This document shows positions 1 through 64,000 of a stretch of DNA of 64,000 nucleotides, piece after piece. The stretch is from Aulosira sp. ZfuVER01. GTDB lineage: Bacteria; Cyanobacteriota; Cyanobacteriia; Cyanobacteriales; Nostocaceae. A program made the translations under genes and the position numbers. The notes under the pieces are model-generated. The model saw only the letters and a list, made by a program, of their open reading frames with translations, did not search any database and was not told the DNA's origin. How positions within the stretch are numbered: the stretch's first letter is position 1; each line of letters opens with the position of its first letter. The DNA lies in assembly GCA_034530615.2 (NCBI GenBank), contig JAVRCV020000015.1, positions 160,001 through 224,000 of the forward strand, read 5' to 3'.

Positions 1-4
1 TTGT

Positions 5-577
5 TTGCTCGGAAATCATGAGCAGATGTTATTAAATGTATTGACCAATGGCAGCGCTGGCACTTCAGCGATGCAAACATGGTTATATGGTGGCGGACAA
101 GCAACCATAGCCAGTTACCAAGAAGCGACAATTCCCCAAGAACATATCGATTGGTTTTCAACGCTACCACCATATCTCGATTTAGGGGATGTTTGGTTAA
201 CCCATGCTGGTGTTGACCCTTGTATTCCGTTGAATAAACAAACTACCGAGCAATTTTGCTGGATTAGAGAAGAATTTCACGGCATTGAGAAACCTTTCTT
301 CCCTGATAAGTTAATTATTGTTGGTCACACAATCACCTTTACCCTACCTGGCGTTACTCCTGGTCAGCTAGCACAAGGAAAGGGCTGGCTAGACATTGAT
401 ACGGGAGCATATCATCCCCGTAGTGGCTGGTTAACTGCACTGGATGTCACAAATAACCTGGTTCATCAAGTCAACGTTTTTAAGAAGCGCGTCCGCAGCT
501 TACCTTTAGAAGAAGCAACTGTCTTCATCGATCCAGCCGAAATCAAGGGTGCTCGCCGCAATCAGCAGCGAGCATAG
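5..577 (+). CDS. Metallophosphoesterase (PPP-type Ser/Thr phosphatase family), 5'-truncated by window edge
   Basis: GNHE, HAG, GHT and IDTGA motifs of calcineurin-like phosphoesterases; N-terminal motifs lie outside the window. Confidence 0.85.
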   Translation: MLGNHEQMLLNVLTNGSAGTSAMQTWLYGGGQATIASYQEATIPQEHIDWFSTLPPYLDLGDVWLTHAGVDPCIPLNKQTTEQFCWIREEFHGIEKPFFPDKLIIVGHTITFTLPGVTPGQLAQGKGWLDIDTGAYHPRSGWLTALDVTNNLVHQVNVFKKRVRSLPLEEATVFIDPAEIKGARRNQQRA

Positions 578-628
578 TTACAGATAGAGTAATAGGGAGA
601 CTTTTGAGTCTGTACAACGTTCTTGAAA

Positions 629-1480
629 TTAAAGTAACGCTCGGATATTAGCCTTATAAGCGGCATTATCCAATCCATAACGCCCATTGCTAGGTTGTTT
701 ACTAATCATGCTTTTGAGATTATTAATGCGATCGCTAGTTGCAGGGTGAGTACTCAAAAATGTTGGAGGGGAACCCTTTCCTAGCAACTTTTGCATAAAA
801 GAAACCATCCCAGATTGGGCATAACCACTACGAGCCAAAGTTCTTAACCCTCTTTTATCGGCATCAAATTCATCTTGACGACTGCGGGGACGATTGAGTG
901 CTAGTTCTACACCAATACCTACTGCTGCGTTACGATCTAAACCTGCTGCTGTGGCTACACCACTAGCAAGCGCTCTTTGTCGCATCTGTTTTACTAAATG
1001 TTTCCCGCCTACGTGACCAATTTCATGGGCAAGTACACTTGCTAGTTCCGCTTCATTGTCTGCGGCTTTGAGTAAACCTGTGTTGACATAAACGTAGCCT
1101 CCCGCAGTGGCAAAAGCATTAAGAGCCGGATCTTCAACTACTTGGAAAGTATAAGGGAGTGATGGGCGATCGCTATTAGCTGCCAAGCGCTGACCCACTT
1201 GTTCTACATAGCGATTAATCTCAGGATTGCGGTAAAGTCGAACTTCACTACTCAATTCCTGATTCATCTGCTTACCAAGCTCAACTTCTTGGCGATCGGA
1301 TATATTAGAAAGCTGAAGTATCTGGGCACCTTGGAACAGAAGCGGTAATAAGTCTATGGCCTTTCCGGGAAGAGGTGCGCTTAAGCACACACTCAGGGCG
1401 ACTACCAGCGAAATAAACGGATAAAACCAGCGACGCCGCCGAACATGGAAATTTGTCAAAAAAGCATTCCAAACATTCAT
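629..1480 (-). CDS. M48 family zinc metallopeptidase
   Basis: NAFATAGG, HEIGH zinc motif, E..AD and FLSTHP motifs; N-terminal signal/TM; ATG at 1480 chosen over TTG at 1504. Confidence 0.88.
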   Translation of the reverse strand: MNVWNAFLTNFHVRRRRWFYPFISLVVALSVCLSAPLPGKAIDLLPLLFQGAQILQLSNISDRQEVELGKQMNQELSSEVRLYRNPEINRYVEQVGQRLAANSDRPSLPYTFQVVEDPALNAFATAGGYVYVNTGLLKAADNEAELASVLAHEIGHVGGKHLVKQMRQRALASGVATAAGLDRNAAVGIGVELALNRPRSRQDEFDADKRGLRTLARSGYAQSGMVSFMQKLLGKGSPPTFLSTHPATSDRINNLKSMISKQPSNGRYGLDNAAYKANIRALL

Positions 1481-1863
1481 AATCCGGTTCTTATAGATAA
1501 TCAAGGAAGAACATAAATTACGGGACGAATTTAGGACTGTCTATGTTGCATTATCTACTCAAAACGGAAAATACTTAGAGGAATGGTAGCCTTTCGTCAA
1601 AGCTCGCTATCTACAACCCCAATGGATTTTCATCATCAAAACCCTTTACCCATCTTAAAAAAATCCCAGCCAGACTGTTTTTGAGATTCCACTTTGCTAA
1701 AGTTGGCTGCCTCGTCCCGTAATTTTAGAAGTCGTGATAAACTGTCGCATGATTGCAATCCCCAGCCGCTTTCAGTGCTTACCATATAGGGAACATTGCC
1801 ATTACCCTAGTCAAGCCCGCTGCTACAATCGATTACTCCGCTCATATCTGGGAAAACTTATTT

Positions 1864-2397
1864 ATGGCTCTTTTAGATTCCAAAGGCCGCTTGTTCGGTA
1901 AAATCAATCTCCTCGATTTAGGTGCTGTACTAGTAATTGTGCTAGTTATATTCGGCATATTTGTCTTTCCTGGTACTTCCGGTTCTGTGGCCCAAGTGGG
2001 TGCTAAAACAGTACCTATGGAGGTAGACCTAGTAGTTCGTGGTTTAAATGTCCGCGACCCGCAACAATTATTTGATAAAGGATTGAAAGCTAATGGTAAA
2101 ACTAACGTAATTATCCGCAATCAACCCCACGGTGAAATTACTATTAAATCAATTCAACAATTACCAAGAACAGTAAATGTTCCCCAACCTGATGGTTCCA
2201 TTAAAGAGTTACCAGATCCAAAAGCCAACAATTTTAGTACAGATATGCTGTTGACCTTAGAAGGTAAAGCACAAGTCACAGCAAACGGTCCAGTTTTAGG
2301 TAACAGCAAAGTAAAAATTGGGATGCCATTTGAGTTAGAAGGCTTCAACTACAACTTTAATGCCACTGTCATCGATTTAAGATTGAAAGATAAATAA
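1864..2397 (+). CDS. DUF4330-like membrane-anchored cyanobacterial protein
   Basis: MALLDSKGRLFGKINLLD start followed by one TM helix; ATG 1864 more likely than TTG 1753. Confidence 0.75.
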   Translation: MALLDSKGRLFGKINLLDLGAVLVIVLVIFGIFVFPGTSGSVAQVGAKTVPMEVDLVVRGLNVRDPQQLFDKGLKANGKTNVIIRNQPHGEITIKSIQQLPRTVNVPQPDGSIKELPDPKANNFSTDMLLTLEGKAQVTANGPVLGNSKVKIGMPFELEGFNYNFNATVIDLRLKDK

Positions 2398-3000
2398 GTA
2401 GGTTGGTTTTATTAGCAACATCAATCAGCTCGACTTTATCCGCATCAAATAAATTAGTCTTGTCATAACAGCTTGGTGAGGTTTAAAAAGCTAAACTTAC
2501 TGTGTAAGGGTTTTACAGTATGGGTAAACGCTTTTTAGCTAGTTGCCGCAGATATCGTAAATATGGAAAATGGATAAGGTCGAGATCAGTGCTAATTTGA
2601 CTATGGCGATCTAGTAATTTCCGTTGCTGGCAAGCCAGAAACTGTATCAAAGTATCGGAAGTCTAGGAAAAAACTACCGATACAGGGTAGGATAGGACAT
2701 CGACAATTAAAAATGAAAGTGTTAAAACGCCTTTAACAGATGTAATTTGGATAAGCCTCTCCTACCTCACCTCCTAGACTTCGAGGTAAGGAAGAAATGT
2801 AAAAATCAGGGTTTTAAGCTTCTACTTTGATCCTATAGAGGCCCGATCTTATTCATCGCACTAACATGAATGTAGTTTTCACAAGAAAAATATCCAAATT
2901 TTTATTTGGGTAAGTTTTTGGGAAAGCTGCTGGACTGCATTAATTATTTTTTTCTTCTAGTTAGAGAAATTTTGGACTCATTAGACGAAGTAATAGAGCC

Positions 3001-3567
3001 TTGAATAAGCTATTGTTTACAGGTAAGTCTTTTCGCTTTATGGCTTTCGCCCTACCGCTATTAATGTGGTGGGGATACAAAGAAGTGAAAAACCAGATTG
3101 TGCAGCCGCAAGCGGTTTTAGTATTAGGCGGTTCCACAAAAAAATTGGAGCGAGAGAAGTTTACAGCGGATTTTGCTAAAAAGCATCCAAATTTACCTAT
3201 TTGGATTAGTGGCGGTAGTCCACCTAGATCGACTCAAAAGGTGTTTATCAAAGCAGGAATTGATCCCGACCGTTTACACTTGGATTATGAAGCTGTAGAT
3301 ACAGTTACTAATTTTACAACGTTGGTCGATGATTTGCAAGCTCACGGCATCAAGAGTGTGTATTTAATTACCTCTGACTTCCATATGCGTCGTGCTAGTG
3401 TCATTGGTGAGATAGTTCTCGGTAGTCGGGGTATTGAGTTCAAAACCATACCAGTTCCTTCAGAGAAACCACCGGAACCTATTGAAAAATCTCTCCGTGA
3501 TGGTGCTAGAGCTATACTTTGGGTCGCAACTGGCTATACGGGTGCAGAGGAGACTAAGAATAAGTAG
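3001..3567 (+). CDS. YdcF/DUF218 family protein
   Basis: VLGG, SGG, A.DT..N and ITSDFHMRRA motifs; start uncertain. Confidence 0.82.
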   Translation: MNKLLFTGKSFRFMAFALPLLMWWGYKEVKNQIVQPQAVLVLGGSTKKLEREKFTADFAKKHPNLPIWISGGSPPRSTQKVFIKAGIDPDRLHLDYEAVDTVTNFTTLVDDLQAHGIKSVYLITSDFHMRRASVIGEIVLGSRGIEFKTIPVPSEKPPEPIEKSLRDGARAILWVATGYTGAEETKNK

Positions 3568-3595
3568 GGACAAGGGGGACAAGGGAGAAAAGAAA

Positions 3596-3780
3596 TTTTA
3601 GATTTTAGATTTTGCGGAAAGTTGAGCCAGTGCGTTGGGCGGGTTCCCCGACTTGAAGCAACTGGCGTTGCCAGGAGGGTTTCCCTCCGTAGCAAACTTT
3701 CCAAGACGGATTTTAGATTGAATTCCAATCCAAAATCGCAAATCCAAAATCCAAAATTGTTTCCAATGCCCAATGCCCCA
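3596..3780. repeat. STRR heptamer tracts (ATTTTAG / AAAATCC / AATGCCC) containing a nested palindromic dispersed repeat at 3616-3702
   Basis: Tandem heptamers seen directly; removing 3624-3668 restores the GGAAAGTTTGC...GCAAACTTTCC inverted repeat. Confidence 0.8.
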
Positions 3781-3789
3781 TGACCAGAT

Positions 3790-5097
3790 TTAACCTAAAT
3801 CCTGATGAGTAAATGACTTAGCATTTGCGCCTGTGTAGGTAGCTACAATCTGACCATCACCAGTCATTTGATATTTGTAGGTTATCAATCCTTCTAAACC
3901 AACAGGGCCTCTGGGAGGCATTTGTTGGGTACTAATCCCGACTTCTGCACCAAAACCGTAGCGGAAGCCATCTGCAAAGCGGGTAGAACAGTTGTGGTAG
4001 ACTCCGGCTGCATTCACCAATCCGAGGAAAGTTTCAGCAGATGCTAAATCTTCAGTGATGATGGCTTCTGTGTGACGCGAACCATATTCGTTTATGTGAG
4101 CGATCGCTTCTTCTAAAGAGTCTACAATTTTTATTGCCAAAATCAAATCGCTGTATTCTGTTTCCCAATCTGTTGCTGTTGCACTATTAATATGATGCAA
4201 AATCTTGCGAGTGCGTTCATCACCTCTTAATTCCACGTGATGTTCTTGCAAAGCTATAGCAACTTTTGGTAAGAACTCTGGAGCAATACTGGCGTGAACT
4301 AGCAGTGTTTCAATGGCATTACAAGCTGCGGGATATTGAATTTTAGCATCAACGGCAATGCTGACTGCTTTGGCAATATCAGCTGCTCGATCTACATACA
4401 AATGACAAATTCCATCGGCATGTCCAAGTACGGGAATGCGGGTATTTTCTTGCACAAACCGCACAAAAGAATTAGAACCTCTGGGAATAATTAAATCTAC
4501 GTATTTATCTAAATTTAAAAGTTCTAGAGTTTCTTCCCTAGTTGTTAGCAACTGCACTGCATCTGGGTTCACAGCAGTATGGGATAAACCTTGCTTAATT
4601 GCTTTGACAATAGCTTCGCAAGAACGGATAGCTTCTTTGCCACCTTTTAAGATGACACCATTACCTGATTTGATTGCTAAAGAAACAATTTGAATTGCTG
4701 CTTCTGGACGTGCTTCAAAAATAATGCCCAAAACGCCTAAAGGACAAGTAATTCGCTTAAGAATTAAGCCTGTATCGATTTCGCGGTGAATTTGGACTTT
4801 CCCCACTGGATCGGCTAGCTTACCGACATCTCTAACTCCCGCGATCGCATCTCTTAACTTGTGTTCATCCAACTGCAAGCGTTTATAAAGTGGTTTGGCA
4901 ATCCCATCAGCAGTTGCGGCTTCACAATCAGCTATATTTGCTTGCAATATTTCATCTCTTGCCGATTCTAAAGCTTGAGCGATCGCTTCAATGGCTTGAT
5001 TTTTCCCTTCAGCTGAGAGAACCGCCAGCTTACTCGCTGCTTGGCGGGTTCTTTGAGCGATCGCAATCAAAGGAGAGGCAGTTTGCAGAGTAGTCAT
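3790..5097 (-). CDS. proA: Gamma-glutamyl phosphate reductase (glutamate-5-semialdehyde dehydrogenase)
   Basis: [51 protein letters not shown] motifs. Confidence 0.96.
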
Positions 5098-5139
5098 GTC
5101 ACAAATCTTTGGCTTTTCACCATCCTATCAACCTTAGTT

Positions 5140-5218
5140 AATCATTTGTCATTTGTCATTGGTCATTGGTCATTGGGCATGGGGCATTGGGCATGGGGCA
5201 TGGGGCATTGGGCATGGG
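5140..5218. repeat. STRR heptamer tract (TCATTTG/TCATTGG/GGCATGG/GGCATTG)
   Basis: Tandem heptamers between divergent genes. Confidence 0.85.
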
Positions 5219-5370
5219 ACATTACTCAATTCTCCCTTGTCCCCCTCAGTCTCAATTACTCAACATAATTTATACATGTGTTATTTGAAGTTTTACGAAA
5301 TAGCGATGACGAGTACTGGATCTATTGAGTATTGATCGATCAATTACTACTCCTTTACCAAGGAGATACT

Positions 5371-7368
5371 ATGTCATTGCAATCTGGATTAGATGCCTTT
5401 AACCAAGGACGTTATTCCGAAGCCGTTCAAATACTGGAACAATTCTGTCGGAATGCTGTAGATCGAGATTCCTCAGATTATCTTTCAGCACAGATGTGGC
5501 TGATGAAAGCCTATCAAGGCACAGGAGAAGTCGAAAAAGCGACTATTCTGTGTCAAAAGTTGATGATGAGCGACAATCCCCAAATACGGAGTTGGGCAGA
5601 ACAAGCGCGCCAATCCTTCCCGCAATCAGCAAAAACCGAGTCTAGCGCTATCCAACAAGCTGGGCGTGCGGCGACCGCTGGTGCCAAATTAGCAATGGGC
5701 GGTGTAGGTGGAAGTCTTGTATTAGCTTCTGGTGTCACCATCACCTTGCTGTTTGGGATGGTGTTGGCTTTAGGTTTGAGTTTAGTATTGATTTTGGGTA
5801 GCAACGATCCGCTGCAAGGGTTAGCGATCGCAATTGCTATCACTATAGTTTTTAGTCTTGCTGCCTTTTTCCTGTCGCCCTTCCTGATGGACTTAACCCA
5901 ACGCTGGCTTTACCAAACGCGCTGGGTAGATTTGGCAGAAGTGGAAATTCTCAGTCCAGAGACAGCGAGAGTTATTCAGCAAGTCTGTCAACAAAAAAAC
6001 CTGAAAACTCCTAAACTAGGTATTATTAACGACCAAAACCCCACAGCTTTTACTTACGGCTCATTGCCTAACAGCGCTCGGTTAGTCGTCAGTCAGGGAC
6101 TGTTTACTTATCTAGATGATGATGAAATTGCTACTGTCTACGCTCACGAACTAGGGCACATTGTCCATTGGGACTTTGCGGTGATGACAGCAGCTTCTAC
6201 TCTAGTGCAAATTTGCTACTTAATTTACAGTACAGCCAACAGATTTGGTCGTGGTGGCGGCGATAACAAAATCAAAGATGCTTTGCAGACTGCTGCCTTA
6301 GTTGCCTATATATTCTATATTGTCGGTACTTACTTACTACTCTATCTTTCCCGTACTAGAGAATACTTTGCTGACCACTTTGCTGCGGAAACCACGGGCA
6401 ATCCCAATGGATTATCCCGCGCTTTGGTGAAGATTGCCTACGGGATTTTAGAAGAAGGTCAAAGGACGCAAGAACCCAGCCGTTTAATTGAAGGAACCCG
6501 CGCCTTAGGCATTTACGATCCGAAAGCTGCTGCTTCCACTGGAACCGCCTATCGCATTGCTTCCGATCGGCAAAAAATTGGTCGCGTCTTTTTGTGGGAT
6601 ATGTTTAACCCTTGGGGCTGGTGGATGGAATTAAATTCTACTCACCCACTCACTGGTAAACGAGTCCGCGCCCTTAGCACCTATGCAGAACAGTTGGGTT
6701 TACCAATTGAGTTTGATATGGGGCGAGTCATTAGTGAAGGCAAGAATCTGAATAAGAATAAGCTTTACGGTAATTTCTTTTTAGATGTAGTGCTGTACGG
6801 TGCTGAAACCATCGGCTTCATATTTGGCTTGGTCTTAGGCATTATTCTGTGGTCTAGTTCTGCCCATACTGGTTTGGTATTTGGCGCACCACTAATCGGC
6901 TTAGGCTTAGGAATTTTGGTCAAAGCCTTGGTGATGTTCCCCGACTACAAACAAGCACCGGAAACTGACATTTTAACTTTGATGTCAGACCCTTATGCCA
7001 GTCCGTTGCGGGGACAACCTGCAAAACTCCAAGGACAACTCATTGGTCGTGGTGATGCAGGTAATAAATTAGGTTCCGATTTAAAAATTCAAGACCGTAG
7101 CGGAATGCTTTATTTGCACTACGCCTCACGTTTTGGCCCCATTGGCAACTTGTTGTTTGGGATGAAGCGAGTACAAAGCTTGATAGGGGAACAAGTGGGC
7201 GCTGTAGGTTGGTTCCGTCGTGGTGTTGCTCCTTGGATGGATCTGATCCAACTCCAAAGTGAGAATGGTACGGTTGTCAATAGTTACCACCGCTTCTGGT
7301 CATTTATACTGGGTGGTGGAGCAATTATCTTGGGATTGGCCTTGACGATATTTATGAGCAGCAGTTAG
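5371..7368 (+). CDS. HtpX-like M48 membrane zinc metalloprotease with N-terminal TPR-like helices
   Basis: PTAFTYG, HELGH, SRTREYFAD, STHP motifs; several TM helices; GGAG Shine-Dalgarno before ATG 5371. Confidence 0.88.
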   Translation: MSLQSGLDAFNQGRYSEAVQILEQFCRNAVDRDSSDYLSAQMWLMKAYQGTGEVEKATILCQKLMMSDNPQIRSWAEQARQSFPQSAKTESSAIQQAGRAATAGAKLAMGGVGGSLVLASGVTITLLFGMVLALGLSLVLILGSNDPLQGLAIAIAITIVFSLAAFFLSPFLMDLTQRWLYQTRWVDLAEVEILSPETARVIQQVCQQKNLKTPKLGIINDQNPTAFTYGSLPNSARLVVSQGLFTYLDDDEIATVYAHELGHIVHWDFAVMTAASTLVQICYLIYSTANRFGRGGGDNKIKDALQTAALVAYIFYIVGTYLLLYLSRTREYFADHFAAETTGNPNGLSRALVKIAYGILEEGQRTQEPSRLIEGTRALGIYDPKAAASTGTAYRIASDRQKIGRVFLWDMFNPWGWWMELNSTHPLTGKRVRALSTYAEQLGLPIEFDMGRVISEGKNLNKNKLYGNFFLDVVLYGAETIGFIFGLVLGIILWSSSAHTGLVFGAPLIGLGLGILVKALVMFPDYKQAPETDILTLMSDPYASPLRGQPAKLQGQLIGRGDAGNKLGSDLKIQDRSGMLYLHYASRFGPIGNLLFGMKRVQSLIGEQVGAVGWFRRGVAPWMDLIQLQSENGTVVNSYHRFWSFILGGGAIILGLALTIFMSSS

Positions 7369-7495
7369 CCTGTTCGCAGAGCATTTCTAATTTATCCAAG
7401 CTGTAATTTGCTAGGGGCGGTGAATCACTGCCCCTGTTTTTTTGTAGCAATTCGCCTAGTTGCGATCGCCCCAATTTGGCGTCAAGAATTTAAAA

Positions 7496-10378
7496 CTATA
7501 GCTTAGATGCTAAAAACAGGCTTGTTTGTTCTCTATCCAAAGGACGTGAAAACAAATAACCCTGTGCTTGGTCACATTCCAACAATCTAAGTTGCAGCAA
7601 CTGGTTCATTGTTTCTACTCCTTCAGCAACTACACTCATCCCTAGGTTGTGAGCCAAGGTAACAATGGCTCGAATAATTGCTAATTGCTCACCATCGCGA
7701 TCGATTTGATTGACAAAAGAACGGTCAATTTTCAAAACATCAATGGGAAAATGGTGCAAATAACCTAGGGATGAGTAACCTGTCCCGAAGTCATCAATAC
7801 ACAATTGCATCCCAAAAGCTTTGAGTTTTTTCAGAACAGTAGCAGCTTTTTCGGGGCTGGTGATAATTGCGCTTTCAGTGATTTCTAACTTTAGGCTGCT
7901 GGGATCGAGACCAGTCTCTTGCAGAATTTGGTCGATTTGCTCAACTAGATAGGGTTGGGAAAACTGTTTGCCAGAAAGGTTGACGTTGATCGTCAAGGGC
8001 CTCATTGCCGGAAATTGTAACTGCCACTGCCACAACTGTTGGCAAGACTCACGTAGTACCCATTGACCAATTGTGACGATTAACCCAGTTTCTTCGGCTA
8101 CTGGAATAAACTCATTTGGTGAAATGAGTCCTCGTTCTGGGTGTTGCCAGCGAACTAGGGCTTCAAATCCTGTAATCTCTCCTGTAGCAACAGACACAAT
8201 CGGCTGATAGAAAACTTGCAATTCCTGGCGTTCAATTGCCCAGCGCAAGTCGGTTTCTAACTGCAAAAGTGCCACTGCTCGGTCATACATAGTGGTGTCA
8301 AAGACGATATGCCAAGCTTTACCCTGCTCTTTAGCATGGTAAAGGGCAGTATCAGCATCTCGCAGCAAATCAGCAGGTTGATTATATGCAGTTGTACTTA
8401 AAGCAATGCCAATACTGGCAGTTGTAAATACTTCATATCCTTGTAAGTTGAACGGTAACTTGAGTACTTGATGGATTTGTTCTGCGATTCGGGTGGCATC
8501 ATCGATACTTTTAATATGGGAAAGTAAGATGGTAAACTCATCTCCACCTAAGCGAGCTACAATATCGTCAGGCTGTAGGCAGCTTTGCAGACGTTGGGCA
8601 AATGCCACTAGTAGTCGATCGCCAACCAAATGTCCTAAGCTGTCATTGACAACTTTAAAACGATCTAGATCTACAAACAGGACAGCAAACAGGTCATCTG
8701 GGTTGCTCTTTACTCTTTCTATCGCTTGTCCTAGCTTGTCCATAAATAAAACTCGGTTGGGCAATCCAGTGAGAGCATCGTAGAACGCATGGCGGACTAA
8801 TTTTTCCTCCATCTGTTTGCGTTCGGTAATATCTGTAGCAATTCCCTCGATGCGAACAGGCTGATCATTAGTGTCATAGATCAAATGGCTGCGGTTCAAC
8901 AGCCAGCGTACTTGTCCATCAGGTCTGATAATCCGGTATTCTAGCTCTTGATATCCGGTCACAAGTAACGGTTGAATTGCAGCATGAACTTGTGGTTGAT
9001 CCTCTGGGTGAATCACTTCAAACCAAAGATTCAAGTTATCAAAAAATTCAGATTCGGGACGACCATAAATCTTGAGGACAGCAGGATTGAGATAAAGAGT
9101 TTCAAAAGTATCGGCGGAAATTGACCAGACAACATCTTCCAGCGAACACAAAATTCCATCCAGACGTTGTTTACTTTCCTGTAATTCTGCTTCTGCTCGT
9201 TTGCGTAAGCGAAGCTCGTCGTAGACATCGCTGATATCAGTAATCATCCCCAAGACGCCAGTATAATTCCCCTGCTCATCAAACATTGGGGCACAAGAAA
9301 CGATCGCCCATAAATCTGAGCCGTCCTTACAGCGGAATTTAAAATCGTGTTTCTCGTTAATACCCTGATGACGACGCTCAAGGTAAGTGTTAGCAATCTC
9401 TATTCCTTCTGCATCCATAAAGGAGAATAGCGTTGCACCTTGCATCTCGTCGGCGCTGTAACCCAACATCGTTGCCATTTGTTTGTTGACAAAAGATGTC
9501 TGGTTATTCTCATCAAGTACCCAGATGCCTTCGGTTGCTGTTTCCACAATGCGGCGATACTGTTCTTCTCGCTGCCGTAATGTCTCAAGAGCCTGCAAAT
9601 GCTCAGTAATATCGGTCTGAACGCCAATAAAGTGAGTCAAGGAGCCAAAGGCATCAAACACAGGAGCTACGTAGAGTTCATGCCAAAAGGGAGTTCCATC
9701 TTTACGATAATTGCGTAAAATAACGTGACATTCTCTTTGTTCTTGAATGGCTGTACGCAACTCACTTAAGGCTGTTTGCTCTCGGTCGGTTCCTTGTAAA
9801 AAGCGGCAATTCCGTCCTATGACTTCACTAGCAGAGTAGCCTGTAATCGCTTCAAAAGCTGGATTGACGTAAATGATGGGATTGTCTGGTTGATTCGGGT
9901 CTGTGAGAATAATTCCGTTACTGCTAGAAGCGATCGCCCTTTCCATCAAATGTAAGCGTGTCTCAACCTGAGAAAGTGCGATCGCTGGAGTTTGGCTACT
10001 CATACCTGTAAATATCAACAGCGCCGCCAGCTTACCTTCATAATTAACGACTTTGGCGGAAATTTGGGTGGCAAAAGTATCTCCGTTAAATTTTTTGAGT
10101 TGTACAGCAAAATTTTTAACGGCGTTGGCAAGTTGCAGCTGACTAATCAACTGAGTCCATACAGCAGGGTTAGCGCAAAAGTCGGAGGTGATTTTGTTGA
10201 GGCTATCAGCGGACTCAACTCCAAAAAAAGGCTCTAAAATGTCGTTTTTAAATAAAATTTGGTTGCTTTCCAGACATACAATCGCCACAGGAAATGGGCT
10301 GAGTTCTGCAAATGAGCTGAGTAGTTCTTGGCAATCTAGTTTCGACTGCTTACAAGTCTCTACTTCTGCCAATAACAT
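7496..10378 (-). CDS. PAS/PAC-GGDEF-EAL c-di-GMP signalling protein (one LOV-like PAS)
   Basis: GRNCRFLQG LOV motif, further PAS/PAC domains, intact GGDEF, EALVRW and DDFGTGYSS; start uncertain (ORF extends to 10519). Confidence 0.92.
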   Translation of the reverse strand: MLLAEVETCKQSKLDCQELLSSFAELSPFPVAIVCLESNQILFKNDILEPFFGVESADSLNKITSDFCANPAVWTQLISQLQLANAVKNFAVQLKKFNGDTFATQISAKVVNYEGKLAALLIFTGMSSQTPAIALSQVETRLHLMERAIASSSNGIILTDPNQPDNPIIYVNPAFEAITGYSASEVIGRNCRFLQGTDREQTALSELRTAIQEQRECHVILRNYRKDGTPFWHELYVAPVFDAFGSLTHFIGVQTDITEHLQALETLRQREEQYRRIVETATEGIWVLDENNQTSFVNKQMATMLGYSADEMQGATLFSFMDAEGIEIANTYLERRHQGINEKHDFKFRCKDGSDLWAIVSCAPMFDEQGNYTGVLGMITDISDVYDELRLRKRAEAELQESKQRLDGILCSLEDVVWSISADTFETLYLNPAVLKIYGRPESEFFDNLNLWFEVIHPEDQPQVHAAIQPLLVTGYQELEYRIIRPDGQVRWLLNRSHLIYDTNDQPVRIEGIATDITERKQMEEKLVRHAFYDALTGLPNRVLFMDKLGQAIERVKSNPDDLFAVLFVDLDRFKVVNDSLGHLVGDRLLVAFAQRLQSCLQPDDIVARLGGDEFTILLSHIKSIDDATRIAEQIHQVLKLPFNLQGYEVFTTASIGIALSTTAYNQPADLLRDADTALYHAKEQGKAWHIVFDTTMYDRAVALLQLETDLRWAIERQELQVFYQPIVSVATGEITGFEALVRWQHPERGLISPNEFIPVAEETGLIVTIGQWVLRESCQQLWQWQLQFPAMRPLTINVNLSGKQFSQPYLVEQIDQILQETGLDPSSLKLEITESAIITSPEKAATVLKKLKAFGMQLCIDDFGTGYSSLGYLHHFPIDVLKIDRSFVNQIDRDGEQLAIIRAIVTLAHNLGMSVVAEGVETMNQLLQLRLLECDQAQGYLFSRPLDREQTSLFLASKL
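9203..9231. mobile_element. SDR5-like 21-bp element inserted in a HIP1 site, in frame within the GGDEF-EAL gene
   Basis: GCG(9203-9205)+TAAGCGAAGCTCGTCGTAGAC(9206-9226)+ATCGC(9227-9231); removal restores GCGATCGC. Confidence 0.85.
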
Positions 10379-10813
10379 TCGACTCAAATTTTTGCACTCA
10401 GCATTGCACTCCTGAATTCGGGGTGCCCGATTTTTGTTGAGATTGTTTAACCTGTCCTGATTTTTATACACGTAGCGTTGAGTAAAAACCATTTTTATAG
10501 TTTTATGAATTGCCACCAAAAATCAGCCGCACTTCAACCCTGTTGGTAAGCTTTAAAAACTTAACTTACGGCACTCATACACTAGTAGAAGGGAAAGGTA
10601 GTGATTTTGCTTTGATTAATCTCAAAATTGAATTGATTTTCTAGGAAACGTTGTAGCATAAATCACAGATAGCCGAAAACAGCATAACTGTTTCGGGTTA
10701 GGTATCTACGAATTTATAAGTGCTAAGTTTGGTTTGTTAAAGCTAATTCTTAAGCTATTCTTAACTTTACTCCCTTAGATAGATGTAATTGGATTTTTCA
10801 CAAAAACTTTATA

Positions 10814-10907
10814 TATGGCAATCCGATTTGATATATAAACTACTCGTGGAGGCAGGCAATAGGCAATATGCAATAGAGTTGTTTGCAACTCATTTAGGAT
10901 TGCTATA
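10814..10907. mobile_element. Small MITE-like element with TATAGCAATCC-type terminal inverted repeats
   Basis: Left TATGGCAATCCGATTTGA vs reverse complement of right end TATAGCAATCCTAAATGA; internal GGCAATA heptamers. Confidence 0.65.
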
Positions 10908-11518
10908 GTATCTCTTAAATTTTGCTGTTGTTGTATTTAGAATTATTGAATTCTGCAAAAGCGCGAATTTCATCTATATAACCATGCTTTTTCTTGCTGG
11001 CTTCACAATAATCCAAACCGAACTTGTTTTGAGCTGATCGCCTTCGCGGGTTTTAGAGAATCCTTAATACTTCTTTATTCTCCCTACACCTCCCATACTC
11101 CCCACACTTCAGTCTCCCTCTCAATTGATGATTATTCTCGATTACTGAATTGATGTTCTAGTCTAAGGACAATTTGGCAAAAGTGGATACTCCCTTTAGA
11201 TATCTTGTACGGAGATAATGCCGAGATATATTTTATGAAGCTCATACGAAGCCAAAAGTATCCTATAAGTCTCTAAATAATTTGAAAGCGAAATCGTAGA
11301 ATCCCAGATGTGCTTGGCTTTACTCTCATTCCACCCTTGATAGAACTGGGTGAATTCATAGCAATTTTCACGTGATATGTAATTTAATATCTAAGTTTTA
11401 TAAACCTCAAGTTAAGTTGAGCAAATTATCACTTCAGAAAAATCACGCTTTTCTGTTTCCAAAATTTAAATTACAAATGTATAAGTCGATAAAAATGTGA
11501 TGTTAAAAACTAGAAATT

Positions 11519-12457
11519 ATGAAACCTAAAGACTTCTCAAGTTTTCTAAAAATAGCCCTTTCTACTGTTGGTCTTCTCTGTGTTGCTAGTCAAGGGGCTT
11601 ATGCCGCTGACTTAAAAGGTACGGCATTTAGCATATCTTTAGAGTGTTTAAATGACACTACTGGACTTTTGTTAGGAAAAAACTCTACTGATGCTAATGG
11701 CTGGCAGTATGCATTTGATTCAAATACAGATGGGATGAACGGCAACTACTGGGTTGGCGCTGCACCAGGACAGAAAAATCCCTATGATATCTACGGTATG
11801 GCTGTTAAGGAAACAGCTACCAGTGTGATTGTAGCTCTTAACGGCAACATGAAGTTAACAGGAGAAGCAGAAGCAGGCGCTGCTGGTGGTCAGATTGGTT
11901 ATGGCGATTTGTTCTTCAATATGTCGGGTAAGACCTTTGACAATGCCATGAGTAGCGGAGATTTGTTCGGGATTCGCTTCTCTTCAGTTAATGCTTCTGG
12001 GGTACAACAGCTTGGTGTCTATAGTAATGTTCAGGCTAAGACAGTTACTGATATTAAAGAAGGCTACACTGTCAATACTTATGGAGGCTTGACCGGCGGT
12101 AATAATTCTTACGAGGGACAAGTCAAACAAGGTGGTGGCACTGTAGGCTATGGTGATTTGACTAGTAGCTACTTTACCAATAATGGAAAAGACAATACAT
12201 TCAATCTCAACGCTATCGCTTCTGGAAAATATCTTACTGGCATCTCTTTCCTTTCACAAGGAACTGTAACGCAGCAGTTGTTAGCTACTGGCTATGATTC
12301 TACAAAATTAACTGGTTCGCAAACTATTGCCTTCCAGTTTGATAAGTCTGCGTTTACCCAATCAGTTCCTGAGCCTGCTAACATCGCTGGTTTAACACTT
12401 TTCGGCTTGGCGTTGGCTGGTAGCCAGATTCGCAAAGGCCGTAGTTACAAGTTTTGA
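11519..12457 (+). CDS. PEP-CTERM exosortase-dependent surface protein
   Basis: Signal peptide, G/S/T/N-rich body, C-terminal VPEP + TM helix + basic tail. Confidence 0.9.
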   Translation: MKPKDFSSFLKIALSTVGLLCVASQGAYAADLKGTAFSISLECLNDTTGLLLGKNSTDANGWQYAFDSNTDGMNGNYWVGAAPGQKNPYDIYGMAVKETATSVIVALNGNMKLTGEAEAGAAGGQIGYGDLFFNMSGKTFDNAMSSGDLFGIRFSSVNASGVQQLGVYSNVQAKTVTDIKEGYTVNTYGGLTGGNNSYEGQVKQGGGTVGYGDLTSSYFTNNGKDNTFNLNAIASGKYLTGISFLSQGTVTQQLLATGYDSTKLTGSQTIAFQFDKSAFTQSVPEPANIAGLTLFGLALAGSQIRKGRSYKF

Positions 12458-13073
12458 GTTTGTCCTATCTAAGGTGAAATGAGCAATGGATGCTGTTGGC
12501 AAGATCGCCACATTGAGCTAACAGCTATAAAAATGTATACCTAATTTTAGGTCATATATTCGTTTGAAATTATGTATTATTTGAGAAACTACCCCTCTAG
12601 GATGTCCTAGTAGGGGTTTTATCGACTTTACTGGGAAGACCCCACACGCAGTGTAGTGGAATGTGGGGGTGTCAATTGTTTGTATTTTTGGGAATTTAAA
12701 AGTTTGATGATGTATAATCCGCAGCATAGGTAGTGCCGCTATTCCCTTCAGCAAAAATATCAATAATGCGATAGCGATCGCTCAAGGTTTGCTTTGAAGC
12801 ATCGACAATCACATCACCTATTTGATGCAATGCCTTGCGCACAATGGATACTGACAAATTAATACTGAATTCAGTATTCCCAAAATCAGTTTTGTGATTT
12901 TAGTTCTCAGGAGAAATCTAGATCTCAAAATGTCAGTTGAAATAAAAAAATAACTGTATATCCTAATATTAAAAATCCTAAGAATTTATAAAGAAACCCA
13001 GCTAAAGTGCTGTATCCGAGGAAACATAATTAATAGATTTAAGCAATTTTTTTCCTAGCTTAAGGAGGACCTG

Positions 13074-14543
13074 ATGGTTACAGCAACAGTAACAGGTCAA
13101 CAGGTCAAAATCGGCCCAACCCAGCTGCTGATTAATAACGAGTGGGTAGAAAGTGTCAGCGGCCGCCGATTTGAAACTATTAACCCAGCTACAGGCGAAA
13201 CTATCTGCACAGTAGCAGAGGCAGATGCCGCAGATGTAGATAAAGCTGTGCAAGCAGCTCGTAAAGCCTTCACCAGTGGGGCCTGGTCCAAGATGTCTGC
13301 GACTGGGCGTGGCGAGTTACTTTATAAGCTTGCTGACTTAATTGAGCAGAATATTGATGAGTTGGCAAGGCTGGAAACTCTAGATAATGGCAAGCCTGTA
13401 CACGATGCTTTGGGTGACTTGGGGTTAGTGATAGCTTGCTACCGTTACTATGCAGGCTGGGCAGATAAGGTGCAAGGTAAAACTATCCCGATTAATGGCC
13501 CTTACTTCTGCTATACACGCCATGAGCCTGTAGGTGTAGTTGGTCAAATTATCCCGTGGAATTTCCCGCTGTTAATGCAGGCTTGGAAGTTAGCACCAGC
13601 TTTAGCTACAGGTAATACAGTGGTGATGAAAACAGCTGAACAGACACCTTTATCTGCTCTAAGAGTAGGTGAATTAATTGTTGAAGCTGGCTTCCCGCCT
13701 GGTGTGGTGAATCTTTTATCAGGATACGGCCCAACTGCTGGGGCAGCGATCGCTCGCCACATGGACATTGACAAAGTAGCGTTTACTGGGTCAACTGAAG
13801 TCGGGCATCTGATTATGGAAGCCGCTGCCAAGAGTAACCTGAAGCGCGTTACTTTGGAACTGGGTGGTAAGAGTCCTAACATCGTCTTTGCTGATGCTGA
13901 TATGCGTCAAGCCATAGAAGGTGCCCACCAAGCTTTGTTCTTCAATCAAGGTCAATGCTGCTGCGCTGGTTCGCGGTTATTTGTGGAAGAAAAATGTTAC
14001 GACGATTTTGTCTCCTTGGCTGTAGAAAGAGCTAAAAAGCGGGCTGTCGGCGATCCTTTCGATAGAAACACAGAACAAGGCCCGCAAGTAGACAAAGAGC
14101 AATTCGACAAAGTTATGGGTTATATCGAGTCAGGAATGCGAGATGGTGCCCAAATGCTTTGTGGTGGTAGTCGTGTAGGAGATAAAGGTTTCTTTATTGC
14201 ACCCACTGTCTTTACCGATGTCCGCGATGACATGAAGATTGCTCAAGAAGAAATCTTTGGCCCTGTGATGAGCATTATCAAATTTAAGAACATTGATGAG
14301 GTGATTCAACGGGCAAACAACACCATGTATGGACTCGCCGCCGCTGTGTGGACTCAGGATATTACTAAAGCCCACGCGATCGCAAATAATGTCCGTGCTG
14401 GTACAGTTTGGGTAAACTGCTACGACGTTTTCGACGCTGCTGCGCCCTTTGGTGGATTCAAGCAGTCTGGTATTGGTCGGGAATTGGGCGAGTACGGCTT
14501 GCAACAATATACCGAAGTTAAAACCGTTACTATCAAACTGTAA
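13074..14543 (+). CDS. NAD-dependent aldehyde dehydrogenase (ALDH1/2-like)
   Basis: [37 protein letters not shown] motifs; AGGAGG Shine-Dalgarno. Confidence 0.96.
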
Positions 14544-14702
14544 ATTTATTTTTTCAAGGCTCTCGCTCAAATTCAGCCTGAGCCTGATTTATCCCTCCTT
14601 ATCCCATTAAAAAAATTGGGTGTAAGGGGGGTTATGAATGTGATATTTGTTATGGGTTGGGAATGATATATAGATATTGCATACAACCCCAAGAAAATTT
14701 CT

Positions 14703-15917
14703 ATGATAACTGCGATCGCCAGTAGATTTTGCCAATTTATAGTAGGCTGGAAAAGCCAAACTGCTTACTTTTACAGAGGTCAAGGTAAAAATAAAAGCAA
14801 GCATTCCCCAAAACGGCATATCTGGCTAGACTTATTAAGTGGACTGATGGCGCTGTTACTGGTGTTGTCAGTAGTTAACCCAGGACTAGCCCAAAAACCT
14901 GAACAACCATTAACAAAATCATTTTCAGTAGCTACACGTGTTATCCCACCTTTTGTATTTTCAAACAAAGGTGAACTATCTGGCTTCAGTATTGACCTCT
15001 GGCGCAGTATTGCTACCAAGTTGGGTATAGAGTCTAAATTTGTTGAGTATTCAACTGTACCCGATCTGCTTTCTGCTGTTAAGGATAGTAAAGCTAATGT
15101 AGGAATTGCAGCTATTTCAATTACCGCCGAACGGCAGGAGAGTTTTGATTTCTCTTTACCGATGTTTGCGGCTGGGCTTCAGATAATGGTAAGACCCCCA
15201 CAAGCAAATGGCAGTGCCGCTTCTAATATTTTACAATTATTGTTTTCTGCAACTCTTTTGCAAGTATTTGCCATTGCTTTGCTGCTGGTTGTAGTCGCAG
15301 CTCATGTCATTTGGTTGTCTGAACGCAATCACAAAGAAGGGATGATTGATAAATCATACTTCCCGGGAATTTTCAAAGCTTGTTGGTGGGCAGCTGCAAC
15401 ATTAGCAACGCAAGCCGATGAAATGCCTAAGGGAGTACTGGGAAGGGTAATAGCTATTATTTGGATGTTTATCGGTGTTCTTTTCGTTGCTTACTTTACA
15501 GCCGCCGCTACCACCTCACTAACTGTACAGCAACTTCAAGGGGATATCAGAAGTGTAGACGATTTACCAGGTAAGCTGGTAGCAACAACAGCTGGTAGTA
15601 CAGCTGCGAAATATCTGCGCGAACATAAGATTCCAGTTCTTGAAGTTCCGAAGATTGAGCAAGCTTACGATGCTCTACAAACTAAAAAAGCTGATGCTGT
15701 GGTGTTTGATGCCCCTGTACTTTTGTTCTATGCTGCTAATCAAGGTCAAGGCAAAGTAGAGGTAGTTGGTAGTGTCTTCCGTGAAGAAAACTATGGTATT
15801 GTCCTGCCTAATAACAGTCCCTACCGCAAACAAATTAATAGCGCATTGTTGAGTCTCAGAGAGGATGGCACTTATCAATCGCTTTATGATAAGTGGTTCG
15901 ATGCCAAGAAATCTTAA
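14703..15917 (+). CDS. GluR0-like ligand-gated ion channel (S1-M1-P-M2-S2 architecture)
   Basis: Split substrate-binding domain (PPF, AAISITAER, VVFDAP, YGIVLP) around M1, a WW pore helix and M2 (AYFTAAATTSL). Confidence 0.82.
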   Translation: MITAIASRFCQFIVGWKSQTAYFYRGQGKNKSKHSPKRHIWLDLLSGLMALLLVLSVVNPGLAQKPEQPLTKSFSVATRVIPPFVFSNKGELSGFSIDLWRSIATKLGIESKFVEYSTVPDLLSAVKDSKANVGIAAISITAERQESFDFSLPMFAAGLQIMVRPPQANGSAASNILQLLFSATLLQVFAIALLLVVVAAHVIWLSERNHKEGMIDKSYFPGIFKACWWAAATLATQADEMPKGVLGRVIAIIWMFIGVLFVAYFTAAATTSLTVQQLQGDIRSVDDLPGKLVATTAGSTAAKYLREHKIPVLEVPKIEQAYDALQTKKADAVVFDAPVLLFYAANQGQGKVEVVGSVFREENYGIVLPNNSPYRKQINSALLSLREDGTYQSLYDKWFDAKKS

Positions 15918-16008
15918 GTTAAGTAGGCAGTCTCGATAAAAATGGGCATGGGGCATCTGAAAATAGCTGAAATAAGCCAGATTTAGATGCCCAAAGTCGC
16001 ATTGCAAT

Positions 16009-16260
16009 CCGATGCAATTCAATTGCAGGGCGATGCATTAACATAACAAGCCGATGCAATTCAATTGCAGGGCGATGCATTAACATAACAAGCCGATGCA
16101 ATTCAATTGCAGAGCAATGCATTAACATAACAAGCCGATACAATTCAATTGCAGAGCGATGCATTAATATAACAAGCCGATGCAATTTAATTGCAGGGCG
16201 ATGCATTAATATAACAAGCCGATGCAATTCAATTGCAGGGCGATGCATCAACATAACAAG
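16009..16260. repeat. Tandem array of 6 x 42 bp (two alternating 21-bp subunits, CGATGCA core)
   Basis: CCGATGCAATTCAATTGCAGGGCGATGCATTAACATAACAAG starting at 16009, 16051, 16093, 16135, 16177, 16219 with few substitutions. Confidence 0.95.
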
Positions 16261-17030
16261 CCACTCCACGTCTACGCATTGTCATATCAATTTGTTGTCT
16301 GCCATTTGCCACACCACTGACACTGTTGGCAAAAGTGATACAAAGGCACATACAAAAATATTACAAATAAAAGCTGCAATGCCTGCTCGGTCTTTCACTT
16401 TCTGCGGTACATCTACCGTTCTCAGGTCGAAAAGAGTTTTATCTTGTTTTGGAGTTAGAAATACTCTTAAACAGCTGCCAATACATCTGTCACATTGGTA
16501 AATACATCAACCCCATTTACTGAATCTTCACAGGGTTTAAATTTTTACATTGTTCTACTTACTAAAAATTTTAATTTTAAAGATTTGATGAACGAAGTTG
16601 CTAAAACTGGACAAAAGCATCTGCATCAGCTAATTTTTAATCTTGTTTGAGAATTGGTTTTGATTTGCTTAAGTGTAGCTATTAGAAATATCTTATTTTC
16701 TGGAGTTATTCTCATCACTTTTGGGGAGTAAATATGAAAATTTAAATCCGTCGCTTTTATTAGTCAAAGCGTTATTATTTCATTGCTAAAAAATTTTTAA
16801 ATGTAGGAAGAGTCCAGATAAAGATACCGTTGGCGAAACATTTATAAATGCTGTAAATTTTTGTGCTGTCGCGAGAATCTGCTAACGAAAATTTCCAAAA
16901 GCTACTCTTCCAATAAATTCGCCAACCTTATCGCATCCCAGTTATATACCTTAATTATTCCTTTTTTATGATTACCACGATAGGAATAACATGACAACTC
17001 AAATACTGCTTTTAACCAAGGGAAAGTAAG

Positions 17031-19381
17031 ATGGCTCCTACTATTTTGACAGTTAATACTACAGCCGATCAAAATGATGGCAGTGCTACTAATGGTTTAT
17101 CTCTGCGGGATGCGATTTTAATTGCTAATGCAAATCCGACTACTGAGTATGAAATCCAGTTAGCAGGAGGAACAACTTACAACTTATCATCAAATGGGAT
17201 TAATGAAGATGCAGCCCTGACAGGAGATTTAGATATTAAAAGTCGCAGTAATGTGCTTTATATTGTGGCAGTTGGTGGGCAAGCAACTATTAATGCCTCA
17301 GGTTTAATAAACAGCGATCGCGTTTTTCATGTACTGGCTGGAGGAGCATTAAGCTTACAGAATGTAGTCGTTACGGGCGGCAAGATATCTAGTAGTAGAG
17401 GAGGTGGAGGCATTAGGGTTGATTATAATGGCGCTCTAGATTTATACAACACTACCATCAGTGGCAATAGTGCAGAGAGTAGCTATCAGGGTGGCGGTAT
17501 TTATAACGATGGTACAGTCTACTTGCGAAATAGTTCTATCAATAACAATAAAGCTAGCAATGGTGGCGGTATCCTTAACAATGGCACTCTGATTGCGACT
17601 AACTCCAGTATCAGTAGTAATAGCTCAGGTAGTGGAGGTGGAATTTATAACTTTGATACATTGACCCTGATCAATACTACAGTTAGTAATAATACTGCAA
17701 GTAGCAGTGGTGGGGGTATCCTAGGTAACGGTAGCTCTGCCTCTATTGCTTTAGTTAACACAACAATTAGTGGAAACAGTGCCGGAACTGCTGGCGGTGG
17801 TATATATACTACTGGCGGCGGCGTGACAAATATACTTAACAACACGATTACCAATAATACAGTTAGTGGCAGTTTAGGAGGAGGTGGAATTTATGGCAGT
17901 GTCAATTTAAAGAACACAATTGTTGCCGGAAATTTTAACAATTATAATAACCAGGGAACAGGCAAAGATATTCAAGGAACAGTTAACGGCAATAATTACA
18001 ACCTGATTGGCTCTCTAGCTGGAGCCAGTGGTACTGTAGGCACAGGTACAGATATCGTTAACCCCAACCCCGGACTCGGCCCCCTACAAGCCGACGGTAC
18101 TCATGCTCTCCTTCCTGGTAGCCCTGCGATTAATGCTGGTAGCAACAGCTTAATCCCTGCTGATACAGAAGACCTGGATGGTGATGGAAATACAACAGAA
18201 CCCATTCCCTACGATCAACGCGGTTTGACGCGGGTTGTTGGTAGTACAGTCGATATTGGCGCATTTGAGGTACAATCAGCTCCCTTATCTACCCTCAGCA
18301 TCAAAGATATTACTGTTAGCGAAGGTAATACAGGGACAAAGAACGCAACATTTACTGTGACTCTTTCTGCCGCGAGTAACTCTGTTGTCACAGTTAAGTA
18401 TGCTACTGCTAACGGCACAGCTACAGCAGGTAGTGACTATACCGCCACCACAGGTACATTAACTTTTAATCCCGGCGATACCAGTAAAACTCTCAATGTT
18501 GCTGTGACTGGCGATCTCACAGCTGAAGTATACGAAACTTTCTTTGTTAACCTTAGCAATGCTGCTAATGCCACTATTGCTGATAATCAGGCAGTGGGAA
18601 CCATAACCAATGATGATGGTGGTAGTGGGAATGATACTCTGGCTGGTGGTAGTGGGAATGATACTCTGGCTGGTGGTAGTGGGAATGATACCTACGCATT
18701 CAATGCTTCCACGCCATTAGGTAGCGATACCATACAAGAAACCAGCACAGGCGGCAATGATACTATCAGTTTTAGTGGTACTAGTACTGATGTCCGGCTG
18801 AATTTAGGTGTGATTACGACGCAGACAGTCAACAGTAACTTGAAGTTGACTCTATCTGCTAATAATGTGATTGAAAATATAGTCGGTGGTAGTGGAAGCG
18901 ATCACCTGATTGGCAATAGCCTCAATAATAATCTCAATGGGGGCAGTGGCAATGATGTGTTAACTGGTAGAAGCGGTGCAGATACTTTAATTGGCGGGGC
19001 GGGAAATGATATTCTTTCTGGTGGGACTGAGAGCGATCGCTTTCGGTATAGTGGAGGAGGAGCTTTTACCAGTAGCAATTTTGGTGTTGATATCCTGACT
19101 GACTTTACCTCTGCTAGCGATAAGTTGGTGTTGAGTAAACAGACTTTTACCGCTTTAACTAGTGTTGTGGGTGATGGGTTGAGTCAAGCTTCTGATTTTA
19201 CTACCGTAGAGGATGATGATTTAGCTGCAACTAGTACAGCATTCTAGTTTACAGCGTCAGTAGTGGCAGTCTTTACTATAACCAAAACGGCAGTGCTGCT
19301 GGGTTTGGTACTGGTGCGGAGTTGGTTAATTTGATCAATTTGCCTACTTTGACTACTGCTGATTTTGAGATCGTTACTTGA
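17031..19381 (+). pseudogene. Secreted beta-helix/Calx-beta/RTX protein with a 1-bp frameshift near 19244
   Basis: LSLRDAI start, GGGI repeats, SPAINAG..DIGAFE, Calx-beta, GGSGNDTL nonapeptides; ORF stops at 19247 but VYSVSSGSLYYNQNGSAAGFGTGA...DFEIVT* continues in another frame to TGA 19379-19381. Confidence 0.75.
18618..18690 (+). repeat. 27-bp tandem repeat (about 2.7 copies) encoding RTX nonapeptide GGSGNDTLA
   Basis: GGTGGTAGTGGGAATGATACTCTGGCT repeated exactly. Confidence 0.9.
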
Positions 19382-19402
19382 TACTAATCTGGCATTGAGC
19401 CG

Positions 19403-19550
19403 CGCCACTTGCTACAACGGGGGAAACCCCAACAGACACTTGCTACCCTGCGGGAAGCCCCTATGCATCTACAAGTCAGCGGAGCCGACGACAGTCGCTT
19501 CAAGCCGTGAGACCCGTCCACATCACTGTCTCCGCAACGCAGTGGCTCCT
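19403..19550. repeat. Nested small dispersed palindromic repeats
   Basis: Outer CGCCACTTGCTACAACGGGGGAAACCCC...CGCAACGCAGTGGCTC interrupted by related elements (ACTTGCTACCCTGCGGGAAGCCC; CAGTCGCTTCAAGCCGTGAGACCCG). Confidence 0.7.
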
Positions 19551-19558
19551 TTGCCTTC

Positions 19559-20371
19559 TTACCCTTCTTGAGCAAGTTGCGCTTTTGCTTGTTGCCACAA
19601 AGCTTCTAACTCTTCCAAACTGTAATCTGAAAGGGGGCGGTCAACGACTGCCTCCATCTTTTGTAACCGTTGGATAAATCTCTGATTTGTGCCTTGCAAA
19701 CCTGCACTAGGATCGAGGTCATGCCAACGGGCTAGCTGAATAGCTGCAAATAGTAAATCGCCTAATTCTGCTTGTTGGGCTTCCGGTGTTTCTTCAGCTA
19801 AAGCCTGGCGAAATTCTTCTAACTCTTCATGGAACTTAGCCCACACTCCGTCGATGTTTTCCCACTCAAATCCCACCGCCGCCGCTTTTTCGGAAATCTT
19901 CATCGCCGCCATTAATGGGGGAAGGCTACGCCCATAGCGACTGAGTTTAACACTGAGTTTTTGATTTTCTGGAGATGGTTCGCCTTTTTCTGCGGCTTTG
20001 ATTTCTTCCCAGTTTTGCCGCACTTCATCGACACTCGCAACTTCGACATCACCAAATACGTGGGGATGACGGCGAATCAACTTTTGGGAAATCCCTTCAG
20101 CAATTTCTTTGAGAGAAAATTGTCCTGATTCACTAGCGATTTGGGCTTGCAGTACTACCTGTAATAATAAATCTCCCAACTCTTCTGCGATCGCCTTCCC
20201 GTCGCCACTCTTAATCGCATCTACCACCTCATAGGCTTCCTCAATGACATAAGGTGTCAAACTCTCTGGAGTCTGCGCCAAATCCCAAGGACAACCACCA
20301 TCAGGCGATCGCAACTTTGCGACCACCTCAATTAATTCCTGTAACGCCGCTAAAGTATTATTCATAGTCAT
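19559..20371 (-). CDS. mazG: Nucleoside triphosphate pyrophosphohydrolase MazG
   Basis: LRSPDGGCPWD, EEAYE, EELGDLL, RRHPHVFG and a second ELGDLLF domain. Confidence 0.95.
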   Translation of the reverse strand: MTMNNTLAALQELIEVVAKLRSPDGGCPWDLAQTPESLTPYVIEEAYEVVDAIKSGDGKAIAEELGDLLLQVVLQAQIASESGQFSLKEIAEGISQKLIRRHPHVFGDVEVASVDEVRQNWEEIKAAEKGEPSPENQKLSVKLSRYGRSLPPLMAAMKISEKAAAVGFEWENIDGVWAKFHEELEEFRQALAEETPEAQQAELGDLLFAAIQLARWHDLDPSAGLQGTNQRFIQRLQKMEAVVDRPLSDYSLEELEALWQQAKAQLAQEG

Positions 20372-20419
20372 TTGTTATTAGTCCTTTGTCATTAGTTAAG
20401 AGTCAATAGGCAAGAGTCA

Positions 20420-21067
20420 TCATTCATTATTCTTCCTTGTCTTCCTCGTCCCCCTTGTCCCCACGTCCCCGCGTCCCCGCGTCTTCGCCCCCGTAACCCG
20501 CCGACTTGTTTTAGTAGATTTACGTTTCTTAATTTTGCCACTTGGAAGTAAGGCACGGATGCCTTGTTTTTTGACACGCTTGTATGCGGAACCGCCCCAA
20601 TCGCTCAGAGAATGGCTCATCGCACCGAGTTCCATACCCAAGAATAAGGCAAGGAATTCAGTACCGTAACTCGTTAGCGATCGCCCGACTGTTCCACTGA
20701 CGTTTTGCCAAATAAAGGCGATATTCCACAGCTTTTCGGCAACTGCTAACACAACAATTGCCACAATAGCCAGTAAGCAACTCAGATAAAGTACTCGTAG
20801 CGTTGTGCCAATAATCGGCCCGTGGGATAAGAAAGAGCGATGACGTAAACTTTTTTGATAAGGTAGCCAAATCCAGCGCAAGAAACCCCAACGTTGGTAT
20901 TGAACGGAGTAAATATCTAAATCCGGGCCGAACATCAACCCGCCAAACAGAAACCCGCCGGAAACCAATAAAGTCACATTGCTACTGCGAGTCTGCCAGA
21001 AAGTCACACCCGCCACAAACGGCAGAGCATACAGTGTAATGCTATCGTGGGTTCGACCAGAGGGCAT
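20420..21067 (-). CDS. DUF2227-like putative metal-binding membrane protein
   Basis: MPSGRTHD, GPDLD, HRSFLSHGP, SHSLSD motifs; C-terminal tail runs through repeat DNA. Confidence 0.8.
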   Translation of the reverse strand: MPSGRTHDSITLYALPFVAGVTFWQTRSSNVTLLVSGGFLFGGLMFGPDLDIYSVQYQRWGFLRWIWLPYQKSLRHRSFLSHGPIIGTTLRVLYLSCLLAIVAIVVLAVAEKLWNIAFIWQNVSGTVGRSLTSYGTEFLALFLGMELGAMSHSLSDWGGSAYKRVKKQGIRALLPSGKIKKRKSTKTSRRVTGAKTRGRGDVGTRGTRKTRKNNE

Positions 21068-21149
21068 TTCAAGGTTCTCAAAAATTTTTTCTCAAAAATA
21101 CTAGCGCGATTAAAAATCTTTTGCTATATTGTTTAATTGTGAGTGCAAT

Positions 21150-21222
<73 letters not shown>

Positions 21223-21478
21223 TCAAGTTAAATAAGGCTAGAGACAAGTTAAAATCTGTTTCTAGCCTTTTTAACTGTTTAAGAAATTGGTTAACATCGC
21301 AAAAGTACGGTGAGATTAAGTTTTTAAGTGCGATCGCGCTGATAGTGTAGTCCTGGTGTTGGTGCATCATCAGAGCTTGAAAAGCTTTACTCGCTTGTAA
21401 CAAGTTACAAGTTACAAGTTACCAATGACTAGAATAGAATTTGTTGGGTGCTATAGGATTTTTGCAGGACTCTCAATA

Positions 21479-22309
21479 ATGATGCTGACAGAAAAACTGG
21501 AGCAACTAAAAGCTATATTCGCAGAAATGGAGCAGGCGCTAATTGCCTACTCTGGGGGTGTTGATAGTACTTTGGTTGCCAAGATTGCTTATGATGTTTT
21601 AGGCGATCGGGCTTTGGCTGTGACTGCTGTTTCGCCGTCGCTATTGCCAGAAGAGTTGGAAGATGCGAAGATTCAAGCGGCAACTATTGGGATTCCCCAT
21701 CAAATTGTCCAGACAAACGAAATGGACAATCCCAATTACACTTCCAACCCTGTCAACCGCTGCTATTTTTGCAAAAGCGAATTGCATGATACTCTCAAAC
21801 CTTTAGCCAGGGAGTTGGGTTATCCCTATGTGGTGGATGGAGTGAATGCTGATGATTTACACGATTATCGCCCAGGAATTCAAGCAGCTAAAGAAAGAGG
21901 TGCGCGATCGCCTTTAGCTGAAGTTGGAGTTACTAAAATGGAAGTCCGCCAACTTTCACAACAACTAAGTTTACCTTGGTGGGATAAACCTGCTCAACCT
22001 TGTCTCAGTTCCCGCTTTCCCTACGGTGAAGAAATTACTGTTGCTAAGTTACAACGAGTTGGTAGGGCAGAAATTTACTTGCGAAAGCTGGGTTTAAATA
22101 ATTTGCGCGTGCGTTCCGAAGGAGATACAGCACGCATTGAATTACCGCCAGAAAAAATTAAAGAGTTTGTGTTGACAACAGATTTAGCGCAAGTAGTATC
22201 GGCTTTTCAAGATTTTGGGTTTATTTACGTAACACTAGATTTGGAAGGTTATCGTAGTGGTAAGTTGAATCAGGTTTTGCCACAAACAGCTTTAGGCGTT
22301 AAAGCATAA
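21479..22309 (+). CDS. larE: LarE-like ATP-dependent sacrificial sulfur transferase (TIGR00268-type PP-loop)
   Basis: AYSGGVDS PP-loop, NRCYFCK, DYRPG, PCLSSR, GYRSG; start probably 21479 or 21482. Confidence 0.88.
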   Translation: MMLTEKLEQLKAIFAEMEQALIAYSGGVDSTLVAKIAYDVLGDRALAVTAVSPSLLPEELEDAKIQAATIGIPHQIVQTNEMDNPNYTSNPVNRCYFCKSELHDTLKPLARELGYPYVVDGVNADDLHDYRPGIQAAKERGARSPLAEVGVTKMEVRQLSQQLSLPWWDKPAQPCLSSRFPYGEEITVAKLQRVGRAEIYLRKLGLNNLRVRSEGDTARIELPPEKIKEFVLTTDLAQVVSAFQDFGFIYVTLDLEGYRSGKLNQVLPQTALGVKA

Positions 22310-22393
22310 AATTTTGTTGGAGAATTCATGAACTTTGAAAAGATAGTAAAGTCTACTTTACTTCCTTCTGCCACGCCAGTTGCCCTCTGCCTT

Positions 22394-22780
22394 CTAGTTT
22401 ATTTCCGCCTCCAGAGGAATCAGGACGCATCCGTTAATCTTCCAGGTGGTATCAGGCTGCTTTTCCATTAAATACAATGCTCTGACAGGAACTCCATCAG
22501 GCCCAAGCAGCAATACTAGTTGAGTAGTCTTGCTGTGGATGGTTGTGATTTTCTCAAAGAATACAGAACGAGGACGATACACGGCGGGATAACCGAGTCG
22601 CACCATTTGGATAAAGTTTTCTGGGTTGCGAAATTGTATTTGGATTTCCGGGCTGGCAAGGGCAAAAGCAGCTGCGGTATCATCCTTTTGAAAGGCTTCT
22701 AATTGACTTTCGATGACATAACGTATAGCGATGGCATCGCTATCAGTAATTTTCATAAATCTAAAATTGCGATCGCTCAA
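22394..22780 (-). CDS. DUF4864-like protein
   Basis: IESQLEAF..DD..AAFALASP, F..MV..GYP.VYRP, WKINGC motifs. Confidence 0.75.
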   Translation of the reverse strand: MSDRNFRFMKITDSDAIAIRYVIESQLEAFQKDDTAAAFALASPEIQIQFRNPENFIQMVRLGYPAVYRPRSVFFEKITTIHSKTTQLVLLLGPDGVPVRALYLMEKQPDTTWKINGCVLIPLEAEIN

Positions 22781-23844
22781 TTATCGCGCTGAGTCGGCCT
22801 TAATTCTATCTGCTCTAGTGCTGCCCGCCAAACGTCATACCCATCTGGCGATAGATGTAACCCATCTGTGGTTAACTCTGGACGCAAATTCCCTTGAAAA
22901 TCTGTAAACCACCTATAAATATTTATATAAGTAACTTTTTCTTGTTTGGCAATTAGTTCAAGTTGTGTGTTGAGATTACGAATGCGCTGGTTAGAAATGG
23001 TTGGCAGGCGAGCAGGTAATATTGATTGGACAATTATCTGAGACTTGGGGTGAGCCTGCCGTAGGCTGCGCATAATCCGGCGATGATTGCGCAAAATTAC
23101 TTGATCGCTAGTATTCTTGCGGATATCGTTAATCCCAGCCATAACATATATCGCATCGGGTTGCGTTTCGGAAAATGCTCCCAATCTTTTTAAGACACCA
23201 CTAGAGGTATCTCCAGATATTCCCTGATTTAACCACAATTTGCCAGCAGGCAGTTTTTCTTTAGGAAACCACATGCTCAAAGAATCACCTACTAAAACAC
23301 TTAGATGATTTGCGCCTTTACCTTGAGCGATCGCTTTGGCTTCCAAAGCTAATAAACGTTTCCAATCTTCATAAGTTAGTTGGCGTTTGTTAGGTGAATC
23401 TGAAAATGATTCCAAGCTATCTTCATCTAGGCGTTTATTAATTTGGCCTGTTTTCAGCGCCGCTAATCTTTGGTAGTAAAGTTGACTATTTGAAGCCAGT
23501 ATCCGGTTAGCGCCTAGGGAGGTAGGATTACCTGATGACTCTACTGGTGCTGCTAAATCCTGATTAGTAAATTCTGGTAAAGCAGGCCCAAAGCTGGGAA
23601 TGAATTTCTCACCTACTATTGGCGGAGAACTATCTAAAGTTTGCAAAGCCTGACTAGTAAATTCTGGTAAGGAGACATCAACACTGGGGGTAGTTTTTTC
23701 ACCTCTTGTTGGCTGTGAACCCTGTCTTAAATCCCAATGAAATTTAGAATGTTCTGGCAGAATAATCGACATCTGTGGAAGAGCCGATGCTGGTATTGCC
23801 AATACTGTTAACAAGCCTGCTGCCAACAGATAAGGGTCCCTCAT
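22777..23844 (-). CDS. SGNH/GDSL hydrolase family protein
   Basis: GDSL, NQGISGD, GIND, DGLHLS blocks; signal peptide. Confidence 0.9.
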   Translation of the reverse strand: MRDPYLLAAGLLTVLAIPASALPQMSIILPEHSKFHWDLRQGSQPTRGEKTTPSVDVSLPEFTSQALQTLDSSPPIVGEKFIPSFGPALPEFTNQDLAAPVESSGNPTSLGANRILASNSQLYYQRLAALKTGQINKRLDEDSLESFSDSPNKRQLTYEDWKRLLALEAKAIAQGKGANHLSVLVGDSLSMWFPKEKLPAGKLWLNQGISGDTSSGVLKRLGAFSETQPDAIYVMAGINDIRKNTSDQVILRNHRRIMRSLRQAHPKSQIIVQSILPARLPTISNQRIRNLNTQLELIAKQEKVTYINIYRWFTDFQGNLRPELTTDGLHLSPDGYDVWRAALEQIELRPTQRDN

Positions 23845-24398
23845 CGTTTTCTCTCTCCTATACTCATTGCTTTCTCTTATGACAGTGGTAACTGGTTAAA
23901 TTCAGGAAAATTTTACTTCGGTATAAGTTCTTATTTTGATTTACTAGGTCTATGTCTGTAAAGCAGGTTCACGGGGTTAAATTTCACAATTTACAATCTC
24001 TTTAAACCGAACTTTTACGGATCTTCAGCCAATTCTACCTGTTGAAATACTTTCAATACAAACATAGATTTTACTGACCCTAACGCTTTTCGTGATTAAA
24101 TTTAGGTGCTTACTGCTCTCTTAGCTTTATAGGAAAGTCAAAAACGGGCATTATATATGTCTTTTATTACACTAATATCCACTGTAATTACACTATATGC
24201 AATTCGTAAATGGTTTTTGATTTTCTCATCAAGATGGCTGTTAGCTTTAATGTTGTTAGCATGGTAGATATCTAATTAACTTTAAGCTCGCTAATTTAGG
24301 GAATTTTACTGATTGCCTTGATTTTGCTAGAGCAAGAGGCTATCAATTTTAATTTTCTCATATAAAATTGGGTGATGCTAACGCATCATATGTCAAAT

Positions 24399-24611
24399 AT
24401 GGGATTAATCAGATTAAAGATTCGAGAACTAGCACAAGAGAAAGGATGGACACTAAAAGAGGTTTCCGATCGCTCTGGCGTGATTTACAGTACAGTGAGA
24501 AGCTATGCTCGCCGTTCTGGAATGACAACAGTAGATTTTACAGCTATCCACAAATTGGCTCGGACATTTGATGTGATGATTGAAGACTTAGTGGAAATTA
24601 TAGAGGAATAG
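24399..24611 (+). CDS. XRE-family helix-turn-helix regulator
   Basis: KGWTLKEVSDRSGV.YSTV HTH and KLARTFDV.IEDL. Confidence 0.85.
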   Translation: MGLIRLKIRELAQEKGWTLKEVSDRSGVIYSTVRSYARRSGMTTVDFTAIHKLARTFDVMIEDLVEIIEE

Positions 24612-24810
24612 CTCATTTTCAGAAGATTCTAACCTGAGGAATAGGAAATTTAGCTTTTTTTCTGCTAACAGTATTGTGCAAACATTGCTATTAATGCTTA
24701 GATGTAAAATCTGTATTTAATCAATTTAAATTGATGACTATAGTTATATAGAAGAACCCCATTATAAATGCTAAGATTTAGGCGAAGTCATTAATATTTA
24801 CTATTATTTC

Positions 24811-25005
24811 GTGGCAAGAGCTAGTACTGCGATCGGTGTCAGTCCAATTATTAAGGAGATTGTGCAAAAACAGGCACATTCGACACGTTTGACTCTGAAA
24901 GAGGTGATACTTATGGGGATGTTAGCAATTGATAAACTCGACGATCAAAGTCGTCAAGAGCTAGCAGACGAAGTCCATAAAATGCAGGTGAATGGTGAAA
25001 TCTAA
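24811..25005 (+). CDS. Small hypothetical protein (possible DNA-binding)
   Basis: 64-aa GTG ORF with protein-like helical composition. Confidence 0.6.
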   Translation: MARASTAIGVSPIIKEIVQKQAHSTRLTLKEVILMGMLAIDKLDDQSRQELADEVHKMQVNGEI

Positions 25006-25137
25006 ATCTGCTTTTTGGATTCTAAAATTAAAAGTTCAAAGCGAACATTTTAATTATTCAAAAAGTTATCACGTGATAGTTATCAAAGTTTGAATTAGAA
25101 TGTTATACCTCAGAATAGGTATCGTTGTTTGAGGTAA

Positions 25138-25253
25138 TATAGCGTTTCCTAATCTACTGAAGTACAAATTTATCTGCGTTTATCTGCGTCCATCTTCTTT
25201 TATCGGCAGTTAATTCTTTCTTGCTGTACCTTACTAGTGTGAGAATTGCTATA
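25138..25253. mobile_element. MITE-like element with imperfect ~29-bp TATAGC terminal inverted repeats
   Basis: TATAGCGTTTCCTAATCTACTGAAGTACA vs reverse complement of right end TATAGCAATTCTCACACTAGTAAGGTACA. Confidence 0.65.
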
Positions 25254-25293
25254 AACTCTGAGTTCAAATATAAAACTGGTCACAGTTTGTTGA

Positions 25294-26199
25294 TTATTGG
25301 CTAAAACGATAACGACTGCCCATAACATAATCCTCATCGATTTCAAAAGCTATCCATTGACGTTGCAAAGTCTCAGCAACAAACCCAGTAGTATTAGATC
25401 CTGCAAATGGATCTAATACTACATCACCTGCATCAGTCAAAAATTTAATAAAGAACTCCGCGAAAGCTTGAGGAAAACGTGCTGGATGGGACTTGATTCC
25501 TGCTGCTTTACAGCGACGCAAATAAGCACTATTTGATTCAGTATTGGCAATTTCTAGTAAGTTCGGTGGAATTGCACCTTGGTTATCCTTTTGGAATTTA
25601 TCAGAAATATCATGTCCGCTAGGACGAATTTTGGCTTGATAGCCATTTTTGAGTAATTGTTTCATACTCTGGCTATATGGCTTTAAAACTTTTCTATTAT
25701 CTGCTTTAGGATTGGGTGTTTTCGATAACCACCAAACCATATTTACTGAATCTTTGACACGAATTCGCCTAATTGTCACCCACTCAGCAGGGGTAGGTAA
25801 TCTTGCCGGATTATAGTGATAAAATTCTTGCGCAAGAAAAAAGCCGACTTCTTTGCACAATCTTACTAAGAGTTCGTATTGGTAGATACTTCGCACAGGA
25901 TTCCCAGGAAGATAAGCACCACCTAAATCTAAAATAAATGAGCCATTATCAGCCAGTACTCGTTTAAATTCGTATGCGAAAGGTAGAAACCATTCTATAT
26001 ATTTTTCTGCGTTTTCGTTACCATATTCTTTTTTGCGTGTAAGCGCAAATGGAGGCGAAGTCAGAATTAAATTAATAGTGTTGTCGTCAATAAATTTGAG
26101 CAGTTGTAGACTATCACCTAAATATATTGCTCCGTTATTTTGGGTGTAATAAGGAATAAAGATACTCTGTTCGTGTGTTTTTTGAGTTTTTGGTGTCAA
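25294..26199 (-). CDS. Site-specific DNA methyltransferase (N4/N6, beta class), apparently orphan
   Basis: TSPPF catalytic motif precedes HPARFP and VLDPFAGSNTTG SAM-binding motif. Confidence 0.92.
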   Translation of the reverse strand: MTPKTQKTHEQSIFIPYYTQNNGAIYLGDSLQLLKFIDDNTINLILTSPPFALTRKKEYGNENAEKYIEWFLPFAYEFKRVLADNGSFILDLGGAYLPGNPVRSIYQYELLVRLCKEVGFFLAQEFYHYNPARLPTPAEWVTIRRIRVKDSVNMVWWLSKTPNPKADNRKVLKPYSQSMKQLLKNGYQAKIRPSGHDISDKFQKDNQGAIPPNLLEIANTESNSAYLRRCKAAGIKSHPARFPQAFAEFFIKFLTDAGDVVLDPFAGSNTTGFVAETLQRQWIAFEIDEDYVMGSRYRFSQ

Positions 26200-26296
26200 G
26201 AGTAGCTAATTTTTTACTTAAAAGTCTTCAGTTAAATAAAATAATATTTGCTGGCATCAGGATAGGGGTAAGCCCATCCCATGCAGTACTGAAAGC

Positions 26297-26737
26297 CTAC
26301 CATTTTTTGTAGGGAAGAAATTTTCCAGACATAGTAATTTTCACGCGATCGCCTTTAGGATCTTCTTCTTTTTCGATATCCAAGGTAAAGTCAATTGCAC
26401 TCATAATCCCGTCGCCAAACTTTTCCTGAATGACATCTTTAATCGGGAAACCGTATACCTGCATAATCTCGTAAAAACGGTAAATTAGAGGATCGGTTGG
26501 AACGACTGGGCCTAATCCTTTTAAAGGGTATGATGTGAGTTCGGGAATATAGCTAGTATCCAAGCCCAAAGCTTCAATTAGTAACTTAGCCTCATCTTCA
26601 GAAGCACTAGCTTGACGATAAAATACCGCAGCAATCCAGACTTCATCGCGTCCGAGAATTTTTTCTAAATCAGCAAAGCTCAGACCTTTGTCTTCCTTGG
26701 CTGCTAATAAGGCTTGCGTAATTTTGGGAATTGACAT
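26297..26737 (-). CDS. cynS: Cyanase (cyanate hydratase)
   Basis: [30 protein letters not shown]. Confidence 0.97.
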
Positions 26738-26800
26738 CTGATAAGTTCTTTAAGGAATTAATTTTGTAAGCAAAAATTTTATCACGATTATCGGAAATAG

Positions 26801-26835
26801 GCGATGTCTCACGACAAGTCGCTACGCGTCTACGC
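26801..26835. mobile_element. SDR5-like element inserted in a HIP1 site upstream of cynS
   Basis: GCGAT+GTCTCACGACAAGTCGCTACGCGTCTA (27 nt)+CGC. Confidence 0.75.
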
Positions 26836-26848
26836 TTATTCGTTGAGA

Positions 26849-27196
26849 TTATGTCAGTTGAAAAGTTTGAATCATTAATGTATCCAATTGCTGAAGCTGA
26901 TTAGCTCCTAATTTACCTATCCGCCTGGTAATTAATCTTCGCTCAATTGTAACAATCCGAGAAACTCGAACTTTAGAAATAACTTTTAATCCTGTATTAG
27001 CAAACTCGGTATCTGAAGGGTCTAAAATAAATTCTTCGTTAGTCAAATTAGTGACATTTTGAGAAGAAATAAAACACAGAGTTATATCATTTCCTGTATT
27101 ATCAACCCATAAAATCAACCCAGGACGCAACTTTGTTCCTGTTAAATCTGTAAACGGTAATGGAACCAAGACAATATCTCCCTTTTTTAAAGGCAT
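26849..27196 (-). CDS. PemK/MazF family toxin
   Basis: KKGDIVLVPLPFTD..GTKLRP, GLK..SKVRVSRIVTI, IGKL. Confidence 0.9.
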   Translation of the reverse strand: MPLKKGDIVLVPLPFTDLTGTKLRPGLILWVDNTGNDITLCFISSQNVTNLTNEEFILDPSDTEFANTGLKVISKVRVSRIVTIERRLITRRIGKLGANQLQQLDTLMIQTFQLT

Positions 27197-27402
27197 TAAA
27201 TAGCCTCCCCATCTTCCAGGGTATATAAATCTGGTTCATCATATAAAAAATTAAATGCTTTATTTATCTGTGCAAATTCCATAATGTCATGTGTAGATGG
27301 ATAGGAAGAATCAAAAAATAGCTTTTCTTCCAAAAGTGATCGTTCTTCTTCAGATAGAGACAAGATAACGTGTATTAGAGATTCTACGAGTTTAATGTTC
27401 AT
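27196..27402 (-). CDS. Probable cognate antitoxin
   Basis: Small acidic ORF ending FLYDEPDLYTLEDGEAI, TAATG stop/start overlap with the toxin. Confidence 0.72.
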   Translation of the reverse strand: MNIKLVESLIHVILSLSEEERSLLEEKLFFDSSYPSTHDIMEFAQINKAFNFLYDEPDLYTLEDGEAI

Positions 27403-27542
27403 TATTAATAAATATTCAAGCGAGGTATCCCATTTACCTATAGGAAGTATAGCCATTCATTGAGGTAATTTTTTTTCATGAAAATCACCTAAGCTATAGA
27501 GTTCCCAAAAAAATAGAAAAAGTAACCACAAGTAAAAGTATA

Positions 27543-27574
27543 AAAAATCCCCCAACCTTGCGGCGGGGGATTTT
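27543..27574 (-). terminator. Intrinsic terminator downstream of psaB
   Basis: AAAATCCCCC...GGGGGATTTT hairpin with T tract on the minus strand. Confidence 0.75.
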
Positions 27575-27604
27575 GGTTAATTACCTACAAAACTCGCAAC
27601 CGGA

Positions 27605-29830
27605 TCAACCGAACTTACCAGCCGTCGAGGCAATTAGGAATGCTGCGTAGGTTAGAACATAGCCCACAGCGAAGTGAGTTAGACCAACTAAACGAGCTTG
27701 AACAATGGACAGAGCAACGGGCTTATCTTTCCAGCGAACCAAGTTAGCTAGAGGAGTGCGCTCGTGTGCCCAAACAAGGGTTTCAATCAACTCTTGCCAG
27801 TAACCTCTCCAAGAGATGAGGAACATGAAGCCTGTTGCCCAAACTAGGTGTCCGAACAGGAACATCCAAGCCCAAACAGACAAGTTATTCACGCCGTAGG
27901 GGTTGTATCCGTTAATCAACTGAGCAGAGTTAGCCCAGAGGTAATCACGGAACCAGCCCATGAGGTAGGTGGAGTTTTCGTTGAACTGAGCAACGTTACC
28001 TTGCCAAATACCCAGGTGTTTCCAGTGCCAGTAGAAGGTTAACCAACCTACTGTGTTTAACGCCCAGAACAGAGCTAGATAGAAAGCGTCCCAAGCAGAG
28101 ATGTCGCAAGTACCGCCACGACCAGGACCATCGCAAGGGAATGCATAACCGAAGTCCTTTTTATCGGGCATCAGCTTGGAACCACGGGCATCCAAAGCAC
28201 CCTTAACGAGAATCAAAGTGGTGGTGTGCAGACCCAAAGCTATCGCATGGTGTACCAAGAAGTCGCCAGGGCCAATTGTTAAGAAGAGGGAATTAGTGCC
28301 AGAGTTAATGGCATCCAGCCAGCCACTCAACCATACGTTACCGTAGTTGGGGTAGGCTGTGTAAGCTACGCTATCGGGGTTAGAAAGTAGAGTATCTAAG
28401 CCGTAGAGTACCTTACCGTGAGCAGCTTGAATGAACTGAGCAAATACTGGCTCAATCAAGATTTGCTTTTCAGGAGTACCGAAAGCAACTACTACGTCGT
28501 TGTGAACGTATAAGCCTAGGGTGTGGAAACCTAAGAAGAGAGATACCCAACTGAGGTGGGAGATAATCGCTTCTTTGTGCTTCAGAACACGGTCTAGTAC
28601 GTTGTCTTTGTTTTGTTCGGGGTCGTAGTCACGAACCCAGAAGATAGCGCCGTGGGCGAAAGCGCCAACCATCAAGAAGATGGCGATGTATTGGTGGTGG
28701 GTGTACAGAGCTGCCTGAGTTGTATAGTCCTTAGCGATAAACGCATAGGAAGGCATGGAGTACATGTGCTGTGCCACCAAAGAGGTGACAACACCCAAGC
28801 AAGCTAGGTGCCAACCCAATTGGAAGTGAAGAGAGTTGTTGTAGGTGTCATATATACCTTGGTGAGGCATATTGAACGGACCTTCAACAGGTTTGCCAAA
28901 GAAAGTTTTGGCATTCATCATCTCTTTGATGCTGTGACCAATACCAAAATTGGTACGGTACATATGACCAGCGACGATGAATAATACAGCGATCGCCAAG
29001 TGGTGGTGAGCAATGTCAGTCAGCCACAAAGCTTCTGTTTGGGGATGGAAACCACCTAAGAAAGTCAGGATTGCAGTACCTGCACCTTGGGATGTACCGA
29101 ACACATGACCTGCTGTGTCAGGGTTTTGAGCGTAAACTCCCCAGTTACCGGTAAAGAATGGTGTCAAACCTGCTGGGTGAGGTGCGGTACTTAAAAAGTT
29201 GTCCCAACCTACGTGCTGTCCGCGAGCTTCGGGGATAGCAACGTGAATTAAGTGACCAGCCCAAGCCAGAGAGCTAACGCCAAACAAACCTGCCAAGTGG
29301 TGGTTTAGGCGAGATTCAGCACTCTTAAACCAAGCCAGGCTAGGACGATACTTGGGTTGTAAGTGCAACCAACCAGCAAACAGTAACACTGCTGCAAACA
29401 GTAGGAGGAAAACGGAACCGGTGTACAGTTCGCTGTTTGTCCGCATACCTATGGTGTACCACCAGTGGTAAACACCAGAGTAAGCAATGTTTACAGGACC
29501 GTTAGCGCCAGCTTGGGTAAAAGCTTCGATCGCTGGTTTACCAAAGTGGGGGTCCCAAATCGCATGAGCAATTGGGCGGATGTGGATGGGATCTTTAATC
29601 CACTGTTCAAAGTTACCTTGCCAGGCTACGTGGAACAGGAGGCTGGATGCCCACAGGAATATGATTGCCAAGTGACCGAAGTGAGTGGCGAAAATCTTTT
29701 GGTAAAGATTTTCTTCCGTCATGCCATCATGGCTTTCAAAGTCGTTGCCTGTAGCGATCGCATACCATATCCGACGAGTAGTCGGGTCCTGTGCGAGATC
29801 CTGGCTAAATTTTGGAAATTTTGTTGCCAT
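27605..29830 (-). CDS. psaB: Photosystem I core protein PsaB
   Basis: [42 protein letters not shown] end. Confidence 0.99.
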
Positions 29831-29952
29831 AGGTTTGATAATTCCTCTGACCTTTAGCCATCAGGTTTCAGCATTTAGAGTTCTGAGTCCTGAGTTTTGA
29901 GCTTTAACTAGGCACTCAGCACCCAGTACTCAGTACTCTATTTGGCTGATTG

Positions 29953-32211
29953 CTACCCTACTGAAAGGATGTGTGCGTGGAAGAATGCCCAGGTAGTAGC
30001 AATTCCTCCTAAGAGGTAGTGAGCTACACCTACTGCCCGACCTTGAGTGATGCTCAAAGCGCGAGGCTGAATTGATGGTGCTACCTTCAGTTTATTATGT
30101 GCCCAAACTATGGACTCAATCAGTTCTTGCCAGTAGCCACGACCACTGAACAGGAACATTAAGCTGAATGCCCATACAAAGTGAGCGCCCAAGAACATGA
30201 GTCCGTAAGCAGACAGCGCACTTCCGTAGGAGTTGATTACTTGTGAAGCTTGTGCCCACAAGAAGTCACGCAACCAACCGTTGATTGTGATGGCACTTTG
30301 GGCAAAGTTACCACCAGTAATGTGAGTCACATTACCTGCCGCGTCTACAGTTCCCCAAACATCAGATTGCATCTTCCAGCTGAAGTGGAAAATTACAATA
30401 GACAGGGAGTTGTACATCCAGAATAATCCGAGGAACACATGATCCCAACCGGATACTTGGCAAGTACCGCCACGACCAGGACCGTCGCAGGGGAAACGGA
30501 AGCCTAAGTTTGCTTTGTCTGGAATCAGACGAGAACTACGCGCAAACAGTACACCCTTAAGCAGGATGAGAACGGTTACGTGAATGGTAAAGGCATGAAT
30601 GTGGTGAATTAAGAAGTCTGCTGTACCCAAAGCAATAGGTGCAGCTGCTACTTTACCGCCTACAGCCAAAATACCGCCGCCAAAGACATAGCTAACCGGT
30701 TCTAAGGCATTGGGTGCAGTTGAACCAGGAGCTAAGGCATGGATATTTTGTACCCATTGCGCAAAAACTGGCTGTAACTGAATTGCCGTATCGGAGAACA
30801 TATCTTGGGGACGACCCAATGCACGCATTGTGTCGTTGTGGATGTAAAGTCCAAAGCTATGGAAGCCGAGGAAAATACAAACCCAGTTTAAGTGAGAGAT
30901 AATCGCATCTCGGTGACGGATCACCCGATCCAGTACGTTGTTTTGGTTAACAACTGGATCGTAATCCCGAACCATGAAAATGGCAGCGTGAGCAGCCCCA
31001 CCAACAATCAGGAAGCCACCGATCCACATATGGTGTGTAAAGATACACAACTGCGTAGCGTAGTCAGTTGCCAAATATGGATAGGGAGGCATCGCGTACA
31101 TGTGGTGCGCGATGATGATGGTTAAGGAACCCAAGAAAGCTAGGTTAGTACCTAATTGAGCGTGCCAAGATGTGGTCAGGTTTTCGTAAAGACCTTTGTG
31201 ACCTTCACCAGTGAAGGGGCCTTTATGATTTTCGAGGATCTCTTTAATGCTGTGACCGATACCCCAGTTGGTGCGGTATTGGTGACCTGCAATGATAAAC
31301 AGTACAGCGATCGCCAAGTGGTGATGGGAAATATCTGTCATCCACAAGCCGCCTGTTACTGGGTTGAGACCACCCTTAAAGGTGAGGAAGTCAGCGTACT
31401 GACCCCAGTTCAAGGTAAAGAAAGGTGCCAAACCACTAGCAAAGCTGGGATAAAGCTCGGTCAACAAGTCTTTGTTCAGGATGAACTCGTGGGGCAAGGG
31501 GATATCTTTAAGAGCTACCCCTGCATCCAACAGCTTGTTGGTCGGTGCGGACACGTGAATTAAGTGTCCAGCCCATCCCAAGGAACCACAACCCAGCAAT
31601 ACTTGCAGGTGGTGATTCAGCATTGACTCCACATTCTGGAACCATTCCAGTTTGGGAGCACGCTTGTGGTAATGGAACCAACCGGCAAACAGGAACAAGC
31701 CTGCTAATACCAAGCCGCCAATGGCAGTACAGTACAGTTGGAATGAGTTTGTAATACCCCAGCCACGCCATACTTGGAACAAGCCAGAGGTGATTTGAAT
31801 ACCGTGGAAGCCACCGCCAACATCACCATTTAAAATGTCTTGTCCGACTATGGGCCAAACGACTTGAGCACTAGGCTTTACGTTTAGAGGGTCGCTCAAC
31901 CAAGCTTCGTAGTTGGAAAACTTAGCGCCGTGGAATATCATCCCGCTCAGCCAAATCGTCACTACAGCTAAGTGGCCGAAGTGGGCTGCAAATATCTTGC
32001 GGGATATTTCTTCTAGATCGCTGGTATGTGTATCAAAATCGTGGGCGAGGGCGTGCAGGTTCCAAATCCATGTGGTGGTTTTGGGACCTCTGGCTAAAGT
32101 TCTGTCGAAGTGACCGGGTGTTGCCCATCTCTCAAAAGAGGTAGGTACTGGATCGTTATCGACTATTACTCTTGCCTTTTTTTCCTCTCGCTCCGGAGGA
32201 CTAATCGTCAT
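29953..32211 (-). CDS. psaA: Photosystem I core protein PsaA
   Basis: [24 protein letters not shown]. Confidence 0.99.
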
Positions 32212-32664
32212 TCGACCTCCTCTCTAGATAAGGAATGAGGAATCAGGAAACCACAAAGTTAACCATTATCGCATCCTCCAGAATTTTCCTGGGGAGCGAT
32301 TCAGACCCGATGTGGAAGTTTGTTTCTGTTGAATTATAAAGTCTTAACTTGTACATTGTTGGCGATAATTTAACAATAATTCAAAATCACTGGAATAATT
32401 GGCCAATCTGCCTTTTAACTTCAAACTAACGGGCAAAAAGTCAATAGATTATTCATTTTATTTACAAAGGAACACAATTTGTAAAACTTATAGTTTACGC
32501 TTGTGTAGCAATTGTTTCGGCTGTTGCATTTGTTGCTTTAGAGTTTAAATTACAGTTCGCAAACAACTGTCAAAAAAATGACATCTTCATGCTATGTCTC
32601 CAAAAAGACAAAGTAAAAATTTTATGGAGTAAAGCAAATTTCACCTTTTGGGCTATAGTTCCCT

Positions 32665-34164
32665 ATGGACAGTTTGAGCCAAAATAATTTGGCAGTTGTT
32701 GCAGTTGTTAAAGACGATCGCTGGGTAGAAGGCATGAACTCTTGGCAAAAGACGGTAGAGAATCTCCTCCCCAGGAGGTTCGCTGTTTTGAAATGGCTGA
32801 TGACATTTTTAATAGTCTTGGGTTTGGTCAGCTGTGGCGAGAAAGCTGTCAGCCAAGATGTATCTGTTAGTTATGGAGCAAAACCACAACAGATATCCAA
32901 AGAATTTTCCGAAGTTTCTCCACCAGCGATAATTCAAGAACTGCGCCCAGCTTTGGAGGTTTATCAGCCGCAAGTTGCAATAGTTACACCTCAAGCTGAT
33001 GAAGTCTTGCAAGAAAATAAAGTTACAGTCCGCTTTCAGGTTCAGGATCTACCCATATTTAAGAATCCGCAACTGGAATTAGGGACTCATCTCCACGTAA
33101 TTCTTGATAACCAACCATATATAGCTGTTTACGACTTAAATCAGCCTTTAACTTTCTCAGACTTAGCGCCAGGAACTCATACTTTGCGTGTCTTTGCTTC
33201 TCGTCCTTGGCACGAAAGCTTCAAAAATGAAGGTGCTTACGCCCAGACAAAGTTTCACATTGTCACCAAAACCGAAGATAACAACCCAGATCCATCTCTA
33301 CCTCTGCTAACCTACAGCCGTCCTAAAGGTGACTATGGGGCAGAACCAATTCTACTGGACTTTTACCTAACAAATGCTCCCCTCCACTTGGTTGCTCAAG
33401 ACAACGCTAACGACAATCTCAGTGATTGGCGGATTCGTTGCACAATTAATGGTGAAAGCTTCGTTCTCGATCGCTGGCAAGCAGTTTACCTCAAAGGCTT
33501 CAAACCTGGTAAGAATTGGGTAAAACTGGAATTTCTCGATAACCAGGGTAATCCTGTAAAAAATGTCTTCAATACTACAGTTGGACTGATTAACTACCAA
33601 CCCAAAGGTAAAGATACACTTTCGAGAATTGTCAGAGGAGAAGTTACAGCCGATGAGGTGCGTGGCATTGTAGATCCTAACTATACCGCCAAGATACCAC
33701 CTACTGAACTAACCCCTACACCTAGCGGCACACCACAAATACAGCCAACACCGGAAATTGAGATTCCCGAAGTTCCTGTAACACCGCCAACTGAGTTGAA
33801 GCAGCCAGAGGAAACATTATCCAAGCCTGTACCATCGCCAGAACCACAGCCAGAGGTAACACCAACACCTTCTGCTACTGGGTTACCAGAAACAGTTTCT
33901 CCTAAACCAGAAAAACCAAAGTCTGGTGGATATTTCCAACGCCGTCCTCGTCCTACTGCTACACCATCTCCTAGTGTGTCGCCTACGCTACCAGAGATTA
34001 TTGAGTCTCCGCAACCAGAAGTAATACCAACACCGACTGCAACAGAACCGCCACAACTAGAAATAACACCAACACCTTCTGTTACTGAAACACCTCAACC
34101 ACAGGTAAACCAGACTGAAGAAAAATCCCCCAATTTGTTGCCTACACCAGTAGCGCCAGATTAG
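32665..34164 (+). CDS. Conserved cyanobacterial putative lipoprotein with Pro/Thr/Glu-rich tail
   Basis: LVSC lipobox-like motif, HLHVILDN, FASRPWHESFKN, LTYSRP; start uncertain. Confidence 0.75.
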   Translation: MDSLSQNNLAVVAVVKDDRWVEGMNSWQKTVENLLPRRFAVLKWLMTFLIVLGLVSCGEKAVSQDVSVSYGAKPQQISKEFSEVSPPAIIQELRPALEVYQPQVAIVTPQADEVLQENKVTVRFQVQDLPIFKNPQLELGTHLHVILDNQPYIAVYDLNQPLTFSDLAPGTHTLRVFASRPWHESFKNEGAYAQTKFHIVTKTEDNNPDPSLPLLTYSRPKGDYGAEPILLDFYLTNAPLHLVAQDNANDNLSDWRIRCTINGESFVLDRWQAVYLKGFKPGKNWVKLEFLDNQGNPVKNVFNTTVGLINYQPKGKDTLSRIVRGEVTADEVRGIVDPNYTAKIPPTELTPTPSGTPQIQPTPEIEIPEVPVTPPTELKQPEETLSKPVPSPEPQPEVTPTPSATGLPETVSPKPEKPKSGGYFQRRPRPTATPSPSVSPTLPEIIESPQPEVIPTPTATEPPQLEITPTPSVTETPQPQVNQTEEKSPNLLPTPVAPD

Positions 34165-34199
34165 GAATCGTGTACCCTGGGTAAGGGTTTAGCATTGCT

Positions 34200-34403
34200 C
34201 ATACGTGTCAACTTAACGCAAAACCCTGTTACCCCAAGGAACTGAAGTTCCTTGCTAATAGCAAAAGTCATCTGAAGATGACTAAATATCCCCAAAATTT
34301 TGAGTCTACTAAAGTAGACTTGGGCTATTAGTCTGAGAATTCATTCTCAGGCGAGTGACAAAGCTACGAAAGAGGCTATTTTTAGCTTAAGTTGACACCA
34401 ATG
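34200..34403. mobile_element. 204-bp MITE with ~24-bp imperfect TIRs and 9-bp target duplication
   Basis: CATACGTGTCAACTTAACGCAAAA / reverse complement CATTGGTGTCAACTTAAGCTAAAA; AGCATTGCT duplicated at 34191-34199 and 34404-34412. Confidence 0.88.
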
Positions 34404-34519
34404 AGCATTGCTAAACCTCTACAAAAAATATAGACATATCAGGATTTTTGTGAATTTGTCATACTGTTTTGAATCAGTAGAAATCTGCACATTGAGGCGA
34501 TAAAAGTGCAGAAAAGAGG

Positions 34520-35464
34520 TCAACCGAAAATACTTAACTCTAGCTGTTGTGCCAAATTTTCCACAAAGGCAAGTCCTGCTACTGGGTTTCCTACGGTATC
34601 TAAAGCAGGGCTGTAACAAGCGATCGCTCCTTCACCTGGTACGATCGCTAACAGTCCACCACCAATGCCCGATTTCATTGGTAAACCAATCCTGACAGCA
34701 AACTCGGCAGATGCCTCATACAATCCACAAGTCAAGATCACCGCATTGACTATCCGGCGGTGTTTTACTGATATTAAACCATTTTCATAAGCTAAGAGTT
34801 TGCCGATCTGCGCTAAATCTTCGGCATTTCCCGATAAACAGCATATTTGCTCGTAAGTGTCAAGAGCTATGCCAAAATTTTCTACATACCCGGCTTCAGC
34901 AAGATAATTAGCGATCGCTTTATTCGCTGGAGAACGTGTCAGTTGTACTGAAGCAAGCATTAATTCATCTAACTTGAGTTTTGAGCCGGCTAATTGGTTT
35001 AGCCATTGACAAAATTGCTGAGTGCGATCGCTAGCATTTTCTCCTGGTAATTTATCAGCTAAGGTAATGGCTCCACTATTAATCATTGGATTGCGGGGGT
35101 GTCCGCGATCGGCAATTAGTTGATCTAGGGAATTGAATGGTGCTTGGGATGGTTCCACCCCTACCCACTGCAAAACCGTTTCTGCACCGAAATTTTCTAA
35201 GAGATAAAGTAGTGAAAAAGCTTTGATAACACTCATGAATGGGAACACACAACTTGTATCCCCGGCGCTGTAAGTTTGTCCAGTTGCACAACAGATGTGA
35301 ACTGCAAACCAATAAGGGTTAGCTATATTTAATCGTGGAGTGCGATCGGCAACTCGTCCGCGATCGGCATGGGATTTGGCTTGTTCTACCCAAGCTGATA
35401 ATTTAGTAGTGGTTATTGCTTGAAGTCTTGTCAAAATTTGTACAGATTTTAGAAAATGGCTCAA
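34520..35464 (-). CDS. glsA: Glutaminase
   Basis: MSVIKAF (SxxK), VGVEPS..PFNS, PRNPMINSGAI, CGLYEAS, GLPMKSGIGGG; start uncertain. Confidence 0.92.
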   Translation of the reverse strand: MSHFLKSVQILTRLQAITTTKLSAWVEQAKSHADRGRVADRTPRLNIANPYWFAVHICCATGQTYSAGDTSCVFPFMSVIKAFSLLYLLENFGAETVLQWVGVEPSQAPFNSLDQLIADRGHPRNPMINSGAITLADKLPGENASDRTQQFCQWLNQLAGSKLKLDELMLASVQLTRSPANKAIANYLAEAGYVENFGIALDTYEQICCLSGNAEDLAQIGKLLAYENGLISVKHRRIVNAVILTCGLYEASAEFAVRIGLPMKSGIGGGLLAIVPGEGAIACYSPALDTVGNPVAGLAFVENLAQQLELSIFG

Positions 35465-35561
35465 TAGGACAATTGTGAATTCTGTCTACTGACAAATTTC
35501 TGCGATTAGCCTTGTGAGCTTTCTGACAATAGCTAGCCGCTTTTAAAACATCCTCCCATAT

Positions 35562-37940
35562 CTAAAAAATATCCTTACGCTTTTGCAACCAAAAAGTAAC
35601 AAGTAAATAAATTGCTGTATGCAACAATAAAATTCCCCAATTCAAATTTAAATTTCCCCAGGTAGCCCCGTAAACTGATGTTGGTTCAAATGGCTGAGGG
35701 ACAATACTACCATCTAGTAATATAGTTGGTTCTGGTACTAAGCTATTGACATTGACTAAAGAGCCATAAGCTCCTACTGACCAACGACTTAACATGAGCC
35801 ATGATAATAATTTATTCACACCTTCCTGGGTTTTAAACAAAACTCCAGAAAAGATGATTTGCGGTAATAATAGCAATGGTAAAGCACTATTTGCTTGGCT
35901 ACTGTTTTTAACAGTTGTAGATACAAGTAAACCTAAGCTAAAACTAGCTAATAAAGTCAGAAAGGTGGTGATTCCTAATCCGATATGCCAGGAAATTAAT
36001 TCTGGACTGGGAGATTTAAAACCTATGAGAATCACAGCAACTATCAACAAAGTCTGTGCGATCGCCAAAATTGACAATATTGTAACTTTGGAACCAAGAT
36101 AAGCTAACAATCCTAAATTAACTAAGCGTTCTCTTAAGTAAATTGCCGCTTCTTTAACAATTTCTTGTAAAGAACTAGAAAGACCTACCCATAATGCCGC
36201 ACAGGTAAAGACAAACAATACTTGCAAAGCTAAGGGTGCTAGTTTGGGATCTGGTTGGTTGCCTAAAACAAAGGGTGTTTTATCTTTAATTGCCAAAGTT
36301 ATCAGGCTAATACCAATAGGTGCTGTTAAAAGAGAGAGGAGAAGATTAACGCGATCGCGTAAAATTAATTGCCAATAACGTTGTGTCAATAACAACCATT
36401 GCTGCCAAAAAGAAACTTTCTTGCGTGTTGGCGTAAAAGATTTAGTTGGCTGTTGATTTCCTATACTTATTTGATTGCCAATATAACTTTGATAATAAGT
36501 AGATTGCTGAAATTGAGTCGCATATTTAATAACTTCTTGCTCTTGTTCGAGTTTGATGTAAATATCAGCAAAATCGTTGACACCAAAAAACTTCAAAGCT
36601 TCTTGGGATGTACCAAAATAGCACAATCTGCCACCTAGACCGAGAAACACAATGCGATCGCATTCGGTAATATTAGCTGTGGCATGAGTTACCAAAATAA
36701 TTGTTCTTCCCCCTTGATGCGCTAAATCTTTTAATAGCAGCATCATCTGTTTATCTAATCCAGGATCGAGTCCAGAAGTTGGTTCATCTAAAAAGAACAA
36801 TTTGGGATCGGCCAGCAATTCTACGCCAATACTGACTCTTTTGCGTTGTCCGCCGCTGAGATCGTTGACTAATGCATGACGGCGATGGCTCATTTTAATT
36901 GCTTCTAACGCCTGTTCTACCAAAGGTTGCAGATTAATATCTGGTGGTAATCGCAGTTTGGCTGCATAAGTAAGTACTTCTGCAACTGTCAATTCGCGGT
37001 GGATAATATCATCTTGCGGTACGTAACCAATGTGGGTGCGGTACAAATTGAAGTTTTTCTGCAAATCTTCGCCATTGATTTGCACTACACCTTTAGTAAT
37101 TTTTTCAATTCCTAAAAGTGTCCGCATTAAAGTAGATTTACCCGCACCACTCCCCCCAACCAAAGCCACAAACTGTCCTGGTTCAATCGCAAAAGATAAA
37201 TCATCTAATCGCCGTTTACCTTTAGTTTCCAGTAACAAGTTGTGCGCATCTAGACGAATGCGATCGCCTTGATCGAGAATTTCTAAATTATCATCGCGCA
37301 CCACCAAAGTAAACGGCCCAATGCGAATTTTCGCACCATTGGAGAGTACGGCGCTTCCCGTCACTTGTTTACCGTCAATAAATACTCCATTGGTGCTGTA
37401 GTCCCGGAGAATGTAGCGTCCTTGAGCATCAGTATCAATTGTGGCATGACGCCGGGAAACAGTAGGAGCATCTAACTGCAAGTTAGCTTGGGGATCGCGT
37501 CCGAGTAAAATTGAACGTTGTTTTAACGAAATTGCACGGGTTGCCGGTGTAGTAAATGAATGTGCGTTGGAGGGATTAAAATATCTTACTTGAATGAGTT
37601 GATTGGGGTTTTGGGCAATTTGAATTTCTACACCGTGGGTTAAGTAATGGCCTTCCGTGGGAGTAATCAGGGAATGATTGACATATAGCTTATTACTACT
37701 AGGTTTTTGTCCATCGCCGTCATAGATGCGGTAGTCTGCGCCATCCCGACGCAGTAGCCCTTGACAACGGGAAACAACTTCCCAATGTTGCGGAACGACT
37801 AAATCAGCAACATTTGGATCGCGTCCCAGAATATGCTGTGGCTTTTTGAGTTCAAAGTATAGAATTTCACCTTTATTGTTTAACTCTAAAAAGGGATTTG
37901 TACTTAAAACAGTCCGACTTTGTAAAGGTGGCTGTACCAT
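35562..37940 (-). CDS. ABC transporter with two FHA domains (FHA-FHA-NBD-ABC2 permease)
   Basis: Two GR..SR..N FHA motifs, GGSGAGKS, LSGGQ, FLDEPTSGLD, C-terminal TM helices. Confidence 0.93.
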   Translation of the reverse strand: MVQPPLQSRTVLSTNPFLELNNKGEILYFELKKPQHILGRDPNVADLVVPQHWEVVSRCQGLLRRDGADYRIYDGDGQKPSSNKLYVNHSLITPTEGHYLTHGVEIQIAQNPNQLIQVRYFNPSNAHSFTTPATRAISLKQRSILLGRDPQANLQLDAPTVSRRHATIDTDAQGRYILRDYSTNGVFIDGKQVTGSAVLSNGAKIRIGPFTLVVRDDNLEILDQGDRIRLDAHNLLLETKGKRRLDDLSFAIEPGQFVALVGGSGAGKSTLMRTLLGIEKITKGVVQINGEDLQKNFNLYRTHIGYVPQDDIIHRELTVAEVLTYAAKLRLPPDINLQPLVEQALEAIKMSHRRHALVNDLSGGQRKRVSIGVELLADPKLFFLDEPTSGLDPGLDKQMMLLLKDLAHQGGRTIILVTHATANITECDRIVFLGLGGRLCYFGTSQEALKFFGVNDFADIYIKLEQEQEVIKYATQFQQSTYYQSYIGNQISIGNQQPTKSFTPTRKKVSFWQQWLLLTQRYWQLILRDRVNLLLSLLTAPIGISLITLAIKDKTPFVLGNQPDPKLAPLALQVLFVFTCAALWVGLSSSLQEIVKEAAIYLRERLVNLGLLAYLGSKVTILSILAIAQTLLIVAVILIGFKSPSPELISWHIGLGITTFLTLLASFSLGLLVSTTVKNSSQANSALPLLLLPQIIFSGVLFKTQEGVNKLLSWLMLSRWSVGAYGSLVNVNSLVPEPTILLDGSIVPQPFEPTSVYGATWGNLNLNWGILLLHTAIYLLVTFWLQKRKDIF

Positions 37941-38292
37941 AAAGTGCTTTAAAACATTAAACGAGGTCTACTAACCCTGAAGTTTGAAATACTTATAAAA
38001 AATTAATTTATTACCGAGAAACTATATTAATTAGAGGTAGCAGAAGTTTATGATATTGAACAGCTAAATACAAATTATACGTAAAAACTGAGTAACTAAA
38101 ATATGGAAATCCAGTTTGATTGTTGAAAAAACTTGGTAAACCTAAATCTTAACTACTATCAGGTTATTTGCTTATTACCTATTGCTCTTTGGGGAACAGC
38201 AGTTGCTCATGGGGAAACCCTCAAGACTGAACTGATTCACCTATTGGCTGCCTCTACGAGTAAGTTAACAAATCAAATAGGAGTGCTATATT

Positions 38293-39981
38293 ATGACCTT
38301 GGCATTATTAAATAATCGTTATCAAGTCCTACGTGTATTGGGAAGTGGGGGATTTGGGGAAACTTTTTTAGCAGAAGATACTCAAATGCCCTCTAATCGT
38401 CGTTGTGTCATTAAACAACTTAAACCTGTAGCTAATAATCCTCAAGTTTACCAATTAGTACAACAACGATTTCAGCAGGAAGCAGCAATTTTAGAAGAAC
38501 TAGGCGATCGCAGTAATCAAATACCGAAGTTGTATGCTTATTTTATAGATAACGGGCAATTTTATTTAGTTCAAGAATATATTGAAGGTCACACATTGAC
38601 TCAAAAAATGCAACAGCAAGGAGTGTTGCATGAAAGTACAGTTAAAGGAATTTTAATTGATATCTTGCCAGTTCTAGAATTTGTCCATAGCAAGCGCATA
38701 GTCCATCGAGATATTAAACCCGACAATATAATTTTGCGTTTTTCCGATGGCAAACCAATCTTAATTGATTTCGGTGCAGTTAAAGTATCAATGGGTACAA
38801 TAATAACTGCTTCTGGAAACTCCAACCAGTCCATTGTCATTGGTACGCCAGGGTTTATGCCAATGGAACAATCGATAGGTAGACCAGTATTTTCCAGTGA
38901 CTTGTATAGTTTAGGACTAACAGCAATTTATTTACTCACAGGTAAATTACCCGCAGACTTACCCACAGATCCAGAAACAGGCGATATTCTCTGGCGCAAT
39001 TTTACTTTCAATATCAGCCCAGATTTAGGAGCTGTATTAGATAAAGCAATTCAACAATCACCACGCGATCGCTATCTCAGTGCTAGAGATATGCTAACAG
39101 CATTGCAAACACCTTCAATTCCGACAGCAGTGACTGTACCTGTTTCTCAGCCGACATTAATTACTACACCCGTATCAGCAGGCTACGTCACCGCACCAAC
39201 AGTCGCATCTCCAACACCCCTATATCAGCCGATTCCCACACCAACCCCAAATCCAGCAATATCTCCTAAAGGTTTAGCACCTTGGCAACAAGGTGTAATA
39301 ATTGGCGGTGCGATCGGGACATTAGTAGTAAGTGGTTTATGGTTAGTCAGAGGACAATTATCAAACCAGCCACAGCCATTAACAACTATAGCCTCATCTC
39401 CTTCACCAACTTTCAATAATCAGCAACCCTCACCTCCAAATACATCTAAATCATTAGATTCAACCTCGTATAATTCTGATCGTCAAGTAGAATATCCAGC
39501 AAAAATAACGCCAACAGAAAATCCAGTTATACCTAGTAATACTAATACAAGTACCACAGAAAAACCTTCAGCTTCAGCATCCACACTTACCGAAGCCGGA
39601 GCAAAAAATTTAATTAATCAATGGCTACAAGCCAAACAAGTCATGTTTGCGCCTCCCTACAATCCTCAGCCAGCTGCCGAGTTAACAACTGGTGAACAAT
39701 ATGAGCAAGTTGCTGGCTATGATGGCTCAATTAACTCTCTCAAAACTGATGGGCATTCTTATAAATATGGTTTACAGCAAATTGATGGAATAGACGAATT
39801 TTCGGTTAATGGTAATCAAGCTGTTATTCAAGTAAAAGTTACCGAAGACCGGAAACTTCTTGATAAAAATGGCAATATTCTTCCTAAAGAAACTGACTTT
39901 AAAACTAGAACAGTACGCTATAATTTACAGTTTGTAGATCGGCGCTGGAAAATAGCTTCTACTCAAATACTTACCAAATAA
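38293..39981 (+). CDS. Hanks-type Ser/Thr kinase with TM and ARC6/IMS-like (DUF4101-like) C-terminal domain
   Basis: LGSGGFG, VIKQL, HRDIKPDN, DFG, GTPGF; TM; W..AK..FAPPY...V.Y.L....RWKI C-terminus. Confidence 0.92.
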   Translation: MTLALLNNRYQVLRVLGSGGFGETFLAEDTQMPSNRRCVIKQLKPVANNPQVYQLVQQRFQQEAAILEELGDRSNQIPKLYAYFIDNGQFYLVQEYIEGHTLTQKMQQQGVLHESTVKGILIDILPVLEFVHSKRIVHRDIKPDNIILRFSDGKPILIDFGAVKVSMGTIITASGNSNQSIVIGTPGFMPMEQSIGRPVFSSDLYSLGLTAIYLLTGKLPADLPTDPETGDILWRNFTFNISPDLGAVLDKAIQQSPRDRYLSARDMLTALQTPSIPTAVTVPVSQPTLITTPVSAGYVTAPTVASPTPLYQPIPTPTPNPAISPKGLAPWQQGVIIGGAIGTLVVSGLWLVRGQLSNQPQPLTTIASSPSPTFNNQQPSPPNTSKSLDSTSYNSDRQVEYPAKITPTENPVIPSNTNTSTTEKPSASASTLTEAGAKNLINQWLQAKQVMFAPPYNPQPAAELTTGEQYEQVAGYDGSINSLKTDGHSYKYGLQQIDGIDEFSVNGNQAVIQVKVTEDRKLLDKNGNILPKETDFKTRTVRYNLQFVDRRWKIASTQILTK

Positions 39982-39983
39982 CT

Positions 39984-40781
39984 ATGAGATTTTTCTCAAA
40001 ATTACCTTATCTTGTACGAATCTTAGTAATTGCCACAATTGTTGCAGTTAGCGTAGTCATTTGTGGTACTTTAGTGATGCGATTTTCAGCGTCAAATCCA
40101 CCCGTTCAGGCTAAAATTTCTCCAACTGCAACAACCACAGTTTCTGCTCAACCAAACTCAGTTTTAGCAGCGCTACCAACAGCAATTCCCACTAATTCCA
40201 CGCCTATCGAACTAAGTAAAATCACACAAGTTCAGAAAAAACCAACATCCAATCAACTTGCCTTTGGGCATTTTCCCTACACGCAAGCGAATCCAAACCA
40301 AATGATGGTTGTTGGTAGCTATGCGAGTGGTGTAGATCAACGCTTTGAGTCATTGAATACTGAAGCAGTTAAAGCATTCATGAAAATGACTTATGCAGCC
40401 AGAGAAGTAGGTGTTTGGATTATTCCTGTTTCTGGCTTTCGCACCATAGAACAACAAGAAAAATTATTTCAAGAACAAATTAAGCGTCGAGGTTCTGTTA
40501 AAGAAGCGGCAAAAATTAGTGCCCCTGCTGGATATAGCGAACACCATACAGGCTTTGCTTTAGATTTAACAGATGGTAAATTTTCTAAAAAAGATATTAC
40601 TTTAGAATTTGAAAATACTGATGCTTATCGTTGGTTAACTAGCCATGCTCAAGAATTCGGCTTTGAAATGTCTTTTCCCCGCAATAATAAGCAAGGAGTA
40701 AGTTTTGAGCCTTGGCACTGGCGATATGTAGGTTCATCAGATGCAGCCGCAGTATTTGCTAATGCTAAAAATCAGCGTTGA
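39984..40781 (+). CDS. M15B D-Ala-D-Ala carboxypeptidase (VanY-like)
   Basis: SGFR, SAPAGYSEHHTGFALD, EPWHWRY; N-terminal TM. Confidence 0.92.
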   Translation: MRFFSKLPYLVRILVIATIVAVSVVICGTLVMRFSASNPPVQAKISPTATTTVSAQPNSVLAALPTAIPTNSTPIELSKITQVQKKPTSNQLAFGHFPYTQANPNQMMVVGSYASGVDQRFESLNTEAVKAFMKMTYAAREVGVWIIPVSGFRTIEQQEKLFQEQIKRRGSVKEAAKISAPAGYSEHHTGFALDLTDGKFSKKDITLEFENTDAYRWLTSHAQEFGFEMSFPRNNKQGVSFEPWHWRYVGSSDAAAVFANAKNQR

Positions 40782-40963
40782 GTAATCACAAATTATCCAA
40801 TGCCTTTACATCTAACCTGTAGAGGTTTTAACCTGCTTTTCTGAGCAAGGATATAACCCACCATTGGGTAAGCGTATTTCCAATCTGAAGGCGATTTTTT
40901 ACGCCCAATTAGCTATAAGCTAAGTTTTATGTCTATTTATAGTAGTCAGTAACACTCTATTAA

Positions 40964-41035
40964 AGCCGATGACGGGATTTGAACCCGTGACCTGCTGATT
41001 ACGAATCAGCTGCTCTACCACTGAGCCACATCGGC
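40964..41035 (-). tRNA. trnT: tRNA-Thr(CGT)
   Basis: Minus strand GCCGATGTGGCTCAGTGGTAGAGCAGCTGATTCGTAATCAGCAGGTCACGGGTTCAAATCCCGTCATCGGC. Confidence 0.97.
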
Positions 41036-41070
41036 GTACACGATCCAAGATTATAGCATAGTTTTTATTC

Positions 41071-41340
41071 ATGGTAGAACAAAATCCCAAAAGTAGCCTT
41101 CAGCCTGAACAATATGCCCGCCTCAAAGCTGAAATAGTAGCGCCTTATCGTGGCTTGCGAAAACTTATCTATGTTGCTTGTGGTGCTTCTGGCTTCATCG
41201 GCGCATTCATCTTTTTCTTTAAACTGCTTGCAGGGCGGGATGTTGATAGTGCTTTGCCTAACTTATTACTCCAGATAGGAATTGTGTTCCTGATGGTCTT
41301 TCTCTGGCGCTGGGAACAGAGCCGACAAAAACGTTCTTAA
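41071..41340 (+). CDS. DUF3493-like small membrane protein
   Basis: RLKAE..APYRGLR and two TM helices. Confidence 0.75.
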   Translation: MVEQNPKSSLQPEQYARLKAEIVAPYRGLRKLIYVACGASGFIGAFIFFFKLLAGRDVDSALPNLLLQIGIVFLMVFLWRWEQSRQKRS

Positions 41341-41582
41341 AAGCGCAAAAATAGCAACACCTCTTCACATTTTTTATATTAATAAACTTTTTTTCATCTT
41401 TTTAAATCTAAAAAGAGAAAAAATAAAAAAAATATTAGGAAATCTGAAAATGCAAAAATTTCTGAGAAACTAAAAATTGTTCAAACGGGATCAGCCAATA
41501 TAAAGACCCTGAATATAGACAAATCAAATTTAAATATGGGTCAGCTAAATTTTAAGACCCTGACATAAAAAAATCACATTTT

Positions 41583-41622
41583 TAGCAGCGCCAAACTACA
41601 ATTTGTTAGTTTGACGCTGCTA
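41583..41622. terminator. Long hairpin, probable bidirectional terminator
   Basis: TAGCAGCGCCAAACTA...TAGTTTGACGCTGCTA followed by TTTT, between convergent genes. Confidence 0.6.
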
Positions 41623-41816
41623 TTTTGCCAACTATTACTGCTGGATGAAATTTAATTCAAATTCCTGTTCGGTTCCTAATGTTAGGTCTGTTTTATACTA
41701 TCAAGCTCACAATCACGCGATCGCAATCAAATGCTGAGTATGAAACTTTAGTGGGCGGAAAGTAGTTGAGATTCTGGGCTTTTGTCCAGTTGATTTCCGC
41801 CACACTGTACTTTTGT

Positions 41817-43499
41817 TTACGGAACGTTCACTAAATAGGTTGATGGAATTGCTGGCGCACGTCCAGCATTTACCAGTGCTTGGTAAACAAAGGCAGCAAC
41901 TTCTGCCCTAGTTGCATCACGATTAGGATTGAGTTGCTTAACTGTGGGATAGTTGATCACTAATTGCTTTGCAGTAGCAGCAGCAATTTGATTAAGTGCA
42001 TATTTGGGAATTTGGGCAGCATCAGTATAAAAACTGAGGATATTTTGATTGTCTGTAGTTAAACCTAGACCACTAGCTAAAGCTACTAGAGCTTGGACTC
42101 TGGGAATCTGCTGCTGTGGTTTAAAGGTTCCATCAGGATAGCCAGAAACAAATTGACTTTGGTAAGCAGATTTAATTGCTGCATAAGCCCAAAAATCGCT
42201 TTTGACATCTTTAAATTCAATGGCTGGGCGTTTAGCAGGCGGTGTCAAAGCTTTAGTAATAATAGTGGCGAATTGAGCGCGTGTTACAGGATCGTTCGGT
42301 TTAAAGGTGCCATCTGGAAAGCCAGCAATAATTTTTTGGGAGGCTAAGGCTTCGATATAGGCTTTTGCCCAGTAACCTGTTGGTACGTCGTTAAAAGCTG
42401 TAGCACCGCCAACCTCGGCGGCAACAAAATCTACTAAACCAGCGATGCGCTTTTGATCGATATCATTACCAATAGCGACAATCCTATTAGTTTTAGTAGC
42501 ATTGTTCAGATCGTAACGAGTGTTGTTGCGGATGAGATTGCCACCAGGATCTTCAGTAGTACCCAAGTTTGGTAGGGCATCAATAGTTGCGACAACGCCA
42601 TCTCGTTTATTGTTCTGAATAATATTCTTACGTAGGATGGGTTTAGCAGTTTCGGAGATAAAAAGCCCATCTTGGTTTTGGATTATTTGGTTTTCTGCAA
42701 CTAAAGGTGTGGAAGAGCCACCAATTGCAATACCAAAACCAGTATCCTGAAACAAGTTACCACGAATTTCTCCTTGAGCAGTTTTAGCCACCGAAACCCC
42801 ATTACCTGTGTTCTGCACAAAGATGTTATTTTCAATTTTGGGATTTCCTGAACCTGTGACAAAAACTCCCTCTCTGAGACTTTTAGTAAAAGTGTTATTT
42901 GTAATCACGGGATTAGTGGATTCTACCCATACACCTGTACCCCGTTGATTTGGGTTTGTGACACTAACACCTGCGATTGTCGTACTATTCTCAGCCAAAA
43001 TTGTAATGTCTTGTCTGGCAAATGTTTTACTGGTGTAAAAGCCTCCACCCGTAATTGATATTGCCTGACCTTTGTTTGATTCATCACCTCGCAGTGTTAC
43101 TCCTGGTTTTAGCAAGAGTGGGAAAGTTTCTCCACTTTGCTGATTATAAGTTCCAGGAGCTAGTTGTATGACTGTACCTGATTGAGCTTGACTTATAGCA
43201 AAGGTAATAGTTTTGTAAGGCGCAGCTTGTGTTGTACCACCACCAGTAGTATCTGCTCCCGTAGCTGGGTTAACGTAAATTACAGTTGCAGTTGCAGGAA
43301 CTTGGGCTGTCAGAGTTGGGTCGCTACTTTTCTGATGGATGGGATCGGCATTGGCTATACCAGGTAATACCGTGAAACTGCTGGAAACAACTAATGCAGT
43401 GGTGAGTCCGGCTCGTAGTGGTAGATGAGATCTGAGACTACTGCTAAAAACAGAGCGAAGATATTTCGCTGAAGAAATTTGAAAACCCCGATATTTCAT
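41817..43499 (-). CDS. DUF1565 beta-helix protein with C-terminal S-layer homology domains
   Basis: IYVNP..G.D, PYKTIT, GETFPL, parallel beta-helix repeats, SLH repeats (GFPDGTFKP, TRAEVAA). Confidence 0.9.
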   Translation of the reverse strand: MKYRGFQISSAKYLRSVFSSSLRSHLPLRAGLTTALVVSSSFTVLPGIANADPIHQKSSDPTLTAQVPATATVIYVNPATGADTTGGGTTQAAPYKTITFAISQAQSGTVIQLAPGTYNQQSGETFPLLLKPGVTLRGDESNKGQAISITGGGFYTSKTFARQDITILAENSTTIAGVSVTNPNQRGTGVWVESTNPVITNNTFTKSLREGVFVTGSGNPKIENNIFVQNTGNGVSVAKTAQGEIRGNLFQDTGFGIAIGGSSTPLVAENQIIQNQDGLFISETAKPILRKNIIQNNKRDGVVATIDALPNLGTTEDPGGNLIRNNTRYDLNNATKTNRIVAIGNDIDQKRIAGLVDFVAAEVGGATAFNDVPTGYWAKAYIEALASQKIIAGFPDGTFKPNDPVTRAQFATIITKALTPPAKRPAIEFKDVKSDFWAYAAIKSAYQSQFVSGYPDGTFKPQQQIPRVQALVALASGLGLTTDNQNILSFYTDAAQIPKYALNQIAAATAKQLVINYPTVKQLNPNRDATRAEVAAFVYQALVNAGRAPAIPSTYLVNVP

Positions 43500-43689
43500 T
43501 TTTTATGTCTGTGAAGTGCTGAATTATGTGACCTTTAAACAAGGTTACGGGTAGCAGCTATATAGATGCCAAACCCATGCAAAACTATACCGGATCGTTA
43601 GCGTTTGATCAGCTAAATTCTCAAATACCTAAATAAAAAACAGTTTTTATTTTGTTAAGTTTTAATAGTCTCAGAATTAATGCCATAAA

Positions 43690-43723
43690 TTAGGGTGCGT
43701 TAACGAAGTGTAACGCACCCTAA
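43690..43723. repeat. REP-like palindrome
   Basis: TTAGGGTGCGTTA-N8-TAACGCACCCTAA. Confidence 0.7.
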
Positions 43724-43874
43724 ATATAAATTTATACTTGGAAATCCCTATTGAAAAAGTATTAGGGTAGTGTAAATAATTTTAGATTTTCACAATATCT
43801 CAAGTGGAAGTTGAAGCAAAATACTACTGTCAACTTCATTATTTGCTAGCGACCTGGAAATAGTCACTTAATTT

Positions 43875-44072
43875 TTAGTAAGCTAGTGTTTCTAAAGTTT
43901 CTCGCAAATAACGTTGTACCTGCTGTTCTAAACGCAGCCCTTGTGATTGGATATCACGTTCTAGTTGCCAGCGTTGGAAACCGGAACTAGCGGCGATCGC
44001 GTATTTGAGGCTGTGCCAAATTTCACTATCATGAGTAAATTGGCGATCGCTGGAAGTTGGAATTTGAGCCAT
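43875..44072 (-). CDS. Conserved small cyanobacterial hypothetical protein
   Basis: AIAASSGFQRW...YLRETLETLAY pattern; GAGG Shine-Dalgarno-like site. Confidence 0.75.
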   Translation of the reverse strand: MAQIPTSSDRQFTHDSEIWHSLKYAIAASSGFQRWQLERDIQSQGLRLEQQVQRYLRETLETLAY

Positions 44073-44140
44073 AGTATCTCATTCCTCAGATTTAACTTCA
44101 AATCTAATACGATTTTACCTACATAAGACAGTAGATTTAC

Positions 44141-44794
44141 TTAATCTTCATCAGAGTTTTGCTCTAGGGGCAATTGTGTACTTGTATTCCTCCCGATTAG
44201 GGATTGAACTAACTGGGGCAATATGTTATTGACCCGTACCCCTACGATTGTAAAATCTTGCTGAATCTTCTCTAAAGGTAATGGTTCTATGGCAGCAAAT
44301 TCTGTGTCATTAGTCACTAAAATTCTGGCTATGCTCACGGGAATTTGCAAAAACAGATTGCTAGCGAAAAAAGCTAAAGCCGCCAGCAGCAATCCCACGC
44401 TGCGCCATTGAGGTAGAAAACTAGCCATGTTTGCTACTAGTGGTGCAGCTTGGTAGATCTGCCACAGTACCCCTAATAACAATATTGCTGCCAAAACGGT
44501 CAGCACGCGATTTAAATTTGTATTAATTAAACAAAGAATTTTTCGTTGCTGCTCAGTCAGATTTTCTGGCTTGAGTGCGACTCCCAAAATAGCAAATATG
44601 TAAAAAGGCCGACGGAATTGCATCCATAGGAGTGGCAACACTCCTATGGCAGCAACCAAAAATAACTCCATCCATACTGGTAAGAGTGGCTCACCTATGG
44701 ATAAGAAAAATAAACACAAAAACAAAAAAATTGGCAGCGTCGCTAAACCAGCGACGTGAATCCACAAGATAGGTTCGGAGCGAAATGAGGACAT
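44141..44794 (-). CDS. Cyanobacterial membrane protein (low-complexity-tail type)
   Basis: RSEPILWIH start, four TM helices, NLFLQIP. Confidence 0.75.
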   Translation of the reverse strand: MSSFRSEPILWIHVAGLATLPIFLFLCLFFLSIGEPLLPVWMELFLVAAIGVLPLLWMQFRRPFYIFAILGVALKPENLTEQQRKILCLINTNLNRVLTVLAAILLLGVLWQIYQAAPLVANMASFLPQWRSVGLLLAALAFFASNLFLQIPVSIARILVTNDTEFAAIEPLPLEKIQQDFTIVGVRVNNILPQLVQSLIGRNTSTQLPLEQNSDED

Positions 44795-44914
44795 AGCTAC
44801 ATTTTTCCCTTCTGAGTTATGGGTGCTGAGTTGTAAGTCTTAAGTTGCGAGTTTTGAGGATTAACTCAAGACTCAGAATCTTTTACTTAGAACTCAGCAC
44901 TAGTAGACTCAGCA

Positions 44915-47900
44915 CTACTTTGTCAGTGTCAAGGTACGACGTTTAGTGACCATTTGGTAGGCTTCGATGATGTCACCTTCAGCCCAATCATGGAATTTAT
45001 CAACACCAATACCGCATTCATAGCCTGCATTGACTTCGCGGGCATCTTCTTTCATCCGTTTTAGGGAATCAAGAACGCCTTCATAAATCACCTTACCGTT
45101 ACGACGTACCCGCAGTTTGCAGTTACGAACTAGCTTGCCAGATTGTACATAACAACCAGCAACCGCACCACGACCGACTGGGAAGACAGCACGGACTTCG
45201 GTTTGACCCAAAGATTCTTCCACCAATTCTGGTTCTAGCAGACCTTCCAAGGCTCCTTGAATATCTTCGAGGAGTTTGTAGATGATGTTGTATTCCCGCA
45301 CATCTACACCAGCTTCATCAGCTGCTTGTCTAGCTCCACTAGCATAGGTAGTGTTAAACCCGATGATCACGGCGTTACTAGCTGCGGCTAAGTCGATATC
45401 TGTCTCCGTGATTTCCCCAGCAGTAGCTAACAGCATCCTGATTTGAACTTCGTTTTGCGGAATTTGTCTCAGCGATCCCACAATAGCTTCTACTGAACCT
45501 TGTACGTCTGCTTTCAGAATCAAGTTGAGTTCTTTCAACTCGCCTTCTTGTGCTTGAGCCGACAGGGTTGTTAGGGTAACACGTCCTTGTAAGAGTCGAG
45601 ATTGACGTTGTTTGTCGGCGCGATCGCTGGCTAGGGAGCGTGCTTCTTTTTCGTTCGCGAAGACCTCGAACTCATCACCTGCTGCCGGTACATCGCTTAA
45701 CCCTAATACCTCCACAGCAAACGAAGGACTAGCAACTTCTACTCTTCTGCCTCTGTCATCGACCATTGCCCGGACTTTACCGAATGCCGAGCCTGCTACT
45801 AACATATCGCCTACATGGAGCGTACCATTTTGAATTAACAAGGTAGCAACTGCTCCCTTTGCCTTATCCAAATGAGCTTCAATCACAGTTCCTTTAGCAA
45901 CACGGTCTGGGTTGGCAGATAGTTCGGCTACTTCTGCTACCAAGAGAATCATTTCTAGGAGTGTATCTAGGTTTTCGCCCTTGATCGCACTCACCGGAAC
46001 CATAATTGTCTCACCACCCCAGTCTTCTGCGGTTAGACCATAGTTAGTAAGTTCTTGTTTGACGCGCTCTGGTTGTGCCCCTTCTTTGTCAATCTTGTTA
46101 ATGGCAACGACAATTGGGACTCCAGCAGCCTGAGCATGACTAATCGCTTCAATGGTTTGCGGACGAACGCCATCATCAGCAGCGACTACCAAAACGGCAA
46201 TGTCTGTGACTCTTGCTCCCCGTGCCCGCATCGCGGTAAAAGCTTCGTGACCGGGGGTATCGAGGAATACTATTTGATGTGGCTGACCTTCATGTTCGAT
46301 ATCAACATGGTATGCACCAATGTGCTGAGTAATACCACCAGCTTCGCCTGCTGCCACTTTGGTTTTGCGAATTGAATCCAGCAGCGTAGTTTTACCGTGG
46401 TCTACGTGACCCATAATTGTCACTACTGGCGGACGACGATGGAGATTTTCCATGTCTGCCAAATCCAGCATTTCTGTGACTTTGCGGGCTTCTGCTTCTG
46501 GTTCGGCAGTTTCTACTTCTACTTCTAGCTCTTTTGCTACCAAAGTAATTGTAGGAATATCTAGGTTTTGGGTGATACTCACTGCCATGCCTTTCATGAA
46601 CAGGATTTTTACAATCTCTGTATCAGCAACAGCTAGTAGGTCAGCTAGTTCTTGTACTGTCAGCGGGCCTGTAACCACCACTTTTTCTGGGCGCTCGCGC
46701 TTGGTCTCTACTTCTTGGCGACGATTTTGGTCTCGGCTGGAAGTTGACTTTTTACCTCTAGCTGTTGGGCTAGCAATAGCTATTGCTGGTTGCTGTGCAG
46801 GTCGAGCTGCCTTTGGTTTGGGCGGACGGGCAATAGAAAGACTGACCTGGACTGTAGCTGGAATTTCCAGACCTTCTTCATCCAGTAAATCTTCTTCCTC
46901 AAAATCATCATCTAAGACGGGTTTAACCCGCTTGCCTTTAACGCCTGCCTTGCCAGGCTTTTCTTTGATTTCATCAATAATTTCTTCTTCTTGCCACTTT
47001 TTACCACCTTTTGCTGGACGTGGTGGTGTAGGGCGTTTTAAATCAAGAATATCGGTAGGAATCGGCTCATCAACTGTCGCTGCTTTCCCTTGTCCACCTT
47101 GCATCGGTCTTGGTGGCGTAGCAATCGGCATGGCCGCTACGGCTTCACTCGGACGTACTGGTCTGCTAGGCCGTTGGGTGTCTCCAAATGGTGCTGGTGC
47201 AGAAGGAGGTCGATTTGTCCTGTGTTCTGGTTTGACTGGACCTGGAGTAGGACGAGCCTGTTTTTGTGGTACAGACTGTGGTGCAGTTTGGTCTGTAGTT
47301 GCTTTGCCAGATCTAGGTTTAACTTGTTCGCGTTCGTCTTCGACGCGCCTTTGGCGTTCACGCTTAAGGATCGGCTTATCTGCCTGACTGAGCTGCTCTG
47401 ATTCTAGCGCTGCTTCTGCCACAGGTCTTGAAGGTGGAGCAACTAATTGAGGTTTTTGCGGTTTTTCTGGTTTCTGTCTGGATGGAACTGTTTTTTCCGA
47501 TTTTTCCGCAACTACTTTTTCTTTTGGCTGTGGATTAGGCGTTTGCTCCGCCTCTGTGACAGCTGGTTGCTGTGGGGTCTCAGATAGATTCCGGGGTACG
47601 GGTCGAGTTGGTGCCGTCGGCTGCATGGGTGAGACTGGTGTAGCGAAGGGCCTTGGAGGTGAAAGAGGATTAACTTCAGACGAAGCAGTTTGGGTATTAG
47701 TAGCAACTGACGCCTCTGAGGCGTTTGGAGTAGTATTTCTCAATATTTTGGGTTTACGAATTTCCAAAATTTGTTGTTTGTGGGGTAGGGCAGGTCGGTT
47801 TCTTGAGCCAGCTTGTGGCGCGGTTGTTTGATGGGTGGTTATACTTGTTTCTTTTCTATGGGTTCCATTAGTAACTGCGAGTTTTTCCGCAGCTAAACGG

Positions 47901-48043
47901 ATGCGTTCTGCCTCCGAATCTGAAATTGTACTGCTATGGCTTTTGACCGCAATGTTGAGCTGGTCGCATATTGCTAATAGCTCTTTGTTATCCAAATTCA
48001 ATTCCTTTGATAATTCATAGATTCTAACTTTGCCGTTGTTCAT
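44915..48043 (-). CDS. infB: Translation initiation factor IF-2
   Basis: [39 protein letters not shown]. Confidence 0.99.
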
Positions 48044-48465
48044 CCACTCTTCCCCTTTAATTTACAGTTTTAGCGGATGGTTGCCTGGTTTGTGACATCT
48101 CCATCCTTCGATTACTGTTTTTTGGTTGCCGTTTAGATTTTGTCGGTGCCTCCAATCAGGAAAGAGAGATGTCTCGGGTTAATTTTGGCATCCCCACCAG
48201 TAATGATGATGGATACCAAATCGCGCCTGAGCGCTACCAGGTTGCCATTTTGTAGTTTTTTGTTTTGCTGATTCTGAGTCTTCCACAACACAATCGAGTA
48301 AAACTTGTGGGGTATTGCTCCGCCTCTTCTAATTGTATGAGAGCCGTATGTCAACTACACCCCTTTACTATTTTGGCACTAACCCCAGCAATCAAGAGAG
48401 TATGTCTTGCTAGCACTAGTTCGGCTATTGGCACATTTCCTCTAGGGATTACCGCCACAAATTTC

Positions 48466-48741
48466 TTAAACTAAAATTTGATTTTGGTTATTGCTTTTGG
48501 CTAGACGCTGCCACAATGTTTGATACAGTGTTTCTGGCACCGTTGCATGTAGCGATCGCCCTAGTCGATTTTTTTTCTGAGCCGCTTGTAAGCAGCTAGT
48601 TTCTGGGCAAATATAAGCAGAACGCCCCATGCCCTCATCTAATTGTACCGTTCCCGACGGAAAGACGCGGACAATCCGCCAAAACTCTTCTTTTAGTGAT
48701 ACTTGGCGGCAACTAATACATCGCCGATAATTCGGTTTCAT
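48466..48741 (-). CDS. ylxR: YlxR/RnpM family RNA-binding protein
   Basis: RRCISC, GRSAYIC; position between nusA and infB. Confidence 0.9.
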   Translation of the reverse strand: MKPNYRRCISCRQVSLKEEFWRIVRVFPSGTVQLDEGMGRSAYICPETSCLQAAQKKNRLGRSLHATVPETLYQTLWQRLAKSNNQNQILV

Positions 48742-48888
48742 TGCTTTTGTGCTACCTCACCTCAGCAGTCTGGCTTAGAAAATAGTGGCTTTCCATCTAT
48801 CTTTACTTGTACCAAGTTGCTAAATCCAAGGTAATTATCAATAAATTTCCTGTAAAAAACATTACCAAAACTGCATGAGATCCACAAA

Positions 48889-50187
48889 CTACTCGTCATC
48901 GTTATTGTCAAAAGAGTCATCCTCTAATTCTAATTCTTCCTGATTTTCTTCATTTTCTAACTCCGATAGATCTAATCCCTCTTCATCTTCTTCTTGTTCT
49001 TGTTCTGCTTGATATTTTGCACGAACTGCGACAAATTTAGCATCTTCTGCGGCATGGTCGTATTTAGCTTTATCTTTAATGTCAATCTTCCAACCAGTCA
49101 GACGGGCTGCTAAACGGACATTCTGTCCTTCTTTACCAATTGCCAAGCTAAGTTGATCTTCAGCTACTAGTACGTGTGTCTGCCTAGTTTCTGGGTCCAT
49201 AAGGCGTACTTCGTCCACCCTTGCTGGACTCAAAGCATTAGCAATGTAAGTTGCTGGGTCTGGCGACCAGCGGATGACATCAATTTTTTCACCACGTAAT
49301 TCGTTAACTACCACTTGAATTCGCGATCCCCGCGCACCGATACAAGCTCCAACTGGGTCTACATCGCGATCTAGGGTATCAACAGCAATTTTAGTTCTAG
49401 GCCCTACGTAACGAGAAGGGGGATTGGCTTCTCGCGCTACGGCTACAATCCGCACTACTTCATCTTCTATTTCTGGGACTTCGTTAGCAAATAAATAAAC
49501 TACCAAACCAGCATCAGCCCGTGATACTAATAACTGCGGTCCTCTTTGCTGTCCTTGAGAAACTTTTTTGAGATACACCTTAAAGGTGGCATTTGCTCGA
49601 TAATTATCGTTAGGCAGTTGTTCCCGTTTTGGTAATTCCGCTTCTACTTCTGGTTGACCAAAACCACTGCTAACAGCCAAAATGACTGATTGCCGTTCAA
49701 ATCGCAGCACTCGTGCCTGTAAAACAGTACTTTCCAAATCTTGAAATTCTTCTTGCACCATCTGGCGTTGCTGATCCCGCAATTTTTGGGCAAGTACTTG
49801 CTTGGTTTGCATTGCTGCCATCCGACCAAATTCACCTTGGTCTGGGGTGACATCCAGCACTACAGAGTCTCCCAACTGAGCTTCGGGTGCTACTTGTTGC
49901 ACTTCATCTAGAGATATCTGATGGTCGGAGTTACTGACCTCTTCAACAATGGTTTTAGTGGAAAGAACGCGGAAACCTTCTCCTTCGATATCGAGTTCTA
50001 CCTCAAAATTATCAAAGTAATCTTCATCAAACTGTTTGCGCTCTAAATTTTGGGCACGACGATAACGTTCGTAACCTTTGAGCAATGCTTCTCTAATTGC
50101 TGATTGAACTGCAAGCCGAGGTAAATTACGCTCACGACTTATACTTTCAATTAAATCTTTTAATCCCGGTAAAGTAACCATTGACAT
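48889..50187 (-). CDS. nusA: Transcription elongation factor NusA
   Basis: FGRMAA, S1 domain, EVPEI, DPVGACIGARG, AIGKEGQNVRLA. Confidence 0.98.
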   Translation of the reverse strand: MSMVTLPGLKDLIESISRERNLPRLAVQSAIREALLKGYERYRRAQNLERKQFDEDYFDNFEVELDIEGEGFRVLSTKTIVEEVSNSDHQISLDEVQQVAPEAQLGDSVVLDVTPDQGEFGRMAAMQTKQVLAQKLRDQQRQMVQEEFQDLESTVLQARVLRFERQSVILAVSSGFGQPEVEAELPKREQLPNDNYRANATFKVYLKKVSQGQQRGPQLLVSRADAGLVVYLFANEVPEIEDEVVRIVAVAREANPPSRYVGPRTKIAVDTLDRDVDPVGACIGARGSRIQVVVNELRGEKIDVIRWSPDPATYIANALSPARVDEVRLMDPETRQTHVLVAEDQLSLAIGKEGQNVRLAARLTGWKIDIKDKAKYDHAAEDAKFVAVRAKYQAEQEQEEDEEGLDLSELENEENQEELELEDDSFDNNDDE

Positions 50188-50365
50188 AAGCAATCTCCTT
50201 AAATTTTATGTAAGCACCCAGCACAATTTTGGATTTTAAATTTGGAAATTTAGATTAAATAATCAAGATTGGTGATGATAATTGGCTGGTAATAGTGCCT
50301 CAGCCCTACTACCAACTTCTTGCCCAGCCACCAATCCAAAATCTAAATCTAAAATCTAAAATCGA

Positions 50366-50827
50366 TTAACGGCGTTCATCCAACTGCACCCTAGTAATTA
50401 GGCTGCGGGGGATTTCAACTACACGACCTTTTTGGTTTAAGTAAACTGTTTTCTCATCCCGGCGAATCAACTGACCTATCCACTCTTGCTGTCCGTCGTA
50501 GGGTGGGGAAGTGGAGATGATTACAGCAAATCCTTTGAAGGAAATAAATTCCCTGTCTGTTACCAGTTGCCGCGAAATACCAGGACTAGACACTTCCAAG
50601 ACATAGGTATCTGGAATGATTTCCACCGCATCTAAAGAGGCTTCTAAAGCACGGCTCATTCGCTCACAATCATCTAATCCAGTGTCTTGCTGGGGATTAC
50701 GAATATCTACCCGCAAAACTGGCGGACGTTGGTTAGTATGAAAAACCACGCCAACGACTTCTAACCCCAGTTCTTCTGCTACTGGTGTCGCCAATTCAAT
50801 GATTTGTGGGACTAAGGGATGAGTCAT
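50366..50827 (-). CDS. rimP: Ribosome maturation factor RimP
   Basis: [17 protein letters not shown] of MTHPLVPQ at 50827. Confidence 0.95.
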
Positions 50828-50840
50828 GCAAAAATCCAAT

Positions 50841-50867
50841 AAAAAAAGTGGGCATCGACCCACTTCC
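50841..50867 (-). promoter_or_regulatory. rimP leader hairpin
   Basis: Minus strand GGAAGTGGG-TCGATG-CCCACTTTTTTT just upstream of the rimP start; matches the known rimP-leader stem. Confidence 0.7.
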
Positions 50868-51086
50868 TGCGATAGGGATATCTTCCAAGAAGTCTTGTGA
50901 CGAGCCAAATAAGGCTCGACCTACTCTGAGTTTAGCGCATTTCTTTTGGAGGGAGTAGGAAGAAATTATTATATAGTCATTTGTCAACAGTCAATGGGCA
51001 ATGCGCATGGGGCATTGGGCAATAGTTATTTCTTTCCTCCCCTGTCTCCCTTGTCTTCCTTGTCTTCTCTATCCCCCTTATATCTC

Positions 51087-52529
51087 TTACTTGTCTCTCG
51101 TTGTCAGCGCACCACCACTTACCATTGGCTGAAATGGGACTTTTGTGCGTAACTGCCTGGTTTGTTCGACAATTTGGTCTATATCTTCTTGAGATAAGCG
51201 CTGAACATAGTTAAGTTTGACTTCTTCTAAGAAGTCGAAAAGCAAACTCTGAATTTCGGAAAGTACTTGTTTTTTCTGTACTTCTGCACCTAAAGCTTGG
51301 GTGAAGCGTTCTACTAGTTTGCTGGTGAGTTTTGCCGCTACGGGATCTTGGACTGCACTGACTACAGCATTGTAAAGGTTAGTTGTAATTTGGGTAGCCA
51401 GTTGCTCGCTAATCTGGGTTTGTGTTTGTCCTACACCAGGGAGCATTTGCAAGTTGCGATACATGGGCAATTGCTGAAAAACAGTGTCGATGTTGTGGCG
51501 CAAAATGGCGGTGAGTTCTGGTTGGATTTGCGGCAGTACTTGGTAGACGACGGTTTGCACTAAAATACTAGCGATCGCTTCTATTTCATTGACATTATTA
51601 ATATCTATATATTGGCGTACATTCTCTTGCTGCATTAACCAGCGTGTGAACTCTCCTTGCTGAATTGATCCCTGAATTTGGTTAATTACCCTCACCACCA
51701 CAATTTCAGTGATTTCTTCGGCAAAGTTGGCGACAATTCCTTGATTAATTTGCCGCCATACTGGACGTAAATTGAATAACCTTGCTCGATCGAGGCGAAT
51801 GACGACAGGAATAACTCGCAACCATCGCCAAAACGGCAACAATAATAATAAATCGTACCAACGCCACAATACCGCATCTAGCCAGCTAAAACCGGGATGG
51901 CTGCGTCTGATATAAAAGCACCGTACTAGTAACTCTAAAGCGAATAAACCGACAAAGGGTAAGTCAAGTAGCCAAAAATTATCCAGAAGTTCGCCATCTT
52001 CTCCGATACGGCGGTAATAGTTTGTGGAAATTTGGGGTCGGATTTTTTGGTTAAAAAAGCTAATTTCTTGATTCCAACCCTTTTGAGATAAATATGCTTG
52101 ACTCCAAAAAATTCTAAAAGCAAGCTTTGCAGATTCTTGATGGGTGCGATCGCGCATCCTGTTTTTGATTTTTTCTAAAGTCCCACTCTTACCCACGGCT
52201 GCAAAGGGATTGCTGTCAATCATCTCTGTGCTGAGTCGGCTAATTTCCTCCAGTTTGGTTTGTACCTGAGGCGACTGTAACCCTGTTTGGCTTACTTGTT
52301 CTTCTAATGCGGCTACTGTTTTTAGATAGTTATTTGTCTCTCGATGGGCTTCAATTCCCTTAATGGGGTCATAAATTTGGGTAATTTGCGGTAACCTCCG
52401 CCAATAAAAATCACGCCAAGGTACGTAACTTAAATTAAACAAAACTAAGCACAAATTTACTGTGGCAGTCATTGCCATCAATCTTTCAAAGTAAAGTTGC
52501 GATCGCTTTAACGGTTTAAGATTAGCCAT
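51087..52529 (-). CDS. Conserved cyanobacterial membrane protein of unknown function
   Basis: 480-aa ORF with TM segments, YDPIKGIEAHR, NPF, RWYD...PFWRWLR. Confidence 0.75.
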   Translation of the reverse strand: MANLKPLKRSQLYFERLMAMTATVNLCLVLFNLSYVPWRDFYWRRLPQITQIYDPIKGIEAHRETNNYLKTVAALEEQVSQTGLQSPQVQTKLEEISRLSTEMIDSNPFAAVGKSGTLEKIKNRMRDRTHQESAKLAFRIFWSQAYLSQKGWNQEISFFNQKIRPQISTNYYRRIGEDGELLDNFWLLDLPFVGLFALELLVRCFYIRRSHPGFSWLDAVLWRWYDLLLLLPFWRWLRVIPVVIRLDRARLFNLRPVWRQINQGIVANFAEEITEIVVVRVINQIQGSIQQGEFTRWLMQQENVRQYIDINNVNEIEAIASILVQTVVYQVLPQIQPELTAILRHNIDTVFQQLPMYRNLQMLPGVGQTQTQISEQLATQITTNLYNAVVSAVQDPVAAKLTSKLVERFTQALGAEVQKKQVLSEIQSLLFDFLEEVKLNYVQRLSQEDIDQIVEQTRQLRTKVPFQPMVSGGALTTRDK

Positions 52530-52790
52530 TTTTTAGTGTTGAATTATACAGTGAATGTATTTAATTCTTTAAATTATATAGTTTGAGAGCTTTCTAAAGT
52601 TCCCGGTTATTTATTAAAAATCTTTCTTTAGAAGGATGAAAAAATGTTAATTAAATATTAGTTAAATTAACCAATCAAACTATTTTTAATCAAAAATCAT
52701 TAATAATTGCGAAAATCGATGTTAAAGAAACTTAAAATGCTCGTGTAAGCCTTTATATTCTGCTGATTTAACCCAAAGGAGTTTAATTTT

Positions 52791-53483
52791 ATGTGGTGTG
52801 GCTTTGGAAAATCAAGCGTTACCATTGCTACTGCTTGCCTAATAACAGCGAGCGTGGTAGCTTCAAATACTTCTTTTGCTGCTCGCCAGCGTAACTACTC
52901 GCCACAGCAGTTCCGTGCTGTGTTACATGGCTTGGGCTATAAAGTAACCGTAAACAATTCACCCTTGACGGATACCGAAACAAAAAAAGCAATTAGTGAA
53001 TTTCAAAAGGGATATAAGTTAAATGTAGATGGCATAGCAGGCCCAAAAACTCAAGATTGGGCGGCGCAGATAGTTCAAATTTTGCAGGCAAATTTGAATG
53101 CAGTAGTTAAGCCCAAAACTCCCTTACCCCGCGATCAATTTTATGGCCCGCAAACGGAGGCGTTGGTAAAGGAAGCTCAGAAAAAATTTCAGTTACAAGA
53201 AACTGGCATTGCTGATTTAGCATTCCGCCAAAAGCTGAATCAAGAGGCTAAGTCAGCCATAGGCCAGCCGACAACCGAGCCAACACCTGCGCCGACGGCA
53301 ACACCAACATCATCACCTACACCGACACCTAAGCCGACAACTAAACCAACCACGAAGCCAACACCTAAGCCATCAGTTAGACCAACAGCTAAACCGACGG
53401 CGACACCAACAGCTAAACCGACGGCGACACCAACACCAACGCCTACATCGACGGCGACACCAACACCAACATCTACACCATAA
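52791..53483 (+). CDS. Peptidoglycan-binding domain protein with Pro/Thr-rich tail
   Basis: Signal peptide; AI.EFQ...L.VDGIAGPKT and YGPQTEA PG-binding repeats. Confidence 0.85.
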   Translation: MWCGFGKSSVTIATACLITASVVASNTSFAARQRNYSPQQFRAVLHGLGYKVTVNNSPLTDTETKKAISEFQKGYKLNVDGIAGPKTQDWAAQIVQILQANLNAVVKPKTPLPRDQFYGPQTEALVKEAQKKFQLQETGIADLAFRQKLNQEAKSAIGQPTTEPTPAPTATPTSSPTPTPKPTTKPTTKPTPKPSVRPTAKPTATPTAKPTATPTPTPTSTATPTPTSTP

Positions 53484-53514
53484 GAGTTCCCACTAAAATA
53501 ATGGCCTTAGAGTG

Positions 53515-54408
53515 TCAACGTGTTTGATTTGGTTCTTCTAAAGGCCTGCCTTTAGGTGTAGGTAAAATTGGACGGCGGTCATCGTAAGGCATAGGAATAT
53601 ACTGAACGCTGGGTCTTCCTCCTTGTGGTTGAGGATATAAATCCATCAGTTCGTAAATAGAAAGGGGCAGTCCGACTGTTACGGGCAGCCCCATTTCTGT
53701 TGCTTCTTCCACAGTGATAGGATAGTCGTGAGTAACACGCCCAGTTGTTAAGGCTTCAATAATTGGTTCAATATTTTCTGGGCTGACTTTTTGTTTAGGG
53801 ATACTGTCTTTTAGCAAAGTCCGCACAAAGCGCTGTACCTGTTGAATTGCTTTGCCTGCAAGGTCTGCCATGATGAGGGTTTGGTCATCAACTTCGCCAA
53901 TTGGTTTATCTTGAACCACTTTCAGGATACTAGCTGCTGGGAAGTTACCTAATTGGGGATCGACTGGCCCTAAGACAGCGTTAGCATCCATCACAATTTC
54001 ATCAGCAGCCAGCGCCAGCATCGTACCGCCACTCATAGCGTAGTGGGGTACAAAAACGGTAACTTTTGACGGATGGCGAATTAATGCTCTAGCAATTTGT
54101 TCGGTAGCTAAGACTAAACCACCTGGAGTGTGCAAGATTAAATCAATTGGAATCTCCGGAGGGGTGAGGCGAATTGCCCGCAGTATTTGTTCTGAGTCTT
54201 CGATAGTAATGTAGCGCGACAAAGGTATGCCTAATAAGCTGATAGACTCTTGACGGTGAATTAGCAAAATCACCCGGCTGTTACGTCCTTGCTCGAATTC
54301 TTGTAAGGCGCGGACACGCCGATATTCTATTTGACGCTTTTGCCAGATTGGTTGCAGAGAAGAGAGGAGAAGAAAAATCCAGAATAAATCGCCAATACCA
54401 AAACCCAT
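53515..54408 (-). CDS. SDH/ClpP-fold serine protease (S49-like)
   Basis: LILHTPGG, AMSGGTMLALAADEI, LGPVDPQ, THDYPI. Confidence 0.9.
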   Translation of the reverse strand: MGFGIGDLFWIFLLLSSLQPIWQKRQIEYRRVRALQEFEQGRNSRVILLIHRQESISLLGIPLSRYITIEDSEQILRAIRLTPPEIPIDLILHTPGGLVLATEQIARALIRHPSKVTVFVPHYAMSGGTMLALAADEIVMDANAVLGPVDPQLGNFPAASILKVVQDKPIGEVDDQTLIMADLAGKAIQQVQRFVRTLLKDSIPKQKVSPENIEPIIEALTTGRVTHDYPITVEEATEMGLPVTVGLPLSIYELMDLYPQPQGGRPSVQYIPMPYDDRRPILPTPKGRPLEEPNQTR

Positions 54409-54513
54409 AGGATTGATTGTCTCAAAATAACGGATGTCGTCATTAATTGTGACAATTTTCAGGCGATCGCAATTCTATCTACAGGTCTATTAGCTTACAT
54501 CAACAGAGAATAA

Positions 54514-55293
54514 TTAATCCAAATCATCAGGATTCACGCCTAATTGACGCAAACGTTCTGCTAATTGTGCTGCTTTTCTTTTTGCTTGTTCAGCTTCTTG
54601 TCTAGCTTCTCTGGCTTCTTCTGTAGGTTCGGGAATCAATTCTCCTGCTAAACTAAACCACCTTAACCACAACCTTTCAATATCTCGAAATGAGCCTTGC
54701 CATAAGCCTAAACTTAATTCGATTTCTGGCATGAGTAAGCGCCCATCAGTTAAATTCATCGGTTCATAATGACCGCCTACTAACTGAAATGCTCTGAGTT
54801 CATTTGTGTAACGGCTAAAAACAATGTAGTAGGGAATTCGCAAAATTCGTTCGTAAACTTCCCATTTAGTTGGAGGTTTATCTGTTGTATTTGCTTTGTT
54901 GCCTAAATCTTCATCTTCTGTACCAGGTGATAATAATTCCACAACTACAAAAGGATTTGCTGGTTCTTGCCAAGTGACATAACCTAAACGCAAATCTTCC
55001 CCTTTGTATTGTTTCTGCACTCCTACAACACCAAACCAATCTGGGCGTTTGTACCACAAAGGATGCTGAAGCTCATAGTAAAGATTCAGGTCAGCCGCAC
55101 TGAAAACTAGTTCGGGATTCCAATTAGTTGGCTGAAAAGTTAAATATAAAAGTAAGGGTTGTAAAAAGTGAAAATAGTCTGGCAAACCTGGTTCCTCTGG
55201 ATTATCGCTGGGTAAATCATACATTGTGGGTAGGGTTTCCCAAGGAGGAAGGGGTGGATCGGATTGGGGGATGTATTTAGGGAAGGTAGTCAT
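54514..55293 (-). CDS. Uma2 family (DUF820) PD-(D/E)XK protein
   Basis: LPTMYDLPS, RPDWF, VVELLSPGT, WLRW, LAERLRQLGVNPD. Confidence 0.92.
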   Translation of the reverse strand: MTTFPKYIPQSDPPLPPWETLPTMYDLPSDNPEEPGLPDYFHFLQPLLLYLTFQPTNWNPELVFSAADLNLYYELQHPLWYKRPDWFGVVGVQKQYKGEDLRLGYVTWQEPANPFVVVELLSPGTEDEDLGNKANTTDKPPTKWEVYERILRIPYYIVFSRYTNELRAFQLVGGHYEPMNLTDGRLLMPEIELSLGLWQGSFRDIERLWLRWFSLAGELIPEPTEEAREARQEAEQAKRKAAQLAERLRQLGVNPDDLD

Positions 55294-55314
55294 AGTAAAG
55301 TTTAATAATTTGCT

Positions 55315-55371
55315 TCAAGATTGTTCATAAGCTGCCAAAAATTCTTCCCGCGAGATACCTGCTTGAGTACA
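55315..55371 (-). pseudogene. C-terminal remnant of a HicA-like toxin gene
   Basis: Minus strand reads CTQAGISREEFLAAYEQS*, like HicA C-termini; in-frame TGA five codons upstream and no N-terminus. Confidence 0.6.
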
Positions 55372-55432
55372 GTGATTATTTGCAAGTCATAATACTATTT
55401 TGTCGCTATTATTCTACAACTAGCGGCGAAGT

Positions 55433-55461
55433 GCGATGTCTACGATGGGCTATCTCTACGT
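55433..55461. mobile_element. Degenerate SDR5-like element in a HIP1 site
   Basis: GCGAT-GTCTACGATGGGCTATCTCTA-CGT resembles the inserts at 9203 and 26801. Confidence 0.55.
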
Positions 55462-55700
55462 TCAGATCCGTTAACGCTAAATTCTGATATCTCCGCTACG
55501 ACTATTGTCTCTATCTGTTCGCCTTCACTACATCAAAAGCCATTTACCTGCTAGCGGGAAACTGTTCTCAGGCTGGTAATTCTCAGATACTACTTCTGTA
55601 TTGGTATAAAAAATCCTATCTTAATTACTAGTAAATGACTATGAATGCCTAAATAACTTGGGGAATACTGAAATTTAGTGCTTATCAAGGTGTATGAAAA

Positions 55701-56168
55701 ATGGCAGATACTCAAGTCAGCGCAAAACTTTCCGCAGCAGATAGAGAAGCGGTGATGCAAGCTATTAGTACTATTCGGCAAAAGTTACCGTTTTTGATTG
55801 ATTTGTCTACTGAGGAACGTAAAGCTTTACCCAAGCTGGGGGATAAGAGTCGGGCGTTTGTCAGTAAGGCGTTGGAAATAGCTGCACAAAATCCTGATTT
55901 CTTACCGCGTTCTTTTGATGTGGATGAAATGCGCCGAGATATTGAATTATTTGAAGCTTTGTATCCGATTTTGTTGTCGTTGACACAATTGCAAGAACTG
56001 GTGGATGATACTTCTGTGGCTGTTGGCAGTGAAGCTTATGCGGCGGGGTTGTTGGTATATAACTATGCCAAAGCTAGTGGTAAAGGCGCTGGTTTAGATT
56101 CAATGGTTGATGATTTGGGGCGAAGATTTGCCCGGAAAGCGAAAAAAGTGCAACCACAAACCTCGTAA
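55701..56168 (+). CDS. Hypothetical all-alpha protein (155 aa) with basic C-terminus
   Basis: Clean ATG ORF; LPFLIDLS.EERK.LPKLGDKS..FV.KAL, GSEAY..L.VY..AK pattern; no catalytic motif recognised. Confidence 0.85.
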   Translation: MADTQVSAKLSAADREAVMQAISTIRQKLPFLIDLSTEERKALPKLGDKSRAFVSKALEIAAQNPDFLPRSFDVDEMRRDIELFEALYPILLSLTQLQELVDDTSVAVGSEAYAAGLLVYNYAKASGKGAGLDSMVDDLGRRFARKAKKVQPQTS

Positions 56169-56178
56169 TTTGAGAAAT

Positions 56179-56430
56179 TAACTCGACGCTTTTAGATAAA
56201 AACATAAATTTTGAGCTTCTGAGCTTGGGTGTTTCAGTTTTAAGTGAAAAACTCCGAGTCAGAAGCTTAAATTTTGCAGTTGTAAGTGAGAATGTTTTGG
56301 TTTGAAGTGAGAAGGTTTTCGTTTCAAACGAGAACATTTTTGTTTTTAGTAAGAACGTTCTGGTTTGAAATCACAATAGTTTCGTTTTAAGTTAAAAGCT
56401 TTTCGTTTAATTGACTACCGTAAAGGTTTG
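56179..56430. repeat. Degenerate in-phase 21-bp repeat array (about 12 units)
   Basis: Units such as AAGTGAGAATGTTTTGGTTTG (56284), AAGTGAGAAGGTTTTCGTTTC (56305), AAACGAGAACATTTTTGTTTT (56326), TAGTAAGAACGTTCTGGTTTG (56347); gap-free columns A2, T12, G17, T18 each conserved in 11 of 12 units. Confidence 0.8.
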
Positions 56431-56626
56431 ACAAGAGAACACCGAGAATAATAGCGGTTATTACGGAGCTAATGAGCGAATAGAACCCCGAATTTTTAGA
56501 GAAGTTGGGGTTCTGAATCCTTATAAGTTTTTAAAAACAGAGAACTAAATCTTTTTGAATCCGAAATGTGTAAGGCTCACTGAGTAGTTATCTTATATGT
56601 ATTAGAGCTTACACCTGAATCTTTTC

Positions 56627-59600
56627 ATGAATCCTCAGAATAAGCCCAAGAGTTTACAGGATATTCTCAAACAACGTCAGCAATCAAGCTTTGTAGGTCG
56701 AGAGGAACAAGTTAATCTATTTCGCCAAAATCTAGAATTACCTTTAGACGACTCTCGCCGACACTTTTTATTTAATGTTTGGGGTCAAGGAGGAGTAGGT
56801 AAAAGTACACTGCTGCGTCAGTTTAGCCAAATTGCGTCTGGAGCGAAAATGATCGCGGCTCTTACTGATGAAGGTGAAAAAACTGTACCAGAAGTCATGG
56901 GTCGTCTGGCGGAACAGTTGGAACAGCAAGGTCATAAGCTGGCACAGTTTACAGAACGCTACAAAGTTTATCGTCAGAAGCGCCAGGAATTAGAAACCGA
57001 TCCCGAAGCACCGCAAGGTTTCTCGGCTTTTGTGGGCAAAACTGTAGCGAAAGCCGGAATGGGTATGGCTAAACAAGTTCCGGGTGCTGGTGCTGTATTT
57101 GGCTTAATCAATGAAGATGCTATTACTACCCAAGCCGGAGAATGGGCGGCTTATGTTGCGAAAAAATTAACCAATAAAGACGAAATTCTCTTAGTCCAAG
57201 AACCTGTAGAAGTCCTGACTCCCTTATTTTTAGAAGATATTTCTAAAATTGCCCAAAAGTCTGGTCTTGGGTTGTTCTTTGATACTTATGAACGCAGCGC
57301 CGAATTTCTAGATAACTGGCTCAGGGAAATTATAGATGGTCGCCACGGTGAAGTACCTCTCAATATATTGATAATTATTGCCGGTCGGCAAGAATTAGAT
57401 AAAAACCATTGGGCAATTTATGAGGGGTTAATAGTTCGTTTCCCTTTAGAACCATTTACAGAAGCAGAAGCCCAACAATATCTCACCCGTAAGGGAATTA
57501 CTAACAGTCGGGTGATTGAAGTAATTTTACGTCTTTCTGGAAATTTACCTTTGTTAGTTGCCACATTGGCGGCGGAAACTCCAAGTGACCCCAGTCAAGT
57601 AGGCGATCCTAGCGGTACAGCAGTAGAACGCTTCTTAAAATGGATTGATGACTCCAAGCGGCGACAATTAGCTGTAGATGCTGCACTTCCCTTGTCTTTA
57701 AATCGGGATGTTTTGGCTAAATTGCGCGGAGAGGAAGACGCGGATGGTTTATTTAGCTGGCTGAAAGAAATGCCATTTATTGACGAACGCACTGATGGTT
57801 GGGCTTATCATGATGTCGTCAAAACGCAAATGCTACGCCACAAGCGGCTTTTGTCACCGCAAAGTTGGGCTGATTTGCATGGTAAGTTAGCCGACTACTA
57901 CGACAACTTGCGAAATAATTTACGCCTGGAAGAAGACAAAAAACAGCGCGATCCTGTTTGGCAAAGTTACACCCTCAATGTTTTGTATCACGGTTTATGT
58001 CAGTCACCACAGAGAAGCTTACCTGCTGCTTTAAATGAATTTCTCGCAGCACTGAAAAATCAATATTCTTTTGCTAAACGCTGGGCAGAAAGAATGATAC
58101 AAGCAGGTAAAGATACAGATGTAGCTGAAATTCAGCGTTGGGGTGACAAGTTAGCCAATGGCTTAAAAGCTTATAACGAGAAACAGTATGAAGTTGCGGC
58201 TGAAATGTTCACAGCCTTGTTGAACAATACCTTTATTGAAGTCAAGTGGCGTGCAGTAGCTTTAGACTGGCGTGGTGAGGTTTACACCCAATCAAATCAA
58301 TACTCTAAAGCTTTAGAAGATTTAACGGAAGCTATCAAGTTAGCTCCAGATGACGCTGAGTATTTATCAGATCGAGGTAAAACTTATCGCTTAATGGAGC
58401 GTTATGAGGAATCACTGCAAGATTATAACCGTGCTATTGAACTCAATCCTAAATACAACCGAGCGATAGCCAATCGCGGTCAAACTTACAAAGCAATGGA
58501 GCGTTATGAGGAATCACTGCAAGATTATAACCGTGCCATTGAACTTAACCCCAAATATGATTGGGCGATCGCCAATCGCGGTGAAACTTACCGCTTAATG
58601 AAGCAATATCAGGAAGCACTGCTGGATTTCGAGCGCGCTATTGAAATTAATCCCAAATCTGATTGGGTGATCGCACTTCGTGGTTAAACTTACCGCTTAA
58701 TGGAGCGATATCAGGAAGCACTGCTGGATTTCGAGCGCGCTATTGAAATTAATCCCAAATCTGATTGGGTGATCGCACTTCGTGGTTAAACTTACCGCTT
58801 AATGGAGCGATATCAGGAAGCACTGCTGGATTTCGAGCGCGCTATTGAAATTAATCCCAAATCTGATTGGGCGATCGGACTTCGAGGTGAAACTTACCGC
58901 TTAATGCAGCAATATCAGGAAGCACTGCTGGATTTTGACCGTGCGATTGAACTTAATCCCAAATCTGATTGGGCGATCGCCAGTCGCGGTCAAACTTACA
59001 GAGCAATGAAGCGATATCCCGAAGCACTGCTGGATTTTGACCGAGCCATTGAACTTAATCCTAAATCCGATCGGGCGATCGCCAATCGAGGTGAAACTTA
59101 CCGCTTAATGAAGCAATATCAGGAAGCACTGCTGGATTTTGACCGTGCGATTGAACTTAATCCTAAATCCGATCGGGCGATCGCCAATCGAGGTGAAACT
59201 TACCGCTTAATGAAGCAATATCAGGAAGCACTGCTGGATTTTGACCGTGCGATTGAACTTAATCCCAAATACGATTGGGCGATCGCACTTCGAGGTGAAA
59301 CTTACCGCTTAATGCAGCGATATCAGGAAGCACTGGTTGATTTCGACCGCGCTATTGAACTTGACCCCAACTATGATTGGGCGATCGCCAGTCGTGGTCA
59401 AACTTACAGAGCAATGGAACGATATCAAGAAGCACTAGTTGATTTCGACTATGCAATTGAACTTAATCCCAAACTTGATTGGGCGATCGCACAACGCGGG
59501 CGAACTTACAGCGCAATGGCGCGATATGAAGAAGCACTGCTGGATTTTGACCGTGCTATTGAACTTGACCCCAAATATGATTGGGTGATCGCACAACGCG

Positions 59601-60115
59601 GTCAAACTTATGATTTGATGCAACTTTATACAGAAGCACTCCAGGATTTTGATCGCGCAATTGAACTTAATCCTAAATATGATTGGGCAATTTATAGAAG
59701 AGGTGAAATTTATTTGCTGTTGAAAGACTACAAGCAAGCTCTTGCAAATTTCAATCGTGCTATAGAGTTAGAACCTAATGATACTTGGTATTTTTATGAT
59801 CGAGCTTTAGCTTACCAAGCTCTCCAGCAAGAACAAAAAGCAAAAGATGACTTTAATATTGCTATACAACTGGCTCAAGAAAAATATCAAAAAAATTCTC
59901 AAGACTGGCGCAATACTTTTAATCTGGCTCTTTACTATTTGACTTCTGGAGATATTGAACAATCTGAAAGTATTTATAAATATATTTTGTCAATGAGGCT
60001 TCCTGCTGATATTATTCGTGAGGCTATCCGTGATATAGATATTTTTCTAACTATTTTTCCAAATTACGAGTCAGCTATATCTATGCGTCAGTTATTACAA
60101 TCTTCCTTGACATGA
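56627..60115 (+). pseudogene. STAND/AAA_16-like NTPase with TPR repeats (NLR-like), interrupted by two in-frame TAA codons
   Basis: FVGRE, Walker A GQGGVGKS, Walker B LFFDTYE, GNLPL; ORFs 56627-58687 and 58802-60115 share a frame; TAA at 58685 and 58787 replace repeat codon GAA/CAA. Confidence 0.85.
58373..59800 (+). repeat. About 14 near-identical 102-bp coding repeats (34-aa TPR)
   Basis: RGETYRLM..YQEALLDFDRAIELNPK.DWAIA unit with strict 102-bp period. Confidence 0.92.
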
Positions 60116-60265
60116 ATATTTAGGAAATATATAATTTATAGCCATCCTAAAAAATCATCAAAAACTTGATACTAGATTTTTCAAATAAGTCAAATATCTA
60201 TTGTATTTTGGCTAAAAAAATACTAGATTAGCTAATCTAGCAAACCTAAATTATTTGCAAAAAGT

Positions 60266-60976
60266 CTAATCTTGCGGTTCAATTCCCGCCGCCCGCAATT
60301 GTGCTACTAGTCGTTCGGCGCGTTGTCTTTCTTGTTCGGCTAATTGTGTACCCCAAAGTAGTAAATTTCCTTGTTCATCCCACCACCGCAACCAATTTCC
60401 TGTTCGATTTTCACGAGTACCTTGCCATACACCCAAATAAAGATTCATTTGGGCTATCCAGTAACGCTGGTTGTCGTTGGGGGTTTGGATAACGTATCTA
60501 CCTGTATTACTATCTAAGCGATAAACTTCTAAATCTCCGCTATCAGGTTCAAAAATTGCATAATTTGGTACTTTTAAGACGCATTCGTAAAAAAAACATT
60601 TACCTGGGGGGTAGGTGGGTTTGATGGAGTATTCTCCACCTTCTGTATCAGAAAGAAATTCTATGACAATTACGGGAATGTCTCCCTGTAGCTGGGGTGT
60701 GTAACTGCGGGTTACATCTTCTCGATTAACGCTAATTTTGGGAATATACGCCCAGTCTGGGGCTTTGACGACAATTTTGCCATTTAAGGTGGCGCAGATC
60801 CCGTAATTTGTTGGTGTAAGGGCGTTGGGTGGAAGTTTACCAGCAAGTTCTAAGCTTTGTGTTAGTGCAGCAGCTAAGGCTGGTTGGTTGATGTTGTCTA
60901 CTGGATCGTCTGGTAGCTTGTAATCGTCGGGTAGTTTTTCCCAAGTGATTTGGTAGCCTTGGGTAAAGGCTGTCAT
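60266..60976 (-). CDS. Uma2 family (DUF820) PD-(D/E)XK protein
   Basis: KAPDW, VIEFLS, WLRWWD, AERLVAQLRAAGIEP. Confidence 0.92.
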   Translation of the reverse strand: MTAFTQGYQITWEKLPDDYKLPDDPVDNINQPALAAALTQSLELAGKLPPNALTPTNYGICATLNGKIVVKAPDWAYIPKISVNREDVTRSYTPQLQGDIPVIVIEFLSDTEGGEYSIKPTYPPGKCFFYECVLKVPNYAIFEPDSGDLEVYRLDSNTGRYVIQTPNDNQRYWIAQMNLYLGVWQGTRENRTGNWLRWWDEQGNLLLWGTQLAEQERQRAERLVAQLRAAGIEPQD

Positions 60977-61006
60977 GGCAGTTTCCTTTGTTTGTGAGAG
61001 GAGATG

Positions 61007-62548
61007 TTACTCGTCTATGTCAGGTTCTAAATCGTCTTCTGTGAGTTCTTGATGGGGGATGGCGGCAATAATTGCATCTATTACTTTGGAAACTGGTAAA
61101 ATCTCGATATTAAGGTCGGGGAATTTTTGACCTTTGGGGACGATCGCTCTTTTAAATCCAAGTTTGGCAGCTTCTTTTAACCGCAGTTCCATCTGAGAAA
61201 CCGATCGCACTTGTCCGCCTAACCCGACTTCACCAATCAAAACTGTACCTGGATCGACTATGCGATCGCGGAAACTCGCCACAATGGCGATCGCTATTCC
61301 CAAATCTACGGCGGGTTCTTCGACGTTCAACCCACCCGCTGAAGCTACATAGGAATCTAGCTTTGACATCGGAATCCCTACCCGTTTTTCTAACACCGCC
61401 AGAATTTGCACGAGGCGGTTATAGTCTATACCCGTGGCTGCACGCCGGGGAGAGGGGTAGCTGGTAGGACTTACCAGAGCTTGCAATTCTACAACGATGG
61501 GGCGAGTTCCTTCACAAGCGACAACAATAGCCGTACCAGGCGCTGGATCGTCACGATTACCTAAAAATAGCTCTGAGGGGTTAGGAACTTCACGCAATCC
61601 GTGAGATACCATTTCAAAGATGCCGATTTCGTGAGTTGCACCGAAGCGATTTTTTACTGTCCGTAATAACCGATGGGAAGCAAAGCGATCGCCTTCAAAA
61701 TACAGTACTGTATCAACTAAGTGTTCTAAGACTTTCGGCCCGGCGATCGCACCTTCTTTAGTTACGTGTCCCACAATTAACATTGTCACATCTTCATGCT
61801 TTGCCACTTTCATCAGTGCGGCGGTACATTCCCTAACTTGAGCTACGGAACCGGGTGCAGATGTCAGTGCTGGAAAGAACACAGTTTGGATACTATCAAT
61901 TACTGCTACATTTGGTTTGAGAGAGTCAATTTCCCGGAGAATTTCTTCTAAATCGGTTTCTGGCAATACATATAAATCTGCACCAATACTGTCAGGATCT
62001 ATACTGTTAGGTTCTATGGGAATGGGTGTCGCTTCTGCTACAACTGGGTTTTCATCGCCTACAACATTGACACTTTTTGATACTCCCAAGCGCGAAGCTC
62101 TTAATTTTACTTGTTGACCTGATTCTTCCCCAGTTACGTAAAGGATGCGGTATCTCTGCGCTAACTGATTTGATACTTGAAGCAGCAAAGTTGACTTACC
62201 AATTCCCGGATCGCCGCCAATCAATACCATCGAACCAGGGACAACTCCACCACCCAATACCCGATCTAATTCTCCATAACCAGATTCCCAACGAGCGATT
62301 TGGCGATCGCTAATTTGGTCAAATGTTAAAGAAGAGCGCGGTTTTGCTGGTTTAGCATGAGATTTGCCATTGGTTTGCGCTGATTGCCAACCACTCACTC
62401 CCCCACGACTGGGTATATCAACTGATGACTGGATAGAAATCTGCTCTTCTAAGGAGTTATATGTGCCGCAAGCTGGACACTTACCAAACCACTGGGACGA
62501 TTCTGCTCCACAATCGTTACAAATGTAAAAAGTTTTGGGCTTCGCCAT
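61007..62548 (-). CDS. radA: DNA repair protein RadA/Sms
   Basis: C4 zinc finger, GDPGIGKSTL, KNRFG, Lon-like C-terminal domain. Confidence 0.98.
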   Translation of the reverse strand: MAKPKTFYICNDCGAESSQWFGKCPACGTYNSLEEQISIQSSVDIPSRGGVSGWQSAQTNGKSHAKPAKPRSSLTFDQISDRQIARWESGYGELDRVLGGGVVPGSMVLIGGDPGIGKSTLLLQVSNQLAQRYRILYVTGEESGQQVKLRASRLGVSKSVNVVGDENPVVAEATPIPIEPNSIDPDSIGADLYVLPETDLEEILREIDSLKPNVAVIDSIQTVFFPALTSAPGSVAQVRECTAALMKVAKHEDVTMLIVGHVTKEGAIAGPKVLEHLVDTVLYFEGDRFASHRLLRTVKNRFGATHEIGIFEMVSHGLREVPNPSELFLGNRDDPAPGTAIVVACEGTRPIVVELQALVSPTSYPSPRRAATGIDYNRLVQILAVLEKRVGIPMSKLDSYVASAGGLNVEEPAVDLGIAIAIVASFRDRIVDPGTVLIGEVGLGGQVRSVSQMELRLKEAAKLGFKRAIVPKGQKFPDLNIEILPVSKVIDAIIAAIPHQELTEDDLEPDIDE

Positions 62549-62718
62549 TCTTAAATCTTATTAAATATTCTTAATTTTTCCTTAATTCTTGGAGAAAAGA
62601 AAAGTTCAATAATAGTAGTAGTTACAGCTTTTTTTCACTTAATTCATGGAATGATATCTTAATATTATGGTATTAAAAATTAATCATGAAAAATTTTAGT
62701 TAAGGAGCGTTGAGAAAC

Positions 62719-63447
62719 TTGGAAAGTCATAAAGAAAAAATCCTGGTGGTAGACGACGAAGCCAGCATTCGCCGGATTTTGGAAACGCGCCTTTCCATGA
62801 TTGGCTACGATGTAGTAACGGCTGGCGATGGTGAAGAAGCTCTGGAAACTTTTCGCAAAGCTGACCCCGACCTAGTGGTTTTGGATGTAATGATGCCAAA
62901 ACTAGATGGCTACGGTGTGTGCCAAGAATTACGTAAGGAGTCAGATGTCCCTATCATTATGCTAACAGCTTTAGGGGACGTAGCCGATCGCATCACTGGT
63001 TTAGAATTAGGTGCTGATGACTATGTAGTTAAACCTTTTTCGCCAAAGGAGCTAGAAGCCCGCATTCGCTCTGTGCTAAGACGGGTTGATAAAACTAGTG
63101 CGTCTGGTATTCCCAGTTCTGGGGTAATTCATGTTGCTAATATCAAAATTGATACGAATAAGCGACAAGTTTACAAAGGCGATGAGCGCATTCGCTTAAC
63201 GGGTATGGAGTTTAGCTTGCTAGAGCTATTAGTTAGCCGTTCTGGAGAAGCTTTTTCCCGTTCGGAAATTTTGCAAGAAGTATGGGGTTACACACCAGAA
63301 CGCCATGTAGATACCCGTGTAGTAGATGTGCATATCTCCCGTCTGCGAGCCAAATTGGAAGACGATCCCAGCAACCCTGAATTAATTCTCACAGCACGAG
63401 GTACTGGTTATTTATTCCAACGGATAATTGAACCTGGAGAGGAGTAA
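62719..63447 (+). CDS. rpaB: OmpR-family response regulator RpaB (Ycf27)
   Basis: EKILVVDDEASIRRILETRLSMIGY, WGYTPERHVDTRVVDVHISRLR; TTG start at 62710 or 62719. Confidence 0.95.
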   Translation: MESHKEKILVVDDEASIRRILETRLSMIGYDVVTAGDGEEALETFRKADPDLVVLDVMMPKLDGYGVCQELRKESDVPIIMLTALGDVADRITGLELGADDYVVKPFSPKELEARIRSVLRRVDKTSASGIPSSGVIHVANIKIDTNKRQVYKGDERIRLTGMEFSLLELLVSRSGEAFSRSEILQEVWGYTPERHVDTRVVDVHISRLRAKLEDDPSNPELILTARGTGYLFQRIIEPGEE

Positions 63448-63517
63448 AGAAGAGACAAGGGAGACAAGGAAGCAATTAATTAATCACTTTTGACTCTTGA
63501 CTCTTGACTTTTGACAA

Positions 63518-64000
63518 ATGACTAAACCCGATCCCAATCTAGTTTTACGGCGTCTACCGATAGTCGTTGGCTGTTTAGGCGCTGTACTTTTGCTGATTAA
63601 TCGTTTGTTGACACCAGAACTTACTGAATCCCAAGCACGTGGGGATGTGTTGGGTGTAATTTTAAGTGCGGTGTTAATTTTGACTGGTTTAATTTGGCAG
63701 CAAGTACAACCGCGATCGCCTGATACTGTACAACTGATTGGGGAGGAAGGTTTGGTGTTGGCTGCGGATTTACCAGAAGCCGTGAAAACAGAATTAGCCT
63801 GGGCATCGCATTTATTATTAACTAACACAGTCACGCGATCGCTGTTAGTTTTTTATCAAGGTAAGGTTTTGTTACGTCGCGGTATTCTGGCTCCTAAATC
63901 TGAGGTTGTACCAGGGCCAATTTTAAAAAGGGTTTTGGAAACACAAAAGCCAGTTTATTTAGTTGCGTTAAAAGTCTATCCAGGACGAATTGAATTTGAT
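63518..64000 (+). CDS. Cofactor assembly of complex C (CCB2/CCB4-like) protein, 3'-truncated by window edge
   Basis: Manual translation MTKPDPNLVLRRLPIVVG...LLLINR...ELAWASHLLLTNT...YPGRIEFD, open to the window end; absent from the ORF track. Confidence 0.8.
   Translation, partial: MTKPDPNLVLRRLPIVVGCLGAVLLLINRLLTPELTESQARGDVLGVILSAVLILTGLIWQQVQPRSPDTVQLIGEEGLVLAADLPEAVKTELAWASHLLLTNTVTRSLLVFYQGKVLLRRGILAPKSEVVPGPILKRVLETQKPVYLVALKVYPGRIEFD

Follow-up and report, generated by a model that had tools for sequence, protein, structure and literature searches.

A family of small proteins paired with doubly palindromic 21-bp arrays, and their putative array binding by predicted rod-shaped dimers

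The locus and the geometry of its array

The window analysed here (the whole stretch of 64,000 nucleotides taken from contig JAVRCV020000015.1 of Aulosira sp. ZfuVER01) contains a gene for a small orphan protein followed by an array of short repeats (Table 1). This locus is flanked by two Uma2 genes, has a STAND-TPR gene downstream, and encodes a protein whose closest named homologues come from Calothrix, Tolypothrix and Nostoc. An earlier inspection of the letters alone (the sequence-only reading) had described twelve 21-mers without gaps, starting at 56179 and 10 nt past the TAA of the gene, all different from one another, with A2, T12, G17 and T18 each kept in 11 of 12 units; the description was reproduced, and A8 and T19 proved to be kept in 11 of 12 units likewise. 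The periodicity is significant, with autocorrelation values of 0.52, 0.56 and 0.59 at lags of 21, 42 and 63 (z = 7.8, 8.9 and 9.2, respectively, against 300 dinucleotide shuffles). When the entire window was scanned for periodicity the sole higher score belonged to another array near 16,000, and TRF reports only positions 56284-56369 of the array studied here. The phase of the twelve units holds, but the first and the last of them fit the family matrix poorly (1.6 and -9.7 bits). The two palindromes within each unit and the two long inverted repeats had been overlooked in the sequence-only reading.

Table 1. Features of the locus (positions refer to the window).
Feature	Position	Strand	Remarks
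Gene for a 155-aa all-helical orphan protein	55701..56168	+	Predicted antiparallel homodimer
Non-coding array	56179..56430	.	21-bp period, two dyads per unit, 10.5 bp apart
Array core	56195-56404		10 well-fitting units, scored with the family matrix
Long inverted repeat	56206..56275	+	Gene-proximal, made of array units; conserved in orthologues from Nostocales; a possible mRNA 3' hairpin
Second inverted repeat	56291..56338	.	In the variable distal part of the array
STAND-type ATPase-TPR gene	56627..60115	+	Two in-frame stops; recurrent neighbour of the family, candidate associate only of the gene-array system

Behind the array lies a short inverted repeat (56482-56514), similar pieces of which occur elsewhere in the genome. 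The STAND-TPR gene carries in-frame TAA codons at 58685-58687 and 58787-58789, at equivalent positions of two identical TPR units of 102 bp; the gene may have been broken recently, or the stops may be an artefact of the assembly. The array near 16,000 (16005-16262) has a 42-bp period and a third type of motif that recurs many times in the genome; it has no adjoining family gene and is crossed by a 111-aa antisense frame.

Throughout the family the repeat unit can be written roughly as GTTY-N-RARN plus NNGAA-NN-TTYNN, with axes of symmetry at positions 5 and 15.5. Pairing across these dyads averaged 0.51, compared with 0.41 in units whose columns had been permuted, and in 44 of 47 arrays it was higher than the mean of the null, reaching the top 5% in 27; in the window array, it was matched by 2 of 100 permutations. 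Examination of the unit junctions in 55 arrays showed that 663 of 678 are exact and that the remaining 15 are slips, every one of which adds bases, with related arrays sharing slips (a loss of 4 nt at locus L077 falls outside the range of the slip test). A count of arrays with mixed phases mostly reflected a 7-nt sub-period. The idea that 21 bp stands for two helical turns gains support from the spacing of the dyads and from slips that only lengthen the period, and a period that stays at 21-22 would suit two full DNA turns of 10.5-11 bp each.

An alternative is that the array derives from heptad-repeat coding, either decayed or antisense. An 87-aa antisense ORF (56074-56337) does overlap the proximal array, while 32 of 90 arrays keep at least one open frame. 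The other 58, however, are closed by stops in all six frames, slips of one base occur, one clade has a 22-bp unit, and no Pfam match was found; in the window, the antisense TKTFSL frame meets a stop inside the unit at 56368, exactly as had been claimed. The coding explanation, to which we attach practically no probability, is already refuted for the family, and the array is non-coding, in agreement with the view that the sequence-only reading had taken.

Distribution of the protein family, its arrays and their gene-less copies

The protein belongs to a large family. A word search retained 1137 relatives out of 1218 candidates and the full search yielded 2677 clusters at 50% identity; the nearest clusters of the Atlas belong to Cyanobacteriota, Bacteroidota and Pseudomonadota, none of them being a usable named cluster. 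The distribution of the gene is patchy, with 20 of 301 cyanobacterial genomes and 59 of 151 genomes in the bacterial family carrying it, with 1-7 matches each. No family match for the window protein was found in Pfam, NCBIfam, PADLOC or PHROGs; one homologue gave a weak PHROG match (E = 0.055), and 116 members of the family gave merely scattered weak matches in Pfam, DUF6261 being absent among the families matched at E 0.05. A longer homologue, which constitutes weak evidence, came from a crowded search. In this genome we also observed a paralogue with an internal stop (G000:C22:147-611) and a gene fragment (G000:C79:85738-85857), and broken gene copies are common in relatives.

To what extent the gene and the array go together was examined in two sets of loci. 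The first comprised 139 loci, reduced to 114 after removing partial genes, duplicates and short flanks, and in 107 of these a segment with a 21- or 42-bp period lies within 1 kb downstream of the gene; on the upstream side such a segment is present at 5 of 111, and among random 1-kb windows of this genome 47 of 2000 contain one. The second comprised 82 loci, reduced to 60 (12 were removed for short flanks, the others as partial or duplicate), and gave a downstream array in 51 of 60 (8 of 12 among the loci below 60% identity) and an upstream one in 1 of 56; two of its misses carry a 22-bp array. Some loci of the second set repeat those of the first, and loci and genomes are related, so that these counts overstate the independent support. 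Homologues do have downstream periodic arrays, and the gene-array pairing is family-wide.

The arrays begin at a median of 23 nt past the stop codon and have a median length of 254 bp, and the linkage persists where other repeats insert between gene and array. At an orthologous site, the gene and the array are jointly absent in 3 of 5 relatives examined. A phased GAG-N7-C(T/A)C is common to Methylomonas, a clade about 45% identical to the query, cyanobacterial paralogues and high-GC hosts; Thiodictyon (L140) has no clear array (score 14). Two loci (L043 and L044) have the array upstream of the gene rather than downstream, a third (L176) has it between a partial copy of the gene and the intact gene, and in one clade (L142/L143) the period is 22 bp, the units resemble hairpins and a terminator-like stem separates the gene from its array. 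The position and strand of the array are free relative to the gene. At two loci of a distant paralogue clade (L045 and L047) the period of the array is purely 42 bp and the copies hardly differ. Co-variation of the array with the protein phylogeny, which had been proposed as a check, is present in that arrays loosely follow the protein tree, but it is not tight, as one array motif was found in two separated protein clades. Both of these clades have K148, L139 and I90 (two events on a weakly resolved tree), and we regard these residues as a lead only to a possible correlate of array type.

The recurrence of STAND genes beside the family raises the question of whether the system is an accessory of STAND/NLR-type conflict loci, in which a coated array would silence or insulate the STAND gene or be itself a guarded structure. 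Of 160 loci, 26, spread over several protein clades, have the window-type STAND-TPR gene no more than 1 kb downstream, other NB-ARC/NACHT genes also adjoin family loci, and in this genome a P-loop neighbour of STAND type was found at 6 of 30 arrays compared with 99 of 2250 gaps (using a crude motif, with one hit probably an ABC ATPase). Moreover, residues ~1-66 of the family are fused in frame to window-type STAND genes (L279:1008-5040, L280, L281 and L021); these fusions sit behind a RidA-like gene, and the intact gene and its array then follow in three loci. The fused piece has nevertheless lost the conserved basic motif and its position upstream of an intact copy in those three loci is duplication-like; at most loci the neighbours are unrelated, PADLOC gave no match, and the STAND genes and the family may merely share variable islands. 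We consider such an accessory role very improbable, and the link may be a functional one or a consequence of shared variable islands.

The sequence-only reading did not foresee gene-less copies all over the chromosome, and the array is not unique: this genome has 101 segments with a 21- or 42-bp period, 13 of which fit the window motif (two of them beside full-length genes) and 17 that of the distant paralogue clade. The gene-less copies are mostly intergenic and frequently stand right after stop codons. A 50-letter pattern gave 15 clusters in this genome and none in the shuffled genome. In a survey confined to cyanobacterial genomes, at least 10 motif matches were found in 18 of 20 gene-bearing genomes and 2 of 281 others of the same sample (15 of 15 and 1 of 21, respectively, within the bacterial family), a contrast inflated by kinship and by circularity, the pattern having been built from gene-linked arrays that themselves add to the genome counts. 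Three genomes (G197, G094 and G015) have only the distant paralogue, about 48% identical, yet contain 14-569 matches to the window motif, and in two others (G199 and G228), which have 57 and 10 matches, the search revealed no gene of the family, possibly reflecting recent gene loss or the presence of another reader. The specificity is therefore not one-to-one.

Copies so dispersed could belong to a selfish repeat system like REPIN-RAYT, the protein spreading the arrays with little benefit to the host. Consistent with such spreading are the near confinement of gene-less copies to gene-bearing genomes, the variety of gene neighbours, the number of gene matches per gene-bearing genome and a gene-less site at which, of the 9 relatives retaining both flanks, 3 have the array and 6 lack it. 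Two other gene-less sites, however, are occupied in 5 of 5 relatives that retain the two flanks (heptamer repeats inflating the score of one of them), the proximal part of the window array has no copy elsewhere in this genome, the protein gave no transposase, nuclease or recombinase match, and relatives amount to none in viral contigs or phages and one in plasmids. Selfish spreading is in our opinion improbable. In a paralogue clade (L013, L014, L022, L023 and L128) we observed REP-like palindromes and an ORF downstream; the N-terminus of this ORF presumably resembles that of RAYT transposases, with no Pfam match at 1e-5 for L128.

Putative binding of the array by a predicted rod-shaped dimer

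A prediction of structure and oligomeric state, which the sequence-only reading had proposed, gave an all-helical monomer with no strands (pLDDT 91) and a helix of 52 residues (74-125), and an antiparallel homodimer with ipSAE of 0.77 (pLDDT 82) compared with 0.00 for the best of three controls; the mark used for dimers was reached by 20 of 30 solved homo-pairs and by 1 of 23 single chains. Different dimer runs share at least 87% of their contacts, which in the model are antiparallel around residue 98. Neither a PDB sequence search (nothing below E 0.08) nor Foldseek against PDB and viral models (no match at E 0.001) yielded a relative, and the best VIA hit (Z = 5.3) fell on generic helices; the fold searches indicate neither a new fold nor a different one. 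The idea of a virus-like coat or nucleocapsid was tried and found to be unsupported by these fold searches, with no relative among viral contigs or phages.

From the contact list we infer that the long helices would cross at residue 98 and that residues 32-57 of one chain would pack on residues 100-119 of the other. Such packing should bring the conserved basic stretches 40-49 and 124/141-146 together at both ends of the rod. The K or R residues at positions 40, 45, 49, 124, 142 and 145 are conserved; the tail of the window protein is basic, as had been noted, but the net charge of the protein is -1 (family median -2). The predicted rod would be ~72 A long (2 x 24 residues x 1.5 A, an arithmetic made on the contact list and not on coordinates), which nearly equals the 71 A spanned by 21 bp of B-DNA.

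Putting the model together with the geometry of the arrays, our favoured reading, held with moderate confidence, is one of binding to double-stranded DNA: predicted antiparallel rod dimers of the protein would line up end to end on the array and on its gene-less copies, one dimer per repeat. Under this model each end of the dimer would join residues 40-49 of one chain with residues 124-146 of the other, the two ends lying ~72 A apart. The dimer would be centred on one dyad, its ends over the dyads one turn to each side, and neighbouring dimers would meet at the other dyad in a continuous filament along one face of the array. Each array would thereby nucleate a stiff protein-DNA segment of 200-320 bp, and the genome would gain anything from ten sites to dozens that are addressed by sequence and act as architectural elements or roadblocks, the array beside the gene being one of them. 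Such sites may represent the cellular role of the system.

The alternative in which the array acts as RNA, forming long bulged hairpins that the dimer binds so as to stabilise or terminate the mRNA at its 3' end or to build a ribonucleoprotein rod, seems to us possible but doubtful; it would make the gene-less copies behind stop codons REP-like 3' elements. The sense RNA of the window array folds at -74.8 kcal/mol (z = -4.7), but the antisense strand has an identical z. Among the 47 gene-linked arrays, G.U exceeds A.C on the sense strand in 34, the sense strand is the more stable in 33, and the real order of units folds slightly better than permuted orders (34 below zero); the opposite skew, with A.C exceeding G.U, is nonetheless present in 11, and gene-less arrays between tandem genes, as judged from crude ORF calls, divide into 3 with sense G.U and 5 with sense A.C with no link to the direction of transcription. 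The 20-pair proximal stem is kept in 15 orthologues, largely via one-sided changes, many of them to or from G.U, and both of its arms change together between sub-lineages; against this, just 2 of the 20 pairs have changed on both sides, and the covariation term comes to -0.32. A further point against RNA is that template switching can make inverted repeats perfect with no need of selection. Proximity to the stop codon and the hairpin-like units of the 22-nt clade also speak for RNA, while the arrays that lie upstream of the gene or behind the terminator-like hairpin speak against it, and a period of 21 suits B-DNA more than A-form RNA according to established geometry. RNA contigs (taken from four runs of a single study on relatives roughly 90% alike) cover the gene and the array, but one X2 contig also covers the divergent upstream gene, and the contigs therefore reveal neither transcription nor strand nor ends. 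A scan for promoters and terminators remained at chance level. Even if the array is read as DNA, the proximal stem could serve as an mRNA 3' hairpin.

Extending the DNA-binding model, we tentatively propose an undescribed class of programmable chromosome scaffolds: the rod dimer of each paralogue would read its own two-turn palindromic code by means of its basic ends, polymerise on dozens of arrays and build a paralogue-specific "satellite chromatin" that organises the nucleoid or silences STAND neighbours. The residues that track array type (K/R148, L/M139, K/R41 and K150) would in such scaffolds constitute the specificity code.

Relation to known repeat systems

Taking the results from the loci, the genomes and the models together, the gene-array system is real and family-wide and, in the literature searched, undescribed as a system, its array binding being putative. 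This large family is unnamed, with no counterpart in Pfam and no clear match by fold. In the search made (CC-licensed articles of PMC, and bioRxiv) we found no paper linking the protein to such arrays; subscription papers and supplements may bear on the novelty.

In the ParR-parC and TubR-tubC systems and in Rep iterons, helically phased short repeats lie beside the gene of a small dimeric protein that coats them cooperatively. Helically phased repeats adjoin the gene here as well, and by analogy the protein and its arrays probably function in the manner of a centromere or iteron array and the protein bound to it. The fold searches gave no clear match, of ribbon-helix-helix or winged-helix type or otherwise, for the all-helical model with its 52-residue helix. 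The system differs in being chromosomal, with several paralogues and many gene-less arrays; among the called neighbours (66 of 78, at 40 loci) there was no constant partition NTPase and no replication or origin neighbour.

Type III toxin-antitoxin systems (ToxIN, CptIN and TenpIN) also consist of a small gene and a tandem non-coding array, whose unit differs between subfamilies. In these systems the repeats precede the toxin gene and a terminator stands between the two; in the family described here the array is mostly downstream, the 21-nt unit is doubly palindromic and gene-less arrays are common, no match to RNases of the ToxN, CptN or TenpN type was found, and Rfam gave only sub-threshold matches to miRNA hairpins. 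The guide arrays of CRISPR, TIGR-Tas and VIPR are built from a constant repeat and unique spacers and work with a Cas, Nop or RAMP protein. As the sequence-only reading had maintained, the array is not CRISPR-like: conserved and variable columns are interleaved and symmetric, and no Cas, Nop or RAMP family match was found.

REP/REPIN-RAYT systems are palindromic extragenic repeats tied to a cognate gene, according to the part of the article available (Bertels and Rainey 2011, PMC3116915), and they share with the arrays of this study the dispersal of palindromic copies through gene-bearing genomes. On the same partial basis, REPINs are inverted doublets, in contrast to the gap-free runs of ~9-15 units found here, and the RAYT protein is a tyrosine transposase. 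A tyrosine (HUH) transposase was indicated neither by a Pfam match in 116 members nor by an NCBIfam match for four proteins, and the model has no strands. The available portion of PMC6749651 contains 0 matches for cyanobacteria, Nostoc and "21 nt".

One of the closest counterparts is a class of repeats that has been published and left unexplained. As far as the accessible text goes, Subirana and Messeguer (2021, PMC8161180) describe bacterial non-coding tandem repeats of 20-21 nt, constant in size and variable in sequence, with several families per genome and Cyanobacteria included, and these authors point to two turns of DNA and postulate a polymerising protein or small RNAs. In that text no protein or linked gene is named for the repeats, and "palindrom" and "Nostoc" have 0 matches in the main text. 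Like the published repeats, so far as they can be known from it, the arrays of the window family are non-coding, keep a unit of 20-21 nt while the sequence changes (22 in one clade) and form several families per genome; unlike them, they are linked to a specific protein family and have two dyads per unit, the comparison being one of features. The pairing would offer a candidate partner for these repeats, for which the puzzle, as it stands in the accessible text of PMC8161180, is why the length is kept at 20-21 nt while the sequence changes. Linking a protein family to a DNA geometry turns this puzzle into an experiment with one protein and one oligonucleotide. Should the model be true, the gene-array system would represent a new way of building sequence-addressed protein-DNA filaments, with natural orthogonal pairs.
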